Origin: Terriglobales bacterium
Lineage (GTDB): Bacteria > Acidobacteriota > Terriglobia > Terriglobales > SCQP01
Direction: 5' to 3'
Length of the DNA stretch: 56,216 nucleotides
Assembly: GCA_051959955.1 (NCBI GenBank)
Contig: JBQCEU010000021.1
Span: 1-56,216, forward strand
A program made the translations under genes and the position numbers. How positions within the stretch are numbered: the first letter of the stretch is position 1; every line of letters starts with the position of its first letter. The notes below the pieces were generated by a model. It ran no database searches. It was not told the origin of the DNA and was given only the letters and a program-made list of their open reading frames with translations. This document shows, in pieces, positions 1 to 56,216 of the stretch.

Positions 1-249
1 GCGGAATTCATGCAGAACGAGCTGCATGTGCGCGTGCCGGAGGCGGTGCTGGAGAGGATGCGGGGGGCGCGCACGGCGGAGGCGGCGAAGCGGGAAGGGC
101 TGGAGATCGCCAAGGAGATGGTGCGGGCGTTGCGGGGGAGGATCGCCGGCATCCAGATCAGCGTGCTGGGGCGGGATGCCGCCGCCGCCGAACTGCTGCG
201 CACCGCGCGCGACGAAGAAGCGGGTGCGGTTCCGGGCGCGAGCGCATGA
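1..249 (+). CDS. metF: methylenetetrahydrofolate reductase, C-terminal fragment (5' end upstream of window)
   Basis: The frame is open from base 1. The tail HVRVPEAVLERMRGA..EGLEIAKEMVRAL..IAGIQI resembles a MetF C-terminus. The stop overlaps the next start (ATGA at 246-249). GC3 is high. Confidence 0.5.
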   Translation, partial: AEFMQNELHVRVPEAVLERMRGARTAEAAKREGLEIAKEMVRALRGRIAGIQISVLGRDAAAAELLRTARDEEAGAVPGASA

Positions 250-725
250 TCTACGCCGACTGGCATGAGATTCTCGCTTCGCGGCTCGCGTGGCGGCGCG
301 CCGGGCAGCGGCTGGTGTTCACCAACGGGTGCTTTGATCTGCTGCACCCCGGGCATATCGCCACGCTGGAGCAGGCGCGTTCGCTGGGCGACCTCCTGCT
401 GGTGGCCATCAACACCGATGCCTCGGTGCAGCGAGGCAAGGGCCCGGAGCGGCCCATCATCTCCCAGGCGGAACGGGCGGAGGTGCTGGCCGCGCTGGAG
501 TGCGTGGACCACGTCACCTTTTTTGACGAGCCGACGCCGCTGGCGTTGATCGCGGCACTGCTGCCGGAAGTGCTGGTCAAAGGCGCCGACTGGGGGCCGG
601 GAGAGGTGGTGGGGGAGGCGGAGGTGCTGGCCGCCGGGGGCTGGGTGGAGCGGGCGCCGATTACTCCCGGCTACTCGACCACGGCGATGATTGCGCGGGC
701 CCGGGAAGAAAACTGCCAGCTTTGA
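246..725 (+). CDS. rfaE2: D-glycero-beta-D-manno-heptose 1-phosphate adenylyltransferase (RfaE domain II-type cytidylyltransferase)
   Basis: 159 aa. It carries TNGCFDLLHPGH (HxGH nucleotidyltransferase motif) and VLVKGADW..GYSTT, typical of RfaE-II/HldE C-terminal domains. Confidence 0.85.
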   Translation: MIYADWHEILASRLAWRRAGQRLVFTNGCFDLLHPGHIATLEQARSLGDLLLVAINTDASVQRGKGPERPIISQAERAEVLAALECVDHVTFFDEPTPLALIAALLPEVLVKGADWGPGEVVGEAEVLAAGGWVERAPITPGYSTTAMIARAREENCQL

Positions 726-982
726 AAAGCGCCGCCGAGGGCAGCGAATTTCTCCAATATTCGACTGCAAGATATTGAAAACACAGGGTCGGCCATTGGA
801 GACGAGTGTCCAATTTTGGGGGAGAAATTGGACCGTTCCAACCGCTTAGCGAAACTGACTGGCGCCACCTTCACAGACTGCTCCCGGACAGCTTAGATGC
901 GCCTGCAAGCGGCCAAGGTGGCCTGCCACGGCGGCCGCCCTGGGTGGACGGCCGCGTGGGGAGAAGAGAGACTTAGCGCCGC

Positions 983-1570
983 TTAACAGGCGCCGGCGGA
1001 GAGGTGCTGCGAAGCCTGCAGCAGGCGTTCGCGGTGCTGCGGGCCCAGCTTGCCGAGGAAGGGGAGGAGGGCGCTGAGGAAGGCTTCCTCGGGGGAGGCG
1101 AGGGTGCCCACAGCCAGCAGGGAAGCGACGCTGGTGCCCATGGCGAGGGCCATGCGCTCCAGCGAGGTGAGGGTGGGCGTCGCCTTGTCGTTTTCGATCT
1201 TGCTGACGTAGGTGCGGGGGACGTGCATGCGCTCGGCCAGTTGGCGTTGACTGAGGCCGCGGCGCTGACGCCAATGGCGAATGGCCCCGGCCACGTCCGG
1301 CACCGGGACGCCGGTGGCCTCGGCGGTTTCGATGCCCGGCTCTCCAGCGCTGGCCAGCTTGACCGCAGGCGCGGGCGTGGGCGCGGCGGCAGGACGCACA
1401 TCCAGATCAGCCCGGCAGCGGCGGCAGTGGCTGTTCTGGGTGCGGAACTGCACCATCTGGCACTGCGGGCAGCGCAGCACCTCACGTTCGCCGGGCGCCG
1501 AGGGCGTAAGGCACACCACCGACTGTGTCTGTGGAGTGCTCTCCAGGTTGGCAGCTAAATTGGTTCCCAT
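983..1570 (-). CDS. XRE-family HTH transcriptional regulator with N-terminal zinc ribbon
   Basis: 195 aa. CPQCQ..CRRC zinc-ribbon pair at the N-terminus. HTH_3 core: RQRRGLSQRQLAERMHVPRTYVSKIENDKATPTLTSLERMA. Confidence 0.8.
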   Translation of the reverse strand: MGTNLAANLESTPQTQSVVCLTPSAPGEREVLRCPQCQMVQFRTQNSHCRRCRADLDVRPAAAPTPAPAVKLASAGEPGIETAEATGVPVPDVAGAIRHWRQRRGLSQRQLAERMHVPRTYVSKIENDKATPTLTSLERMALAMGTSVASLLAVGTLASPEEAFLSALLPFLGKLGPQHRERLLQASQHLSAGAC

Positions 1571-1631
1571 GCCGTATGGGAGGGTTGTCCAGAGCTCGGC
1601 CTAGATACTGTGACTGGAAGCGGGGTGATTG

Positions 1632-4271
1632 TCAAGGCTTTACGGCAACGATCTTTTCGACCGCCGCCGGCACCTGGGCGAGCACTGTGTCCAGACGCTC
1701 GGGGGGGATGCCGCCGGCTTCGGCGAGTTCGGGGCGGCCGCCGCCCTTGACGCCTTCGAGACCGCGCAGGATGCCGCCGGCGGGCAGGCGCTTGGCCAGG
1801 TCGGCGGAGACGCTGAGGATGAGGGTGACCTTGCCTTCGGTTTCACCGCCCAAGGCGACCACGCCGCTGCCCAGCTTTTGACGGAACTCATCGGCCAGGG
1901 CGCGCATCTGGGAGCGGTCGAGGCCATCTACGCGCGTCGCCTGGATCTTGATGCCCGCGACCTCGCGGACCTCCTGGCTGCCGCCCGCCTGGGACTGGGC
2001 GGACTTCATGCGCAGGCGCTGGTTTTCCTTTTGTGCCTGCTTCAACTGCTCCAGAGCGCGCTCGACGGCGTTGGGGAGTTCCGGCTCCTGGGCGTGGAGC
2101 AGCTCGCTGAGGCGGCGCAGGCGCTCGCTGCCCTGCTGTACCAGCTCATAGGCGCCCATGCCGGTCACCGCCTCAATGCGGCGCACGCCGGCGGCGACGC
2201 TGGTTTCATAGACGATTTTGAACAAGCCGATGTCGCCAGTGCGGCGGACGTGGGTGCCGCCGCACAGCTCCTGGCTGAAGCCGGGCACGCTGACCACGCG
2301 CACATCCTGCTGATACTTTTCACCGAAGAGGGCCATGGCGCCGGTGGTGAGGGCTTGCTCCAGAGGCATGATCTCGGTGTTGACCGGCACGTTGCGCAGA
2401 ATCTCGGTGTTGACCAGGCGTTCGATCTCCTCGATCTGGCTGGTACTGAGCGGGGCATAGTGGGAGAAATCAAAGCGCAGGCGGGTCGGTTCAACCACGG
2501 AGCCGGCCTGCTTGACGTGGGTGCCGAGCACCTGGCGCAGGGCGGCATGCAGCAGGTGGGTGGCGGTGTGGTTGCGGCGGGTGGCGTCGCGGCGTTCGAC
2601 GTCCACACTGGCCTCGACCTGCTCGCCGACGCGCAGCGGCTGGCGGGCGCGAATGCGGTGGAGGTTGAGGCCGCTGACCGGCGCGACGGTGTCGAGCACC
2701 TCCGCCGCCAGGCCGCGGGCGGTGGTCCACACGCCGCGGTCGCCGATCTGGCCGCCGCTGGCGGCATAGAAGGGGGTATGGTCGAGCACCGCCTCCAGCT
2801 CGTCGCCCGGGGCGGCGGTGTCCACGCGCTCGCCGCCACGGAGCAGCGCGCGGATCGTGCTGCCAGGGCTGTCGGTGGCTTCGTAGCCGTCAAAACGGGT
2901 GCGGCCGGCCGCCACCAGCTCCTGATATACGCCGCCGGCGCTGGCCTGCTCGCCCCCTTTCCAACTGCGGCGGGCGCGGCTGCGCTGTTCCTCCATCTCC
3001 GCTTCGTAGCCGGCGAGGTCGAGGGTGAAGTTGCGCTCGCGGGCGATCTCCTGGAGGACGTCGAGGGGGAGGCCGAAGGTGTCGTAAAGCCGGAAGATGT
3101 CCTTGCCGGGCAGGACGGTCAGCTTGGGATCGAGCGTGCGTTCGAGTTCCTTGAGCGCCAGCGCGAGGGTGTGGGAGAAGCGGTCTTCCTCGGCGCGAAT
3201 CACAGCGGCGACGCGGGTGCGGCTTTCTTCCAGATCGGGATAAGCGGGGGCCATGACCTCGGCAACCTTGCCAGCCAGCTCGTACAGGAAGGCGGATTCG
3301 ATGCCCAGCAGCTTGCCGTGGCGCAGGGCCCGGCGGATGATTTTGCGCAGTACGTAGCCACGGCCTTCGTTGGCAGGCAGCACGCCGTCGTGGACGAGGA
3401 AGGTGGCGGCGCGGGCGTGGTCGGCGAGGATGCGCAGCGAAATGTCGGAGCGCGATGCCGCGCCGTAGTTAACCCCGGCGCGGTGGCCGGCGGCGGCGAT
3501 GAGCGGCTGAAAAAGATCGGTGTCGTAGTTGCTGAGCTTGCCCTGGAGGACGGCGGCGAGGCGTTCGAGACCGGCGCCGGTGTCAATCGAGGGGCGGGGC
3601 AGGGGAGTGAGCGTGCCCGCGGCGTCGCGCTCGAATTGCATGAAGACCAGGTTCCAGATTTCGACGTAGCGGCCGCAGTCGCAGGGGAAGCGGCAATCGG
3701 TATGTCCCTGTTCGCTGGCGGCCGCGCCCTGATCGTAGTGGAGCTCGGAGCAGGGGCCGCAGGGGCCGGTGTCGCCCATGGCCCAGAAGTTTTCGGCTGC
3801 GCCGAGGCGGAAAACGCGGTCGGCGCCGAGGCCGATGGCGTTGCGCCATATGCCTTCGGCCTGATCGTCGTCTTCATAGACGGTGGCGTAGAGCTTGCCG
3901 GCGGGGATGGAGTAGCCTTCGGGGCCGGTGAGCAGTTCCCAGGCAAAGGCGATGGCGTCGTCCTTGAAGTAGTCGCCGAAGCTGAAGTTGCCCAGCATCT
4001 CGAAGAATGTATGGTGACGGGCGGTGAAGCCGACGTTTTCGAGGTCGTTGTGCTTGCCGCCGGCGCGGACACACTTCTGGACGGTGGTGGCGCGGACATA
4101 GTCGCGCTTTTCCAGACCGAGGAAGAGGTCCTTGAACTGGTTCATGCCGGCGTTGGTGAACAGCAGCGTGGGATCGCCCTGCGGGACCAGGGGCGAGGAC
4201 GCCACCACGCGGTGGCCACGGGCCTGGAAGAAGGCGAGAAAGCGGCGGCGGATTTCCGTACCGGTCATCAT
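1632..4271 (-). CDS. alaS: alanine--tRNA ligase
   Basis: 879 aa. Motifs FTNAGMNQFKD and HHTFFEMLGNFSFGDYFK, an editing domain with HTATHLLH, and a C-terminal DHHA1-like tail. Confidence 0.98.
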   Translation of the reverse strand: MMTGTEIRRRFLAFFQARGHRVVASSPLVPQGDPTLLFTNAGMNQFKDLFLGLEKRDYVRATTVQKCVRAGGKHNDLENVGFTARHHTFFEMLGNFSFGDYFKDDAIAFAWELLTGPEGYSIPAGKLYATVYEDDDQAEGIWRNAIGLGADRVFRLGAAENFWAMGDTGPCGPCSELHYDQGAAASEQGHTDCRFPCDCGRYVEIWNLVFMQFERDAAGTLTPLPRPSIDTGAGLERLAAVLQGKLSNYDTDLFQPLIAAAGHRAGVNYGAASRSDISLRILADHARAATFLVHDGVLPANEGRGYVLRKIIRRALRHGKLLGIESAFLYELAGKVAEVMAPAYPDLEESRTRVAAVIRAEEDRFSHTLALALKELERTLDPKLTVLPGKDIFRLYDTFGLPLDVLQEIARERNFTLDLAGYEAEMEEQRSRARRSWKGGEQASAGGVYQELVAAGRTRFDGYEATDSPGSTIRALLRGGERVDTAAPGDELEAVLDHTPFYAASGGQIGDRGVWTTARGLAAEVLDTVAPVSGLNLHRIRARQPLRVGEQVEASVDVERRDATRRNHTATHLLHAALRQVLGTHVKQAGSVVEPTRLRFDFSHYAPLSTSQIEEIERLVNTEILRNVPVNTEIMPLEQALTTGAMALFGEKYQQDVRVVSVPGFSQELCGGTHVRRTGDIGLFKIVYETSVAAGVRRIEAVTGMGAYELVQQGSERLRRLSELLHAQEPELPNAVERALEQLKQAQKENQRLRMKSAQSQAGGSQEVREVAGIKIQATRVDGLDRSQMRALADEFRQKLGSGVVALGGETEGKVTLILSVSADLAKRLPAGGILRGLEGVKGGGRPELAEAGGIPPERLDTVLAQVPAAVEKIVAVKP

Positions 4272-4289
4272 CGTGAATAGTTTAAAGCA

Positions 4290-4314
4290 GGGGTGAGGGG
4301 TGAGGGGTTAGGGG
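4290..4314 (+). repeat. G-tract heptamer repeat (GGGGTGA GGGGTGA GGGGTTA GGGG), 19-43 nt upstream of the alaS start
   Basis: Read directly from the sequence: four GGGG runs separated by 3-nt spacers. The pattern fits a G-quadruplex on the plus strand and gives a C-rich repeat in the alaS leader. Confidence 0.9.
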
Positions 4315-4316
4315 TG

Positions 4317-4353
4317 AGCAAAACAAAGGCCCGCCCGGAGATCCGGGCGGGCC
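4317..4353 (-). terminator. Rho-independent terminator of the BNR-repeat gene
   Basis: Perfect 11-bp stem GGCCCGCCCGG/CCGGGCGGGCC with a 4-nt loop. On the minus strand it is followed by TTTGTTTTG. It lies 23 nt after the stop at 4376. Confidence 0.8.
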
Positions 4354-4375
4354 TGGGAGGGGCTGCTGACGGCAG

Positions 4376-7300
4376 TTACCGTGAGCTACCGCTGCGGCTG
4401 GCGGCGATGGGCTTGAGGTTGTGCTGCTGCAGCAGGGCGTTGAAGGCAGCGACGTCACGCGACTGCAACTGATGCCAGGCGTCGAGCTGGGTCTGCAGTT
4501 GCGCGGTGAGGTCGTTGTAGACGTCCACCACGTGCGGCGGCGGGGCGCAGGTGCACTCCTCCACGCGGCCGGCCAGGGCGGCCAGCTTGTTGTCAATCAT
4601 GATGGGGTAGTTGAGCGGGTCTTCGCCGCTCTTGTTGTTGAGGTTGGATATTTTGTAGATCACCTCGTGCAGCTTCTGATCGAGGGCCGAGCCGGCGGAG
4701 GAGACTTCGGCCGGGCCGGACTTGCCCGCCTCGGCGATCTGCTTCTGCAGCGAGAGCATGTCGCGCACCGCGCCCCAGGCCTCGGTCAGGTGCTGGTTGA
4801 TCTTCACCGCCAAGTTGTACTGCGCCTCAAGATCGGCCTGGCTGGCGTGCAGCCGGGGATCGAGGGTGACGGTGAGCGGGGTGGTGTAGGACTGGCCGTT
4901 GACGGTCAGTTTGACGGTGTAGGCGCCGGTGGGCACGGTGGGCGAGACGCCGCCGCGCGCGCCCCACAGGGCTTCGCCCTTGATGGCGGTGGGCGGGGTC
5001 AGCGCCTCCAGGTTCCAGGCGAAGCGGTTGAAGCCCTGCTTGTCAGGCACGGTGACCCCGCCGCCAAAGCCGCCGCGGCGGCCGCCACGGCCGCCGGCCT
5101 CGGCGCGAGGCTTGGGGTTGTCGGCGCTGGAGTAGTGCTTCATCAGCTCGCCCTGGGCGTTGGTGATGTCAATCGTCACCGGGCCTTCGGGCGCCGAAGC
5201 GAGATAGTAATCAATCACCGCCGGTCCGGGCGGGTTCTGGCCGAAGTTGCCGCCGCGGCCGCCGAAGCCGAAGAAGCCGCCGCCGCCTTCGGTGCGCATC
5301 GCCGGCTCGGGCTTGAACAGGGTGACGGGCGCCGCGCTCACGGAGGGGTTCCATTGCCGCAGCGGGGTGATGTCGTCCAGGCTCCAGAAGGCGCGGCCGT
5401 GGGTGGCGAGCACCAGGTCGTTGCCGTGGACTTCGAGGTCACGGACCGAGACATGCGGCAGGTTGAGCTGCAGCGGCTCCCACTGGTCGCCGTTGTTGAA
5501 GCTGACGAAGACGCCGCGTTCCGTGCCGGCGAAGAGCAGGCCCGGGCGGACGGTGTCGGGGGCGACGGATTGCACGTAGTAGCCCTGAGGGATGCCGGAG
5601 ACGATCTTGGTCCAGGACTGGCCGCAGTCGGAGGTGCGGTAGGCGTAGGGTGCAAAGTCGTCGAGCTTGTTGCGCCGGGCGGCGACATAGGCGGTGCAGG
5701 CCTCGAAGGGCGAAACGTTGATGTTGCCGATTTTGGCCCACTGCTTGTCGTTCTTGAGTTCGGGCGGGGTGACGTCGGTCCAGTGGCCGCCACCGTCCTT
5801 GGTGATGTGCACCAGGCCATCGTCGCTGCCGGCCCAGATCAGGCCTTTCTGCTTGGGAGACTCGACCACCGAGAAGATGACGTCGTAGTACTCGGCGCTG
5901 GTGTTGTCCTGGGTGATGGGGCCGCCTGAGGACTGCTGCTTGCTCTTGTCGTTGCGGGTGAGATCGGGGCTGATGATGGTCCAGTGATCGCCCATGTCGG
6001 TGCTCTTGAAAAGCACATTGCCGCCGTAGTAGACGGTGTTGTCGTCGAAGGGCGAAGTGGCGATGGGCGCCGACCACTGGAAGCGGTACTTCATGTCCAC
6101 GTCGCCGTGGCCCATGGGGTTGTCGGGATAGGGGCCGATGGGCGTGGAGAAGCCGGTCTTGACGTCGTAGCGGCTCATATCGCCGTCATAGGACTCGCCG
6201 TAGACAATGTTGGAGTCGTGGGGCTTGGGCATCAGCCAGCCGCTCTCGCCGCCGGAGGCGCCGTACTGATCGTTGGGCGTGATGACGCCGTGGTTGGTGC
6301 GGGTGGCAATCACCACCGAACCGGCATCCTGCTTTTCGCCGTAGACGTGGTAGTTGACGTCGTCGTCGGTGGCGATGGAGTAAAACTGGCCGGTGGGCTG
6401 GTTGAGATTGCTGGACCAGGTTTTGCCGTTGTCGAGCGAGATGAACGCGCCCTCGTCGGAACTGGTCATCATGTGGGTCGGGTTCTGGGGATCAATCCAC
6501 AGGCCGTGGCTGTCGCCGCCGTGGATGGACTCGAACTTTTTGCCGCCGTCGGTGGAGCGGTAGAGGCCGGTGTTCTCGACATAGACCGTGTCCACGCTCT
6601 TGGGATCGGCAAAAATATGGGTGAAGTACCAGGCGCGCTGGCGGTAGTTGTCTTCGTCGTTGACCAGCTTCCAGCTTGCGCCGGCGTTGTCGGAGACGTA
6701 GATGCCGCCGTCCTTGGCCTCGATGAGGGCGTAGACGCGGGAGCTGTTGGCGCCGACCGTCACGCCGATCTTCCCCCAGACGCCGGTGGGCAGGCCATTG
6801 CCGGTCAACTGCGTCCAGGTGGAACCGCCGTCGGTGGATTTGTAAAGGCCACTGCCGGGACCGCCGCTATCGGAGCGCCAGGGCAGGCGGAGGAACTGGT
6901 AGAGGCCGGCGTAGAGGATCTGGGTGTTGTTGGGGTCGAAGGCGACGTCCACCCCGCCGGTCTTGTCATCCTTGTAAAGAACCTTTTGCCAGGTCTTGCC
7001 GCCGTCGGTGGTGCGGAAGATGCCGCGCTCGGCATTGGGGCCGGAGGCGTGGCCCATGGCGGCGACAAATACCCGGTTGGGATCCTTGGGGTCCACCAGC
7101 ACGCGCGAGATGTGCTGGCTGTCCTCGAGGCCGATGTGCTGCCAGGTCTTGCCGGCATCGGTGGACTTGTACATGCCGTTGCCGTAGCTGATGTCGTTGC
7201 GCAGGCAGCCTTCGCCGGTGCCGACATAAATGATGTTGGGGTCGGAGGGAGCGACCTCAATGGCGCCGATGGACTGGACGTCTTCACCGTCAAACAGCGG

Positions 7301-7567
7301 CCGCCAGCTTTCGCCGGCGTCGGTGGTTTTCCATACGCCGCCGTCCACGGAGCCAAAGTAAAAATCCTTGGAATCGCCAGGGATGCCGCTGACCGCCAGC
7401 ACGCGGGCGCCATTGAAGGGGCCGATGAGGCGGTAATGCAAGTTGGCCAGCGCCTGCTGCACGCCGCCGGCTTGCGCACCCACCGGTCGTGCCGCAACCA
7501 TCATTCCGCCCGCTGCCAGCGTCACAGCCGCGCCGGCGGTCAGACTCATCAGCATCTTTCGCTTCAT
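4376..7567 (-). CDS. secreted BNR/Asp-box repeat beta-propeller protein (sortilin/VPS10-like, GH74-like architecture)
   Basis: More than 10 Asp-box motifs (TTDAGESW, STDAGKTW, TTDGGKTW, STDGGSTW, SDNAGASW, SLDNGKTW, STDMGDHW, TKDGGGHW, TSDCGQSW). A signal peptide starts at the Met at 7567, preceded by an AGGGGGA Shine-Dalgarno. The track ORF extends to 7612. Confidence 0.9.
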   Translation of the reverse strand: MKRKMLMSLTAGAAVTLAAGGMMVAARPVGAQAGGVQQALANLHYRLIGPFNGARVLAVSGIPGDSKDFYFGSVDGGVWKTTDAGESWRPLFDGEDVQSIGAIEVAPSDPNIIYVGTGEGCLRNDISYGNGMYKSTDAGKTWQHIGLEDSQHISRVLVDPKDPNRVFVAAMGHASGPNAERGIFRTTDGGKTWQKVLYKDDKTGGVDVAFDPNNTQILYAGLYQFLRLPWRSDSGGPGSGLYKSTDGGSTWTQLTGNGLPTGVWGKIGVTVGANSSRVYALIEAKDGGIYVSDNAGASWKLVNDEDNYRQRAWYFTHIFADPKSVDTVYVENTGLYRSTDGGKKFESIHGGDSHGLWIDPQNPTHMMTSSDEGAFISLDNGKTWSSNLNQPTGQFYSIATDDDVNYHVYGEKQDAGSVVIATRTNHGVITPNDQYGASGGESGWLMPKPHDSNIVYGESYDGDMSRYDVKTGFSTPIGPYPDNPMGHGDVDMKYRFQWSAPIATSPFDDNTVYYGGNVLFKSTDMGDHWTIISPDLTRNDKSKQQSSGGPITQDNTSAEYYDVIFSVVESPKQKGLIWAGSDDGLVHITKDGGGHWTDVTPPELKNDKQWAKIGNINVSPFEACTAYVAARRNKLDDFAPYAYRTSDCGQSWTKIVSGIPQGYYVQSVAPDTVRPGLLFAGTERGVFVSFNNGDQWEPLQLNLPHVSVRDLEVHGNDLVLATHGRAFWSLDDITPLRQWNPSVSAAPVTLFKPEPAMRTEGGGGFFGFGGRGGNFGQNPPGPAVIDYYLASAPEGPVTIDITNAQGELMKHYSSADNPKPRAEAGGRGGRRGGFGGGVTVPDKQGFNRFAWNLEALTPPTAIKGEALWGARGGVSPTVPTGAYTVKLTVNGQSYTTPLTVTLDPRLHASQADLEAQYNLAVKINQHLTEAWGAVRDMLSLQKQIAEAGKSGPAEVSSAGSALDQKLHEVIYKISNLNNKSGEDPLNYPIMIDNKLAALAGRVEECTCAPPPHVVDVYNDLTAQLQTQLDAWHQLQSRDVAAFNALLQQHNLKPIAASRSGSSR

Positions 7568-7658
7568 CTTTGGAAGTCCCCCTAAAGTGGTTTTTTCCAC
7601 CCAGCCAACCATCGTATGTCAAGCACGGCGGAGAAGGAAGTAGCAATATTCTGGAAGC

Positions 7659-8339
7659 ATGACGAGCACATGGCGTGAATTGGCGGTGAGTGACGGAAGC
7701 AACATGGCGGCGTACACGGTGCAGCCGGAGAAGGGGTCTGGGCGAGGAGTGATCGTGCTGCAGGAAGCCTTTGGGGTCAACGCGCACATTCGGGATGTGG
7801 CGGGGCGGTTGGCGGGGCTGGGATATTGGGCCATAGCCCCGGACGTGTTTCACCGAACCGCGCCCAGGTTCGAGGGCGATTACAGCGACTTTCGCAAATC
7901 CCTGCCGCATACGAAAGCGGTGACGCTGGAGGGCGTGGCGGCGGACCTGCACGCGGCTCATGACTGGCTGAGCGGCCATGGCATCACGGAGGTGGCGGCG
8001 GTGGGGTTTTGCATGGGAGGGCGGCTGGCGGTGCGCGCGGCCCAGGTGCTGCCGCTGCGGGCGGCGGCCTCGTTCTACGGAGGAAATCTGCTGAGCCTGG
8101 GGGAGACGGTGGCCGAGATCAACGCGCCCTTGCTGCTGGTGTGGGGCGATCGCGATACACATATTCCGCCGGAGCAGCGGGCGGAGTTCGTGGGGCGGCT
8201 GCGGGAGAAGGGCAAGAGTTTTGTGGAGTGCACGTTTTCGCGGGCTGGGCACGGGTTTTTCTGCGATCAGCGGGAGAGCTACGAGCCGGAGTCGGCGCGC
8301 GAGGCCTGGGCGCTGTTGACGGCGTTCCTGCAGCGTTGA
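7659..8339 (+). CDS. dienelactone hydrolase family protein
   Basis: 226 aa. GVIVLQEAFGVN, nucleophile elbow GFCMGG, and a WGDRDTHIP..GHGF tail. Confidence 0.85.
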   Translation: MTSTWRELAVSDGSNMAAYTVQPEKGSGRGVIVLQEAFGVNAHIRDVAGRLAGLGYWAIAPDVFHRTAPRFEGDYSDFRKSLPHTKAVTLEGVAADLHAAHDWLSGHGITEVAAVGFCMGGRLAVRAAQVLPLRAAASFYGGNLLSLGETVAEINAPLLLVWGDRDTHIPPEQRAEFVGRLREKGKSFVECTFSRAGHGFFCDQRESYEPESAREAWALLTAFLQR

Positions 8340-8371
8340 GCCGGAGCTTTGGCGGCGGCATCCGAGTGGAG

Positions 8372-9442
8372 ATGGGGAAGCGAATGGTAGTGGTGTTGAC
8401 GGGGGCTTCGGCGGGAGTGGGAAGAGCCACCGCCCGGCGTTTGGCTGGAGCGGGAGTATGCATCGGGCTGCTGGCGCGCGGCCGCGTGGGACTGGAAGCG
8501 ACACGCGTGGAGGTGGAGGCGCGGGGCGGGGAAGCGCTGGCCATTCCGACCGACGTGAGCGATGCGGCGCAAGTGGAGGCGGCCGCGCAGGCGGTGGAGG
8601 AGAAGTTTGGGCCGCTGGACGTATGGATCAACAACGCCATGACGTCGGTGTTTTCGCCGGTGCGTGAGTTGTTGCCTGAAGAGATACTCCGGGTCACCGA
8701 GGTGACCTACCTGGGGCAGGTGTACGGCACCATGGCCGCGTTGCGGCGGATGCTGCCGCGCGACCGGGGGGTGATTGTGCAGGTGGGCTCCGCTCTGGCT
8801 TACCGCGGTATCCCCTTGCAGGCGGCGTATTGCGGCGCCAAACATGCCATCCAGGGCTTTACCGAGTCGCTGCGCTGCGAGCTGATCCACGACCGCAGCC
8901 GGGTGCGCCTCACCATGGTGCAGATGCCGGGAATGAATACCCCGCAGTTTGGCTGGGTGAAGAGCCGGCTGCCGCACCGGGCTCAGCCGGTGCCGCCGAT
9001 CTACCAGCCGGAGGTGGCGGCGGAGGCGATAGCGTTTGCCATTCGGCATCGGCGACGGCAGATGCTGGTGGGAGGATCCACCATCAAGGCGGTGGAAGGG
9101 AATAAGATCGCCGCCTTTTGGCTGGACTACTATTTGGGCCGAACCGGCTACAAGGCCCAGCAAACGAACGAACATGAGGAGCCGGGGCGCCCTGACAACT
9201 TGTGGCAGCCGGTAAATGAAGATCGCGGCGCCCACGGCACGTTCGACCGGCGGGCCCAAGCCTCGAGCCGGGCGCTTTGGCTGGCGGTCCACCGTCCCGC
9301 GGGCTGGGGTTGGGCGATGCTGGCCGCGGGCTTGGCGGCGGGAGTGGTGGCTGCAAGGGCCATGCGGCCAGGAGCAGCAAGCCGGCAGCCGCAGCGGTGG
9401 CGGGCTAGTGACGAGCCCAGGTTATTCCGCCGTCGTGCGTAA
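8372..9442 (+). CDS. SDR family oxidoreductase with hydrophobic C-terminal tail
   Basis: Internal ATG with a GGAG Shine-Dalgarno. TGASAGVGRA (TGxxxGxG), NNAM, and YCGAKHA (YxxxK). The part of the track ORF upstream of this start overlaps the previous gene. Confidence 0.85.
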   Translation: MGKRMVVVLTGASAGVGRATARRLAGAGVCIGLLARGRVGLEATRVEVEARGGEALAIPTDVSDAAQVEAAAQAVEEKFGPLDVWINNAMTSVFSPVRELLPEEILRVTEVTYLGQVYGTMAALRRMLPRDRGVIVQVGSALAYRGIPLQAAYCGAKHAIQGFTESLRCELIHDRSRVRLTMVQMPGMNTPQFGWVKSRLPHRAQPVPPIYQPEVAAEAIAFAIRHRRRQMLVGGSTIKAVEGNKIAAFWLDYYLGRTGYKAQQTNEHEEPGRPDNLWQPVNEDRGAHGTFDRRAQASSRALWLAVHRPAGWGWAMLAAGLAAGVVAARAMRPGAASRQPQRWRASDEPRLFRRRA

Positions 9443-10370
9443 GCCAAGTGAAACCGCGGCGGTCGCGGATGGAACCGTCCTCCGGATCCTGGAACTTGAT
9501 GCTGAGGACCGTCGCGGGCGACTGGGCGGCGCCGGGCAGGACCACGGCACGCCAGTGGGCGCCATGATCAGCGGAGGAGTAGACCTGGTCGCTGCGGGAA
9601 GCGGCCCAGAGCACGCCGGCAACTTCCGTTTCCACGCGCATGACCTGGCCGCCGACCTGCAGGCTGGGCGCGGCGCCGGCGGCCGTGTCCGCCCAGCCCA
9701 TGCTCCAGGGGTTGAGCGCGCTACCGGTGCTCGCCTGGCTGAAGTCCAGCGTCTCATCGCTGGCATAGCTCAGGCGGGATGCCAGGGAAGGCGGAGAGGA
9801 GACCGGTAAAGCCTGGGTGGTGCCGCCCCAGGCGGTGAGCGCCTGCTGCGCCCCAAACTGCGGCGGCTGATCGGCAAAGCCGGTGGAGGACGGAGAAAAG
9901 TGAATGCTGCTGACGACGGTGGGTGGGACTTGCGCAGCAGCAGCCGGAGGTGCCATGGGCAGCGCTACCGGCCGCGCGGTCACGGGCGCGGGGTGAGGCT
10001 TGCGCTTCGCCAGCCGCGGTTGCGCGACCTTGGCTGCGGTCGGACTGGTGACCACGGCTGCTGATGGCGGAAGTGTCGGGTTGGCAGCCGGCACGGCCGG
10101 TACCTGAGTCTGTAACCAGGGCCAGCCCAAGCCAGCCACCAGTACGAGGCTGGCGGCAAGCGCCAAGGGAGGAAGCCAGAATTGGGTCGCCCGCCGCGGC
10201 GGTCTGGCGGCATCCCACAAAAGGATCCCGGCGCAGGCTGCAACCCGGCGGCACTCAGGGCAGCGGTTCAGGTGCGCGGTTACACGCACACGCTCGGCTG
10301 CGCCCAGACCACCCTCAAGCCAGGCGCTGACGCGATTGGCATCCAGATGTTGGTCAGGTGCCATGGGCAT
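9405..10370 (-). CDS. anti-sigma factor (zf-HC2 N-terminus, one TM segment, extracytoplasmic BNR/Ycf48-like C-terminus)
   Basis: HLNRCPECRR (H-x3-C-x2-C), then the hydrophobic span WLPPLALAASLVLVAGL. The C-terminus has SSADHGAHW and THDGGITW Asp-box-like motifs. It overlaps the sigma gene by 17 nt. Confidence 0.75.
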   Translation of the reverse strand: MPMAPDQHLDANRVSAWLEGGLGAAERVRVTAHLNRCPECRRVAACAGILLWDAARPPRRATQFWLPPLALAASLVLVAGLGWPWLQTQVPAVPAANPTLPPSAAVVTSPTAAKVAQPRLAKRKPHPAPVTARPVALPMAPPAAAAQVPPTVVSSIHFSPSSTGFADQPPQFGAQQALTAWGGTTQALPVSSPPSLASRLSYASDETLDFSQASTGSALNPWSMGWADTAAGAAPSLQVGGQVMRVETEVAGVLWAASRSDQVYSSADHGAHWRAVVLPGAAQSPATVLSIKFQDPEDGSIRDRRGFTWLTHDGGITWARH

Positions 10371-11241
10371 TCCTGGGAGCGCGCGTTCCGTGCAGGCTGG
10401 CGCGCACGTCTACATGCAGCCAGCCCGGTTCCATGCCCGCGGCGGTGCGCAATACCGCTTCGCGCGCCGCCGGGCGCAGGCCGAGCCGCGCCAACTGCCG
10501 GCTGACTTCGCGGCGCAAGCGGCGCCCCTGGCCGTTGAGGCGCCGGCTGATGGTGGACTCATGCACACGCTGCAGAAGCGCGATCTCCCGCAGCGTGTGG
10601 CCGTCGAGGTAGTAGAGACTGAGCAGCAGCCGCATCTCCGGCGTCAGGGTGTCGAAGGCCGCGGCCAAGGCGGTTTCCAACGGACGGCACTCCGCCTGCG
10701 AGGCGGCGATTTCCTGATTGGGCTCGACCAACAGGGCGCGCATCCGGTCGGAGTGTTCCAATTCCACGTCCAGCGGGACCTGGTGGCGCTGCTGGCGCCA
10801 GTGGTTGACGTGCGCTTGCGCCAGCAGGGTGCAGAGCCATGCCTCCAAGCTGCCGAGGCCATGATAGGAGAGCAACTTCGAGCCAGTTGCCTCGCCGCCG
10901 GCGCGCAGACCAAACAGGTCGCCCAGCAGGCTGTCGGCCAGCTCCTGCGCGCCCTCCGGGTTGCGCGTCAGGCGCAGCGCGGCGGCCCGCAGGCGGGGTT
11001 GGTAGGTGGTCCAAAGCTGCTCCCAGGCGGATTCCCGTCCCAGGGCGCAGGCCCGCGCCAGTATCAGGTCATCCACATGCAATTGGCGGCGGAAGCGCTG
11101 GCGCTCCCGACCGCCGGCGTCCGCCTGCAAGTAACGGTCTTCGACCGCCTGAAGCCAAGCCTCGGCCTGTTGCGGACTGATGCCGAATGCCTCGGCGCGA
11201 TTGTGCTTGCTGCCGCTGGGAAGATTTGCGGGGGTGGCCAT
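10354..11241 (-). CDS. sigma-70 family (ECF-like) RNA polymerase sigma factor
   Basis: Region 4 HTH: LSLYYLDGHTLREIALLQRVHESTISRRL. A region 2-like segment ends in AHVNHWRQQ. The start was set at the ATG at 11241. Confidence 0.8.
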   Translation of the reverse strand: MATPANLPSGSKHNRAEAFGISPQQAEAWLQAVEDRYLQADAGGRERQRFRRQLHVDDLILARACALGRESAWEQLWTTYQPRLRAAALRLTRNPEGAQELADSLLGDLFGLRAGGEATGSKLLSYHGLGSLEAWLCTLLAQAHVNHWRQQRHQVPLDVELEHSDRMRALLVEPNQEIAASQAECRPLETALAAAFDTLTPEMRLLLSLYYLDGHTLREIALLQRVHESTISRRLNGQGRRLRREVSRQLARLGLRPAAREAVLRTAAGMEPGWLHVDVRASLHGTRAPRNAHGT

Positions 11242-11363
11242 GGACCCTGCTTTCCATCTATTAGACGGCCAGAAGGGAAAATCCCTGCAAAAAAATCCTG
11301 CAAGGTTTGCCACTACGGACGTTCTCCAGTCAAAGGCGGAAAACTCTGACCGGTTCCCGTCTA

Positions 11364-11389
11364 CCGGCGGCGTCATGGGACGCCGCCGG
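11364..11389. other. perfect 11-bp GC-rich hairpin (CCGGCGGCGTC atgg GACGCCGCCGG) in the sigma/mreD divergent gap
   Basis: Read directly from the sequence. There is no flanking T-tract on either strand, so it is not a canonical terminator. Confidence 0.85.
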
Positions 11390-11608
11390 TCCCCCCATCG
11401 GCGACCCTATGCTGCCTCGGCAAGTTGCGCGAGTTTCTCCCTGGTTGACCGCCCTGTGGCTGGCGTTCTGTCTCGGCGCTTTTCTGCTCAGCTTGCATGT
11501 GCGCAGCCAGGATTGGTCCTCCGCCAAGCAGGCGTCCGCCGCGCATCCCGTATCGAGCACGGTTCTGCCGCTATAGAGGATTACGGGCAGGGCGGGGAAG
11601 CAGCTACA

Positions 11609-12142
11609 ATGAGAGCTGCCGTGCCGCAGATCTTCAGCACCTCTCGCGCCGAAGCGACGGTGTTCCGCTTTCCACCGCTTTTCTTTCCTCTGCTGTGCGC
11701 GCTGGCGTTGATCCTGCAGGCGTACTTGCCGGTGCTTTTGCACGCGGCCGTCTACCTGGATTTGCCGCTGCTGGCGGTGGTCTACTGGGCTACGACCAAC
11801 CGCCATGCCGGACCCTCGAGCCTGATGGGGGCGGTGCTGGGGTTGGCCCAAGACAGCCTTTCGCATCTGGCTCTAGGCATGAATGGGATTGCCAAAACCC
11901 TGATCGGGTATGTGGACGCCTCCCTGGGCGCCCGCATGGATGCCGACCATCCAGGGATGCGCCTGCTGCTGGTGTTTGCCTGCTTCGAATTCAACCGCAG
12001 CCTGATTTACTTTTTTGAACGCTTCCTGATGGGTACACCGGTGCTCTGGCAGGGAACAACCATGGCATTGGCGGCGGTAGTCAACGGGCTGGTTGCCGTG
12101 GTTCTTTTCCATGGCCTCGACCGCTTCCGCCACTGGATGTAG
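11609..12142 (+). CDS. mreD: rod shape-determining protein MreD
   Basis: 177 aa with about 5 TM segments, directly upstream of mrdA-rodA. GC3 is low upstream of the ATG at 11609, so the longer track ORF was trimmed. Confidence 0.75.
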   Translation: MRAAVPQIFSTSRAEATVFRFPPLFFPLLCALALILQAYLPVLLHAAVYLDLPLLAVVYWATTNRHAGPSSLMGAVLGLAQDSLSHLALGMNGIAKTLIGYVDASLGARMDADHPGMRLLLVFACFEFNRSLIYFFERFLMGTPVLWQGTTMALAAVVNGLVAVVLFHGLDRFRHWM

Positions 12143-12163
12143 ACCTTATTCGGCCTGGCCAAG

Positions 12164-13948
12164 ATGGAGATACTGGATCGCAACGACAAGCTGCCGGCCC
12201 GACGGATGCGTCTGGTGGAAGTGTTGATCGTGATGGGCTTTCTGGGTCTGGCGTTCGGGCTCTGGCAATTGCAAATCCTGCAGGCGGCGAAGTATGCGGC
12301 TTTGGCGCAGCAAAATCGCATTCGCACCGAGCCCATACCGGCCCCCCGGGGGCGCATCTATGACCGGCGCGGACGGCTGCTGGTGGACAACTATCCGTCT
12401 TTCACGGCCTATTTGCAGCGGGACAGCAATCCCGGTTGGCGCAAGGACCTGGCCGGCATTGCCCAGGGGCTTTTTCTCAACCTCGACGAGCTGCAGGGAA
12501 CGATTGCCAATTACAGTTCCGCACCCGTTTTTCAACCCATCCCCATCAAGGAAGACATCACGGTCGCCGATGAGGCGTTCATCGCCGCGCATCGCGATCA
12601 GTACCCGGAGCTGGAGACGGTGATGGCCAGCCGCCGGTTGTATCCCAAGAACGGCTTTGCCGCCAACCTGATCGGCTATGTGGGCGAACCCACGCCCCGG
12701 CAGATGGCGGCGCGCGACCTGAGTCCGGGCACGGTGGTGGGCAAGTCGGGACTGGAGGCCTATTACAACCGCCAACTGATGGGCCGCGATGGCGAGCGGC
12801 GCGTGGTGGTGGACAGCCGGGGACATGTGATGGGCACGCTGTCCGACACGCCCCCGGTGGCCGGACATGACCTTCACCTCACGCTGGATGAGGACATACA
12901 GATGGCGGCGGAGACGGCCCTGGGCGACCGCCCGGGCGCGGTCATCGCGCTCGATCCGCGCACCGGCGGCGTGCTGGCGCTGGTGAGCCGGCCGACGTTC
13001 GACCCCAACCTGTTCGTGCAGGGCCTCAGCAACGAGCAGTGGCAGCAGTGGGTGAACGATCCCGAACATCCGCTGTTGGACAAGGCCATCCAGGCGCAGT
13101 TGGCGCCGGGATCGGTGTTCAAGCTGGTGATGTCGGTGGCCGGGCTGCAGCAGGATATCGCCGAAAAACTGCAGGTGGACTGCGAGGGAACCTTCACCTA
13201 TTACGGGCATGTGTACCACTGTTTCCACGGCGAAAAGCACGGGCTGCTCAATATTCAGCACGCCATCACCAAGTCGTGCGACGTGTACTTTTACACCCTG
13301 GGCAGCGAGATGGGCATCAACCTCATTGATCAATACGCACACGGGTTGGGCCTGGGGCAGCGCACCGGCATTGATCTGCCCGATGAGGCCCGGGGGCTGG
13401 TGCCCGGCCCGGCATGGAAGGAGGCGCATTTGCACCAGCCCTGGTACCGGGGCGAGACCATTGACGTCTCGATCGGCCAGGGAGCGTTGACGGTGACGCC
13501 GGTGCAGTTGGCGCGGCTGGCGGGGGGGATTGCTTCCGGGGGCGATTTTCCCGTGCCCCACGTGAACGCGGAGGACCAGAATACCGCCGGCTTTCACTTC
13601 CCCATCGCGCCCGCCACGGCGGCCACCATCGTGGCCGGCATGCGCGGGGTGGTGAATGACGGCGGCACGGCGGCCAGCGCGCACCTCGAAGGCGTGGACT
13701 TCGGCGGCAAGACCGGCACCGCCCAGACCATCTCCAACCAGGCGCTGAAGACCATAACCGGCTCGCGCAGCCGGTATGTGGACAATGCCTGGTTCGTCGG
13801 ACTCTCGCCGGTGGAGAACCCCGGGATCGCGGTCTGCGTGCTGTTTGAACGCGGCGCCATGGGTTCCAATGCCGCCCAGATCGCCGCGCGCGTGGTGCAG
13901 GCGTATTGGCGGACGCAGGCGCACCCGGCGGCGGCCCAGGACCAATGA
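12164..13948 (+). CDS. mrdA: penicillin-binding protein 2 (elongasome transpeptidase)
   Basis: 594 aa. N-terminal TM segment, a dimerisation domain, and GSVFK (SxxK) plus KTGTA motifs. Confidence 0.95.
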   Translation: MEILDRNDKLPARRMRLVEVLIVMGFLGLAFGLWQLQILQAAKYAALAQQNRIRTEPIPAPRGRIYDRRGRLLVDNYPSFTAYLQRDSNPGWRKDLAGIAQGLFLNLDELQGTIANYSSAPVFQPIPIKEDITVADEAFIAAHRDQYPELETVMASRRLYPKNGFAANLIGYVGEPTPRQMAARDLSPGTVVGKSGLEAYYNRQLMGRDGERRVVVDSRGHVMGTLSDTPPVAGHDLHLTLDEDIQMAAETALGDRPGAVIALDPRTGGVLALVSRPTFDPNLFVQGLSNEQWQQWVNDPEHPLLDKAIQAQLAPGSVFKLVMSVAGLQQDIAEKLQVDCEGTFTYYGHVYHCFHGEKHGLLNIQHAITKSCDVYFYTLGSEMGINLIDQYAHGLGLGQRTGIDLPDEARGLVPGPAWKEAHLHQPWYRGETIDVSIGQGALTVTPVQLARLAGGIASGGDFPVPHVNAEDQNTAGFHFPIAPATAATIVAGMRGVVNDGGTAASAHLEGVDFGGKTGTAQTISNQALKTITGSRSRYVDNAWFVGLSPVENPGIAVCVLFERGAMGSNAAQIAARVVQAYWRTQAHPAAAQDQ

Positions 13949-15021
13949 TGCGCTGGCGCGACCTGGACTGGCTGTTGCTGGGGCTGATGATTTTCATCGC
14001 CGCGATGGGGGTGATGGAGATCCACAGCGCCACGATCGCCACCAAATTCGCTCCGGTTTGGGTCAAGCAGGTCTATTTTCTGGCTGCCGGCATCGGGCTG
14101 TTGCTGGTGTTCAGCCGGGTGGATTACAAGCTCATTCTGGAGGCTTGTCCCTGGCTTTATGTGCTCTCGGTGGCGGCGCTGGCCGGAGTGCTGGTGCTGG
14201 GGCGGGCCATCTTTCACTCGCGGCGATGGATTCCCGTGGCGGGTTCGCACCTGCAGGTGTCAGAATTCGTCAAGCTCGTTATAATTGTAGTGGTAGCGCG
14301 GTACTGTGGGGCAGCGCGTCCCAGCCTCGCCTGGAAAGATGTGGCGCGGGTGGGTGCGTTGGTCGGTGTGCCGGCGGCTTTGGTGCTGCTGGAACCGGAC
14401 CTGGGCACGGCCCTGACTTACATACCCGTAGCCCTGGTGGGGCTGCTGCTCGGCGGTATGCGCTGGCGGCAGTTCGGGATGCTGGCGCTGTGCGGCCTGT
14501 TGCTGCTGCCGGTGGCCTGGCACTTCCTACACCCCTACCAGAAAGGGCGCATTGTCGGCTTCATGGAGCCGCAGGCGGATCCGCTGGGAAGCGGCTATCA
14601 GGTTTTGCAGTCGAAGATTGCGGTAGGTGCGGGAGGTTTTTGGGGCCAGGGCATGGCCCAGGGTTCACAAACGCGGGGCCGGTTTTTACCCGTTCCGCAT
14701 ACGGATTTCATATTTGCCGCCTTCGCCGAGGAATACGGCTTTGCCGGCGCGCTGTTGCTGCTGGGACTGTATCTGCTTTTGCTGTTGCGGCTGGTACACA
14801 TTGCCCGGTTGGCACCGGACCGAAGCGCCGGGATGGTGGTGATGGGCGTGGTGGCGATTTTGGCGTTCCACGTCCTGATCAACGTGGGTATGGTGGTGGG
14901 CTTGGCGCCGGTCACAGGCATCCCGCTGCCGCTGATGAGTTCGGGAGGATCTTCCTTGCTGTTCATGTTTGCTGCCGCCGGGATGGTGATGAACATCCGC
15001 ATGGCGAGGTTTGTGAACTGA
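13945..15021 (+). CDS. rodA: SEDS-family peptidoglycan glycosyltransferase RodA
   Basis: ATGA overlap with the mrdA stop. Polytopic membrane protein with FAEEYGF and PLPLMSSGGSS motifs. Confidence 0.95.
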   Translation: MMRWRDLDWLLLGLMIFIAAMGVMEIHSATIATKFAPVWVKQVYFLAAGIGLLLVFSRVDYKLILEACPWLYVLSVAALAGVLVLGRAIFHSRRWIPVAGSHLQVSEFVKLVIIVVVARYCGAARPSLAWKDVARVGALVGVPAALVLLEPDLGTALTYIPVALVGLLLGGMRWRQFGMLALCGLLLLPVAWHFLHPYQKGRIVGFMEPQADPLGSGYQVLQSKIAVGAGGFWGQGMAQGSQTRGRFLPVPHTDFIFAAFAEEYGFAGALLLLGLYLLLLLRLVHIARLAPDRSAGMVVMGVVAILAFHVLINVGMVVGLAPVTGIPLPLMSSGGSSLLFMFAAAGMVMNIRMARFVN

Positions 15022-15117
15022 ACCGCCTTTGCCAACGATTTTTCCTGGCGTTGCGCCGGCCCCCGGGCCCAGGGCGCGATGCCGCAGCCGGCGGCCGGAG
15101 GGCCGCTGGGAGGATGC

Positions 15118-17484
15118 ATGAACAAGGAATTGTACGTATCGTCCACACCCCATGAGACCCGTCTGGCGCTGACCGAAGACGGCGAGGTGGCGGAAGTCTA
15201 TTACGAGCGCGAGAAGGAGTATTCGCTCGCCGGCTCCATCTACAAGGGACGCGTGACCCGGGTGCTGCCCGGCATGCAGTCGGCGTTTGTGGACATCGGG
15301 CTGGAGCGCGATGCGTTCCTGTACGTGTCCGACTTTTTCGAGGACAGCGAGGAGTACGACCGGGTGGTGAGCGAGGCCGAGAACGCGGTGGCCAAGCAAC
15401 TGGAGCGTCCGGGGACGGGAGCGGCGCCGGCGGCGGCGCCGGAAGCCGGCGCCCCGGCCACCGACGACGGCCGACGGAGCCGGCGGGGCGGACGGCAGCG
15501 CGGCCGCCGTGGCCGCGGCAGCTTCATACCCGAGGAGAAGTTTGCCCGCCCCGAGGCCGTTTCCAGCCCGGCGGACGGCGGCGAGGAAGCCGAACCGGCC
15601 GCGGCGGAGGTGGGGGGCGGGATGCCGGAGGGCGCGGAGGCGGAGCCCAGCGCGGCCCCGGCGCCGCGGCCCGTGACGCCACCCCTGGCCCTGGTGCTGC
15701 CGGGCGAATCTCTGGCCAAGTACCGCCAGCCCTCACCGGCCGCGCCCGTGGCGCCCCGGCCGCCGGCGGTCCCGGTCGCCGCCGAGCCGCGGCACGCCCC
15801 GGCCAGTGCGCCGGCGCCTGAGCCGCCGCCCAATGCCGCGGCCCTGGTGCTGCCGGGCGAGTCGCTGGCCAAGTACCGCTCGACGGCGCCGGCGGCTCCG
15901 TCCGCCGAGGTGGAGCTCGATCCGGGAGCGGAGGCGATGGCCGCCGAGCAGGCCGAGGAACTGCAAGAGCGGGCGGAAAGGGAAGATGCCGTGGCGCGCG
16001 GCGAGGAGGAGGAACCCGCCGCGGAGGAGTTGGACGGCGCCGAGCCGGACGAGGGGACGGTGGAAGAGGCCCGCGCCGAGTTGCGGGGGCCGGAGGCGGA
16101 AGCGCGTTTGCAGATGCCATCCCGCGGCCCGGAGGGGCAACCGGGGCGGCGGGGACGCCACCGCCGCCGCCGTCGCGGGGGCAGTGAGAGGACGGCGGCC
16201 CCGGAGGCCGCGCCCGCGGCCGCTCCCGTGGCAGCCGCCCCGCAAGAACCGCGGCGGGAACGGGAAGGCAAGAACGAATCCAGCCGCCTGATCGGTGACC
16301 TGCTGCATGAAGGGCAGGAGATTCTGATTCAAATCGCCAAGGAGCCGTTGGGCAAGAAGGGGGCGCGGATCACCAGCCACCTGGCGCTTCCCGGCCGCTT
16401 CCTGGTGTACATGCCCACCGTGCACCACATCGGCGTCTCGCGCAAGATCGGCTCCGACGAGGAGCGGGCGCGGTTGAAGCGCTTCATTCTGGAGAATACC
16501 CAGAATTTGCCGGGTGGGTTCATTGTGCGCACCGCCGCGGCGGGGGCGCAGGAAGAGGAGCTGCAGGCTGACATCCGTCTGCTGGCCAGCCAGTGGAATG
16601 ACCTGCGGCAGCAGTTCGAACAGGTGAAGGCGCCGGCGCTGCTGCACCACGACCTGAACCTGGTGGAGCGCACGCTCCGCGATCAGCTTTCCAGCGATTT
16701 CATTCACATCTGGGTGGATAGCGACGAGCAGTACCAGCGGGTGGTGAAGTTCGTCAGCTACTTCATGCCGCAGTTGACCGACCGGGTGCGGCTGTACACG
16801 CGCGACGAGCCGCTGTTCGAGCACGCGGGGCTGCAGGCCGAGATCAACAAGGCGCTGCAGAGCAAGGTGTGGCTGAAGAGCGGCGGCTATATCGTGCTCA
16901 ACCAGACTGAGGCGCTGGTGGCGATTGATGTCAATACCGGCAAATTCGTAGGCAAGTCCAGCCGCCTGGAAGACACCATCGTCAAGACCAACGTGGAGGC
17001 CATTCGCGAGATTGTGCGCCAGATCCGGCTGCGGGATTTGGGCGGCATCATCGTCATTGACTTCATTGACATGGACGAGAAGCGCAACCGCCAGAAGGTC
17101 ATGCAGGCGCTGGAGGAGGAGATGCGGGCCGACCGCGCCCCGTCGAAGATCCTGGCCTTCAACGATTTTGGCCTGGTGGCGCTGACCCGCAAGCGGGTCA
17201 AGCAATCGCTGGAGCGGACCCTGGGCAGCCCCTGCCCGTACTGCGAGGGCGTGGGGCTGGTCAAATCGCCGGTGACGGTGTGCAATGAAATCTATTCGGA
17301 AGTGAAGAAACTGGCGCCCAGCATCGAACGCGAGGATCTGGTGCTGCGGGTCAATCCGGAAGTGGCCAAGGTGCTGAAGGCACAGGGTGCGCAACGGCTG
17401 CGGGAGATGGAGGAGGTGGCGCGCAAGGCCCTATCGGTGCGTCCGGATCCGCAGGTGCACCAGGGGCAGTTCGAGATTTATTGA
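15118..17484 (+). CDS. RNase E/G family endoribonuclease with a ~300-aa disordered insert inside the S1 domain
   Basis: S1 start GSIYKGRVTRVLPGMQSAFVDIGLERDAFLYVSD. The catalytic core resumes at GQEILIQIAKEPLGKKGARITSHLALPGRFLVYMP. Also DVNTGKF and CPYCEG motifs. GGGAGG Shine-Dalgarno before the ATG at 15118. Confidence 0.93.
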   Translation: MNKELYVSSTPHETRLALTEDGEVAEVYYEREKEYSLAGSIYKGRVTRVLPGMQSAFVDIGLERDAFLYVSDFFEDSEEYDRVVSEAENAVAKQLERPGTGAAPAAAPEAGAPATDDGRRSRRGGRQRGRRGRGSFIPEEKFARPEAVSSPADGGEEAEPAAAEVGGGMPEGAEAEPSAAPAPRPVTPPLALVLPGESLAKYRQPSPAAPVAPRPPAVPVAAEPRHAPASAPAPEPPPNAAALVLPGESLAKYRSTAPAAPSAEVELDPGAEAMAAEQAEELQERAEREDAVARGEEEEPAAEELDGAEPDEGTVEEARAELRGPEAEARLQMPSRGPEGQPGRRGRHRRRRRGGSERTAAPEAAPAAAPVAAAPQEPRREREGKNESSRLIGDLLHEGQEILIQIAKEPLGKKGARITSHLALPGRFLVYMPTVHHIGVSRKIGSDEERARLKRFILENTQNLPGGFIVRTAAAGAQEEELQADIRLLASQWNDLRQQFEQVKAPALLHHDLNLVERTLRDQLSSDFIHIWVDSDEQYQRVVKFVSYFMPQLTDRVRLYTRDEPLFEHAGLQAEINKALQSKVWLKSGGYIVLNQTEALVAIDVNTGKFVGKSSRLEDTIVKTNVEAIREIVRQIRLRDLGGIIVIDFIDMDEKRNRQKVMQALEEEMRADRAPSKILAFNDFGLVALTRKRVKQSLERTLGSPCPYCEGVGLVKSPVTVCNEIYSEVKKLAPSIEREDLVLRVNPEVAKVLKAQGAQRLREMEEVARKALSVRPDPQVHQGQFEIY
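15688..15879 (+). repeat. two 39-nt direct repeats (37/39 identical) 153 nt apart, both encoding ALVLPGESLAKYR
   Basis: Copies at 15688-15726 and 15841-15879 were compared base by base. Both lie in frame within the RNase E/G insert. Confidence 0.9.
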
Positions 17485-17496
17485 GGGGCTTATCCT

Positions 17497-17739
17497 ATGT
17501 TTATTGAGAAGCTGGAGCCGGCGGCGGCGCAGGCGGCGATTGCCGCCGGCCGCCAGGTCTACGAGTGGTAGACGAAGGATCCGCACCAGTTGCCGATCGT
17601 GGGGCCGGCCTATGACGACCACCCCAGCCGCAATCGGGCGAAACGGGAAGGCCGCTATGCCGAGACGCTGGCCGAGGCGCAGGCGGCGGCCCGCAATATG
17701 AAGACGGAAATCTCGCTGGTGTTCTTTTTGACGGAGTAA
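17497..17739 (+). pseudogene. 80-codon ORF with an in-frame TAG at 17569-17571 (nonsense pseudogene, read-through candidate, or two mini-ORFs)
   Basis: GC3 is about 87% over the 24 codons before the TAG and about 84% over the 55 codons after it, in the same frame. The TAA at 17737-17739 sits 2 nt before the pdxS ATG. Confidence 0.35.
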
Positions 17740-17741
17740 CC

Positions 17742-18623
17742 ATGGAAACCACAAGCTTGCGTTTGAAGACCGGGTTGGCGGAGATGCTCAAAGGCGGGGT
17801 GATCATGGACGTCACCGATGCCGGACAGGCGCGCATCGCCGAGGAGGCGGGGGCGGCGGCGGTGATGGCGCTGGAGCGCGTGCCTTCCGACATCCGCAAG
17901 GAAGGCGGCGTGGCGCGCATGGCCAGCATCCGCAAGATCCGCGAGATCATGCAGTCGGTTTCGATTCCCGTCATGGCCAAATGCCGCATCGGCCACTTCG
18001 TGGAGGCGCAGATCCTGGAAGCGCTGGGCGTGGACTACATTGACGAGAGCGAGGTGCTGACGCCCGCCGACGAGGTGCATCACGTGGACAAGCACGCTTT
18101 CCGGGTGCCCTTCGTGTGCGGCGCGCGCAATCTCGGCGAGGCGCTGCGGCGCATCAGCGAGGGGGCGGCGATGATTCGCACCAAGGGGGAAGCCGGGACC
18201 GGCGACGTGGTGCACGCGGTGCGCCACATGCGGACCATCGTTCTGGAGATGAAGCAGTTGACGGTGATGAGCGAAGCCGAGCTGTATGCGCGCGCCAAGG
18301 AACTGGCCGCCCCGGTGGAGCTGGTGCGCCTGGTGGCGGCCGCGGGCAAGTTGCCGGTCCCCAACTTCTCCGCCGGCGGCATTGCCACCCCGGCCGATGC
18401 GGCGCTGGTGATGCAGTTGGGGGCGGAGTCGGTGTTTGTGGGCTCGGGAATCTTCAAGTCCGAGGACCCCGCCGCCCGCGCCCGCGCCATCGTGCAGGCC
18501 GCCACCCATTTCCGCGATCCCAAGGTGCTGTTGCAGGTCTCCGAGGAACTGGGCGAGGCCATGCGCGGGATCAATGCCGCCGCCATCCCCGCCGAAGAGC
18601 AGTTGCAAACGCGGGGGTGGTAG
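17742..18623 (+). CDS. pdxS: pyridoxal 5'-phosphate synthase lyase subunit PdxS
   Basis: 293 aa. [34 protein letters not shown], and near full-length PdxS likeness. Confidence 0.97.
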
Positions 18624-18634
18624 GCCCAGCCGCC

Positions 18635-19219
18635 ATGAAGATCGGCGTCCTCGCCCTGCAGGGCGATTTCGAAGCCCACGCCGCCGCCTTGACTGCTTTG
18701 GGCGGCGAGGTCCGGCTGGTGCGCAGCACGGCGGAGCTGGAAGGGCTGCAGGGACTGGTACTGCCCGGCGGCGAGAGCACCACCATGCTCACCTTGCTGA
18801 CGCAGGAGGGTCTGGCCGGGCCGCTGCGGCAGTTCGCCCAACGGTCCCCGGTGCTGGCCACGTGCGCGGGAGCCATTCTGCTGGCCCGGCGCGTGCGGCA
18901 ACCCGAGCAGGCGTCGCTGGGACTGCTGGATGTGACCGTCGTTCGCAACGCCTATGGGCGGCAGTTGGAGAGCTCGATTCGCAGAGTGCGCGTCGAGCCC
19001 GGGTTCCAGGCGGAGTTGGGCGCGGCGGAATTGGAGGCGGTGTTGATCCGCGCGCCCCAGTTGACGGAGTTGGGGCCGGCCGTGGAGGTGGTGGCCGAGG
19101 ATGCCGGACAGCCGGTGCTGGTGCGCGAGCACAACCTGATCGCCGCCACGTTTCATCCGGAACTGAGCGGCGAGCCCCACGTGCACCGCTGGTTTCTCAA
19201 CCTGTTACAATCCGCGTAA
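18635..19219 (+). CDS. pdxT: pyridoxal 5'-phosphate synthase glutaminase subunit PdxT
   Basis: 194 aa. GVLALQGDFEAH, LVLPGGESTT, catalytic C in ATCAG, and FHPEL. Confidence 0.95.
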   Translation: MKIGVLALQGDFEAHAAALTALGGEVRLVRSTAELEGLQGLVLPGGESTTMLTLLTQEGLAGPLRQFAQRSPVLATCAGAILLARRVRQPEQASLGLLDVTVVRNAYGRQLESSIRRVRVEPGFQAELGAAELEAVLIRAPQLTELGPAVEVVAEDAGQPVLVREHNLIAATFHPELSGEPHVHRWFLNLLQSA

Positions 19220-20493
19220 TGCCGCTCTCGCGCCCACACCGCGTGCTGGCGGTCGTTCTCGCCGGAGGCCGCGGGGAGCGGCTGCAGCCGTTGACCCGCC
19301 ACCGTTCCAAGCCGGCGGTGCCGTTTGGCGGGCGCTATCGGATCGTGGATTTTGTCCTCAGCAATCTGGTCAATTCCGGCATCAGCGCCATTTATATCCT
19401 GACGCAATACAAGGCGCAGTCGCTGATCAGCCATATTCAGCGCGCCTGGTGGTTCGTGGGCGGCGGGCTGGACAGTTTCGCCACCGTGGTGCCGGCGCAG
19501 ATGCAGTTGGGGGATGCCTGGTATCGCGGCACCGCGGATGCCATTTACCAGAATCAGAACCTGATCGAGGAGTACGGCGCCGATGCGGTCGCGGTATTTG
19601 GCGCCGATCACATCTATAAGATGAACATCGGCCAGATGGTGGATTACCACTTCGAGCATGGAGCCGAGGCCACCGTAGCTTGCATGCCCTTGCCGGTCGT
19701 CGAATCCGCACAGGTGGGGGTGGCGGATTGCGATGCCAACGGACGCATCCGCGCCTTCGTCGAGAAGCCGGCACCGGAGCAGGCGCCGCGCATGTCCGAG
19801 AGGCCGGAACACGTTTGGGCCTCGATGGGAAACTATATCTTCAATACCCGGGTGCTGATCCAGGTGCTGCACGAGGACGCCCGGCAGCCGGGCGAGCATG
19901 ACTTCGGGCGTTCGATACTGCCCGCCATGGCGGCCACGCGGAAAGTCATGGCCTATGATTTCCACAGCAATCGGCTGCCGGTTTACCACGGATTCGGGTT
20001 GGAGCGGCCTTACTGGCGCGACGTGGGAACCATCCCCGCTTATTTCGAAGCCAACATGGACCTGCGCAGTGTCACCCCGGAACTGAATCTTTTCAACTGG
20101 TCATGGCCGATCATGAGCGCCAACTTCAACCAGCCGCCGGCCAAGTTTGTTTTTGATGACGACAACCGGCGCGGCATGGCGCTGCAATCGCTGATTTCCG
20201 GCGGCTGCATCCTGGCGGGCGGCTTCGTGAAGGATTCGGTGCTGGGGCACAACGTCGTGGTTGATGAACGCGCCGCAGTGACGGAGTCGGTGATCATGGA
20301 CAATGTGGTGATCGGCCGCGGAGCCAGGCTGCATCGCGCCATCGTGGACAAAAACGCCCACATTGCTCCCGGCGCTTCCGTGGGATTCGATCGCGAAGCG
20401 GACCGGGCCCGGGGCTACCACTGCGACGAGAGCGGCATCACGGTGGTGCCGAAGGAGCCGGAATCGCCTGAAAGCCGCGTGCGCTACCGCTGA
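19219..20493 (+). CDS. glgC: glucose-1-phosphate adenylyltransferase
   Basis: LAGGRGERLQPLTRHRSKPAVPFGGRYRIVDFVLSN, plus a C-terminal left-handed beta-helix region. 1-nt overlap (TAATG) with pdxT. Confidence 0.95.
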   Translation: MPLSRPHRVLAVVLAGGRGERLQPLTRHRSKPAVPFGGRYRIVDFVLSNLVNSGISAIYILTQYKAQSLISHIQRAWWFVGGGLDSFATVVPAQMQLGDAWYRGTADAIYQNQNLIEEYGADAVAVFGADHIYKMNIGQMVDYHFEHGAEATVACMPLPVVESAQVGVADCDANGRIRAFVEKPAPEQAPRMSERPEHVWASMGNYIFNTRVLIQVLHEDARQPGEHDFGRSILPAMAATRKVMAYDFHSNRLPVYHGFGLERPYWRDVGTIPAYFEANMDLRSVTPELNLFNWSWPIMSANFNQPPAKFVFDDDNRRGMALQSLISGGCILAGGFVKDSVLGHNVVVDERAAVTESVIMDNVVIGRGARLHRAIVDKNAHIAPGASVGFDREADRARGYHCDESGITVVPKEPESPESRVRYR

Positions 20494-20984
20494 GCGGGTA
20501 ACAGCGAGCGGATGTAGGACACCATGGTGGGCGAGTTCCAGTCCGCCACGCTGACCAGCTTGCGGTCGAGGCGTCCGTCAGGACCGATGATGTAGGTTTC
20601 GGGGATGAGCTGGGTCCCATAGCGGTGCATGAGATCCTGGCTGGGGTCGAGGGCGGTCGAGAAGCGGATGTGGTAGCGGCTCAAGAACGTCTGGTAGGCG
20701 ACCGGATCCTGGTCAATCGAAACCCCGAGCACCACCGCCTGGCCTCCGGGGAACTTTCCGGCCAAGGCATTGAGGGCCGGCGTTTCCTGTACACAGGGCA
20801 CACAGTAGCTGGCCCAGAAGTTCAGGATCAGCACGTGCCCGCGATAGCTGGCCAGCGATACCGAGCGTCCGTCGAGCAGGCGCAAGTGGAAGTCGGGGGC
20901 GGGGCGGCCGGGCGCGGCGCGATGCGAACAGCCCGTCCAGAGGAAGGCCGCGAGCAGGATGCCCAGTGTGCTGAAGCGCCGCAC
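20484..20984 (-). CDS. TlpA-like thiol-disulfide oxidoreductase (redoxin), probable lipoprotein
   Basis: GTG start. Signal peptide ending LWTGC. Thioredoxin-fold motif FWASYCVPC (CxxC). Confidence 0.8.
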
Positions 20985-21005
20985 GTCCCAGAATACAATA
21001 GCTGT

Positions 21006-21581
21006 ATGGCTACCGATTTGGCCGTCTCCAGCAGCCAGGACTTGGTTCGCTCCCTGTTGACCCGGTTGGGCGAGGATCCCGAGCGTGAAGGCCTTGTCAA
21101 TACGCCCGAACGCTACCTCCAGGCGATGGGCTATCTCACCAGCGGGTACCAATGCGACTTGCAGACGCTGTTGACCAGCGCGCTGTTCACCGTGGATTAC
21201 GACGAAATGGTGATCGTGCGCGATATTGAGGTTTATAGCCTGTGTGAGCATCATCTGTTGCCGTTCTTTGGCCGTTGTCACGTGGCCTACCTTCCCAAGG
21301 GCAAGGTGTTGGGTTTGAGCAAAATCCCACGCCTGGTTGATGCCTTCGCCCGGCGTCTACAGGTACAGGAGCGGCTCACCACCCAGATTGCCCAAACCAT
21401 TCAGGAGTGGATCAAGCCGGAAGGCGTGGGCGTCGTGGTGGAGGCACAGCATTTGTGCATGATGATGCGCGGGGTGGAAAAGCAGAATTCTTCGGCGGTG
21501 ACCAGCCACATGCTGGGCACCTTCCGCACTTGTGCTGAAACCCGCGGAGAATTCCTGTCGTTGATCCGGCGTCGTTCCTAA
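21006..21581 (+). CDS. folE: GTP cyclohydrolase I
   Basis: 191 aa. NTPERY, the signature [12 protein letters not shown], and HLCMMMRGV. Confidence 0.95.
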
Positions 21582-21610
21582 AACAGGAAAAGGAGCCCCC
21601 CACTTGGGGA

Positions 21611-24600
21611 GTGGCGGGCGCCCCTTTGCTTTCCCATTCTGGACGGGTGCAACTACGCCTCTGGGTTCCAGGCTGTTTGCTGGCTTTCTCGTTGGCCGCT
21701 ATGGCACAGGCGCCAGTGTGGGACCATGCCGGCCCCGCGCGACTGGTTGGCGGGCCCATCGAAGCCCTGGTGGAGGCCAGTCCCACCAGCCCTGGCATGC
21801 TGCTGGCCAGCGGCGCGGGCGGAGTGTGGCAGTCTGCTGGTTCGGGGTGGAACGCACTGAGCGATGGCGCTCCAGTCAGTGCGCTGGCGGTGGCCGGAAG
21901 CGGTGCCATCTATGCCGGCACGGGTGACCTGCATGGAGCCCGTCTGCGCGGAGGTACGGGCGTGCAGTTCAGTCAGGATGGCGGCGCCACTTGGACCGTG
22001 TTGGGAGGTTCCGCCCTGACGGGTCTGGCGGTCAGCCAGGTGCTGGTAAACCCCGGCAATCCGCAGCAGGTGTGGGCGGCGACGGTGACCACCGAAGATG
22101 CTTCGGCGGCGGCACAGCCTGGCGTCTACGAGTCCGCGGACGGTGGCGAAAGCTGGACTCTGGCGCTTCCGGGGCCGGTATGGGATCTGGCGTTGGCGGG
22201 AAACCGCCTGCTGGCAGTGGGGAGCAGCGCGCTGTCCCTGGCGACCAGTGGCGGGCCCTTCGCGCCGCTTGCGCTTCCATCGCAGCCCGCCTCCTGGGTT
22301 CGCGCTCGCGCGGTGGCGCAGCCGGGCGGCGGTTTTCTCGTGGCTGTGGCGCTGCCGAGCGGGGTCGTAAGCTTGTGGCAAGTTGATGGCGGCGGACTAA
22401 TTCATGCCTTGCCGTCGCCCCCCGTCATGGCCGGCCGCCGGGCGCTGGCCCTGGCGGAAGCGCCGTCGGGTGACATCTGGGTGGGCGGCCAGGGCGTGGC
22501 GCTGTCGGCGGACGCGGGCCAAAGCTGGCAGATGATCACGGTTCCGGACAGTGCAACGCAGGTGCTGGTTCCGAACAGCGACGGCACGGCGTGGGTGGGA
22601 AATGATCACGGAGTATGGCGCGTGGGACCGGCCATGGCGCCAGCCAGTTTCAACGCCGGCCTGGACAACGCCTCGTTGCTGGCGGCGACTTCCTCCTCCG
22701 AGGGCATGCTGGCGGCGGTGGATGGCGGTGGGATATGGGGCCTGGCGGCGGCAGGGGCGGGCGAATACGAGGCGCTGGCGGCATCAGGGGGAGAAATCTG
22801 TGGGCTGCTGGCGGGCAGCGGGACGCTGACCTGCCCGATGGCCGGCGGCGCTGGCGCACCCTTGCCCCCCAGTGGCTCCTATGCCAGTCTGGCGGGCGAC
22901 AGTGCGGGCTTCTGGCTGGGAACCGGCGACGGCCAGGTGGTGGACCCCGCGGGTGTTGCTCACAGCATGGGGCAAGGGCCCATCCGTGCTCTGGCCGTTG
23001 CTGCCCCGGAGGTGTGGGCGGCCCTGGGAGCGCAGCTCTTCCACAGTTCCGACGGCGGCCTCACGTGGCAAGCGAATCTCGGCACATCCGCCCCGGTGGC
23101 GGCGATTGCCGTGGATCCACAAGACGCAAGCCTCATCGCCGTGGCCGACGGCGCCAGCGTGGAGGCCAGCGCGGATGACGGCATGACCTGGCATCGGGTG
23201 GCGGACGGCTTGACGCAGGCGCCGGTTACCGCGCTGGTGTTTGCCCCGGATCAGCAGCTTTGGGCGGCTACGCTGGGCCGGGGCTGGTGGAACGCTGATT
23301 TTTTACACGCCACCGAGCAGGTCAACCTTGCCTCCAGCGCCAGCACGGTGACGGCCGGCACTTCGGTCACGATCACGGCCACCGTGACCGCGTTCGGAGG
23401 GCCGGTAGCCGCGGGCGGGGTTCAGTTCACCGCCGAGGCGAGCCTCACCAGTTCCTGGACACAGAGTGGGAACACGGTGACGTTCACGCCGCAGCGGGCG
23501 GGGAACGTGAGCGTGGAGGCAAGCTACGGGACGGCCATGGCGACGCTGACGCTGCCGGTGGCGGCGGCCGCGCCGGCGCAGGTGCAGGTGCTGGCCGGCC
23601 AGAACCAGCAGCAAGCCGCCGGCACGGTGTTGCGCCAGCCCATGGTGATCGGGGTCAGCGATGGTTTTGGCAATCCGGTCGCCGGGGTGACGGTAGCCCT
23701 CGCGGGCGGGGTGTTCAGCGACGCCGCGCCGGTGACGGGCGCGGACGGAACGGTGAGCGTGAGTCTGCGCCTGCCTGACACCGCCACGGCGGTGACGCTC
23801 ACCGCGACGGCGGCCGGTCTGGCGCCCGTCAACTGGCAGGAGACGGCTTTGCCGCCGCCCGACTACAGCCTTGTGCTAAGCCCTCCGGCGGCAGCGGTCG
23901 CACCCGGGGCCGCGGGTACACTGAACGTCGTGATGGTTCCCACGGAAGGCTTTGCCTCGACCGTGGTGCTGCATTGCCTTCAACCCGCCACCGGTTGCAG
24001 CATCACTCCGGCCTCGCTGGCGCCGGGTCAGACGGCAGCGGTCATCGTATATCCAACCGGCAATCAGCCGCAGCAGACCGTGGTGGTAGCCGCCGACGGC
24101 CTGCACCAGGCGAGTGCCGACCTGCCGCTGCAGGCTTTCACCCTCAGCCCGGCCTCGCTGAGCCTCACGGTCAACGCCGGGCAGAGCAGCGCGCCGGCAG
24201 TTCTCCAGTTGAGTTCCATTCATGGCCTGAGCGGGCCCGTGGGTCTCGCGATCGCGGGGTTGCCGGCCGATCTGGCGGCCGTATTCCAGCCCGCAAGCCT
24301 GGCTTTGCCGCCCGGCGGCACCGGCGCCACGGTGCAGGTGTCCCTGCTGGCGGCCGGAGGCAGCCGCGGGTTGCCGGCAGGGATCCTATGGCTGCTCGGG
24401 CTCGGCGCCGCCTGTCTGCGGCTCAGGCCGCGGCGCCGCCGCTGGTTGGGGGTGCTGGCGGCGTCGTGGCTGGCTGCCGGCTGTGGCGGGGGCGCACCGC
24501 CAGCGCCGCCGGCCACGTCCGCGGCTCCCATCGTCACCAGTTACAATGTGCAAGTGACTGCTACAATCAGCGGCCTCAGTGCTGCTGTGCCACTAAGGAT

Positions 24601-24619
24601 AAATGTAATTTCGCACTAG
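21611..24619 (+). CDS. giant secreted BNR/Asp-box propeller plus bacterial Ig-like (Big_1-type) repeat protein with unusual C-terminus
   Basis: Signal peptide. Asp-boxes SQDGGATW, SADGGESW, SADAGQSW, SSDGGLTW, SADDGMTW. Ig-like repeats (VTAGTSVTITATV.., GVSDGFGNPVAGVTV..). C-terminal TM segment plus an Arg cluster, followed by a lipobox. Confidence 0.85.
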   Translation: MAGAPLLSHSGRVQLRLWVPGCLLAFSLAAMAQAPVWDHAGPARLVGGPIEALVEASPTSPGMLLASGAGGVWQSAGSGWNALSDGAPVSALAVAGSGAIYAGTGDLHGARLRGGTGVQFSQDGGATWTVLGGSALTGLAVSQVLVNPGNPQQVWAATVTTEDASAAAQPGVYESADGGESWTLALPGPVWDLALAGNRLLAVGSSALSLATSGGPFAPLALPSQPASWVRARAVAQPGGGFLVAVALPSGVVSLWQVDGGGLIHALPSPPVMAGRRALALAEAPSGDIWVGGQGVALSADAGQSWQMITVPDSATQVLVPNSDGTAWVGNDHGVWRVGPAMAPASFNAGLDNASLLAATSSSEGMLAAVDGGGIWGLAAAGAGEYEALAASGGEICGLLAGSGTLTCPMAGGAGAPLPPSGSYASLAGDSAGFWLGTGDGQVVDPAGVAHSMGQGPIRALAVAAPEVWAALGAQLFHSSDGGLTWQANLGTSAPVAAIAVDPQDASLIAVADGASVEASADDGMTWHRVADGLTQAPVTALVFAPDQQLWAATLGRGWWNADFLHATEQVNLASSASTVTAGTSVTITATVTAFGGPVAAGGVQFTAEASLTSSWTQSGNTVTFTPQRAGNVSVEASYGTAMATLTLPVAAAAPAQVQVLAGQNQQQAAGTVLRQPMVIGVSDGFGNPVAGVTVALAGGVFSDAAPVTGADGTVSVSLRLPDTATAVTLTATAAGLAPVNWQETALPPPDYSLVLSPPAAAVAPGAAGTLNVVMVPTEGFASTVVLHCLQPATGCSITPASLAPGQTAAVIVYPTGNQPQQTVVVAADGLHQASADLPLQAFTLSPASLSLTVNAGQSSAPAVLQLSSIHGLSGPVGLAIAGLPADLAAVFQPASLALPPGGTGATVQVSLLAAGGSRGLPAGILWLLGLGAACLRLRPRRRRWLGVLAASWLAAGCGGGAPPAPPATSAAPIVTSYNVQVTATISGLSAAVPLRINVISH

Positions 24620-24723
24620 CCATTGGGGGAAGCCGATACAGGGGACTCAGGTATGGCGCTTTTCCGCGGGGCGGTAATCAGGTAAACTCACGGCCAGCAA
24701 AAATGTGGTCCGCAGGCGAAGCA

Positions 24724-27126
24724 ATGGCGCGGGGACTGGGTTGGGCGCTGCGGCGCCTGCGACGGCGCTGGGCGGTGATGCTGCTGGCGGTGGTGACGCT
24801 GGGGCTGGCGATGGGGGCCAACACCGCCATGTACAGCGTCTTCAATCAGTTGGTGGTCAATCCGCTGCCTTTCGATCACTCCCGCCAGTTGGTGTGGCTG
24901 CAGCCCGCCAGCCTGCGCAGCGGCGCGGCCAAGGGAGCCGGCTTCTCCATCCCGGACTTTCTCGATCTGCGCGCCCAGGCGCACACCCTGCAGCCCCTGG
25001 TGGCCTACTACTCCAACGTGGCCACGCTGGTCGGCGCGGGGACGCCGCAGCATGTGGACTACGCCATCGTTTCCGGAGATTTTTTTGCCGCCCTGCGCGC
25101 CCCGGCGGAACTGGGGCGAACCTTCAGCCGCGAGGATGAGGGTCCGAGCCTGCCGCAAGTGGCCATCCTGAGCGACGGGCTGTGGCGCTCCCGTTTCGCG
25201 GCGGATGCCAGCGTGTTGGGGCGCAGCCTCGATCTCGACAACCGCATGCTCACCATCGTGGGGGTGATGCCGGCCGGCTTCAGCTTTCCACGCGGGGCGC
25301 AATTATGGCTGCCCAAACCGCTGGCCAGCGATCCCATACAGCAACGCGGCTGGCGCTTTCTGAATGCCTTCGCGCGCCTGGGACCGGGGCAGTCACTCGG
25401 CTCCGCCCAGCAGGAACTGAATGCGGTGTCGCGCCGCCTCGCCCGAACTTACCCCTCATCCAACAGCGATCAAGGGGTGAAATTGGAACCGCTGGGCGCC
25501 TGGGTGGCGGGCCCGGTGGCCGCCACCGGGGAAGTGATGATGATCGGCGCCCTGCTGGTGCTCTGCCTGGCGTGCGTGAATGTGGGCAACCTGCTGTTGG
25601 CCGAGTCGGTGGGGCGGCGGCGCGAAATGGCACTGCAGACCAGCCTGGGCGCCAGCCGCCGGCATTTGCTGGGACAGTTGCTCACCGAAGGCTTGCTGCT
25701 GGCCGGCCTGGCAGCGGGGTTGGGGTGGGGACTGGCGGCCCTGGCGGTTCCCGCGGTGCGTCGCGTCCATCCCGCCACTCTCCCGCAACTGGCTGATGTT
25801 CGGCTGAACGGCTGGGTGCTGGGATTCTGCGCCCTGGTGACGTTGGCCACCGCGGTCTGGTTCGCCCTGGCGCCGGGATGGGAACTGCTGCGGCCCGCCT
25901 CCATGCAGCGGCTGCACCGGAGTTCGGGACCGTTGCCGGTGCGCTCCCGTCTGCCGCATGGCCTGGTCATGGCCGAGGTGGCCACCACGGTGGTCTTGCT
26001 CATCGCGGCGGGCTTGTTCTGGCAAAGCCTGCGCCGGCTGCAGCAGACCAGCCCGGGCTACCGCACCAGTCATGTGCTCACCTTGCGGGTGTCGCTGCTC
26101 TACAACAGCACGGCGGAGCTGGAAGCCGGCATTCCCTATTTCGAGCGCTTCAACCAGCGCTTGCAGGCCCTGCCGGGAGTGCGGGCCGCCGGGTTGGTTT
26201 CCGAACTTCCCTATGCTCCGCCCCAACAGCGGGCCGCGGTGGCGGTGGCGGGGGATGCGGCCACGCTGGCGCTGACCGACGACGAACGGCCGCAGGCGGG
26301 CGTGATCGCAGTGCTGCCCGGCTATTTCCGTGCCGCCGGGATTCACGTTCGCGGCCGGGTGTTCGAAGACAGCGACAATCAGCCGGGCGCGGCAGGCGTC
26401 GTGATCGTGAGTGCCAGCCTGGCACAGCGGTTGTTCCACGGCAGGGAGGCACTGCAACAGTCGGTCCTGCTGGGCCGCGGTCGTCCGCCGCTGCGCGTCG
26501 TCGGCATTGCCGACGATATCGCCGAGCGCGGACCGGGCACGCCGCCGGCGCATGACATCTACCTGCCGCTCGAACAGTCTCATCGCGGAGAGATGAGCGC
26601 CGCGGTCTGGAGCGAGGGAGACGCGGAGACTTTGTTGCCGGCCATTCGGCGCATCTCAGCCGCACTCAACCCGCAGGTGCCCATCTATGAGGTCAGCACT
26701 CTCGGCCAGCGCTGGAGCGACGCCACTTTGGCCGATCGCTACCGCACCCGCCTGCTCATGGTGCTGGCCGTGCTGGCGCTGTGTCTGGCGACCGCGGGAT
26801 TGTATGGCGTTCTGGCCCACAATGTGGCCCAGCGGCGACAGGAGATTGGAATCCGCATGGCGCTGGGCGCCAGTGAACAGCAGGTCTGGGGCAAGGTGGT
26901 GGGGCAATCGCTGCGGCTGATACTGGCGGGAACGGGGGCGGGGCTGGTGGCTGCCTGGTGGATGCGGAGCAGCCTGCAGCACCTGTTGCAGGTCGCCGGA
27001 GCGGGCGAAGCCTGGATGTGGCTGGGCGTCCCGCTGCTGGTCTTCACCACCGGCTTGCTGGCGGCCGCCATTCCGGCGCGCCGTGCCGCCCGCGTGGATC
27101 CGGTCACCACCCTGCGTTGCGATTGA
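24724..27126 (+). CDS. ADOP-family duplicated MacB/FtsX-like ABC permease (no cognate ATPase adjacent)
   Basis: About 800 aa. Two MacB-periplasmic-core plus FtsX halves, IGIRMALGA, and the typical C-terminal RRAARVDPVTTLR. The track ORF from 23974 overlaps the previous gene and was trimmed. Confidence 0.9.
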   Translation: MARGLGWALRRLRRRWAVMLLAVVTLGLAMGANTAMYSVFNQLVVNPLPFDHSRQLVWLQPASLRSGAAKGAGFSIPDFLDLRAQAHTLQPLVAYYSNVATLVGAGTPQHVDYAIVSGDFFAALRAPAELGRTFSREDEGPSLPQVAILSDGLWRSRFAADASVLGRSLDLDNRMLTIVGVMPAGFSFPRGAQLWLPKPLASDPIQQRGWRFLNAFARLGPGQSLGSAQQELNAVSRRLARTYPSSNSDQGVKLEPLGAWVAGPVAATGEVMMIGALLVLCLACVNVGNLLLAESVGRRREMALQTSLGASRRHLLGQLLTEGLLLAGLAAGLGWGLAALAVPAVRRVHPATLPQLADVRLNGWVLGFCALVTLATAVWFALAPGWELLRPASMQRLHRSSGPLPVRSRLPHGLVMAEVATTVVLLIAAGLFWQSLRRLQQTSPGYRTSHVLTLRVSLLYNSTAELEAGIPYFERFNQRLQALPGVRAAGLVSELPYAPPQQRAAVAVAGDAATLALTDDERPQAGVIAVLPGYFRAAGIHVRGRVFEDSDNQPGAAGVVIVSASLAQRLFHGREALQQSVLLGRGRPPLRVVGIADDIAERGPGTPPAHDIYLPLEQSHRGEMSAAVWSEGDAETLLPAIRRISAALNPQVPIYEVSTLGQRWSDATLADRYRTRLLMVLAVLALCLATAGLYGVLAHNVAQRRQEIGIRMALGASEQQVWGKVVGQSLRLILAGTGAGLVAAWWMRSSLQHLLQVAGAGEAWMWLGVPLLVFTTGLLAAAIPARRAARVDPVTTLRCD

Positions 27127-27162
27127 CCCGCCGGGCCCGGCCGCCAGCCGGGGAGCGCCTCC

Positions 27163-29028
27163 TCAGTTGTTGGCCCGCGGCATCTGGGTCACTTTCCCGT
27201 TTTCCGCATCCAGAATGGAGATGCGATTGGCGTCCAGCGTGCGGCCGGTGAGGCGCTCCACATTGACCTTGTTCTGGATGTAGGTACTTTGCGCGTTCAC
27301 GAGCGCGCTCTCCGCATTGGTCAGGTTGCTCTGATCGGTGAGCACCTGGGTGATGGTGGTCGCGCCCAAATCCAATTTCTTCTGGTCGGCTTCCAGGGTC
27401 TCGCGGTTCAGGGTCACGGCATCCTGTGCGGCGAGGATCTGCGCGCGGCTGGATTGGAGGGCAAACTGCGCCTGCTGTACGCTGATGATGATGTTGTTGA
27501 TCTGCTGCTGCTGCTGCAAATAGGATTGCTGCAGTTGCAGTTGGGCGCGGGCGACATCGGCCTGGGCGGTGCGGTTGCGCAACGGAATCTGGAGGTTGAT
27601 GCCGGCCGAGTAGCTGGGGTAGTTGCCGCCAAAAACGTCGCCAAAGGTGTTGCCGAAACTGCCTTGGAGCGAATTGGAATTGTAGCCGACCACCAGGTTC
27701 AATTGCGGCAGCAGTTCATTCTTGGTGGCCTTGAGGCTCATCTCGGAGATGGCCAGGTTGATGCGGGTCTCGGCCAGCTCGGGGCGGTATTGCAGCGCCA
27801 GCTTGACCAGCGCGCTGGCGGGCTGAATCGGTTCATTGGCGGGGAGCTTGATGGTGTCCGTGGTCACCACGTCAGCGCTGGCCCGCGCGGGGTCGGCCAG
27901 GTTTTTGGTGATGGCATTTTTCAAAAGCAGGCCATTGTATTCAAGGTTGGTCTGGGCGGCGATGAGGGTCTGCTGTTGGGTGGCGAGGTTGGCGCGGGCC
28001 TGGGTGACCTGCAGGGGCGCCATGGTGCCGATTTCCACCTGGCGCTGGGTGTCACTGAGGATCTTCTGCGACAGGTCCACGGCTTCCTGGGCCACCTTCA
28101 CCGCCTCGTTGGCGGTGACCACGTTCCAGTAAATGTCCTCCACCTGAGCCACGGTGGCCATCACCTGTTGCGCGAAGGCGATGTCGGCGATTTCACGATT
28201 GTCCTTGGCCTGGATGCGGTTGCGGCTGTTGAGCTCGATGCCGAAACCCTGGAGCAGCGGCTGGCTGAAGCTAAAGCTGAGGCCGGAGGAGAACTGGGGG
28301 TTGAAGAGGTTGCGGGTGCTGGTGCTGCTGCTGCGCACGTTGTTGTAGCCGACGCTCATTGTCCCGCCGGTGAGGAAGCCCTGGTTGAAACTGAAATCCG
28401 CCACGCCGGAATGGGACTGAATGGTGGGCAGGCCGGTGAGCACGGTGCTGCCCTGGGGCGTGACCTGATCGGCGAGGCTGAAGTTGGCGTCGAGAGTCGG
28501 GTCGAGGCTGGGAATGGCGGGTCCGCCGCCCAGGGTGGAGGTCACGATGCCGCCGGCACCGGCGCCCGCTCCGCCCGCGCCCGCGCTGGTTCCGCCGGCG
28601 CTGGCGCCGCCCGCGCCGGCGACGCCGGTGGTCGCGCCCCCGCCGCCGGGAGTACCGCTGACGATGCCGGTGGAGACGCCGCGGGGCGCCGAGCCGGCCT
28701 TGGCGCGCAGAATGTCGGTGTCGGCGATCGGCAGGTTATAGCGCTGGATGGCGATATCCAGATTGTTCTCCAGCGCCAGGGCGATGGCATCGTCGAGCGA
28801 AACGTACAGCTTGCCGCCCCGCAGCAGGCTCATCACGCGGGCGCTGTTGGAGAGATCAAGCGGCGCCACGGAAATCGGCTGCTGGCCGAACAGAGTCTGC
28901 GTCCAGGGGCGGCCGACGGAAAAATTGATGCCCTGGGGATTGACGTCAATGCTGCGGGTCTGGCCCAGGGCGGGGAGGGCGGCGAGGGAAAGTGCGGAGA
29001 CGGAGAGCAGAAGCCTGCGCATCATCAT
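27163..29028 (-). CDS. TolC-family outer membrane efflux protein with Gly/Ala-rich insert
   Basis: Signal peptide MMMRRLLLSVSALSLAALPALGQ. Two OEP repeats (LSLDDAIALALENNLDI.., coiled-coil Q/A-rich helices). GA-rich low-complexity loop. Confidence 0.9.
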   Translation of the reverse strand: MMMRRLLLSVSALSLAALPALGQTRSIDVNPQGINFSVGRPWTQTLFGQQPISVAPLDLSNSARVMSLLRGGKLYVSLDDAIALALENNLDIAIQRYNLPIADTDILRAKAGSAPRGVSTGIVSGTPGGGGATTGVAGAGGASAGGTSAGAGGAGAGAGGIVTSTLGGGPAIPSLDPTLDANFSLADQVTPQGSTVLTGLPTIQSHSGVADFSFNQGFLTGGTMSVGYNNVRSSSTSTRNLFNPQFSSGLSFSFSQPLLQGFGIELNSRNRIQAKDNREIADIAFAQQVMATVAQVEDIYWNVVTANEAVKVAQEAVDLSQKILSDTQRQVEIGTMAPLQVTQARANLATQQQTLIAAQTNLEYNGLLLKNAITKNLADPARASADVVTTDTIKLPANEPIQPASALVKLALQYRPELAETRINLAISEMSLKATKNELLPQLNLVVGYNSNSLQGSFGNTFGDVFGGNYPSYSAGINLQIPLRNRTAQADVARAQLQLQQSYLQQQQQINNIIISVQQAQFALQSSRAQILAAQDAVTLNRETLEADQKKLDLGATTITQVLTDQSNLTNAESALVNAQSTYIQNKVNVERLTGRTLDANRISILDAENGKVTQMPRANN

Positions 29029-29203
29029 GGATTTCTCGACGGTAAAGCTATGCTTGAGCAAGGACAATGGCCAATAGGTTACGAGCGACTTGGGGGCAAA
29101 GTTCCCTCCCGGCCAGGAGGGCGGCGTCATGGCCGCCCGCCTGCCAGATGGTCCGGGAAACTAGAATGATAGCAGTATTCACCGGGGCGGCCGGTGGCGC
29201 GGC

Positions 29204-29968
29204 ATGACCGGAATTAGAACTCTTCGCCTGTGTTTGAGCTACGACGGCGCGGAATTTTACGGCTGGCAGGTGCAGCCGGGGCGGCCGACGGTGCAGCAGG
29301 CGGTGAGTGATGCCATCGCCGCAGTCACGGGTGAGCGTGTCGTGGTGCATGGCTCGGGGCGCACGGACGCGGGGGTGCACGCGCTGGGCCAGGTGGCGCA
29401 TTTCCATCTCCAGGGTCGGATGCCGGCCGCCGCCATGCAACGGGCGCTGAACGCCCGCCTGCCCGCCAGCATCCGCGTGCTCGAGGCGGGCGAAGCAGCC
29501 GCCGGTTTTCATGCACGCCGCAACGCATGCGGCAAGCTGTACCGCTACCGCATCTGGCGGGAGGAGGTTTGCCCACCGTTTCTGCGCCTCTACGTGTACC
29601 ACCATCCCTACCGGCTGGACGAGGCCGCCATGGCGGCCGCCGCTCCACTGCTGCAGGGGCGGCATGATTTCCGCTCCTTTGCCGCCGGCAGCGAGGGCGG
29701 GCGGGCCCCCGCCGGCACCGAACGCACGGTGACGCGCTCGCAACTGTGGCGCGCGGGGCCGGAGTTGCTTTACGAGGTGGAAGGCGAGGGATTCCTGCGC
29801 CACATGGTGCGGAATCTGGTGGGATGGCTGCTGGAAATCGGGCGCGGAGCCCGCCACGCGGACGAGATCACGGCGGTGCTGGCCGCACGGGCACGCTCGG
29901 CCGCCGGCCCCACCGCGCCGCCCCAGGGGCTCTACCTGGTGCGGGTGGACTATGATGAAACGGCATGA
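29204..29968 (+). CDS. truA: tRNA pseudouridine(38-40) synthase
   Basis: YDGAEFYGWQVQ, and GSGRTDAGVHA containing the catalytic Asp. Confidence 0.95.
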   Translation: MTGIRTLRLCLSYDGAEFYGWQVQPGRPTVQQAVSDAIAAVTGERVVVHGSGRTDAGVHALGQVAHFHLQGRMPAAAMQRALNARLPASIRVLEAGEAAAGFHARRNACGKLYRYRIWREEVCPPFLRLYVYHHPYRLDEAAMAAAAPLLQGRHDFRSFAAGSEGGRAPAGTERTVTRSQLWRAGPELLYEVEGEGFLRHMVRNLVGWLLEIGRGARHADEITAVLAARARSAAGPTAPPQGLYLVRVDYDETA

Positions 29969-31260
29969 AGGGCGCACGCACCCTGGACGAGTCCCGCGCC
30001 GCCGTGACCACGCCGGAGGCCCAGGAGGGAGTGCTGCCGGAGGATGCGTCCGCCTTGCGCGCCGCCTGCCAGCGGCTGGAGGGATGGGAGCGCTGGCTGC
30101 AGCAGCAGCAGATGGCAGTGACGGCGGTGGCGGCGCCGACCGGCTTTGAGGCGCTGCGGGCGGAGTGGATGCGGCAGGCGTTGGCGGAGATGGGGCTGCA
30201 AACCAGCCTGGACGAGGTGGGCAACGTGCTGGCCTACCATGCCGGCCAGGGCGCGTCGCAGGACGTGGTGGCGGTGACCGCGCATCTCGACACCGCGTTT
30301 CCGCCCGGCACCGTGGTGCGGCCCGAGCGCCGGGATGGCAGGCTGTGGGGGCCCGGCATTTGCGACAATGGCGCGGGTCTGGCGGCGCTGCTGGCGCTGG
30401 CGCGGCTGCTGCGGGAGGAGCGCTGGGTGCCGCGGACCCCGGTGCTGCTGGTGGCCAATGTGGGCGAGGAAGGGGAAGGCGATCTGAAAGGCATGCGCCA
30501 TCTTTTCAGCCCCGCCAACCGCTGGGGGCGGCGCATTCGCTGGACGGTGGTGCTGGACGGCCCCGGAGTCAATCCCCTGACCACGGAGGCGCTGCCCAGC
30601 CTGCGTTTGCGCCTGGTGCTGGAAGGACCAGGCGGACATAGCTGGTCGGACCTGGGGCGGGCGAGCGCCAACCATGCCGCAGTGCGGGTGGCGGCCGCGC
30701 TGCTGGCGCAGGTCGAACCGGTAGCGGGCCGGCTGGGCTGCAATCTGGGGTGGATGCAGGGCGGCAGCGCGGTCAACGCCATCGCCGCCCGCTGCGAATG
30801 CAAGCTGGACCTGCGCGCCCGCGATCCTCATCAGCTCGAGGGGTTGGAACAGGCGGCACGGCGCGCGCTGGCCCAGGGCGTGGAACAGGAAAACGCGGCC
30901 GCGCTGAGCGGCCGGGTGCGCGGCCGCTGGGAGCGCATCGGAGAGCGGCCCGGCGGCGCCCTGGCCGATGATGCTCCTCTGCTGCGGCTGGTGCGGCAGG
31001 TGGATGCGGCCCTCGGCATCGCCACCCAGACGCAGTGCGCGTCCACCGACGCCAACATCCCCATCGCCCAAGGTCGCCAGGCTTTGCGGCTGGGCGCCGG
31101 AGGCAAGGCCGGCGGCATTCATACTTTGCAGGAGTGGTACGATCCCACCAGCCGCACCCGCGCGCTGCAGCGCATTCTGTGGGTGTTGTGGGCGCTGAGC
31201 CGCCCGGCCTCCCCGGGCGCAAGGCAGGGCGGGCGCCGCCTCCGTCGCCGGGCGGCATGA
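29965..31260 (+). CDS. M20/M25/M40 family metallohydrolase (peptidase T/ArgE-like)
   Basis: AHLDT, GICDNGAGLAALL, and NVGEEGEGDL metal-ligand motifs. ATGA overlap with truA. Confidence 0.85.
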   Translation: MKGARTLDESRAAVTTPEAQEGVLPEDASALRAACQRLEGWERWLQQQQMAVTAVAAPTGFEALRAEWMRQALAEMGLQTSLDEVGNVLAYHAGQGASQDVVAVTAHLDTAFPPGTVVRPERRDGRLWGPGICDNGAGLAALLALARLLREERWVPRTPVLLVANVGEEGEGDLKGMRHLFSPANRWGRRIRWTVVLDGPGVNPLTTEALPSLRLRLVLEGPGGHSWSDLGRASANHAAVRVAAALLAQVEPVAGRLGCNLGWMQGGSAVNAIAARCECKLDLRARDPHQLEGLEQAARRALAQGVEQENAAALSGRVRGRWERIGERPGGALADDAPLLRLVRQVDAALGIATQTQCASTDANIPIAQGRQALRLGAGGKAGGIHTLQEWYDPTSRTRALQRILWVLWALSRPASPGARQGGRRLRRRAA

Positions 31261-32156
31261 TCGCCGATTCTCCCCGCCCGCGGCAACGGCGCCGGGTGCT
31301 GGTGGCGGATGCGGCCCTGTTGGCGGTCACCTTTGTCTGGGGCGTGACTTTCCCCCTGGTGAAGGCGGCGCTGGCGGATGCCCAGCCGCTGCTGTTTGTT
31401 GCCGTGCGCCTGAGTCTGGCGGCCCTGTTGCTGTTGGCCATCTACCGCCCGCGGCTGCGGCAGATTGCCGGCGCGCAGTGGGCCGCGGGCGCCTGGCTGG
31501 GATTGTTTCTGGCCAGTGGCTATGCGCTGCAGACAGCCGGACTGGCGCTGACCTCGCCCGCGGCGGCCGCCTTCCTGACCAGTATTTCCGTCATCCTGGT
31601 GCCCCTGTTGCTGGCCGGGTTCTGGCGCCGGAGGCTGCCGGCCAGGGCCTGGTTCAGCACCGCCCTGGCGCTGGCGGGGTTGTACCTGCTGCTCGCCATC
31701 CCGGGGGGCGGCGCCGAAGCCGCCCGTTGGCGCGGCAACCTGCTGGAGGCAGCCTGCGCCCTGGCGTTCGCCCTGCATATTGTCAACCTGGGAGAGTGGT
31801 CGCCGCGTTTCGGCTTCCGCGATCTGGCGGTTCTGCAGATCGTCTTCGCGGCGCTGTTCAGTTGGACGATGTTGCCGCTCGGCGGCCCGCTTCACTGGAG
31901 CAATTCGCCGCGCCTTTGGCTGGCGCTCGCGATTACCGCCGTGCTGGCCACCGCGGTGGCGTTCACCGTGCAGAGTTGGTCGCAGCAGTTCACACCCGCC
32001 AACCATACGGCGGTGATCTTTGCCGCCGAACCGGTCTTCGCCTGGCTGGCGGCTGCCTGGGGATGGCGCGAAGCCCTGCAGCCGGTGCAGGCGGCGGGTG
32101 CGCTTCTGGTGGTGGCCGCGATGCTGTTGCTGGAGTGGCGCCCGGGGCGCGGCTAA
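31257..32156 (+). CDS. DMT superfamily (EamA-like) transporter
   Basis: 299 aa with about 10 TM helices in two EamA-like halves. ATGA overlap with the upstream gene. Confidence 0.85.
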   Translation: MIADSPRPRQRRRVLVADAALLAVTFVWGVTFPLVKAALADAQPLLFVAVRLSLAALLLLAIYRPRLRQIAGAQWAAGAWLGLFLASGYALQTAGLALTSPAAAAFLTSISVILVPLLLAGFWRRRLPARAWFSTALALAGLYLLLAIPGGGAEAARWRGNLLEAACALAFALHIVNLGEWSPRFGFRDLAVLQIVFAALFSWTMLPLGGPLHWSNSPRLWLALAITAVLATAVAFTVQSWSQQFTPANHTAVIFAAEPVFAWLAAAWGWREALQPVQAAGALLVVAAMLLLEWRPGRG

Positions 32157-32596
32157 TCGCGGGCGTGGCGCTCGGCGTCCATCAGGTTTTCCCACAGACT
32201 GCCATACCCGACCCAGCGCCGCACCCGGCTGCTCGACAAGTGCACTTCGGGCACATAGAGCTTGCCATGACCGTAGGTGCAGATGTATTCGGTATAGGGA
32301 GATCCGCCGAGCATGACGTGCCCATAGTCGCCCGCGGTGCGCGGCATGCGCAACCGCCGCGCGCACCGGCGGCAGCGGTAGACCTGATCCACCGCGCACA
32401 ACCAGCCCAGGCCAAAGCCCACCAGGACGGAAAAAAAGACGGCGAAGGTGTAGGGCAGATCGCTGCCCAGGCGCGGCCAGTCGGCCAGAAGCCCTGCCGG
32501 CGCGGGTGGCACCGCCCAACTGGCGACCATCCAGAAGGCGCCCACCAGCAGGACGGCGAGGGCCAGCTTGACGGCGAGTAAACCCCAGAAGCGCAT
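32153..32596 (-). CDS. hypothetical membrane protein with C-terminal Cys/His zinc-ribbon-like motif
   Basis: Two hydrophobic helices, then YRCRRCARRL..YICTYGHG. Stop codons overlap the convergent eamA-like gene (CTAA). Confidence 0.55.
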   Translation of the reverse strand: MRFWGLLAVKLALAVLLVGAFWMVASWAVPPAPAGLLADWPRLGSDLPYTFAVFFSVLVGFGLGWLCAVDQVYRCRRCARRLRMPRTAGDYGHVMLGGSPYTEYICTYGHGKLYVPEVHLSSSRVRRWVGYGSLWENLMDAERHARD

Positions 32597-32699
32597 GGCA
32601 GCTCCAGCTATAAGTTTAGACGCAGGCAAAGCACCCGCGGTGGTGCGGCGCCTGCGCCGCGCTGGTTCTCACAGCAGGCGGCAGGGTAACATCGGGGGC

Positions 32700-32794
32700 G
32701 GAAGCGCATGTGGCCGGGTGGCTGCCCTGGTCTTCAAAACCAGTGTGGCGTCCGCTGGACGCCGGATCGGTTCGACTCCGATGCGCTTCCGCCA
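32700..32794 (+). tRNA. selC: tRNA-Sec (selenocysteine, anticodon TCA)
   Basis: 95 nt. 8-bp acceptor stem GGAAGCGC/GCGCTTCC; 6-bp D stem with a 4-nt loop; anticodon loop CTTCAAA; long variable arm GTGGCGTCC..GGACGCCGG; T arm ATCGG-TTCGACT-CCGAT; discriminator G plus CCA. The arm-by-arm layout matches E. coli selC. Confidence 0.95.
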
Positions 32795-32808
32795 GAAGGC
32801 TGGATTTT

Positions 32809-35487
32809 ATGATGGGGGATATGCAAGCCGAGGCAGGCCCGCCCGCCGCGCGGCTGGATCTGACGTCGGATCCGGCGGCGGCGGCAGCGGGACTGGAACG
32901 ATACTGGGCGGCGGCGCCGGAAGTGGCGCGTGCGGCGCTGCGCCAGGATCCGGGACTGCTGCGGGCGCTGGCCGCCCTGATGGCGGGCAGCGAATTTCTG
33001 GGTGAGGCGCTGATCCAGAATCCGGAGTGGCTGCTGTGGCTCGCGCAGGAACGCCGCCGCAGCGGCACCCGGCCCGCCGAGGAGTGGAGCGCCATGCTGG
33101 GGGCGTTCACGGCCAATCTGGCGCCGGCGGAGCGCACGCGCGGGCTCATCCGCTTCAAGCGGCGCGAATATCTCCGCATCGCGCTGCGCGATCTGGAAGG
33201 GCGGGCGGGGCTGGCGGAAACGGCACGGGAGCTGTCGGATCTGGCGGATGCCGAATTGCAGCAAGCCTATGCCTGGGCCTGGAATGAGCTGGCGGGCGAG
33301 TTCGGCACGCCGCAGGGGACGGGCGGCGCGGCCGAGTTTGTGGTGATCGCGCTGGGAAAGCTGGGCGGGGGCGAGCTCAACTACAGTTCCGACATTGACC
33401 TGATGTTCGCCTATGGCGGCGATGGCGCCACGCGCGGCGGAGCGCGCAGTCTCAGCCATCACGAGTTCTTCACCCGCCTGGCGCAAGCCATCACGCGCAC
33501 CGTATCGGCGGTGACCGGCGAGGGCCCCGCCTTCCGCGTGGACCTGCGGCTGCGGCCGGGAGGGCGGGAAGGCGAACTGGCCCAGCCCTGGGAGCGCCTG
33601 GCCGATTACTATCTCCGCCAGGCCCGGGCGTGGGAACTGCAGATGCTGCTTCGGGCGCGGGGGTGCGCCGGCTCGATCCGGCTGGCGGCGCGGTTGCTGC
33701 AGGCGGTGGCGCCGCGCATGTTCCCCGTCCAGCCCGACGCGGCGGCGATGGCGGAGGGAGTGCGCGGCGCGCGTCAGGCCATCCACCAGCAGCTGCGCCG
33801 CCACCGCGCCACCGGCAGGCGGCGCAGCGAGGTGGATGTGAAACTGGATGCGGGCGGCATCCGCGATATTGAGTTCCTGACGCAGTATCTGCAGCGTTTG
33901 CATGGGGGGCGCGATCCCTGGGTGCGCAGCGGGCACACGCTGCAGGCCCTGCAACGGCTGCACGACAAGGGCTGGATGCCCAGCCGCGATCTGCAACTGC
34001 TCTCCTCCGCCTACATCCTGCTGCGGCACGTCGAGCACCGGCTGCAACTGCGTTGGGGGCAGCAGACCCATGCCCTGCCGGCCCGCGCCGCGGCGCGCCA
34101 GGCGCTGGCGCTGAGCCTGCGCGCGGTGATACCCGGATGGGATGCCGAGGAAGAGGCGGCCATGACGGCGATTGCGGCGCGCATGGCCGGCGTGGAGGGC
34201 GTATACCATCGCTATCTCGGCGGCAACGAGGCCCGGGCCGCGCGCGCGCCGGAAGGGGCTCCCGGCCCGCTGGCCTGGCTGCAGCGGCCGCTCAGTCCGC
34301 ACGCAAAACTCCAGGCCCTGCGCCGGGAGCGCAGCCTGGCGAGCTGGCCGGATGCCGTCGCCGCGGTGCGAACGCTGGACCCCGCGGCGGCCGAACGCAC
34401 CGTGCGGGCGCTGGAATCCAGCGACTGGATGGCGGAGGCGTTGATTCGCCGCCCCCACCTGGCACTGGTTCTGGCGGAGGGGCCCGAGCCCCCCTTGCCC
34501 GACGATATGACGGAGTTGCGCCTCTGGCAGCACGGCCAATTGCTGCGCTTGCTGTCCCGTGAGTGGGAGCAAGGTTGGCCGGTGGAGCGCAGCCTGCAGG
34601 CCTGTACCACGTTGGCGGAGCGGGTTTTGGAACACGGTCTGCACCTGGCACGCGCCGGCAGCCGGCTTGCGCCCAGCCTGGCAGTGCTGGGACTGGGGCG
34701 GCTGGGTCTGGGCGAACTGGACCTGCTGTCGGACGTGGACCTGGTGTTTGTGGCCGAGGAAGACGATCGCGAGGCCGCGGCCCGGCTGGGGGCGCGCTGG
34801 ATTCAAGTGCTGACCACCTATACCCAGGCGGGAACCCTCTATGCCGTGGATACCCGCTTGCGGCCCGGAGGCCGGGACGGCGAGCTGGTGCAGACACCGG
34901 CCAGCCTGGCGCGCTATTTTCGCGAACACGCCGGCTTGTGGGAGGCCGTGAGCTATCTCAAGGCGCGGGCCGTGGCCGGCGACGGCGCGACGGCCGCCCG
35001 GGCGCTGGCGGGGGTGCGGGCGGCGGTGACGGAACGTTTTCAGGGCCAGGCGATCGGGGGCGAGTTGCAGCGCCTGCGCGACCGCATGGAGCGGGAAGGG
35101 AAGCCGGGGCGCTGGGGATTGAAGACCGTGGCGGGCGGCTACTATGACGTGGACTTTGTCATCTCCCGCCGCCTGTTGGAGTCCGGACACGCCGGTTTCG
35201 GCCCCACCGGACTGGCGGGCTGGGCGCAGGCGGCCGGCCGCGGCCTGCTGCCGGCCGCGGTGGCCGCGGAACTGGCGGAGGCGGTGAGGCTGCTGCGCGC
35301 GGCCGATCATGCCCTGCGGGTGGGCACGGGCAAGGCGGGCGCGGCGGTGCCCGCCGCCGGCGCCAGTCTGGAGCGCGGCTGGAACTGGCTGGCCCGCATC
35401 GGGGCGGTGGAGTCGCCGGCAGCGGCGGCGGAGGCGGTGGACCGGGCGCGCCGCGGCATCCGGACAATCTATCAAGCCTTGCTATAA
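32809..35487 (+). CDS. glnE: bifunctional glutamine synthetase adenylyltransferase/adenylyl-removing enzyme
   Basis: Two nucleotidyltransferase repeats: GKLGGGELNYSSDIDLMF and GRLGLGELDLLSDVDLVFV. The start was trimmed to the ATG at 32809 so the CDS clears the tRNA. Confidence 0.93.
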   Translation: MMGDMQAEAGPPAARLDLTSDPAAAAAGLERYWAAAPEVARAALRQDPGLLRALAALMAGSEFLGEALIQNPEWLLWLAQERRRSGTRPAEEWSAMLGAFTANLAPAERTRGLIRFKRREYLRIALRDLEGRAGLAETARELSDLADAELQQAYAWAWNELAGEFGTPQGTGGAAEFVVIALGKLGGGELNYSSDIDLMFAYGGDGATRGGARSLSHHEFFTRLAQAITRTVSAVTGEGPAFRVDLRLRPGGREGELAQPWERLADYYLRQARAWELQMLLRARGCAGSIRLAARLLQAVAPRMFPVQPDAAAMAEGVRGARQAIHQQLRRHRATGRRRSEVDVKLDAGGIRDIEFLTQYLQRLHGGRDPWVRSGHTLQALQRLHDKGWMPSRDLQLLSSAYILLRHVEHRLQLRWGQQTHALPARAAARQALALSLRAVIPGWDAEEEAAMTAIAARMAGVEGVYHRYLGGNEARAARAPEGAPGPLAWLQRPLSPHAKLQALRRERSLASWPDAVAAVRTLDPAAAERTVRALESSDWMAEALIRRPHLALVLAEGPEPPLPDDMTELRLWQHGQLLRLLSREWEQGWPVERSLQACTTLAERVLEHGLHLARAGSRLAPSLAVLGLGRLGLGELDLLSDVDLVFVAEEDDREAAARLGARWIQVLTTYTQAGTLYAVDTRLRPGGRDGELVQTPASLARYFREHAGLWEAVSYLKARAVAGDGATAARALAGVRAAVTERFQGQAIGGELQRLRDRMEREGKPGRWGLKTVAGGYYDVDFVISRRLLESGHAGFGPTGLAGWAQAAGRGLLPAAVAAELAEAVRLLRAADHALRVGTGKAGAAVPAAGASLERGWNWLARIGAVESPAAAAEAVDRARRGIRTIYQALL

Positions 35488-35513
35488 CTGAATGTGGCGA
35501 AAGGAGACCGCGG

Positions 35514-35678
35514 ATGCGGCTGGTTTTTCCGTTACTATATTGGTTTGGACTCATGCTGGCGCTCATCGGAGTTGGCCTGCGTTTCTGGATGGGCGCCGGG
35601 AGTCTGGGACTGGCGGTGGCGGTCGCGGGGGTGGCCCTGCTGCTGACCGCGCGCCTGGCCCAACGATTGCGACGCTGA
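35514..35678 (+). CDS. 54-aa hypothetical two-helix membrane peptide (below the track's size cutoff)
   Basis: AAGGAG Shine-Dalgarno 7 nt upstream of the ATG. Two hydrophobic segments and an Arg-rich C-terminus. GC3 about 72%. Confidence 0.45.
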   Translation: MRLVFPLLYWFGLMLALIGVGLRFWMGAGSLGLAVAVAGVALLLTARLAQRLRR

Positions 35679-35690
35679 ATCAGGAGAACT

Positions 35691-36947
<1,257 letters not shown>

Positions 36948-36979
36948 GAGCTCATTTTCAATTCACACACAGGAGAACT

Positions 36980-37906
36980 ATGCGGAAGAAAATCACCGTC
37001 GTCGGCGCCGGCAATGTGGGCGCCACCACCGCCCACTGGCTGGCCACGCGCGAAATCGCGGATGTGGTGCTGGTGGACATCGCCGAAGGCATTCCCCAGG
37101 GCAAGGCACTCGACCTGCGCCAGGCCACGCCCATCATCGGCACCGACGTGGCCCTGACCGACAGCAACAGCTATGAGGACACCGCCAACTCCGACGTGGT
37201 GATCCTCACCGCCGGACTCGCGCGCAAGCCGGGCATGAGCCGCGACGACCTGCTGCGGAAAAATTACGAAGTCATCGCCAGTTGCGTGAAGCCGGTGGTG
37301 GAGCTCTCGCCCAACGCCATTCTGATTCTGGTCACCAACCCGCTCGACGCCATGGCCCAGGCGGCCTACAAGATCAGCCGCTTCAGCCGCAACCGGGTGA
37401 TCGGCATGGCGGGGGTTCTGGATTCGGCCCGCTTCGCCACCTTCATCGCCATGGAGCTGAACGTTTCGGTGGAGAACGTGCAGGCGTTCGTGCTCGGCGG
37501 CCATGGCGATACCATGGTGCCGCTGCCGCGCTACACCACCGTCGCCGGCATCCCCATCACCGAGCTGATGGACGCCGCCACGATCGAGAAGCTGGTGCAG
37601 CGCACCCGCAACGGCGGCGCCGAGATCGTCGCCCACCTGAAAACCGGCAGCGCCTACTATGCGCCCTCCGCGGCGGCGGTGCAGATGGCGGAGGCCATTC
37701 TCAAGGACAAAAAGCAGATTCTGCCCTGCGCTGCTTATCTGGAAGGCGAGTACGGCATCCAAGGATTGTTTGTCGGCGTGCCCTGCAAGCTGGGAGCGCG
37801 CGGCATCGAAGAAGTGATTCAGGTGAAGCTCACCCCGGAAGAAAACGCGGCCCTGCAGAAATCGGCCGAGGCGGTGCGGCAACTGGTCCAGGTGATCGGA
37901 GTCTAA
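36980..37906 (+). CDS. mdh: malate dehydrogenase (LDH-like type)
   Basis: [12 protein letters not shown] Rossmann motif, LDSARF, and GGHGDTMVP. Confidence 0.97.
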
Positions 37907-37918
37907 AGGAGAACAGCC

Positions 37919-38443
37919 ATGAGCCTAATCGAACGCCCCAATGCCACCTCCATGGGCGACAAGCCCTTAACCTTGCTGGGGCCCGCGCTGAAAGCGGGCG
38001 ATACCATGCCCGACTTCACCCTCACGGACAACGGCCTCAAACCGGTCACCAAGGCGGACAGCCAGGGCAAGGTACGCATCTTTAGCGTGGTGCCGTCCCT
38101 GGATACGCCGGTGTGCGATTTGCAGACGCGTCGCTTCAACGAGGAAGCAGGAAAACTGGGCGACAAGGTCAAGGTGCTGACCGTGAGCATGGACCTGCCG
38201 TTTGCCCAAAAACGCTGGTGTGGGGCTGCCAATGCTTCTCATGTGCAGACCCTCTCCGATTACCAGACAGCCAAATTCGGCGAGGCAACCGGCACCTTGA
38301 TCAAGGACCTGCGGCTACTTTCGCGCGCCATCTTCGTTGTGGATGGCGGCGGGGCGATTCGCTACGTCGAGTACGTGCCCAAGATCGGCGAGCATCCCAA
38401 CTACGACGCCGCCCTTCAGGCGACCCGCGCCTTGTTGGCATAG
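37919..38443 (+). CDS. tpx: thiol peroxidase
   Basis: 174 aa. SVVPSLDTPVCDLQTRRFN, and CGA as the resolving Cys region. Confidence 0.95.
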   Translation: MSLIERPNATSMGDKPLTLLGPALKAGDTMPDFTLTDNGLKPVTKADSQGKVRIFSVVPSLDTPVCDLQTRRFNEEAGKLGDKVKVLTVSMDLPFAQKRWCGAANASHVQTLSDYQTAKFGEATGTLIKDLRLLSRAIFVVDGGGAIRYVEYVPKIGEHPNYDAALQATRALLA

Positions 38444-38484
38444 TGGGTAGAGCGCGGGTGGGCGCCACCGGGCACCCGCCTGCG

Positions 38485-39144
38485 CTATTGCACCACTTGG
38501 ATCTTCACGTTCCGCAGGATGTTCGGGTACTGAGGAATGTCCTGGGCGCCACTCTTGCGCGGGCCCTCCGACAGCGCCTGCGCCACGTCCAACCCGTCCA
38601 CAATCTGGCCAATGATCAAGTAGCCGCCGTTATCCAGCGCGGGAACCGGCTTGAGTGTAAAGAAGATCTGGGAGCCGCGCGAGGAGCTGTCGCCCGGGAC
38701 CTGCGCCAGCGCCATGCGGCCCGGCTGATCAAATTTCAGGCTGTTCTTCTCAAAGGGCAGGGTATATCCGAGTTTGCCGGTGCCGTTGTTGAGCGGGTCG
38801 CCGGTTTGAATCAGGTACCCGGGGATGGTACGAAAGAACAGCAGGCTTTGATAGAGGGGCGCCATGGAAAGCGTCCCCATGCGCGGATCCTTGTAAGGCT
38901 GTTTACCCTCAGCCAAGTTGATAAAATTGGCCACCGCCTTGGGAGCATCCTTGGGGTAGAGCTGTGCCTTGAAGCTGCCTTTGCTGGTATTGAAGACGGC
39001 GTAGGTGCCGGGGCCAAGCTGGGCGGGGGCGGCGGCCGCCTTGGCAGGGGCTTTCTTCGGAGCACTCTTCTGGGCGCTCAGGCTGAGAGAGCAGGCCAAG
39101 GTGAGGGCGGCGGCGGTCAGGATTCGCGAACAGGCAGTGCGCAT
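38485..39144 (-). CDS. cyclophilin-type peptidyl-prolyl cis-trans isomerase, secreted
   Basis: Signal peptide. FFRTIPGYLIQTGDP..NGTG and GSQIFFTL motifs. Confidence 0.9.
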   Translation of the reverse strand: MRTACSRILTAAALTLACSLSLSAQKSAPKKAPAKAAAAPAQLGPGTYAVFNTSKGSFKAQLYPKDAPKAVANFINLAEGKQPYKDPRMGTLSMAPLYQSLLFFRTIPGYLIQTGDPLNNGTGKLGYTLPFEKNSLKFDQPGRMALAQVPGDSSSRGSQIFFTLKPVPALDNGGYLIIGQIVDGLDVAQALSEGPRKSGAQDIPQYPNILRNVKIQVVQ

Positions 39145-39253
39145 GGGGATCTCCTCGCTCCCTGGTCGGACTGAGCTTGGCCGGGAGACTCGCAAAGATT
39201 ATACGAGATGACGCTTCCGGCGCAAATAGCAGGAGATGAGGGATTGCCGGCCG

Positions 39254-40039
39254 TTACTCGACGGGCAGGGTATCGAGGCCGTAACCGGAAGGTCCAATGC
39301 GGATCAGCAGGCGGCTGAGTGGGTAGCCGGCGGCGATCTCCTTGCGAACCACGGGCTGGAGGATGTGCATGAATTCTTCGTCTTCAGCCCCGAAGGTCAC
39401 CAGGAAGTTGCGATTGGGGATGGCGACGGCAAACTCTTCGGTGCGAAGCAGTTCAGCCGCCCGGTCGTGAAACTGTGGCGCCAGGATGAAGGCCGCCTTA
39501 TGCCCCTGCGCCATCTCGACGTGAAAGGCGCGGATCGTATCCTGAATCGTCCAGGCGACGACGGTGGCCTCGTTCCACAGCCGCTCCAGGTTTTCGAGCG
39601 CCGCGGCCAGCAGGCACTCTTCCGGGAGGTCCCAAACCTGCAGTTGCTCGCGCTGCAGCCAGACGTCGTGGTCGCCACAGGTAAGCACGTACCCCACTTC
39701 GCCGGCCAGAGGATAAAACAGCGGGTGTTGCTGGCGCTTCACCAGGCCGGAGGTGATGAGCTTGGGGAAGATTTGCGGGCGGGCGGATTCCCAATCGGCC
39801 GGGATGCGGTGTTCAATCGTCCCCACGACGCGGGTCAGGTAGGTGTCCATGTCGAACCGGTCGCCGTTCTGGCAAAACGCCGCCCAGGCGCGGCTGAGGC
39901 GCAAGCGGTGGGCGGTGGGGCGGCCGGATGGGGAGCGCAGGATGGCGATTTCCAGTTGACCCGCTTTCAGAAAGCGTGCCTGCGGATACAGCCTTTGCAG
40001 GCGAAGGAGCGCGCTTGCCTCAAATTCTTCGCGGGTCAT
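39254..40039 (-). CDS. hypothetical protein, DUF1444/UPF0354 (YtpQ)-like
   Basis: 261 aa. The C-terminal half (AVAIPNRNFLVTFGAEDEEF..) resembles the YtpQ family layout. Function unknown. Confidence 0.6.
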   Translation of the reverse strand: MTREEFEASALLRLQRLYPQARFLKAGQLEIAILRSPSGRPTAHRLRLSRAWAAFCQNGDRFDMDTYLTRVVGTIEHRIPADWESARPQIFPKLITSGLVKRQQHPLFYPLAGEVGYVLTCGDHDVWLQREQLQVWDLPEECLLAAALENLERLWNEATVVAWTIQDTIRAFHVEMAQGHKAAFILAPQFHDRAAELLRTEEFAVAIPNRNFLVTFGAEDEEFMHILQPVVRKEIAAGYPLSRLLIRIGPSGYGLDTLPVE

Positions 40040-40093
40040 TGCCTCGATGATAGCAAGTTCCAGAGTTGGTGGCTGACGCCGTCGGCGGCGGGA

Positions 40094-40798
40094 TCAATGC
40101 GGCCGCAGTTGCAGCGGACGGTCCAGGCGCACGGTGAGGCGGCTGCCGGGATTGAGTTCGAGATGGCGATGGCGAACCAGCCAGATGCCGGCCGCAATGG
40201 CGGCGCCGATTCCCGCTCCGGCGACCGCGCCCTGACCGCCCGCCAGCAGCGCTCCCCCCAGCAGGCCGCCGCCAACACCGGCTTCGGTGTGGGGGAGGTC
40301 GGAGCGCATCATGCCGCGGGGTTCGCGCAGCATGCCCTCGGAATCAACCTTGGCCTCATGCAGCGGATCGCTCTGCGTCACCACGGCGCTGATGGTGTAG
40401 CGGGTACCGTCCGGCAGGGTGAGCAAATCAGGCTTGAGCAGCAGTTCCGAGTCGGCCAAAGCCGGACGCTCGTCGCGGACACGTATCACATGGCCCTCGA
40501 GAATGGAGCCGGCGGGAACGACTTCGCGGCCCTGATAGAACACCGAGGTCATCACGCGGGCGGCAAAGCCGTCACCATACTGGTTGTCGCGCGTGCTCAG
40601 ATGGGTTTCCAACTGCAGAGGGATGGGCGTCTGTGCCGGCAACGTCAGCGGCGCCGTGCCTGCCACGGCACGTACCGCCGCGCTGCGCGTGGAGGGTGCG
40701 GGGATATCGGTGACGGTGGGGCTGGGCGCTTGCGCGGCCGCGATCAGAGTTGTGACCGTGGCGGCACAGAACGCGGTTAGGATGCGCGAGATGCTCAT
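40094..40798 (-). CDS. hypothetical secreted protein with C-terminal glycine-zipper segment
   Basis: Signal peptide MSISRILTAFCAATVTTLIAAAQA. Gly-zipper GVGGGLLGGALLAGGQGAVAGAGIGAAIAAGIW. Confidence 0.6.
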   Translation of the reverse strand: MSISRILTAFCAATVTTLIAAAQAPSPTVTDIPAPSTRSAAVRAVAGTAPLTLPAQTPIPLQLETHLSTRDNQYGDGFAARVMTSVFYQGREVVPAGSILEGHVIRVRDERPALADSELLLKPDLLTLPDGTRYTISAVVTQSDPLHEAKVDSEGMLREPRGMMRSDLPHTEAGVGGGLLGGALLAGGQGAVAGAGIGAAIAAGIWLVRHRHLELNPGSRLTVRLDRPLQLRPH

Positions 40799-40891
40799 AG
40801 CGTCAGCATAGCCGCCGCCGCGGCCGCCAGGGAACAAAACCGGTGGCGGACTCGCAAGAGTAACCCTGGGCGGGGAAGCGGCGGCCAAAGG

Positions 40892-40921
40892 TTGAATTGC
40901 ACCACCTGCGGGGCGTATGCT
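40892..40921 (+). promoter_or_regulatory. candidate sigma-70 promoter of the sdh operon (TTGAAT-N18-TATGCT)
   Basis: Hexamers read directly from the sequence, 36 nt upstream of the GTG start. That start has a GGGGGAG Shine-Dalgarno. Confidence 0.3.
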
Positions 40922-40956
40922 GAAGGTTCGCCTTTCGTTTCGCCAGGGGGAGACTC

Positions 40957-41754
40957 GTGTCCTCGATCGACGTTCCATTGAAAAGGCTCAACCAGCGCGG
41001 TTTCGGCCAGACCGAGCGCCCGGATCTGTGGTGGCTCAATCCACTGCTGGTGTTTCTGGGCCTGGGCGGTTTCCTTGTTTATTCAACCTGGGCTGCCTTC
41101 CAGGGAGATTTCTACCGGTTCGGTCCCTACCTGTCTCCCATGTACTCGCCGGTGCTGTTCACCACCCGGCCGAACTGGTGGCCGATCTGGGTGCCGTTCT
41201 CAGCGGCGCTGGCGATCTTATGGGCGCCGGGCGGTTTCCGCGTGACCTGCTACTACTACCGCGGCGCCTACTACAAGGCCTTTTGGGCCGATCCGCCGGC
41301 GTGCGCGGTGGGCGAGCCGCGCAAGAAGTATTGGGGCGAGCGCAAGTTTCCGCTGCTGCTGCAAAACATCCATCGCTATTTTCTTTATCTGGCGCTGCTC
41401 TTCCTGGTACTGCTGGCGCATGATGCCTGGAACGCTCTCTGGTGGACTCACGCCATGGACCCGGCAGTGCCGATCGGTCAAAGGATGTTTGAGCTGCGGG
41501 TGGGCACGCTGGTGATGATCATCAACCCCATTCTGCTGGGCGGCTATACGCTGGGCTGCCATTCCCTGCGCCACCTGGTGGGCGGGCGCAAGGATGAGAT
41601 GGGCCGGCCGCGCAAAAAGGTCTACGACTGCGTGACCTGCCTGAATGGCAGGCACATGAATTGGGCGTGGTTCAGCCTGTTTTTTGTGATGTTCGCCGAT
41701 ATCTACGTGCGCTTGTGCGCCATGGGGATCTGGCCCGACTGGAGACTTTTCTAA
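40957..41754 (+). CDS. sdhC: succinate dehydrogenase membrane subunit, mycobacterial Sdh1 (Rv0249c)-like
   Basis: 265-aa polytopic protein immediately upstream of sdhA/sdhB. Cys/His pairs GCHSLRH and CVTCLNGRH. The size and context match the single-anchor Sdh1 type. Confidence 0.65.
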   Translation: MSSIDVPLKRLNQRGFGQTERPDLWWLNPLLVFLGLGGFLVYSTWAAFQGDFYRFGPYLSPMYSPVLFTTRPNWWPIWVPFSAALAILWAPGGFRVTCYYYRGAYYKAFWADPPACAVGEPRKKYWGERKFPLLLQNIHRYFLYLALLFLVLLAHDAWNALWWTHAMDPAVPIGQRMFELRVGTLVMIINPILLGGYTLGCHSLRHLVGGRKDEMGRPRKKVYDCVTCLNGRHMNWAWFSLFFVMFADIYVRLCAMGIWPDWRLF

Positions 41755-41757
41755 CCT

Positions 41758-43578
41758 ATGCCTGGGTATACGACGCATGAATGCGATGTGCTGGTAGTCG
41801 GAGCGGGCGGCGCCGGATTGCGGGCGGCGATTGAAGCGTCGGCCGCCGGCGCCAAGGTGACCGTGGTCACCAAGTCACTGCTGGGCAAGGCGCACACCGT
41901 GATGGCCGAGGGCGGCATGGCGGCCGCCATGGGCAACGTGGACGACCGCGACAACTGGCGCGTGCATTTTGCCGACACCATGCGCGGCGGTCAGTACCTG
42001 AACAACTGGCGCATGGCGGAGTTGCACGCCAAGGAGGCGCCGGCGCGGGTGAAGGAACTGGAGGCGTGGGGGGCGATTTTCGATCGCACCCAGGACGGCC
42101 GCATTCTGCAGCGCAATTTCGGCGGCCACCGCTATCCCCGGCTGGCGCACGTGGGGGATCGCACCGGGCTGGAAATGATCCGCACGCTGCAGGATCACGG
42201 CATTCATCAAGGCATTGATTTTCACATGGAGACCACGCTGCTGACGCTGCTGGTGAGCGGCGGACGCTGCGTGGGCGGATTCGGGTATGAGCGCGAACGG
42301 GGGCGCTATTTGTTGATCCTGGCCAAGGCGGTGGTGCTGGCCACCGGCGGCATCGGCCGCGCCTTCCAGATCACCAGCAACAGTTGGGAGTACACCGGCG
42401 ACGGCCAGTCGCTGGCCTACCATGCGGGGGCGGCGGTGCGCGACTGCGAATTCGTCCAGTTCCACCCGACCGGCATGGTGTGGCCGCCCAGCGTGCGCGG
42501 CATTCTGGTGACCGAGGGGGTGCGGGGCGAAGGCGGGGTGCTGCGCAACAACCAGGGCAAGCGCTTCATGTTCGACGACGTGCCCGAAAATTACCGCAGC
42601 TCGACCGCCGACAACCCGGAGGAGGGCTGGCGCTGCACGCAGGGCGACCGCAACTCGCGGCGTCCGCCGGAGCTGCTCACCCGCGACCACGTGGCGCGCT
42701 GCATCCGCCGCGAGGTGCAGGCGGGGCGCGGCAGCCCGCACGGAGGGGTGTTTCTCGACATCGCCTGGATCAAGGAGAAGCTGCCCAACTCGGTGGAGCA
42801 CATCAAAAAGAAGTTGCCCAGCATGTATCACCAGTTCAAGCAGCTCGCCGATCTGGATATCACCCAGACGCCGATGGAAGTGGGGCCGACCACGCACTAC
42901 TTCATGGGCGGCATCCAAGTGGATGGGGACACCCAGATGACCAACGTGGACGGCCTGTTCGCCGCCGGGGAGTGCGCGGCCGGCCTGCACGGCGCCAATC
43001 GGCTGGGCGGAAACTCGCTATCCGATTTGCTGGTGTTCGGCAAACGGGCGGGCGAGTATGCCGCCGGCTTTGCCCGGGAGCACGCGGCCGTCTCCGAAGG
43101 AGGGGTGAAGGACCAGATTGAGGCTGCCATCCGGCGGGCCGAGGCGCCATTTGAACGCGGGCCGGGCGGCGAAAACCCGTTCGCGCTGCAGCAGGAGCTG
43201 CAGGAGACGATGCAGAAATGGGTGGGCATTGTGCGCACCCGGACGGAGATGGAGCAGGCGCTGGAGGCGCTGCAGCGGTTGCGGCTGAAGGCGGAGCGGG
43301 TGGGCGTGGGCGGCAACCGCGAGTACAACAACGGCTGGCACACCGCGCTGGATCTGGACAACCTGCTCACCGTGGCCGAACTCGTGACCCGTGCCGGACT
43401 GGAGCGCACCGAAAGCCGCGGCGGGCATTTCCGCGACGATTTCCCCGGCAAGGATGAAGCGTGGGGCAAGGTCAACCTGGAAATCCGGCGCGGGCCGGAC
43501 GGAGCGCCGCAGTTGCGCAAGCTCCCCGTCACGCCGCTGCCGCAGGATTTGCAGCAGGCGATTGAGGAGAACAAGTAA
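41758..43578 (+). CDS. sdhA: succinate dehydrogenase/fumarate reductase flavoprotein subunit
   Basis: VLVVGAGGAGLRAA FAD fold, HTVMAEGG, and ECAAGLHGANRLGGNSLSDLLVFG. Confidence 0.95.
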   Translation: MPGYTTHECDVLVVGAGGAGLRAAIEASAAGAKVTVVTKSLLGKAHTVMAEGGMAAAMGNVDDRDNWRVHFADTMRGGQYLNNWRMAELHAKEAPARVKELEAWGAIFDRTQDGRILQRNFGGHRYPRLAHVGDRTGLEMIRTLQDHGIHQGIDFHMETTLLTLLVSGGRCVGGFGYERERGRYLLILAKAVVLATGGIGRAFQITSNSWEYTGDGQSLAYHAGAAVRDCEFVQFHPTGMVWPPSVRGILVTEGVRGEGGVLRNNQGKRFMFDDVPENYRSSTADNPEEGWRCTQGDRNSRRPPELLTRDHVARCIRREVQAGRGSPHGGVFLDIAWIKEKLPNSVEHIKKKLPSMYHQFKQLADLDITQTPMEVGPTTHYFMGGIQVDGDTQMTNVDGLFAAGECAAGLHGANRLGGNSLSDLLVFGKRAGEYAAGFAREHAAVSEGGVKDQIEAAIRRAEAPFERGPGGENPFALQQELQETMQKWVGIVRTRTEMEQALEALQRLRLKAERVGVGGNREYNNGWHTALDLDNLLTVAELVTRAGLERTESRGGHFRDDFPGKDEAWGKVNLEIRRGPDGAPQLRKLPVTPLPQDLQQAIEENK

Positions 43579-44384
43579 TGGCATCGGCGACCCAACCCGC
43601 CCCGGCGCAGGCGCAGGGAACCACCGCCGGCGGCGCGGCGCAGGCCCGTTCGGCAACCTTCCGCATCTGGCGGGGCAACGACAATCAGGGCGGCTATGTG
43701 GATTTCACCACCGAGGTCCAGGACGGCATGGTGGTCCTCGACGCCGTGCATCATATTCAGGCCACCCAGGCGCCGGATTTGGCGGTGCGCTGGAACTGCA
43801 AGGCGGGGAAGTGCGGCTCCTGTTCGGCCGAAATCAACGGCATGCCCAAATTGATGTGCATGACGCGCCTCAACAGCCTGGATCTGTCCCAGCCGGTGAC
43901 CATCGAACCCATGCGCACCTTCCCGCATGTGAAGGATCTGGTGACGGATGTTTCGTGGAACTACCGCACCAAGGAGCGCATCGCGCCTTTCCACCCCAAG
44001 CCGCCCGAGGCCGACGGGACGTGGCGGGAAACGCAGGCGGATGTGGACCGCCCGCAGGAGTTCCGCAAGTGCATCGAGTGTTTCCTCTGCCAGGATGTCT
44101 GCCACGTGCTGCGCGAACACCATATGCACGACCAGTTCGTGGGGCCGCGCTTCCTCATCCACATCGCGCAGTTGGAGATGAACCCGCTGGATGACGGCGA
44201 CCGGCTGAAGGAATTGAAGGACGACTTCAATATCGGCTACTGCAACATCAACAAGTGCTGCACCAAGGTCTGCCCGGAGGGCATCCACATTACCGACAAC
44301 GGGATCATTCCCCTGAAGGAGCGTGTCGTGGACCGTTTCTACGATCCTCTCGGGGGACTATGGAGCCGGCGAAAGAAGAAGTAG
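43578..44384 (+). CDS. sdhB: succinate dehydrogenase/fumarate reductase iron-sulfur subunit
   Basis: [15 protein letters not shown] (2Fe-2S), [11 protein letters not shown], and CCTKVCP cluster motifs. Confidence 0.93.
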
Positions 44385-44388
44385 GCGG

Positions 44389-44655
44389 GTGGAGATCCAT
44401 TTCAACGGGCGGCCGGTCACGGTGACGGCCGGCACATTGACGGAACTGCTGGCCGAGATGGGGATTGGGGAGGAGCGGGTGGCGGTGGAACGCAACCGCG
44501 ACCTGGTACCCAGGCGGCTGTGGGCGGAAACCCGGCTGGCCCCGGGCGACACCATCGAAGTGGTGCAAATGGTGGGTGGCGGGTGCTTCAGCCCCCGTGG
44601 TGGGCTCGCTGCTTCTGGGTTCGGTAGAGACGGGCGTGGCGGCGGATTTCAATGA
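44389..44655 (+). CDS. thiS: ThiS-family sulfur-carrier (beta-grasp) protein with a 23-aa extension past the Gly-Gly end
   Basis: GTG start 4 nt after sdhB. The 65-aa core ([33 protein letters not shown]) matches the ThiS layout. The ORF then continues CFSPRGG... into the antisense strand of the convergent GT2 gene. Confidence 0.7.
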
Positions 44656-45334
44656 CATCCCAGAACATGCGCAGGCTGTCGCGCAGCAGGTGAATCTTGG
44701 CGCCGGTGGCATGCGACCAGACCACCGGCACCTCCTCCACGCGAAAGCCGAAGCGACGGGCGAGAAAGAGCAGTTCGGGGTCGAACCCCCAGCGCTCAAT
44801 CCGCTGTTGCGGAAAAATCGCCAGCGCGCTTTCCCGATTGAAGAGCTTGAAGCCGCATTGGGTATCGCTGAAGGGCAGGCTCAGCCCGAGGCGCACGATG
44901 GCATTGAACACGCGGCCGGCGTTTTCCCGAAACCAGGACTGGTGAACGCCAATCCAGTCGCGCCGCCGGCGGCTGCCGATGGCGATATCGGCGCCGTCGC
45001 GCAGCGCCTCCTCCAGCCGCGGCAGTTCGCTGAGCGGAGCTGACAGGTCCGCGTCGGTGAACAGGCGGCGTTCCCCGCTGGCGGCCAGCATTCCCTGCCG
45101 GACACTGTATCCCTTGCCGCGATTTCCGGGGTTGTAGAGCCGGCGCCAAACCAGCCCCACGCGGTCGGCAGGCAGCGGCAGATGACCCGAGCCGTCGGTG
45201 GATCCGTCATCCACGATGATGATCTCGACGGCGCGCGCGTCCTGGGCGAAGTAGCGCTGGATGGCGGCCAGGGTGGCCGGCAGGCGCTGGGCCTCGTTGT
45301 AGACCGGGATGATAATGCTCAGGTCGGCATTCAT
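44588..45334 (-). CDS. family 2 glycosyltransferase (dolichyl-phosphate glucosyltransferase-like)
   Basis: [29 protein letters not shown], and FTDADLS motifs. Confidence 0.85.
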
Positions 45335-45371
45335 CGCTGCGCCCAGTATACGCGGGAGTTATCCGCCCCGG

Positions 45372-46382
45372 TCAGCCGGCGCGGCGTTGCGGTTCGACGT
45401 GCAGCCGGGCGCCCATGCGCTCCAAAAATAACCGCAGGATGGACTCATCCCACCATTGCTGGCGCGCTTCATAGAGCAGCACCGCGGCAGCCTGCGCATG
45501 GGTCCAGGCAGGTTTGTAGGGCCGCGAAGTGGTGAGGGCGTCATAGGCGTCCGCCACTTGCAGCACCCGCGCCAGAATGGGGATCTCCTCCCCCGCCAGC
45601 CCGTCCGGATAGCCCCGGCCATTCCAGTGTTCATGATGATGGCGGATGATGGGCAGCACCCGCTGCAGGCTGCGCAGCGGTTGGCAGATCTTCTCGCCGG
45701 TCACGGGGTGGCGCCGGAGGATGGCCATTTCATGGGCGTCCAGCGGGCCCGGCTTGCGCAGAATGGCATCCGGCACGGCGATCTTGCCGATATCGTGCAA
45801 TACGCCCCCGCGGCGCAGGGCGACAATGTCCTCCTCGCTCAGCCCCATGTCCTGGCCGAGTTGGGCGGCATAGCTGGAGAGGCGGGCGCAATGTCCCTCG
45901 GTGTAAGGATCGCGGGCCTCGACCCCCAGGGCCAGCGAGAACAGTACGGTCTCGGCGTTTTCGAGTTCATCGGTGAACTGCTTCAACTTCAACAGACTCT
46001 TCACCCGGGCAATCAACTCCGGGGAGTCCAACGGCTTGTTCACAAAATCGTCGGCGCCGGCTTCAATCCCCTGCAGTCTGGCCTCCCGTTCGGTCAGGCC
46101 AGTGACCAAAATTACCGGAATCAAACGCGTGGCAGGGTCTTCCTTGAGCTCGCGACAGAGTTCGATACCACTGCGGCCCGGCATGACCACGTCCAGCAGA
46201 ATGAGGTCGGGCGGCCGTTCACGCACAATGCGTTCGGCCTGCTCGGCATCGGCGGCGCCTTCCACTTGGTAGTGCTGCCCCAAGAGGAGTTCCTGGGTCA
46301 GAATGCGGCTGCTTTCGTCGTCCTCCACTACGAGGACGCGGAACTCTCGGCGCGGGCGCAGAAATTCGGGGGAGGCGGGCAC
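45372..46382 (-). CDS. response regulator with HD-GYP phosphodiesterase domain
   Basis: REC domain (VLVVEDDESS.., DLILLDVVMPG). HD-GYP domain (LHDIGKIAVP, HHEHWNGRGYPDGL). GTG start. Confidence 0.9.
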   Translation of the reverse strand: MPASPEFLRPRREFRVLVVEDDESSRILTQELLLGQHYQVEGAADAEQAERIVRERPPDLILLDVVMPGRSGIELCRELKEDPATRLIPVILVTGLTEREARLQGIEAGADDFVNKPLDSPELIARVKSLLKLKQFTDELENAETVLFSLALGVEARDPYTEGHCARLSSYAAQLGQDMGLSEEDIVALRRGGVLHDIGKIAVPDAILRKPGPLDAHEMAILRRHPVTGEKICQPLRSLQRVLPIIRHHHEHWNGRGYPDGLAGEEIPILARVLQVADAYDALTTSRPYKPAWTHAQAAAVLLYEARQQWWDESILRLFLERMGARLHVEPQRRAG

Positions 46383-46453
46383 GGTTCACTGGGTCGGGCC
46401 ATGGGGTCCCGAGATGACTCTTTTGTTGGATGTTGCGACTGGCCGCTTGGCGG

Positions 46454-46465
46454 CGCAAATTTGCG
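46454..46465. promoter_or_regulatory. perfect 12-bp palindrome CGCAAATTTGCG upstream of the HD-GYP regulator gene
   Basis: Read directly from the sequence, 72-83 nt upstream of the GTG at 46382. Followed by overlapping GGGCCC/CCCGGG palindromes. Confidence 0.3.
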
Positions 46466-46501
46466 GGCCCGGGCGTCGAAGTGGAAGAAAAGTAATGTTT
46501 T

Positions 46502-46723
46502 CTAGCGGGGGCGAAAGTACGCGCCCTGCTGATCGGTGATGGTGACGATGCGTTCGGTGGCTAGCAATTCAGCCAAGGCTGCCTGAATGGCATCTTCGCC
46601 ATAGCGATCTTCGTAGTGTCCGCCATCGGTGGTGTTAAGAAACATGAACACCGCCACGTAGTCCATCCGCTCGCCGGCATGAGCTGCCAACAGGTTCAGC
46701 ACGTCGCTGGCAATGGCCGTCAT
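46502..46723 (-). CDS. hypothetical 73-aa protein translationally coupled to pdaD
   Basis: ATGA start/stop overlap with the upstream gene. Moderately high GC3. No recognisable motif. Confidence 0.45.
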
Positions 46724-47265
46724 CCGCCCAGCAAGATGGCGGCAGACAGCACTGTCGTCCACAGCCCGCGCTTATCGCCCACCGCTGACTGACTTATATT
46801 GATCGTGCGGACGATCTTGTTGGAGATGCGATAGATCTCCTTTTTTTCGTCCCAGGAGCGGTCGGGATCGAATTCCACATTGAGGGTGGTGGCCAACATC
46901 TCCGCCGCCAGCTCCTCGGCGTATTCGCCCGCCTGCTGCTCGGTTTCGCCAAAGGAATGGTGCTCCGACAAATAGCCGTAGGTGTTGCGGTCGGCGGGCA
47001 GGGCCAGACCAATCGAGGCGGCGATCAGACGGTGCGGTTCGCGGGTGGAATTTTCGCTGAGCACGGCGAACACCACTTCGCCCGGGCTGAGTTGCTTCAG
47101 CCCCTGGGCGCGGGGAGTCAGTTTGCATCGCGGCGGGAATATGCTGGAGACGCGCACCAGATTGAAGGCGGCTACGCCGGCATCACGCAAGGCAAGCTCG
47201 AAGCTGGTCAGGCGTTCGCGATGCTTGCCCACACCTTTGGTGAGGAAGATCTTCTTGGCAACCAT
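46720..47265 (-). CDS. pdaD: pyruvoyl-dependent arginine decarboxylase
   Basis: [45 protein letters not shown], with the VSS self-cleavage site. The track ORF starts at an upstream TTG (47292). Confidence 0.9.
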
Positions 47266-47399
47266 GGATGGACTCGAAAACCGGGAATTCAAAACCTAAC
47301 AAATCCTGCCGCCAGCGTCAATGAAAACCGCAGTGCGCTGTCTCCGGCGCACCCGGTCCGCTCCCCTGCCGGGCGCTGGCCGGGAGCGTACAATCGGGC

Positions 47400-47816
47400 A
47401 TGGCCAATGTCACTCTGCCGCTGGGCGGCGACTTTGCCCTGGGTCGAATCGGGCAAATCTCGGTCAATGCCAGGAATCTGGAGCGGGCCGTCGGTTTCTA
47501 CCGCGGGGTACTGCGTCTGCCGTTTCTGTTTGAGGCTGGTAAGCTGGCCTTTTTCGACGCCGGCGGCGTGCGGCTGATGCTGAGCGTGGCCGAGCGGCCG
47601 GAGTTTGACCACCCGGGCTCGGTTCTGTATTTCAGCGTGCCGGAGATCCGCCAGGGCTTCCAGGCCCTGGTGGAGCGAGGTGTGCGCTTTGACGGGGCGC
47701 CGCACTGCATCGCCAAGCTGGCGGATCGGGAGGTGTGGATGGCCTTTTTTCGCGACAGCGAGGGCAATCTGCTGGCCTTGATGAGTGAGCAGCCGCCGGA
47801 AAGCGCACCGCGCTAG
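47400..47816 (+). CDS. VOC (glyoxalase/bleomycin resistance/dioxygenase) family protein
   Basis: 138 aa. beta-alpha-beta-beta-beta module pattern: ISVNARNLERAVGFYRGVLRLPFLFE ... FFRDSEGNLLALM. Confidence 0.85.
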   Translation: MANVTLPLGGDFALGRIGQISVNARNLERAVGFYRGVLRLPFLFEAGKLAFFDAGGVRLMLSVAERPEFDHPGSVLYFSVPEIRQGFQALVERGVRFDGAPHCIAKLADREVWMAFFRDSEGNLLALMSEQPPESAPR

Positions 47817-47838
47817 CCACTCGGGGGTCCCGCGCCAG

Positions 47839-48576
47839 TCAATGCCCGGCGAGGGTGGCTTCCGCCAGGGCAAGGTCGGCGGGAGTGGTGATCTTCCAGT
47901 TGCGGGCCGAGCCGGGAACCACGTACACGTCCTCGCCCAGGTGTTCCACCAGCGCCGCCTCGTCGGTGGCGTAAAAACCATCGCTCTGCGCCCGGGTAAA
48001 GGCGCGCCGCAAGAGCCCCAGCCGGAATACCTGGGGCGTCTGCGCCAGCACAATGCGCTCCCGGGGCAGCGTGGCGGTAACCCGATTGGCGTCCGCTCCC
48101 ACCCGCTCCACCTGCTTGACCGTGTCCACGGCGGGGATGGCCACAATGACCGCCGCATGCTGCTCCGCGGCCGCCAGGGCGCCGGCAATGGTTTTTTCAT
48201 CCACAAAGGGCCGGACCGCGTCATGGATCAGGATGCGGGCATCATCGCCCCCGGCTCCCAGTTCGTCGGCCAGGGCCTGCACCGCATTCCACACCGAATC
48301 CTGGCGGGCATTGCCTCCCTCAAGCACCCGTACCGGCGTCTGGAATGATTCCTGGGCCACGCGCGCCACCACGGCCGCGCGGTCTTCCAGCCGCACCGGA
48401 ACCAGGATGGCCCGCAGTCCGGGGCAGCGGTCGAAACGGCGCAAGGTGTGGATGAGTATGGGGGCTCCGGCAACTTCCACCATCTGCTTGCGGGCTTGGC
48501 CGCTGGTGGTCGAGCCCATGCGCGTGCTCAGACCCGCGGCGGGAATGATGGCGTAGGCGTAGGAGTCGTTAGACAT
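47839..48576 (-). CDS. ispD: 2-C-methyl-D-erythritol 4-phosphate cytidylyltransferase
   Basis: IIPAAGLSTRMG, VLIHDAVRPFV, and overall IspD length and layout. Confidence 0.93.
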   Translation of the reverse strand: MSNDSYAYAIIPAAGLSTRMGSTTSGQARKQMVEVAGAPILIHTLRRFDRCPGLRAILVPVRLEDRAAVVARVAQESFQTPVRVLEGGNARQDSVWNAVQALADELGAGGDDARILIHDAVRPFVDEKTIAGALAAAEQHAAVIVAIPAVDTVKQVERVGADANRVTATLPRERIVLAQTPQVFRLGLLRRAFTRAQSDGFYATDEAALVEHLGEDVYVVPGSARNWKITTPADLALAEATLAGH

Positions 48577-48581
48577 GGGGA

Positions 48582-49586
48582 TCAGGATACCTGACTGGCG
48601 TCGGCTGCCGCCAAGCGGCCAAAAATCATCTTGCCGGCGGTGGTTTGCAGCACCGAGGTCACGGTGATATCCACGTTGTGAGAAATATGGCGGCGGGCGT
48701 GATCCACCACCACCATGGTGCCGTCATCGAGATAGGCGACGCCCTGATCAGGTTCCTTGCCTTCCTTGAGGATGAATACCCGCATGGCCTCGCCAGCCAG
48801 CACCACTGGCTTGAGGGTATTGGCCAGTTCATGGATGTTCAACACCGGCACCCGCTGCAATTGCGCCATCTTGCCAAGATTGCTGTCGTTGGTGAGCAGT
48901 TTGCATTCGAAGCGCCGCGCCAGCTCGATCAGCTTCAGGTCCACCTCGCGCACCTGGGGAGCGTCGTCTTCGATGATGCGCACTTCGATGCAAGTCAGCT
49001 TTTGCATCCTCTGGAGTACTTCGAGGCCGCGCCGGCCCCTATGGCGTTTGTTGGGCTCCGCCGAGTCCGCCACCATTTGCAGCTCCCGCAGAACAAACTG
49101 GGGTACCAGCAGGGCGCCTTCCAGAAATCCAGTTTCGGAGATGTCGGCGATGCGGCCATCAATGATGACGCTGGTGTCCAGTAATTTGGAGTTGCGGCGG
49201 CTGTGAGCGGCGCCAAACAGGACATCCAAGGCGGAGAGGTTGAGCATCTCGCCTTTTTCGGCTCCCACGATCAGTCCGATATAGCCCATAACCAGCAGGA
49301 TGACTAGATTGGCGTAGGAAGTGGTGCGGGGCTCAAACCCGGCGCCGCTGACCACCAGGGAGACCAGAAAGGCACCGATGATCCCCAGCAGCGAGCCGGC
49401 CGCGGCCCCCATCAGACGCTTGTAGTTGACCCGGTTGAGGCGGATCTCAAACAGGATGATGATGCCGGCGATCGCCGCCCCCACCGCCACCGCCCAAGCG
49501 GGCCGGAGATCGAAAGGGCGCAGATAGGCAGCCGCGGTGGCCAAGGTGATGACCAAGGCCAGGCGTATGAAAAGAATGTCGGCCAA
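48582..49586 (-). CDS. membrane-anchored PIN/TRAM domain protein (YacL-like)
   Basis: TTG start. N-terminal TM helices, a PIN core (LLDTSVIIDGRI.., LLTNDSNL), and a C-terminal TRAM-like beta domain. The position upstream of ispD is the classical one. Confidence 0.85.
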   Translation of the reverse strand: MADILFIRLALVITLATAAAYLRPFDLRPAWAVAVGAAIAGIIILFEIRLNRVNYKRLMGAAAGSLLGIIGAFLVSLVVSGAGFEPRTTSYANLVILLVMGYIGLIVGAEKGEMLNLSALDVLFGAAHSRRNSKLLDTSVIIDGRIADISETGFLEGALLVPQFVLRELQMVADSAEPNKRHRGRRGLEVLQRMQKLTCIEVRIIEDDAPQVREVDLKLIELARRFECKLLTNDSNLGKMAQLQRVPVLNIHELANTLKPVVLAGEAMRVFILKEGKEPDQGVAYLDDGTMVVVDHARRHISHNVDITVTSVLQTTAGKMIFGRLAAADASQVS

Positions 49587-49624
49587 AGCAGCTCCGGGCC
49601 ACAGTATAGCGCGGGCGTGCGGCG

Positions 49625-49930
49625 TCAGGAGGCGGGCGAGGACGGGGGCGCAGGGTGGACCGGGCGCGGCTGCAGGGGGCTGTCATCGGCGCGAAACGCG
49701 GTGGCGAGGTGGTGCAACAAAAAGCGCACGGCCGCGCGGGCGTCGCTGGCAGGATCATTCTTCCAGTGAAAGATGGCGTTGGCCAGCACCTGCTGGCCGC
49801 GCACGTAGTCATCCCGGTTGAGGCGGCGCTTGTCGCCGAGGGCGCGGCGGCGGGCGCTGAACTTGACCACGTCTCCCATGATTGCTTGGATGGGAAGGGT
49901 GGGATCGGCGTTGGATGGCAAGCGAGCCAT
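49625..49930 (-). CDS. hypothetical protein
   Basis: 101 aa with high GC3 and no recognisable motif. Divergent from ruvX. Confidence 0.4.
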   Translation of the reverse strand: MARLPSNADPTLPIQAIMGDVVKFSARRRALGDKRRLNRDDYVRGQQVLANAIFHWKNDPASDARAAVRFLLHHLATAFRADDSPLQPRPVHPAPPSSPAS

Positions 49931-49960
49931 GCTGCTGGGCGGCGATAATCAAGGTGGAAC

Positions 49961-50395
49961 ATGGATCTGAAACGCATCCTGGCGCTCGATTTGGGCCAAC
50001 GCCGCATTGGGCTGGCGATGAGCGACCCCTTGCGGGTGAGCGCCCAGGGGTTGCCTACCCTGCAGCGACAGGGGAAGGGAGCCGATCTGCGTGCCTTGGC
50101 CGCCTTGGCGGCCGAGCATGGCGTGGGGTTGTGGCTGCTCGGCCTGCCACGCCATATGAGCGGAGAAGAGGGCCAACAGGCGGCGGCGGCGCGCCTCTTC
50201 GGCGCGCGCCTGCAACGGCACACCGGCATCGCGGTGGAGTTCTGGGATGAACGGCTGACCACGGTCGAGGCCGAACGCGTGCTTAAATCCGCCGGCGCCA
50301 GCCTGGCGCAGCGGCGGCGGGCGGTGGACCAGATGGCGGCGGTGCTGCTGCTCCAGTCCTATTTGGATCGAGTGCCGCCGCCGCCGCCGTTATAG
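49961..50395 (+). CDS. ruvX: Holliday junction resolvase-like nuclease RuvX (YqgF)
   Basis: ILALDLGQRRIGLAMSD, DERLTT, and a D..AA..ILQ.YL tail. Confidence 0.93.
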   Translation: MDLKRILALDLGQRRIGLAMSDPLRVSAQGLPTLQRQGKGADLRALAALAAEHGVGLWLLGLPRHMSGEEGQQAAAARLFGARLQRHTGIAVEFWDERLTTVEAERVLKSAGASLAQRRRAVDQMAAVLLLQSYLDRVPPPPPL

Positions 50396-50402
50396 TGGAA
50401 GA

Positions 50403-52019
50403 ATGTCTTCCCCGCAGGCGCCACACCAACCCCAACCCAAGCCCCGTCGTGCGCTGCTGTCGGTCAGCGACAAGCAAGGCCTCACCGCCTTTGCGCGGCG
50501 GCTCGCCGCCTGTGGGTTCGAGCTGATTTCCACCGGCGGTACGGCGCGCGCCCTGCGCGAAGCGGGGCTGACCGTAAGGGAAGTGGCGGAAGTCACGGAA
50601 TATCCGGAAATGCTGGAAGGCCGGGTTAAAACCCTCCATCCGCGCGTACACGGGGGCTTGCTCGGGCGCTGGCCGGTGGAGGCCCACCGCCGCCAGATGC
50701 AGGCGCAGGGAATTGTGCCGATCACGGTGCTGGTCGTCAACCTGTATCCGTTTGAGCAGGTGGCCGCCCAAGCCCAGTCGGCGGGGGTGGAGCGGCGGGA
50801 ATTGATTGAAAACATTGACATCGGCGGGCCGGCGATGCTGCGCTCGGGAGCCAAGAACTACGAATCGGTGGCGGTGATCACCGATCCCGCCGACTATGAT
50901 GCCGTCGCCGGCGAACTGGAGGCCGCGGGCGAGGTCAGCCGCGCCACCCGTTGGCGGCTGGCGCAAAAGGCGTTTCAACGCACCGCCGACTACGATGCCG
51001 CCATTGCCGGAACCTTGGGCGCGATGGCCGAAGGCGAACCCGAGGAAACGATTCAACTCGGCGATCAGGAGCTACCCCTGCGGCTGCGGTTGACGGCCGA
51101 GCGGCGGCAGGTGCTGCGCTACGGTGAGAACCCTCATCAGCGCGCCGCGGTGTATACCGATGGGGGCGCCGCGGGCGGAGTGGCGCAGGCACGGATTCTA
51201 CAGGGCAAAGAACTTTCGTACAACAACCTGGTGGACTTGGATGCCGCCTGGGAGTTGGTCAATGAGTTGGAACAGCCGGCGGTGGCCATCATCAAGCACA
51301 CCAACCCGGCCGGATGCGCCATGAGCGCCACGGGGCTGCGTCTGGCCTATGAGCAGGCCTTGGAGTGCGACCCGATCTCGGCCTATGGCGGTGTGATTGG
51401 CCTTAATCGGGAACTGGATGGCGAGACGGCGGAGGCCATCGCCAGCCTGTTTGTGGAGTGCATTGCCGCCCCGAGGTTCAGTCCGGAAGCGCGGCAGCGG
51501 CTGGCGGTGAAGAAGAACTTGCGCCTGGTGGAGGTTGAGCCCACCCGGCCGCGGCCCCGTCTCCGCAGCATCTCCGGAGGCTGGCTGCTGCAAAGCGAGG
51601 ATGATCGGCTGTGGAGCGAGGAAGGCTGGCGGGTAGTGACGCGCCGGCAGCCGGATGCGGCCCAGGAGCGCGGGCTGCGCTTCGGCTGGGCGGTAGCCAA
51701 GCATGTCAAGAGCAATGCCATCGTTTTTGCCCGCGCCACCAACGGCGGCGGCCAGACCCTGGCGGTCGGCGCCGGGCAGATGAGCCGGGTGGATGCGGTG
51801 AAACTGGCGGCCATGAAGGCGCAGTTGCCGCTGGCCGGCGCGGCGGTGGCCAGCGATGCCTTCTTCCCGTTTCCCGACGGCATTGAGGCGGCGGTCGAAC
51901 AGGGAGCCAGCTGCCTGGTGCAGCCGGGCGGATCGGTGCACGATGCCGACTGCATCGCCGCCTGCGACCGGCTCGGCGTGGCCATGGTGTTTACCGGCAT
52001 ACGTCACTTTCGGCACTGA
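50403..52019 (+). CDS. purH: bifunctional AICAR formyltransferase / IMP cyclohydrolase
   Basis: ALLSVSDKQGL MGS-like domain, KTLHPRVHGG, and SDAFFPFPDG. Confidence 0.97.
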   Translation: MSSPQAPHQPQPKPRRALLSVSDKQGLTAFARRLAACGFELISTGGTARALREAGLTVREVAEVTEYPEMLEGRVKTLHPRVHGGLLGRWPVEAHRRQMQAQGIVPITVLVVNLYPFEQVAAQAQSAGVERRELIENIDIGGPAMLRSGAKNYESVAVITDPADYDAVAGELEAAGEVSRATRWRLAQKAFQRTADYDAAIAGTLGAMAEGEPEETIQLGDQELPLRLRLTAERRQVLRYGENPHQRAAVYTDGGAAGGVAQARILQGKELSYNNLVDLDAAWELVNELEQPAVAIIKHTNPAGCAMSATGLRLAYEQALECDPISAYGGVIGLNRELDGETAEAIASLFVECIAAPRFSPEARQRLAVKKNLRLVEVEPTRPRPRLRSISGGWLLQSEDDRLWSEEGWRVVTRRQPDAAQERGLRFGWAVAKHVKSNAIVFARATNGGGQTLAVGAGQMSRVDAVKLAAMKAQLPLAGAAVASDAFFPFPDGIEAAVEQGASCLVQPGGSVHDADCIAACDRLGVAMVFTGIRHFRH

Positions 52020-52044
52020 ACGCGGGGTCCCGCGCCAATCAATA

Positions 52045-52069
52045 GCCCACGGCCGCCGGCCGCGTGGGC
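52045..52069. terminator. GC-rich hairpin between convergent purH and the carrier-protein gene (possible bidirectional terminator)
   Basis: GCCCACG..CGTGGGC 7-bp outer stem with an inner GGCC pairing. Only weak T-runs on either side. Confidence 0.3.
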
Positions 52070-52363
52070 TCAGCCGTTAGCGGCCATCGGCGCGGCGGCG
52101 AGCTGCGTCTTGCGGGCAATGAAGGCAATGAGCTGCCGCAGGGTGCTGAAATTGGCGGGTACCAGTTCGTGGTCCTGGATTTGGATTTGGTAGCGATCTT
52201 CCAGGTGGCTGACCAGGACCAGCACGCTGGTGGAATCGAGCAAGGTTTCAAACAGCGGGGTGTCGAGGTCCAACGTCCGGGTAGGCGCGGCAGCCAATTC
52301 GGTGAGGATGAACTGGCGCAGTTGAGCCGTCAGATCGTGGGCAGAGGCAAGCGGGTCAGCCAT
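52070..52363 (-). CDS. acyl/peptidyl carrier protein
   Basis: 97 aa from the ATG at 52363. LDLDTPLFETLLDSTSVLVLVSHLE, with a DS phosphopantetheine-attachment-type motif. Confidence 0.8.
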   Translation of the reverse strand: MADPLASAHDLTAQLRQFILTELAAAPTRTLDLDTPLFETLLDSTSVLVLVSHLEDRYQIQIQDHELVPANFSTLRQLIAFIARKTQLAAAPMAANG

Positions 52364-52509
52364 AAGCAACCGTGGTGAGGAGAGTCGGGCGATGAGACTT
52401 GCCGCCACCCAAGATGGGATGCCCCTCTCTGGCGTCCAGCAGCATTGCCGCCCTTTAGCCAAGCACTCTCACCCGAGGTGAATCAGCATTTTGGCTTCCA
52501 ACTACCTAG

Positions 52510-53715
52510 GTGAAAGGGGTACTCCAAGCGTGGGTGGAATTCTCGTGGACCGAAGAACAACAGCGAAGCTTTGATCAGGCCCGCCAGTTTGCCCGCCAGG
52601 AATTGTGCCATGTGGCGGAAGCAGGCGACGAGGCGGCCGCGGAAGCAGCCTGGCGGCGGCATTGGAGTGCTTGCGCCGGCTTTGGCATCCAGGGCCTGAA
52701 CATCCCGACCGCCTACGGCGGCTTGGGCCTGGATACGCGCACGGCGGTTCATGTGCTCGAGGGGTTGGGGCAGGGCTGCGATGACAACGGGTTATTGATG
52801 GTCCTGGGCGCGCAGTTGTGGAGCGTGCATCCGCCCTTGATTGCCTTCGGGACCGCGGAACAGAAGCGCACCTGGCTGCCGCTGCTGGCGCAAGGCGCGC
52901 AAGTGGGGGCCTTCGCCTTAACCGAGCCGGAGAGCGGTTCGGACGTGTTCCACCTGCGCACGCGCGCCTACCCGGAGCGCGGCGGCTTCCGCCTGGAAGG
53001 CATCAAGACCTTCATCACCAACGCGCCGCTGGCGGACGTGTTTCTGATGTTTGCCGCCACCGATCCTCATGCCGGCTACTTTGGACTGACCAGCTTTCTG
53101 GTGCGTCGCAGCACCGAGGGCATTGCCGTCGGGGCGCCCATGGCCAAAATGGGGTTGGAGACCAGCCCCATGGCCGAGGTGAGTTTCCAGGGGACGTGGG
53201 TGGGGCCGGAAGCGGTGTTGGGGGAAATCGGCGGCGGCGGGGCGGTGTTGTTGCACACCCTGGAGTGGGAGCGCGGCTGCCTGCTGGCCCCGGCGCTGGG
53301 CACCATGGAGCGGTTGTTGCACTCCACCGTCGCCTATACGCGGGCCCGCAAGCAGTTCGGGCGGCCGGTGATGGAATTCGAGGCGGTGGGGCAGCAACTG
53401 GCGGAGATGCGGCTGCGCCTGGAAATGTCACGCCTGTTGACCTACCAGTTCGCCTGGCTCAAGGATCAGCAACAGCCGGCGGGCGTGCAGGCCAGCATGG
53501 TCAAGCTTTACCTGAGCGAGAGCCTGCGGCGCTGCAGCGAGTTGGCCGTGCATCTGCATGGGGCCAGCGGCTACATGCGCGAGCTGGAGTTTGAGCGCAC
53601 CTGGCGCGATGCCATGGCCAGCAGCCTTTACTCGGGCACCACCGAAATGCAGCACAACCTGATCGCCGAAAGCCTGTTGCGGCCGGCGGCGCGGACCGAG
53701 GAGGCGGGACGATGA
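52510..53715 (+). CDS. acyl-CoA dehydrogenase family flavoprotein
   Basis: 401 aa, GTG start. LTEPESGSDV and a C-terminal helical domain. YSGTTEMQ sits where YEGT is usual. Confidence 0.9.
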   Translation: MKGVLQAWVEFSWTEEQQRSFDQARQFARQELCHVAEAGDEAAAEAAWRRHWSACAGFGIQGLNIPTAYGGLGLDTRTAVHVLEGLGQGCDDNGLLMVLGAQLWSVHPPLIAFGTAEQKRTWLPLLAQGAQVGAFALTEPESGSDVFHLRTRAYPERGGFRLEGIKTFITNAPLADVFLMFAATDPHAGYFGLTSFLVRRSTEGIAVGAPMAKMGLETSPMAEVSFQGTWVGPEAVLGEIGGGGAVLLHTLEWERGCLLAPALGTMERLLHSTVAYTRARKQFGRPVMEFEAVGQQLAEMRLRLEMSRLLTYQFAWLKDQQQPAGVQASMVKLYLSESLRRCSELAVHLHGASGYMRELEFERTWRDAMASSLYSGTTEMQHNLIAESLLRPAARTEEAGR

Positions 53716-55250
53716 GAGCGCGTAGGCTCAGCGAGGCGGTGGAGGCCGCCATGGAGGCGCACGGCGGGCGGGTGGCCATCCGTGGGGCGCGAGGGGAAGA
53801 GATGAGCTACCGGGAACTGGAGGCCGCCAGCCGCGGCTGGGCCGCTCGGCTGCAGGCCGCCGGCATCGGTCGTGGCGATCGGGTGGGGGTCTACCTCGCC
53901 AAGTCGCCCGCCGCGGTGGTGGCGCAACTCGCGGTGATGCGGGCGGGCGCGGTGTATGTGCCCTTCGACGCCTGGGCGCCCAAGGCCCGGATCGAGGCGC
54001 TGGCGGCCGACTGCGGCGTGGCGGCGGTACTGACCGACGCGCGGCGGCGGGCGGAGATCGCCAGTTGGCTGCGGCCGCCGGAACGGGTCTGGGAGGTGGA
54101 GAGCGAGGCGGTGCCGGCCGGCGCCGCCTGGCGGCCGCCGGCGGGCACCAGTGAGGAACTGGCCTACATCCTTTACACCTCCGGTTCGACCGGCGTGCCC
54201 AAGGGGGTGATGTTGAGCCACGGCCACGCCCTCAATTTCACCGACTGGGCGGCCACGGCCGCCCGGCTGCAGCCTGGCGACCGGGTCGCCAGCCAGGCGC
54301 CGTTTCACTTCGATCTGTCCATTTTTGACCTGTGGGCGACGCTCAGCCGCGGGGCCACCGTGTGTCTGCTGGATCCGGTGACCGCGCGGTTTCCGCGGGC
54401 CACCGCCGACTGGATCCGCGACCAGGCCATCACCGTCTGGTATTCGGTGCCGTCGGCGCTGGTGCCCATGCTGCCGCAGGCGGACACCGTGGCGCAGGGA
54501 CAGTTGCGGGAGGTGATCTTCGCTGGCGAGCCCTTTCCTCCAGCCGCCCTGGCGGCCTGGCGACGGGCGCTGCCCGCGGCCTGCTTTCACAACTGGTACG
54601 GGCCCACCGAAACCAACGTCTGCGCCCATCATGCCCTGCCGCCGGGGCCGCCGGGCGAATCCGAGCCGGAGCCGCTGCCCATCGGCACCGCCTGCCCGGA
54701 TTTCGAGCTGGCGGTGTGGGATGAGGAGCACCGTCCCGTGGCGCCGGGGGTGGAAGGCACGCTGTGGGTGCGGGGTCCGGGGCTGCTGGCCGGTTACTGG
54801 GGCGATCCGGCGCGCACGCAGGCGGTGACTTGGGAGCGGGAGGCGGCGGGCGGGCGGCGGGAACGCTGGTACAACACCGGCGATCTGGTCCGTCAGGGCG
54901 CCGGCGGGGAGCTGTATTTTCACGGGCGGCGCGACGACCTGGTCAAATGCCGCGGCTACCGCATCTCGCTACGCGAGATCGAGCAGGCGCTGGAGGGTTG
55001 TTCCGGCGTCCGCCAGGCGGCCGTCGTCGCCCTTCCGCAGCCGGCGCAGGCAACGTCGCTGGCGGCCTTTCTCCTGGCGGCGCCGGGTGAAGAGGCCGCT
55101 CCGCTGACGGCGCGGGTACGAGCGGAGCTGCGGGAGCGGCTGCCCCACTATATGCTGCCGGAGCGCATCGAGGTGCGCGACGCCTTTCCCATGACCGCCA
55201 CCGGCAAGACGGACCGCCTGGGGCTGTTGCGGCTGGCCGCAGGCGCCTGA
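53712..55250 (+). CDS. free-standing amino-acid-type adenylation enzyme (ANL superfamily, NRPS A-domain/DltA-like)
   Basis: Core motifs LAYILYTSGSTGVPKGV, FHFDLS, NWYGPTETN, YNTGDLV, GRRDDLVKCRGYRISLREIE, and TATGKTDR. ATGA overlap with the upstream gene. Confidence 0.9.
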   Translation: MRARRLSEAVEAAMEAHGGRVAIRGARGEEMSYRELEAASRGWAARLQAAGIGRGDRVGVYLAKSPAAVVAQLAVMRAGAVYVPFDAWAPKARIEALAADCGVAAVLTDARRRAEIASWLRPPERVWEVESEAVPAGAAWRPPAGTSEELAYILYTSGSTGVPKGVMLSHGHALNFTDWAATAARLQPGDRVASQAPFHFDLSIFDLWATLSRGATVCLLDPVTARFPRATADWIRDQAITVWYSVPSALVPMLPQADTVAQGQLREVIFAGEPFPPAALAAWRRALPAACFHNWYGPTETNVCAHHALPPGPPGESEPEPLPIGTACPDFELAVWDEEHRPVAPGVEGTLWVRGPGLLAGYWGDPARTQAVTWEREAAGGRRERWYNTGDLVRQGAGGELYFHGRRDDLVKCRGYRISLREIEQALEGCSGVRQAAVVALPQPAQATSLAAFLLAAPGEEAAPLTARVRAELRERLPHYMLPERIEVRDAFPMTATGKTDRLGLLRLAAGA

Positions 55251-56216
55251 TGGCAAGCGCGAGGAGCATGGGAAACGAGGCGGGAGCGTCGGCTGGGGCC
55301 GCCTGGCGCAGTCGCCGCCGCCCGGGTCTGGGCCTGCTCTCCTACCGGGCGCTGCAGTCGCTGCTGCGCCGCTGCGGCATGAACCGCTGGCTCGAGCTGC
55401 GGCTGCACCAGATAATCGGCGTAGCGCCTCACGACCTGCACCCGCCCGCGCGGCTGGCCCGCGGGCTGGAGGTGCGCGAGGCCGGCCTGGAAGACTTCGA
55501 CGCCCTCCAACAACTGCGCCCGCCGGTGGGGGTGGATTATGCGACGCGCTTCGGGCAGGCGCATCGCGCCGTGGTCGCCTGCCTCGAGCGCCGCCTGGTG
55601 GCCTTTGTCTGGGTGGTGCGGGGACCGGCCCGGCTGCCGGCCTCCTTCGGTTGTCATTGGCAACTCAACGGCGGCATGGCCTGGCTGTACGATCTCTACT
55701 CCCATCCCGACGTGCTGGGCGCGGTGCCCCACCTGTATGCCTATTTGCGCGAGCATCCGCCCGGGCCCGGGGTGCGCTTCTACGTCGGGCAGACGGATTT
55801 CGACAACCGCCGTTCGCATCTCGCGCACCAAAGCCTGGGTTACCAGGCTTGGGCGCAGTTGTGGACCGCGCGCTGTGGCGGCTGGCGGCGGCATGCCAGC
55901 CGCGCCTTGACCTCGCGGCCGGGCATGCGGCGCTGGCGCGGCTACCGCGCCGGCGCCAGCATCCCGCTGCCGCTGCTGGCGCCGCTGGCCGGCGAGGCCG
56001 CGAACACCCCCCGCGACGCCGAGGGGGTCCGGTTGCAGTGCCTCTGCGGCCGGGAGGTGATGGCGGAGGACGGAAACCTGACCTGTACCTGCGGCCGCCG
56101 GCTGGGGAGCCACGAAGGCGGTGTGCTCTGCCTGGGTGAGCCGGCGCCCTATTGGGGTGAAATTCCCCAGTTGGAGATGCGCGCCCTGCTGTTGGAAGCC
56201 GAGCACCACGGCTGGC
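55250..56216 (+). CDS. hypothetical GNAT-like protein with CxC..CxC zinc ribbon, 3' end beyond window
   Basis: The ATG overlaps the upstream stop by 1 nt (TGATG). Very high GC3 to the window edge. Not in the track because no stop codon is reached. LQCLCGREV..LTCTCGRRL ribbon. Confidence 0.6.
   Translation, partial: MASARSMGNEAGASAGAAWRSRRRPGLGLLSYRALQSLLRRCGMNRWLELRLHQIIGVAPHDLHPPARLARGLEVREAGLEDFDALQQLRPPVGVDYATRFGQAHRAVVACLERRLVAFVWVVRGPARLPASFGCHWQLNGGMAWLYDLYSHPDVLGAVPHLYAYLREHPPGPGVRFYVGQTDFDNRRSHLAHQSLGYQAWAQLWTARCGGWRRHASRALTSRPGMRRWRGYRAGASIPLPLLAPLAGEAANTPRDAEGVRLQCLCGREVMAEDGNLTCTCGRRLGSHEGGVLCLGEPAPYWGEIPQLEMRALLLEAEHHGW

Follow-up and report, generated by a model that had tools for sequence, protein, structure and literature searches.

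The window analysed here, a 56,216-nucleotide stretch of a Terriglobales contig, ends in a cassette that proves to be a genuine small gene cluster, conserved in uncultured soil Acidobacteria. We read it, with a probability of roughly 55%, as a type II NRPS-like system of five genes and six domains, in which proline would be loaded on a carrier protein, oxidised, off-loaded by a GNAT domain and tailored by a methyltransferase and a kinase. Such a cassette would have a familiar start, in prolyl-carrier chemistry, but a tailoring end that differs from those of known pyrrole pathways.

Gene layout and conservation

Within the window, a gene for a 97 aa stand-alone peptidyl carrier protein on the minus strand (52070..52363) is divergent from three plus-strand genes, encoding an ACAD-fold flavoenzyme of 401 aa (52510..53715; GTG start at 52510, with a second possible GTG start at 52534), a stand-alone adenylation (A) enzyme of 512 aa (53712..55250), and ORF4 (55250..56216), which starts at 55250, has no stop before 56216 and is cut at the window edge after 322 of its 617 codons. 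The gene overlaps named in the original prediction were read directly in the sequence, with the ACAD stop and A-domain start sharing ATGA at 53712-53715, and the A-domain stop and ORF4 start sharing TGATG at 55248-55252. The intergenic stretch from which the carrier gene and the ACAD operon diverge (52364..52509) is presumed to contain the promoter region, and a simple scan of it found no sigma-70-like or terminator-like site. No C, KS or TE domain was found in the window, as originally noted, or in the full-length related loci.

The gene order is syntenic in related Acidobacteriota, recurring in about 20 independent loci with 36-76% protein identity, and the cassette is therefore more than a chance arrangement. 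All relatives belong to the class Terriglobia of the Acidobacteriota, in agreement with the host suspected beforehand. In related loci a gene for an APH-family kinase follows ORF4, beyond the window, and the complete five-gene set is present in 14 Terriglobales/Terriglobia MAG loci, usually next to purH. Variants of this arrangement include a single lineage (L038/L039) in which the five-gene set has the GNAT and methyltransferase as separate genes, and one locus (L037) with ACAD-A-GNAT. Close forms of the GNAT domain were found only together with the trio of carrier, ACAD and A genes, whereas more distant stand-alone GNAT relatives exist without it. Where the methyltransferase comes without a GNAT domain, the locus retains the kinase, with a single exception, and has no A, PCP or ACAD gene.

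A predicted proline-loading and oxidising trio

The core trio most likely loads proline on the carrier and oxidises it, as in known pyrrole pathways, judging from the sequences of all three proteins. The carrier matches PF00550 in a profile search (E 4e-8) and has its phosphopantetheine-attachment Ser within LLDSTS; this Ser is conserved, with the (L/I)LDS motif kept in 22 loci. Its closest PDB matches are the carrier PigG and the Bmp1 carrier (6cxt_A), the latter from the Bmp3-Bmp1 entry 6CXT (PMC8857579).

The A enzyme contains AMP-binding and AMP-binding_C domains and passes the curated cut-off for the amino-acid adenylation domain TIGR01733 (383.5 bits versus 317.4), and its best single-domain PDB match is PltF (6o6e; 302 bits). 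In an alignment of the pocket region, its nine pocket residues, DLFYIAWVC, were identical at 9/9 positions to those of 7thn_B, which was deposited with PigG as an L-proline--[L-prolyl-carrier protein] ligase, while the pocket of PltF (DLLYLALVC) is identical at six of the nine. Asp235 is present in the pocket and Lys517 was taken from the A10 motif, TATGKTDR. The code DLFY[IVLA]A[WL]VCK is retained in 17 orthologues with 48-76% identity. We therefore predict the A enzyme to be an L-proline--[carrier protein] ligase, which narrows the substrate to L-proline beyond the amino acid of the original prediction.

The third protein has ACAD N, M and C domains and is likely a prolyl-S-PCP dehydrogenase, on sequence grounds. 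Its best solved relative is AnaB (4irn; 340 bits, E 2e-100, nearly the whole length), followed by Bmp3 (6cxt_B; 246.5 bits) and PigA (5zw0; 234 bits), compared with no more than 218 bits for primary-metabolism ACADs. Furthermore, it has the sequence YSGT, with Ser in place of the MCAD-type Glu, and both the YSG(T/S) and LEWERG motifs are conserved across the related loci. Its top NCBIfam matches, RedW (354.7 bits) and PigA (339.9 bits), fall under their equivalog cut-offs of 650 and 500, respectively, so that oxidation by either two or four electrons is conceivable. Taken with the pocket, PltF and PigG/Bmp1 matches, the AnaB/Bmp3/PigA matches support the model put forward at the outset, of an amino acid loaded on a carrier and oxidised while tethered in the manner of PltF/PltL/PltE.

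The GNAT–methyltransferase fusion and its partner kinase

A near-identical metagenome contig (L001:440-2293) supplied the full-length ORF4 of 617 aa, in which the reading frame continues past 56216 into a class I SAM methyltransferase (Methyltransf_11/12/25 matches at residues 358-463), following the GNAT-fold domain and a four-Cys ribbon. This methyltransferase domain and the fifth gene, for the kinase, are additions to the original prediction. ORF4 appears, from its sequence, to be a previously undescribed acyltransferase–methyltransferase fusion. AF2 models were obtained for the full-length protein (pLDDT 84.6, pTM 0.86) and for its N-terminal 250 aa (pLDDT 89.9), and when the latter was compared with the PDB using Foldseek, 50/50 among the matches listed were GNAT-type acyl- or aminoacyl-transferases, led by VipF, MshD, tandem GNATs, PamZ and A-PGS (E 1e-7 to 1e-4), although identity to these was low (6-20%). 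The modelled GNAT fold of the N-terminal half (about residues 45-240; 55382..55969, plus strand), which had been suspected from the sequence, is thus well supported. PF00583 was found in 7 of 32 ORF4 homologues, while no Pfam model matched the window's own GNAT domain in the profile search. Only 43 representatives of this tiny GNAT family were counted among 1.84 billion, and 18 of its residues are invariant. Acyl-CoA is the usual donor of GNAT enzymes, and by eye the β4-α3 loop, HPDVLGAV, does not fit the canonical Q/RxxGxG/A.

The Cys-rich ribbon (CxC...CxC; 56033..56134, plus strand), annotated as a Zn-ribbon, was also recognised correctly; C264, C266, C279 and C281 are invariant in the 32 homologues, and the AF2 model shows short β-strands here. 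In a distant relative (P0077), the corresponding ribbon lies at the N terminus and matches PF03966 as well as ribbon chains of the UPF0434 type (Trm112-like). The kinase retains the catalytic K, HGDFWxGN and (V/I)DW motifs, and its profile has its closest PDB matches in the ACAD11 APH domain (E 1.6e-6) and 3dxp, with the ACAD11 match limited to some 75 residues surrounding the catalytic loop. The comparisons run gave no substrate clue for either the methyltransferase or the kinase. Distant relatives with a fused methyltransferase-APH protein adjoin a gene for a Wzx-type flippase.

Proposed pathway, alternatives and known systems

In the pathway we favour, the A enzyme would adenylate L-proline and load the holo-carrier protein, a step that draws on strong sequence evidence. 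The AnaB/PigA/RedW-like flavoenzyme would then oxidise prolyl-S-PCP to either a dehydroprolyl unit (two electrons, as for AnaB) or pyrrolyl-2-carboxyl-S-PCP (four electrons, as for PltE, PigA and Bmp3). Fold, gene fusion and co-inheritance suggest that the GNAT domain takes the proline-derived acyl group from the carrier thioester and passes it onto an acceptor's amine or hydroxyl group, and it would so stand in for the C, KS, TE or α/β-hydrolase off-loading of known pyrrole pathways. A hand-over of this kind had been raised as a possibility, and the modelled GNAT fold supports it, whereas the usual acyl-CoA donor of GNAT enzymes and the distant GNAT relatives without a trio speak against it. 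Lastly, the ribbon-methyltransferase and kinase, probably an older two-gene module that is also present without the trio, may have that same acceptor or the product as their substrate; by analogy with kinase-plus-methyltransferase pairs elsewhere, one conceivable outcome is a methyl-phosphate ester.

With the proline trio unchanged, the GNAT domain could instead be an ordinary acetyl-CoA-dependent N-acetyltransferase that, with the methyltransferase and kinase, modifies or detoxifies (self-resistance) a proline-derived product released by hydrolysis or an unlinked enzyme. Its top fold matches are indeed all acetyltransferases dependent on CoA, among them PamZ and phosphinothricin acetyltransferase, which serve in self-resistance, its more distant relatives occur without the trio, and acetylation, methylation and phosphorylation are the classical small-molecule modifying activities, a description that this set would fit. 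We nevertheless hold this doubtful, as none of the loci was found to encode a TE, C or hydrolase for product release, the close GNAT forms are confined to loci with the trio, unlike the methyltransferase and kinase, and the CoA pyrophosphate-binding motif is non-canonical. Slightly less probable again is a variant of the favoured pathway that differs in its second step, where oxidation would stop after two electrons and a reactive pyrroline-carboxyl or dehydroprolyl unit, rather than a pyrrole, would be transferred, with downstream chemistry using the imine or enamine. The lead of AnaB over Bmp3 and PigA among solved structures points this way, but the scores of the RedW and PigA HMMs, which describe four-electron enzymes, are no lower than that of AnaB (355 and 340 bits).

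AMP-ligase, APH kinase and ACAD are known together from levulinate catabolism and ACAD10/11, and this shared combination, with ACAD11 and 3dxp as the best kinase matches, would fit a kinase that phosphorylates a carrier-tethered hydroxy-acyl group (e.g. hydroxyprolyl) and an ACAD-fold enzyme that eliminates the phosphate and has no oxidase role. Given the shortness of the kinase match, the inheritance of the kinase with the methyltransferase even in loci without an ACAD, and the almost end-to-end match of the ACAD to AnaB, a genuine prolyl-ACP oxidase, we regard this as improbable. Most improbable, and disfavoured, is D-alanyl (DltA/DltC-like) or fatty-acyl (FAAL/MbtM-L-N-K-like) loading for a cell-envelope component. 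AMP-ligase, ACP, ACAD and GNAT do make up the MbtM/L/N/K architecture, and the DltA subfamily and exosortase-associated ligase HMMs gave 272 and 254 bits, respectively; however, all these HMMs scored under cut-off (476 and 560 being the cut-offs for DltA; MbtN 72.6 bits versus 700), the A domain lies outside both the FAAL and DltA groups and has a Pro-type pocket with Asp235, the carrier and ACAD both fall among prolyl systems, and neither dltB/D nor lipid genes lie nearby, the downstream genes not forming a lipid locus.

Among known systems, methyl-phosphate esters are built by kinase and methyltransferase pairs in E. coli O9a WbdD and guanitoxin GntI/GntJ. The likeness, by analogy only, is that of a small-molecule or glycan kinase genetically coupled to a class I SAM methyltransferase, fused in distant relatives, while no sequence similarity to WbdD could be detected. 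LuxI-type AHL synthases, FeeM-type N-acyl amino acid synthases and aminoacyl-PG synthases (MprF/A-PGS), the last among the ORF4 fold matches, have the GNAT fold in common with ORF4 and set a precedent for a carrier-bound acyl or aminoacyl donor in place of CoA, although we know of no ribbon-methyltransferase fusion in these families. In mycobactin mbt-2, MbtM is an acyl-AMP ligase, MbtL an ACP, MbtN an acyl-ACP dehydrogenase and MbtK a GNAT acyltransferase, a logic of free-carrier loading, tethered ACAD-fold desaturation and GNAT-fold off-loading that the cassette would resemble. However, its ligase belongs to the amino-acid A domains and has a Pro pocket, unlike a fatty-acyl-AMP ligase of the MbtM type, its ACAD scores far below the MbtN cut-off, and no sequence relationship between its GNAT domain and any named family was detectable.

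Closest are the type II NRPS prolyl-carrier modules, which provide the best solved relatives of all three trio proteins. Like the cassette, the pyrrole and dehydroproline modules PltF/PltL/PltE, PigI/PigG/PigA, RedM/RedO/RedW, Bmp4/Bmp1/Bmp3 and AnaC/AnaD/AnaB combine a free-standing Pro-type A enzyme and carrier with an ACAD-fold flavoenzyme. The cassette differs in that its ACAD falls under the RedW and PigA equivalog cut-offs, and it adjoins purH among Terriglobales housekeeping genes instead of lying in a large biosynthetic cluster. In place of the KS, C, TE, halogenase or α/β-hydrolase acyltransferase that lies downstream in those pathways, it continues with the fusion of GNAT, ribbon and methyltransferase, followed by an APH kinase.

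The cassette at the right edge of the window

A minus-strand gene for a peptidyl carrier protein of 97 residues (52070–52363; PF00550, E 4e-8; motif LLDSTS) diverges from three plus-strand ORFs, which encode a flavoenzyme of the acyl-CoA dehydrogenase (ACAD) fold with N, middle and C domains (52510–53715), a stand-alone, single-domain adenylation (A) enzyme of 512 residues with AMP-binding and AMP-binding_C domains (53712–55250), and a fourth protein (ORF4), whose reading frame runs from 55250 up to the window edge, 56216, without a stop. Reading the sequence directly, the plus-strand genes overlap through ATGA at 53712–53715 and TGATG at 55248–55252, while ruvX and purH, both housekeeping genes, are the upstream neighbours. 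The original prediction had described a carrier gene diverging from ACAD, A-domain and open ORFs with overlapping stops and starts in housekeeping surroundings, and all of this is present as described.

Scans for promoters, terminators and Rfam families near the locus detected no element at the cassette. The ends of purH and the carrier gene converge on a GC-rich inverted repeat (GCCCACG ... CGTGGGC, 52045–52069), which may be a hairpin that terminates transcription from both sides but lacks a T-run; a simple terminator scan called no hairpin there. GC content is 72–73% across the A gene and ORF4 (window 54000–55999) versus 60–69% in the flanking housekeeping genes, a difference too slight to support recent transfer. 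Elsewhere in the window there is a tRNA-Sec gene (32700–32794, plus strand, anticodon TCA, Rfam 74.9 bits), so the organism probably uses selenoproteins, and by eye the translations of two minus-strand ORFs upstream of the cassette resemble a response regulator with an HD-GYP-type output domain (45372–46382) and a pyruvoyl-dependent arginine decarboxylase (46720–47292).

A proline-type entry module

The A enzyme scored 383.5 bits against TIGR01733 (amino-acid adenylation), passing the curated cut-off of 317.4, and its closest single-domain solved structure was PltF (6o6e, 302 bits; L-proline--[L-prolyl-carrier protein] ligase), with DltA at ~200 and PheA at 180 bits. We mapped the Stachelhaus positions with the PheA numbering and sequence, self-consistently with D413 and K517, and in the HMMER alignment pocket positions 235–331 read DLFYIAWVC in both our enzyme and 7thn_B, and DLLYLALVC in PltF (six of nine the same), with Lys517 being the K of TATGKTDR. 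7thn_B was deposited as an L-proline ligase and is presumably PigI, because PigG shares its entry. Extraction of the specificity code, proposed with the original prediction, gave a pocket of the L-proline type by the PheA numbering, and the code DLFY[IVLA]A[WL]VCK is kept across 17 orthologues (48–76% identity). Literature searches with the code string found nothing relevant, and exact-sequence searching matched no record for either the A enzyme or the ACAD, while for the carrier it returned six metagenome contigs of a near-identical strain (99–100% protein identity). The best solved relatives of the carrier were the Bmp1 carrier domain (6cxt_A), PigG and other type II peptidyl carrier proteins, and its LLDS is conserved, so that the modifiable serine on which the original prediction depended is present.

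Likewise, the closest solved relative of the ACAD was AnaB (4irn, E 2e-100, 340 bits), ahead of 6cxt_B (246.5 bits), which is Bmp3 in complex with Bmp1 (PMC8857579, a review), PigA (5zw0, 234 bits) and the best primary-metabolism ACAD (218 bits). The top NCBIfam models were RedW (354.7 bits, cut-off 650) and PigA (339.9 bits, cut-off 500), and as both scores fall under the equivalog cut-offs we term the entry module related to, and not an equivalog of, known proline modules. A Ser replaces the catalytic Glu of MCAD (LYSGTTEMQ), the same as in AnaB, and LEWERG of our enzyme aligns to MEWERG of AnaB, with LEWERG and YSG-type motifs both conserved among orthologues. The AnaB structure paper reportedly places the catalytic base in the LEWERG/MEWERG motif. 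The sequence fits both a two-electron oxidation, as with AnaB, and a four-electron oxidation, as with PigA, PltE and Bmp3. Judged from sequence, the trio of A enzyme, carrier and ACAD is a clear relative of the proline modules of type II NRPS systems, its three independent components all pointing the same way.

ORF4, the kinase and their co-inheritance

One of the six contigs of the near-identical strain (L001) extends beyond the window edge, and in this ORF4 is 617 residues long with few differences from the window copy. The window-encoded part matched no Pfam or NCBIfam model, while Methyltransf_11, 12 and 25 matched residues 358–463 of the full protein, and this C-terminal domain, outside the window, is of the Rossmann-type SAM-binding kind with fold matches to class I methyltransferases. 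AlphaFold2 modelling gave a pLDDT of 84.6 and a pTM of 0.86 for the full protein (32 homologues) and a pLDDT of 89.9 for the first 250 residues, which the window encodes. Using Foldseek, all 50 matches listed for the N-terminal model were GNAT-type transferases (E 9e-8 to 6e-4, TM ~0.4–0.47), including VipF, mycothiol synthase MshD, tandem GNATs, PamZ, alanyl-PG synthase/MprF and AAC(6'). The model thus predicts a GNAT fold, in keeping with the GNAT-like N-terminal half originally noticed, and PF00583 was reached by 7 of 32 homologues (best E 5.8e-6). Read by eye, the beta4-alpha3 loop is HPDVLGAV and does not match the canonical CoA pyrophosphate-binding motif Q/RxxGxG/A. Eighteen residues of the domain are invariant, among them four Arg, D148, S151 and H193, and this conservation argues for an active enzyme. 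Exhaustive phmmer searching found only 43 representatives of this GNAT family in 1.84 billion proteins, and a more distant member (33% identity) is stand-alone and without the trio.

The Cys-rich ribbon that had also been noticed follows the GNAT domain as CxC...CxC, with four invariant Cys, and is recognised as Trm112/UPF0434-like in distant relatives. When the full ORF4 model was searched with Foldseek, it resembled many generic class I methyltransferases (FPP-MT, PKMT2, AtmM/RebM, RlmA, Rv2067c) with no clue to substrate, and no specific nearest neighbour of the methyltransferase domain was found. In L001 a further gene overlaps the ORF4 stop, with 149 codons visible, and in relatives the gene after ORF4 encodes an APH-family phosphotransferase of ~310–390 residues, with PF01636 recorded for the orthologues. 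Its catalytic motifs are intact, with K51, H202-G-D204...N209 and D226-W227 invariant in 15 sequences (HGDFWxGN and (V/I)DW), and these together with PF01636 place it among the APH/choline-kinase-like enzymes, the window strain itself showing the 149 N-terminal residues.

We searched the fetched loci with tblastn and found the complete set, a minus-strand carrier gene divergent from plus-strand ACAD, A, GNAT-ribbon-methyltransferase and APH genes, in 14 loci (named as L007–L009, L016–L021, L025, L027, L031 and L036), in all but L031 directly after purH. The gene order on which the original prediction relied thus recurs in relatives. Cassette copies truncated by contig ends were found in L013–L015, L022 and L023; in L038 and L039 the GNAT (239 residues) and the ribbon-methyltransferase (376 residues) are separate, overlapping genes of the same cassette, and L037 has ACAD, A and a stand-alone GNAT. 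Full-length homologues of the fusion came only from Terriglobales, Acidobacteriales and Terriglobia MAGs and from soil metagenomes, with no cultured isolate among the 24 loci from GTDB species-representative genomes.

A GNAT-less homologue was found in nine loci (L024, L026, L028–L030, L032–L035), with an APH gene right behind the methyltransferase in all except L032 and no A, carrier or ACAD gene in any. In more distant relatives methyltransferase and APH are fused in one protein of ~680–720 residues, beside a Wzx-type flippase gene. Because the ribbon-methyltransferase and kinase occur without the trio and are fused in distant relatives, they appear to be an older two-gene module, and the distribution across loci suggests that the GNAT domain was gained or lost together with the proline trio. 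In L010–L012 (e.g. L010:8475–12091) the fusion, here of ~680–700 residues, directly follows the flippase gene (Polysacc_synt), an arrangement that recalls WbdD, the bifunctional kinase and methyltransferase by which O-antigen chains are capped.

Downstream of the cassette, many loci have RsbW/STAS, MsrA and DAO genes in synteny; we do not count them as members because the unfused L038 has different downstream genes. The RsbW-like anti-sigma kinase (HATPase_c_2) and STAS anti-anti-sigma genes follow APH in most loci, namely L007 (14632–15484), L009, L013–L022, L025, L026 and L029, are absent from L038 and occur also in some loci without the trio, and their adjacency may reflect a link in regulation or nothing more than synteny. 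In one Terriglobales lineage (L007:5189–6868, L008, L018) an M20 ArgE/DapE-family deacylase gene lies between purH and the carrier gene; beside a putative N-acyltransferase cassette, this enzyme might hydrolyse or recycle the product.

Proposed pathway and known systems

We propose that L-proline would be loaded on the carrier and oxidised by the flavoenzyme while tethered, that the GNAT domain would acylate an acceptor from the carrier thioester, with the phosphopantetheine arm mimicking CoA, and that methyltransferase and kinase would modify the same acceptor or the product. GNAT-fold enzymes with carrier-bound donors include MbtK, LuxI, FeeM and aminoacyl-PG synthases, and coupled kinases and methyltransferases build methyl-phosphate esters in WbdD and guanitoxin GntI/GntJ. 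In its full form, a new small metabolite or envelope decoration, in which the GNAT moves a pyrrole-2-carbonyl or dehydroprolyl group directly from the carrier to an acceptor that is also given a methyl-phosphate group by the coupled kinase and methyltransferase, and the cassette is vertically inherited beside purH in uncultured Terriglobales, this reading is tentative, and we give it a chance of roughly one in five. The original prediction had an amino acid loaded, oxidised while tethered and perhaps passed to a GNAT, which the kinship of the trio and the predicted fold support, and our sequence comparisons narrow it to L-proline and extend it by two catalytic activities, methyltransferase and kinase.

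The GNAT could instead be an ordinary acetyl-CoA enzyme, serving for example in self-resistance; however, no locus contains an alternative releasing enzyme, and close forms of this GNAT were found only with the trio. An elimination by kinase and ACAD, as in Lva or ACAD10-11, would draw on the kinase profile, whose matches to PDB sequences were weak (E 1e-6 or worse) and were led by the ACAD11 kinase domain (E 1.6e-6 over ~75 residues), but the kinase is co-inherited with the methyltransferase and not with the ACAD, and we consider this unlikely. D-alanylation by DltA/DltC, which the original prediction had named as a contrary outcome, was rejected as the DltA HMMs scored 272 and 266 bits (cut-offs 476 and 560) and no DltB or DltD was found in the locus neighbourhoods. 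A FAAL/MbtM/L/N/K-type system was likewise rejected, the A domain being of the amino-acid type with Asp235, MbtN scoring 72.6 bits against 700 and the partner genes being absent. For WbdD, which is absent from the PDB sequence matches of P0077 (a distant methyltransferase-APH fusion) and from the best 50 fold matches, sequence relation is undetectable and the comparison is therefore a functional analogy only.

Through gene fusion, translational coupling and co-inheritance, a proline entry module is here hard-wired to a GNAT, a methyltransferase and a kinase with no assembly-line partner. The original prediction saw no condensation, PKS or thioesterase domain, and we found no KS, C, TE or pathway acyltransferase domain in the window or the full-length loci. 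Our literature search found no description of a cassette of this kind, and its continuation by GNAT-ribbon-methyltransferase and APH, its freedom from an assembly line, its conserved housekeeping position and its occurrence in uncultured Terriglobales are not described in the literature found. The locus would indicate an as yet unknown proline-derived metabolite; its producers are uncultured soil Acidobacteria, an abundant group about whose secondary metabolism little has been learnt. Should the GNAT accept its acyl group from the carrier, this would be a new release logic, usable to engineer pyrrolyl amides or esters, and the full reading, if true, would give the pyrrole modules of type II NRPS systems a novel route of off-loading, with a pyrrolyl-amide organophosphate as a novel product. 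With five genes in ~6 kb, the cassette is compact enough to be synthesised directly and expressed in another host.

Pyrrole natural products such as prodigiosin, pyoluteorin, clorobiocin and bromopyrroles, and also anatoxin-a, are as a rule entered through the thiotemplated oxidation of proline, and to our knowledge the tethered product passes in every characterised case to a PKS, an NRPS, a thioesterase or an alpha/beta-hydrolase transferase. To the MbtM/L/N/K system the cassette is analogous in architecture only. The cassette shares a stand-alone A enzyme, its pocket of the L-proline type and a free carrier with the known type II NRPS pyrrole modules, and its ACAD is a putative prolyl-S-carrier dehydrogenase; however, whereas these hand the pyrrolyl unit to a larger pathway, the cassette instead has a GNAT-methyltransferase and an APH-family kinase.
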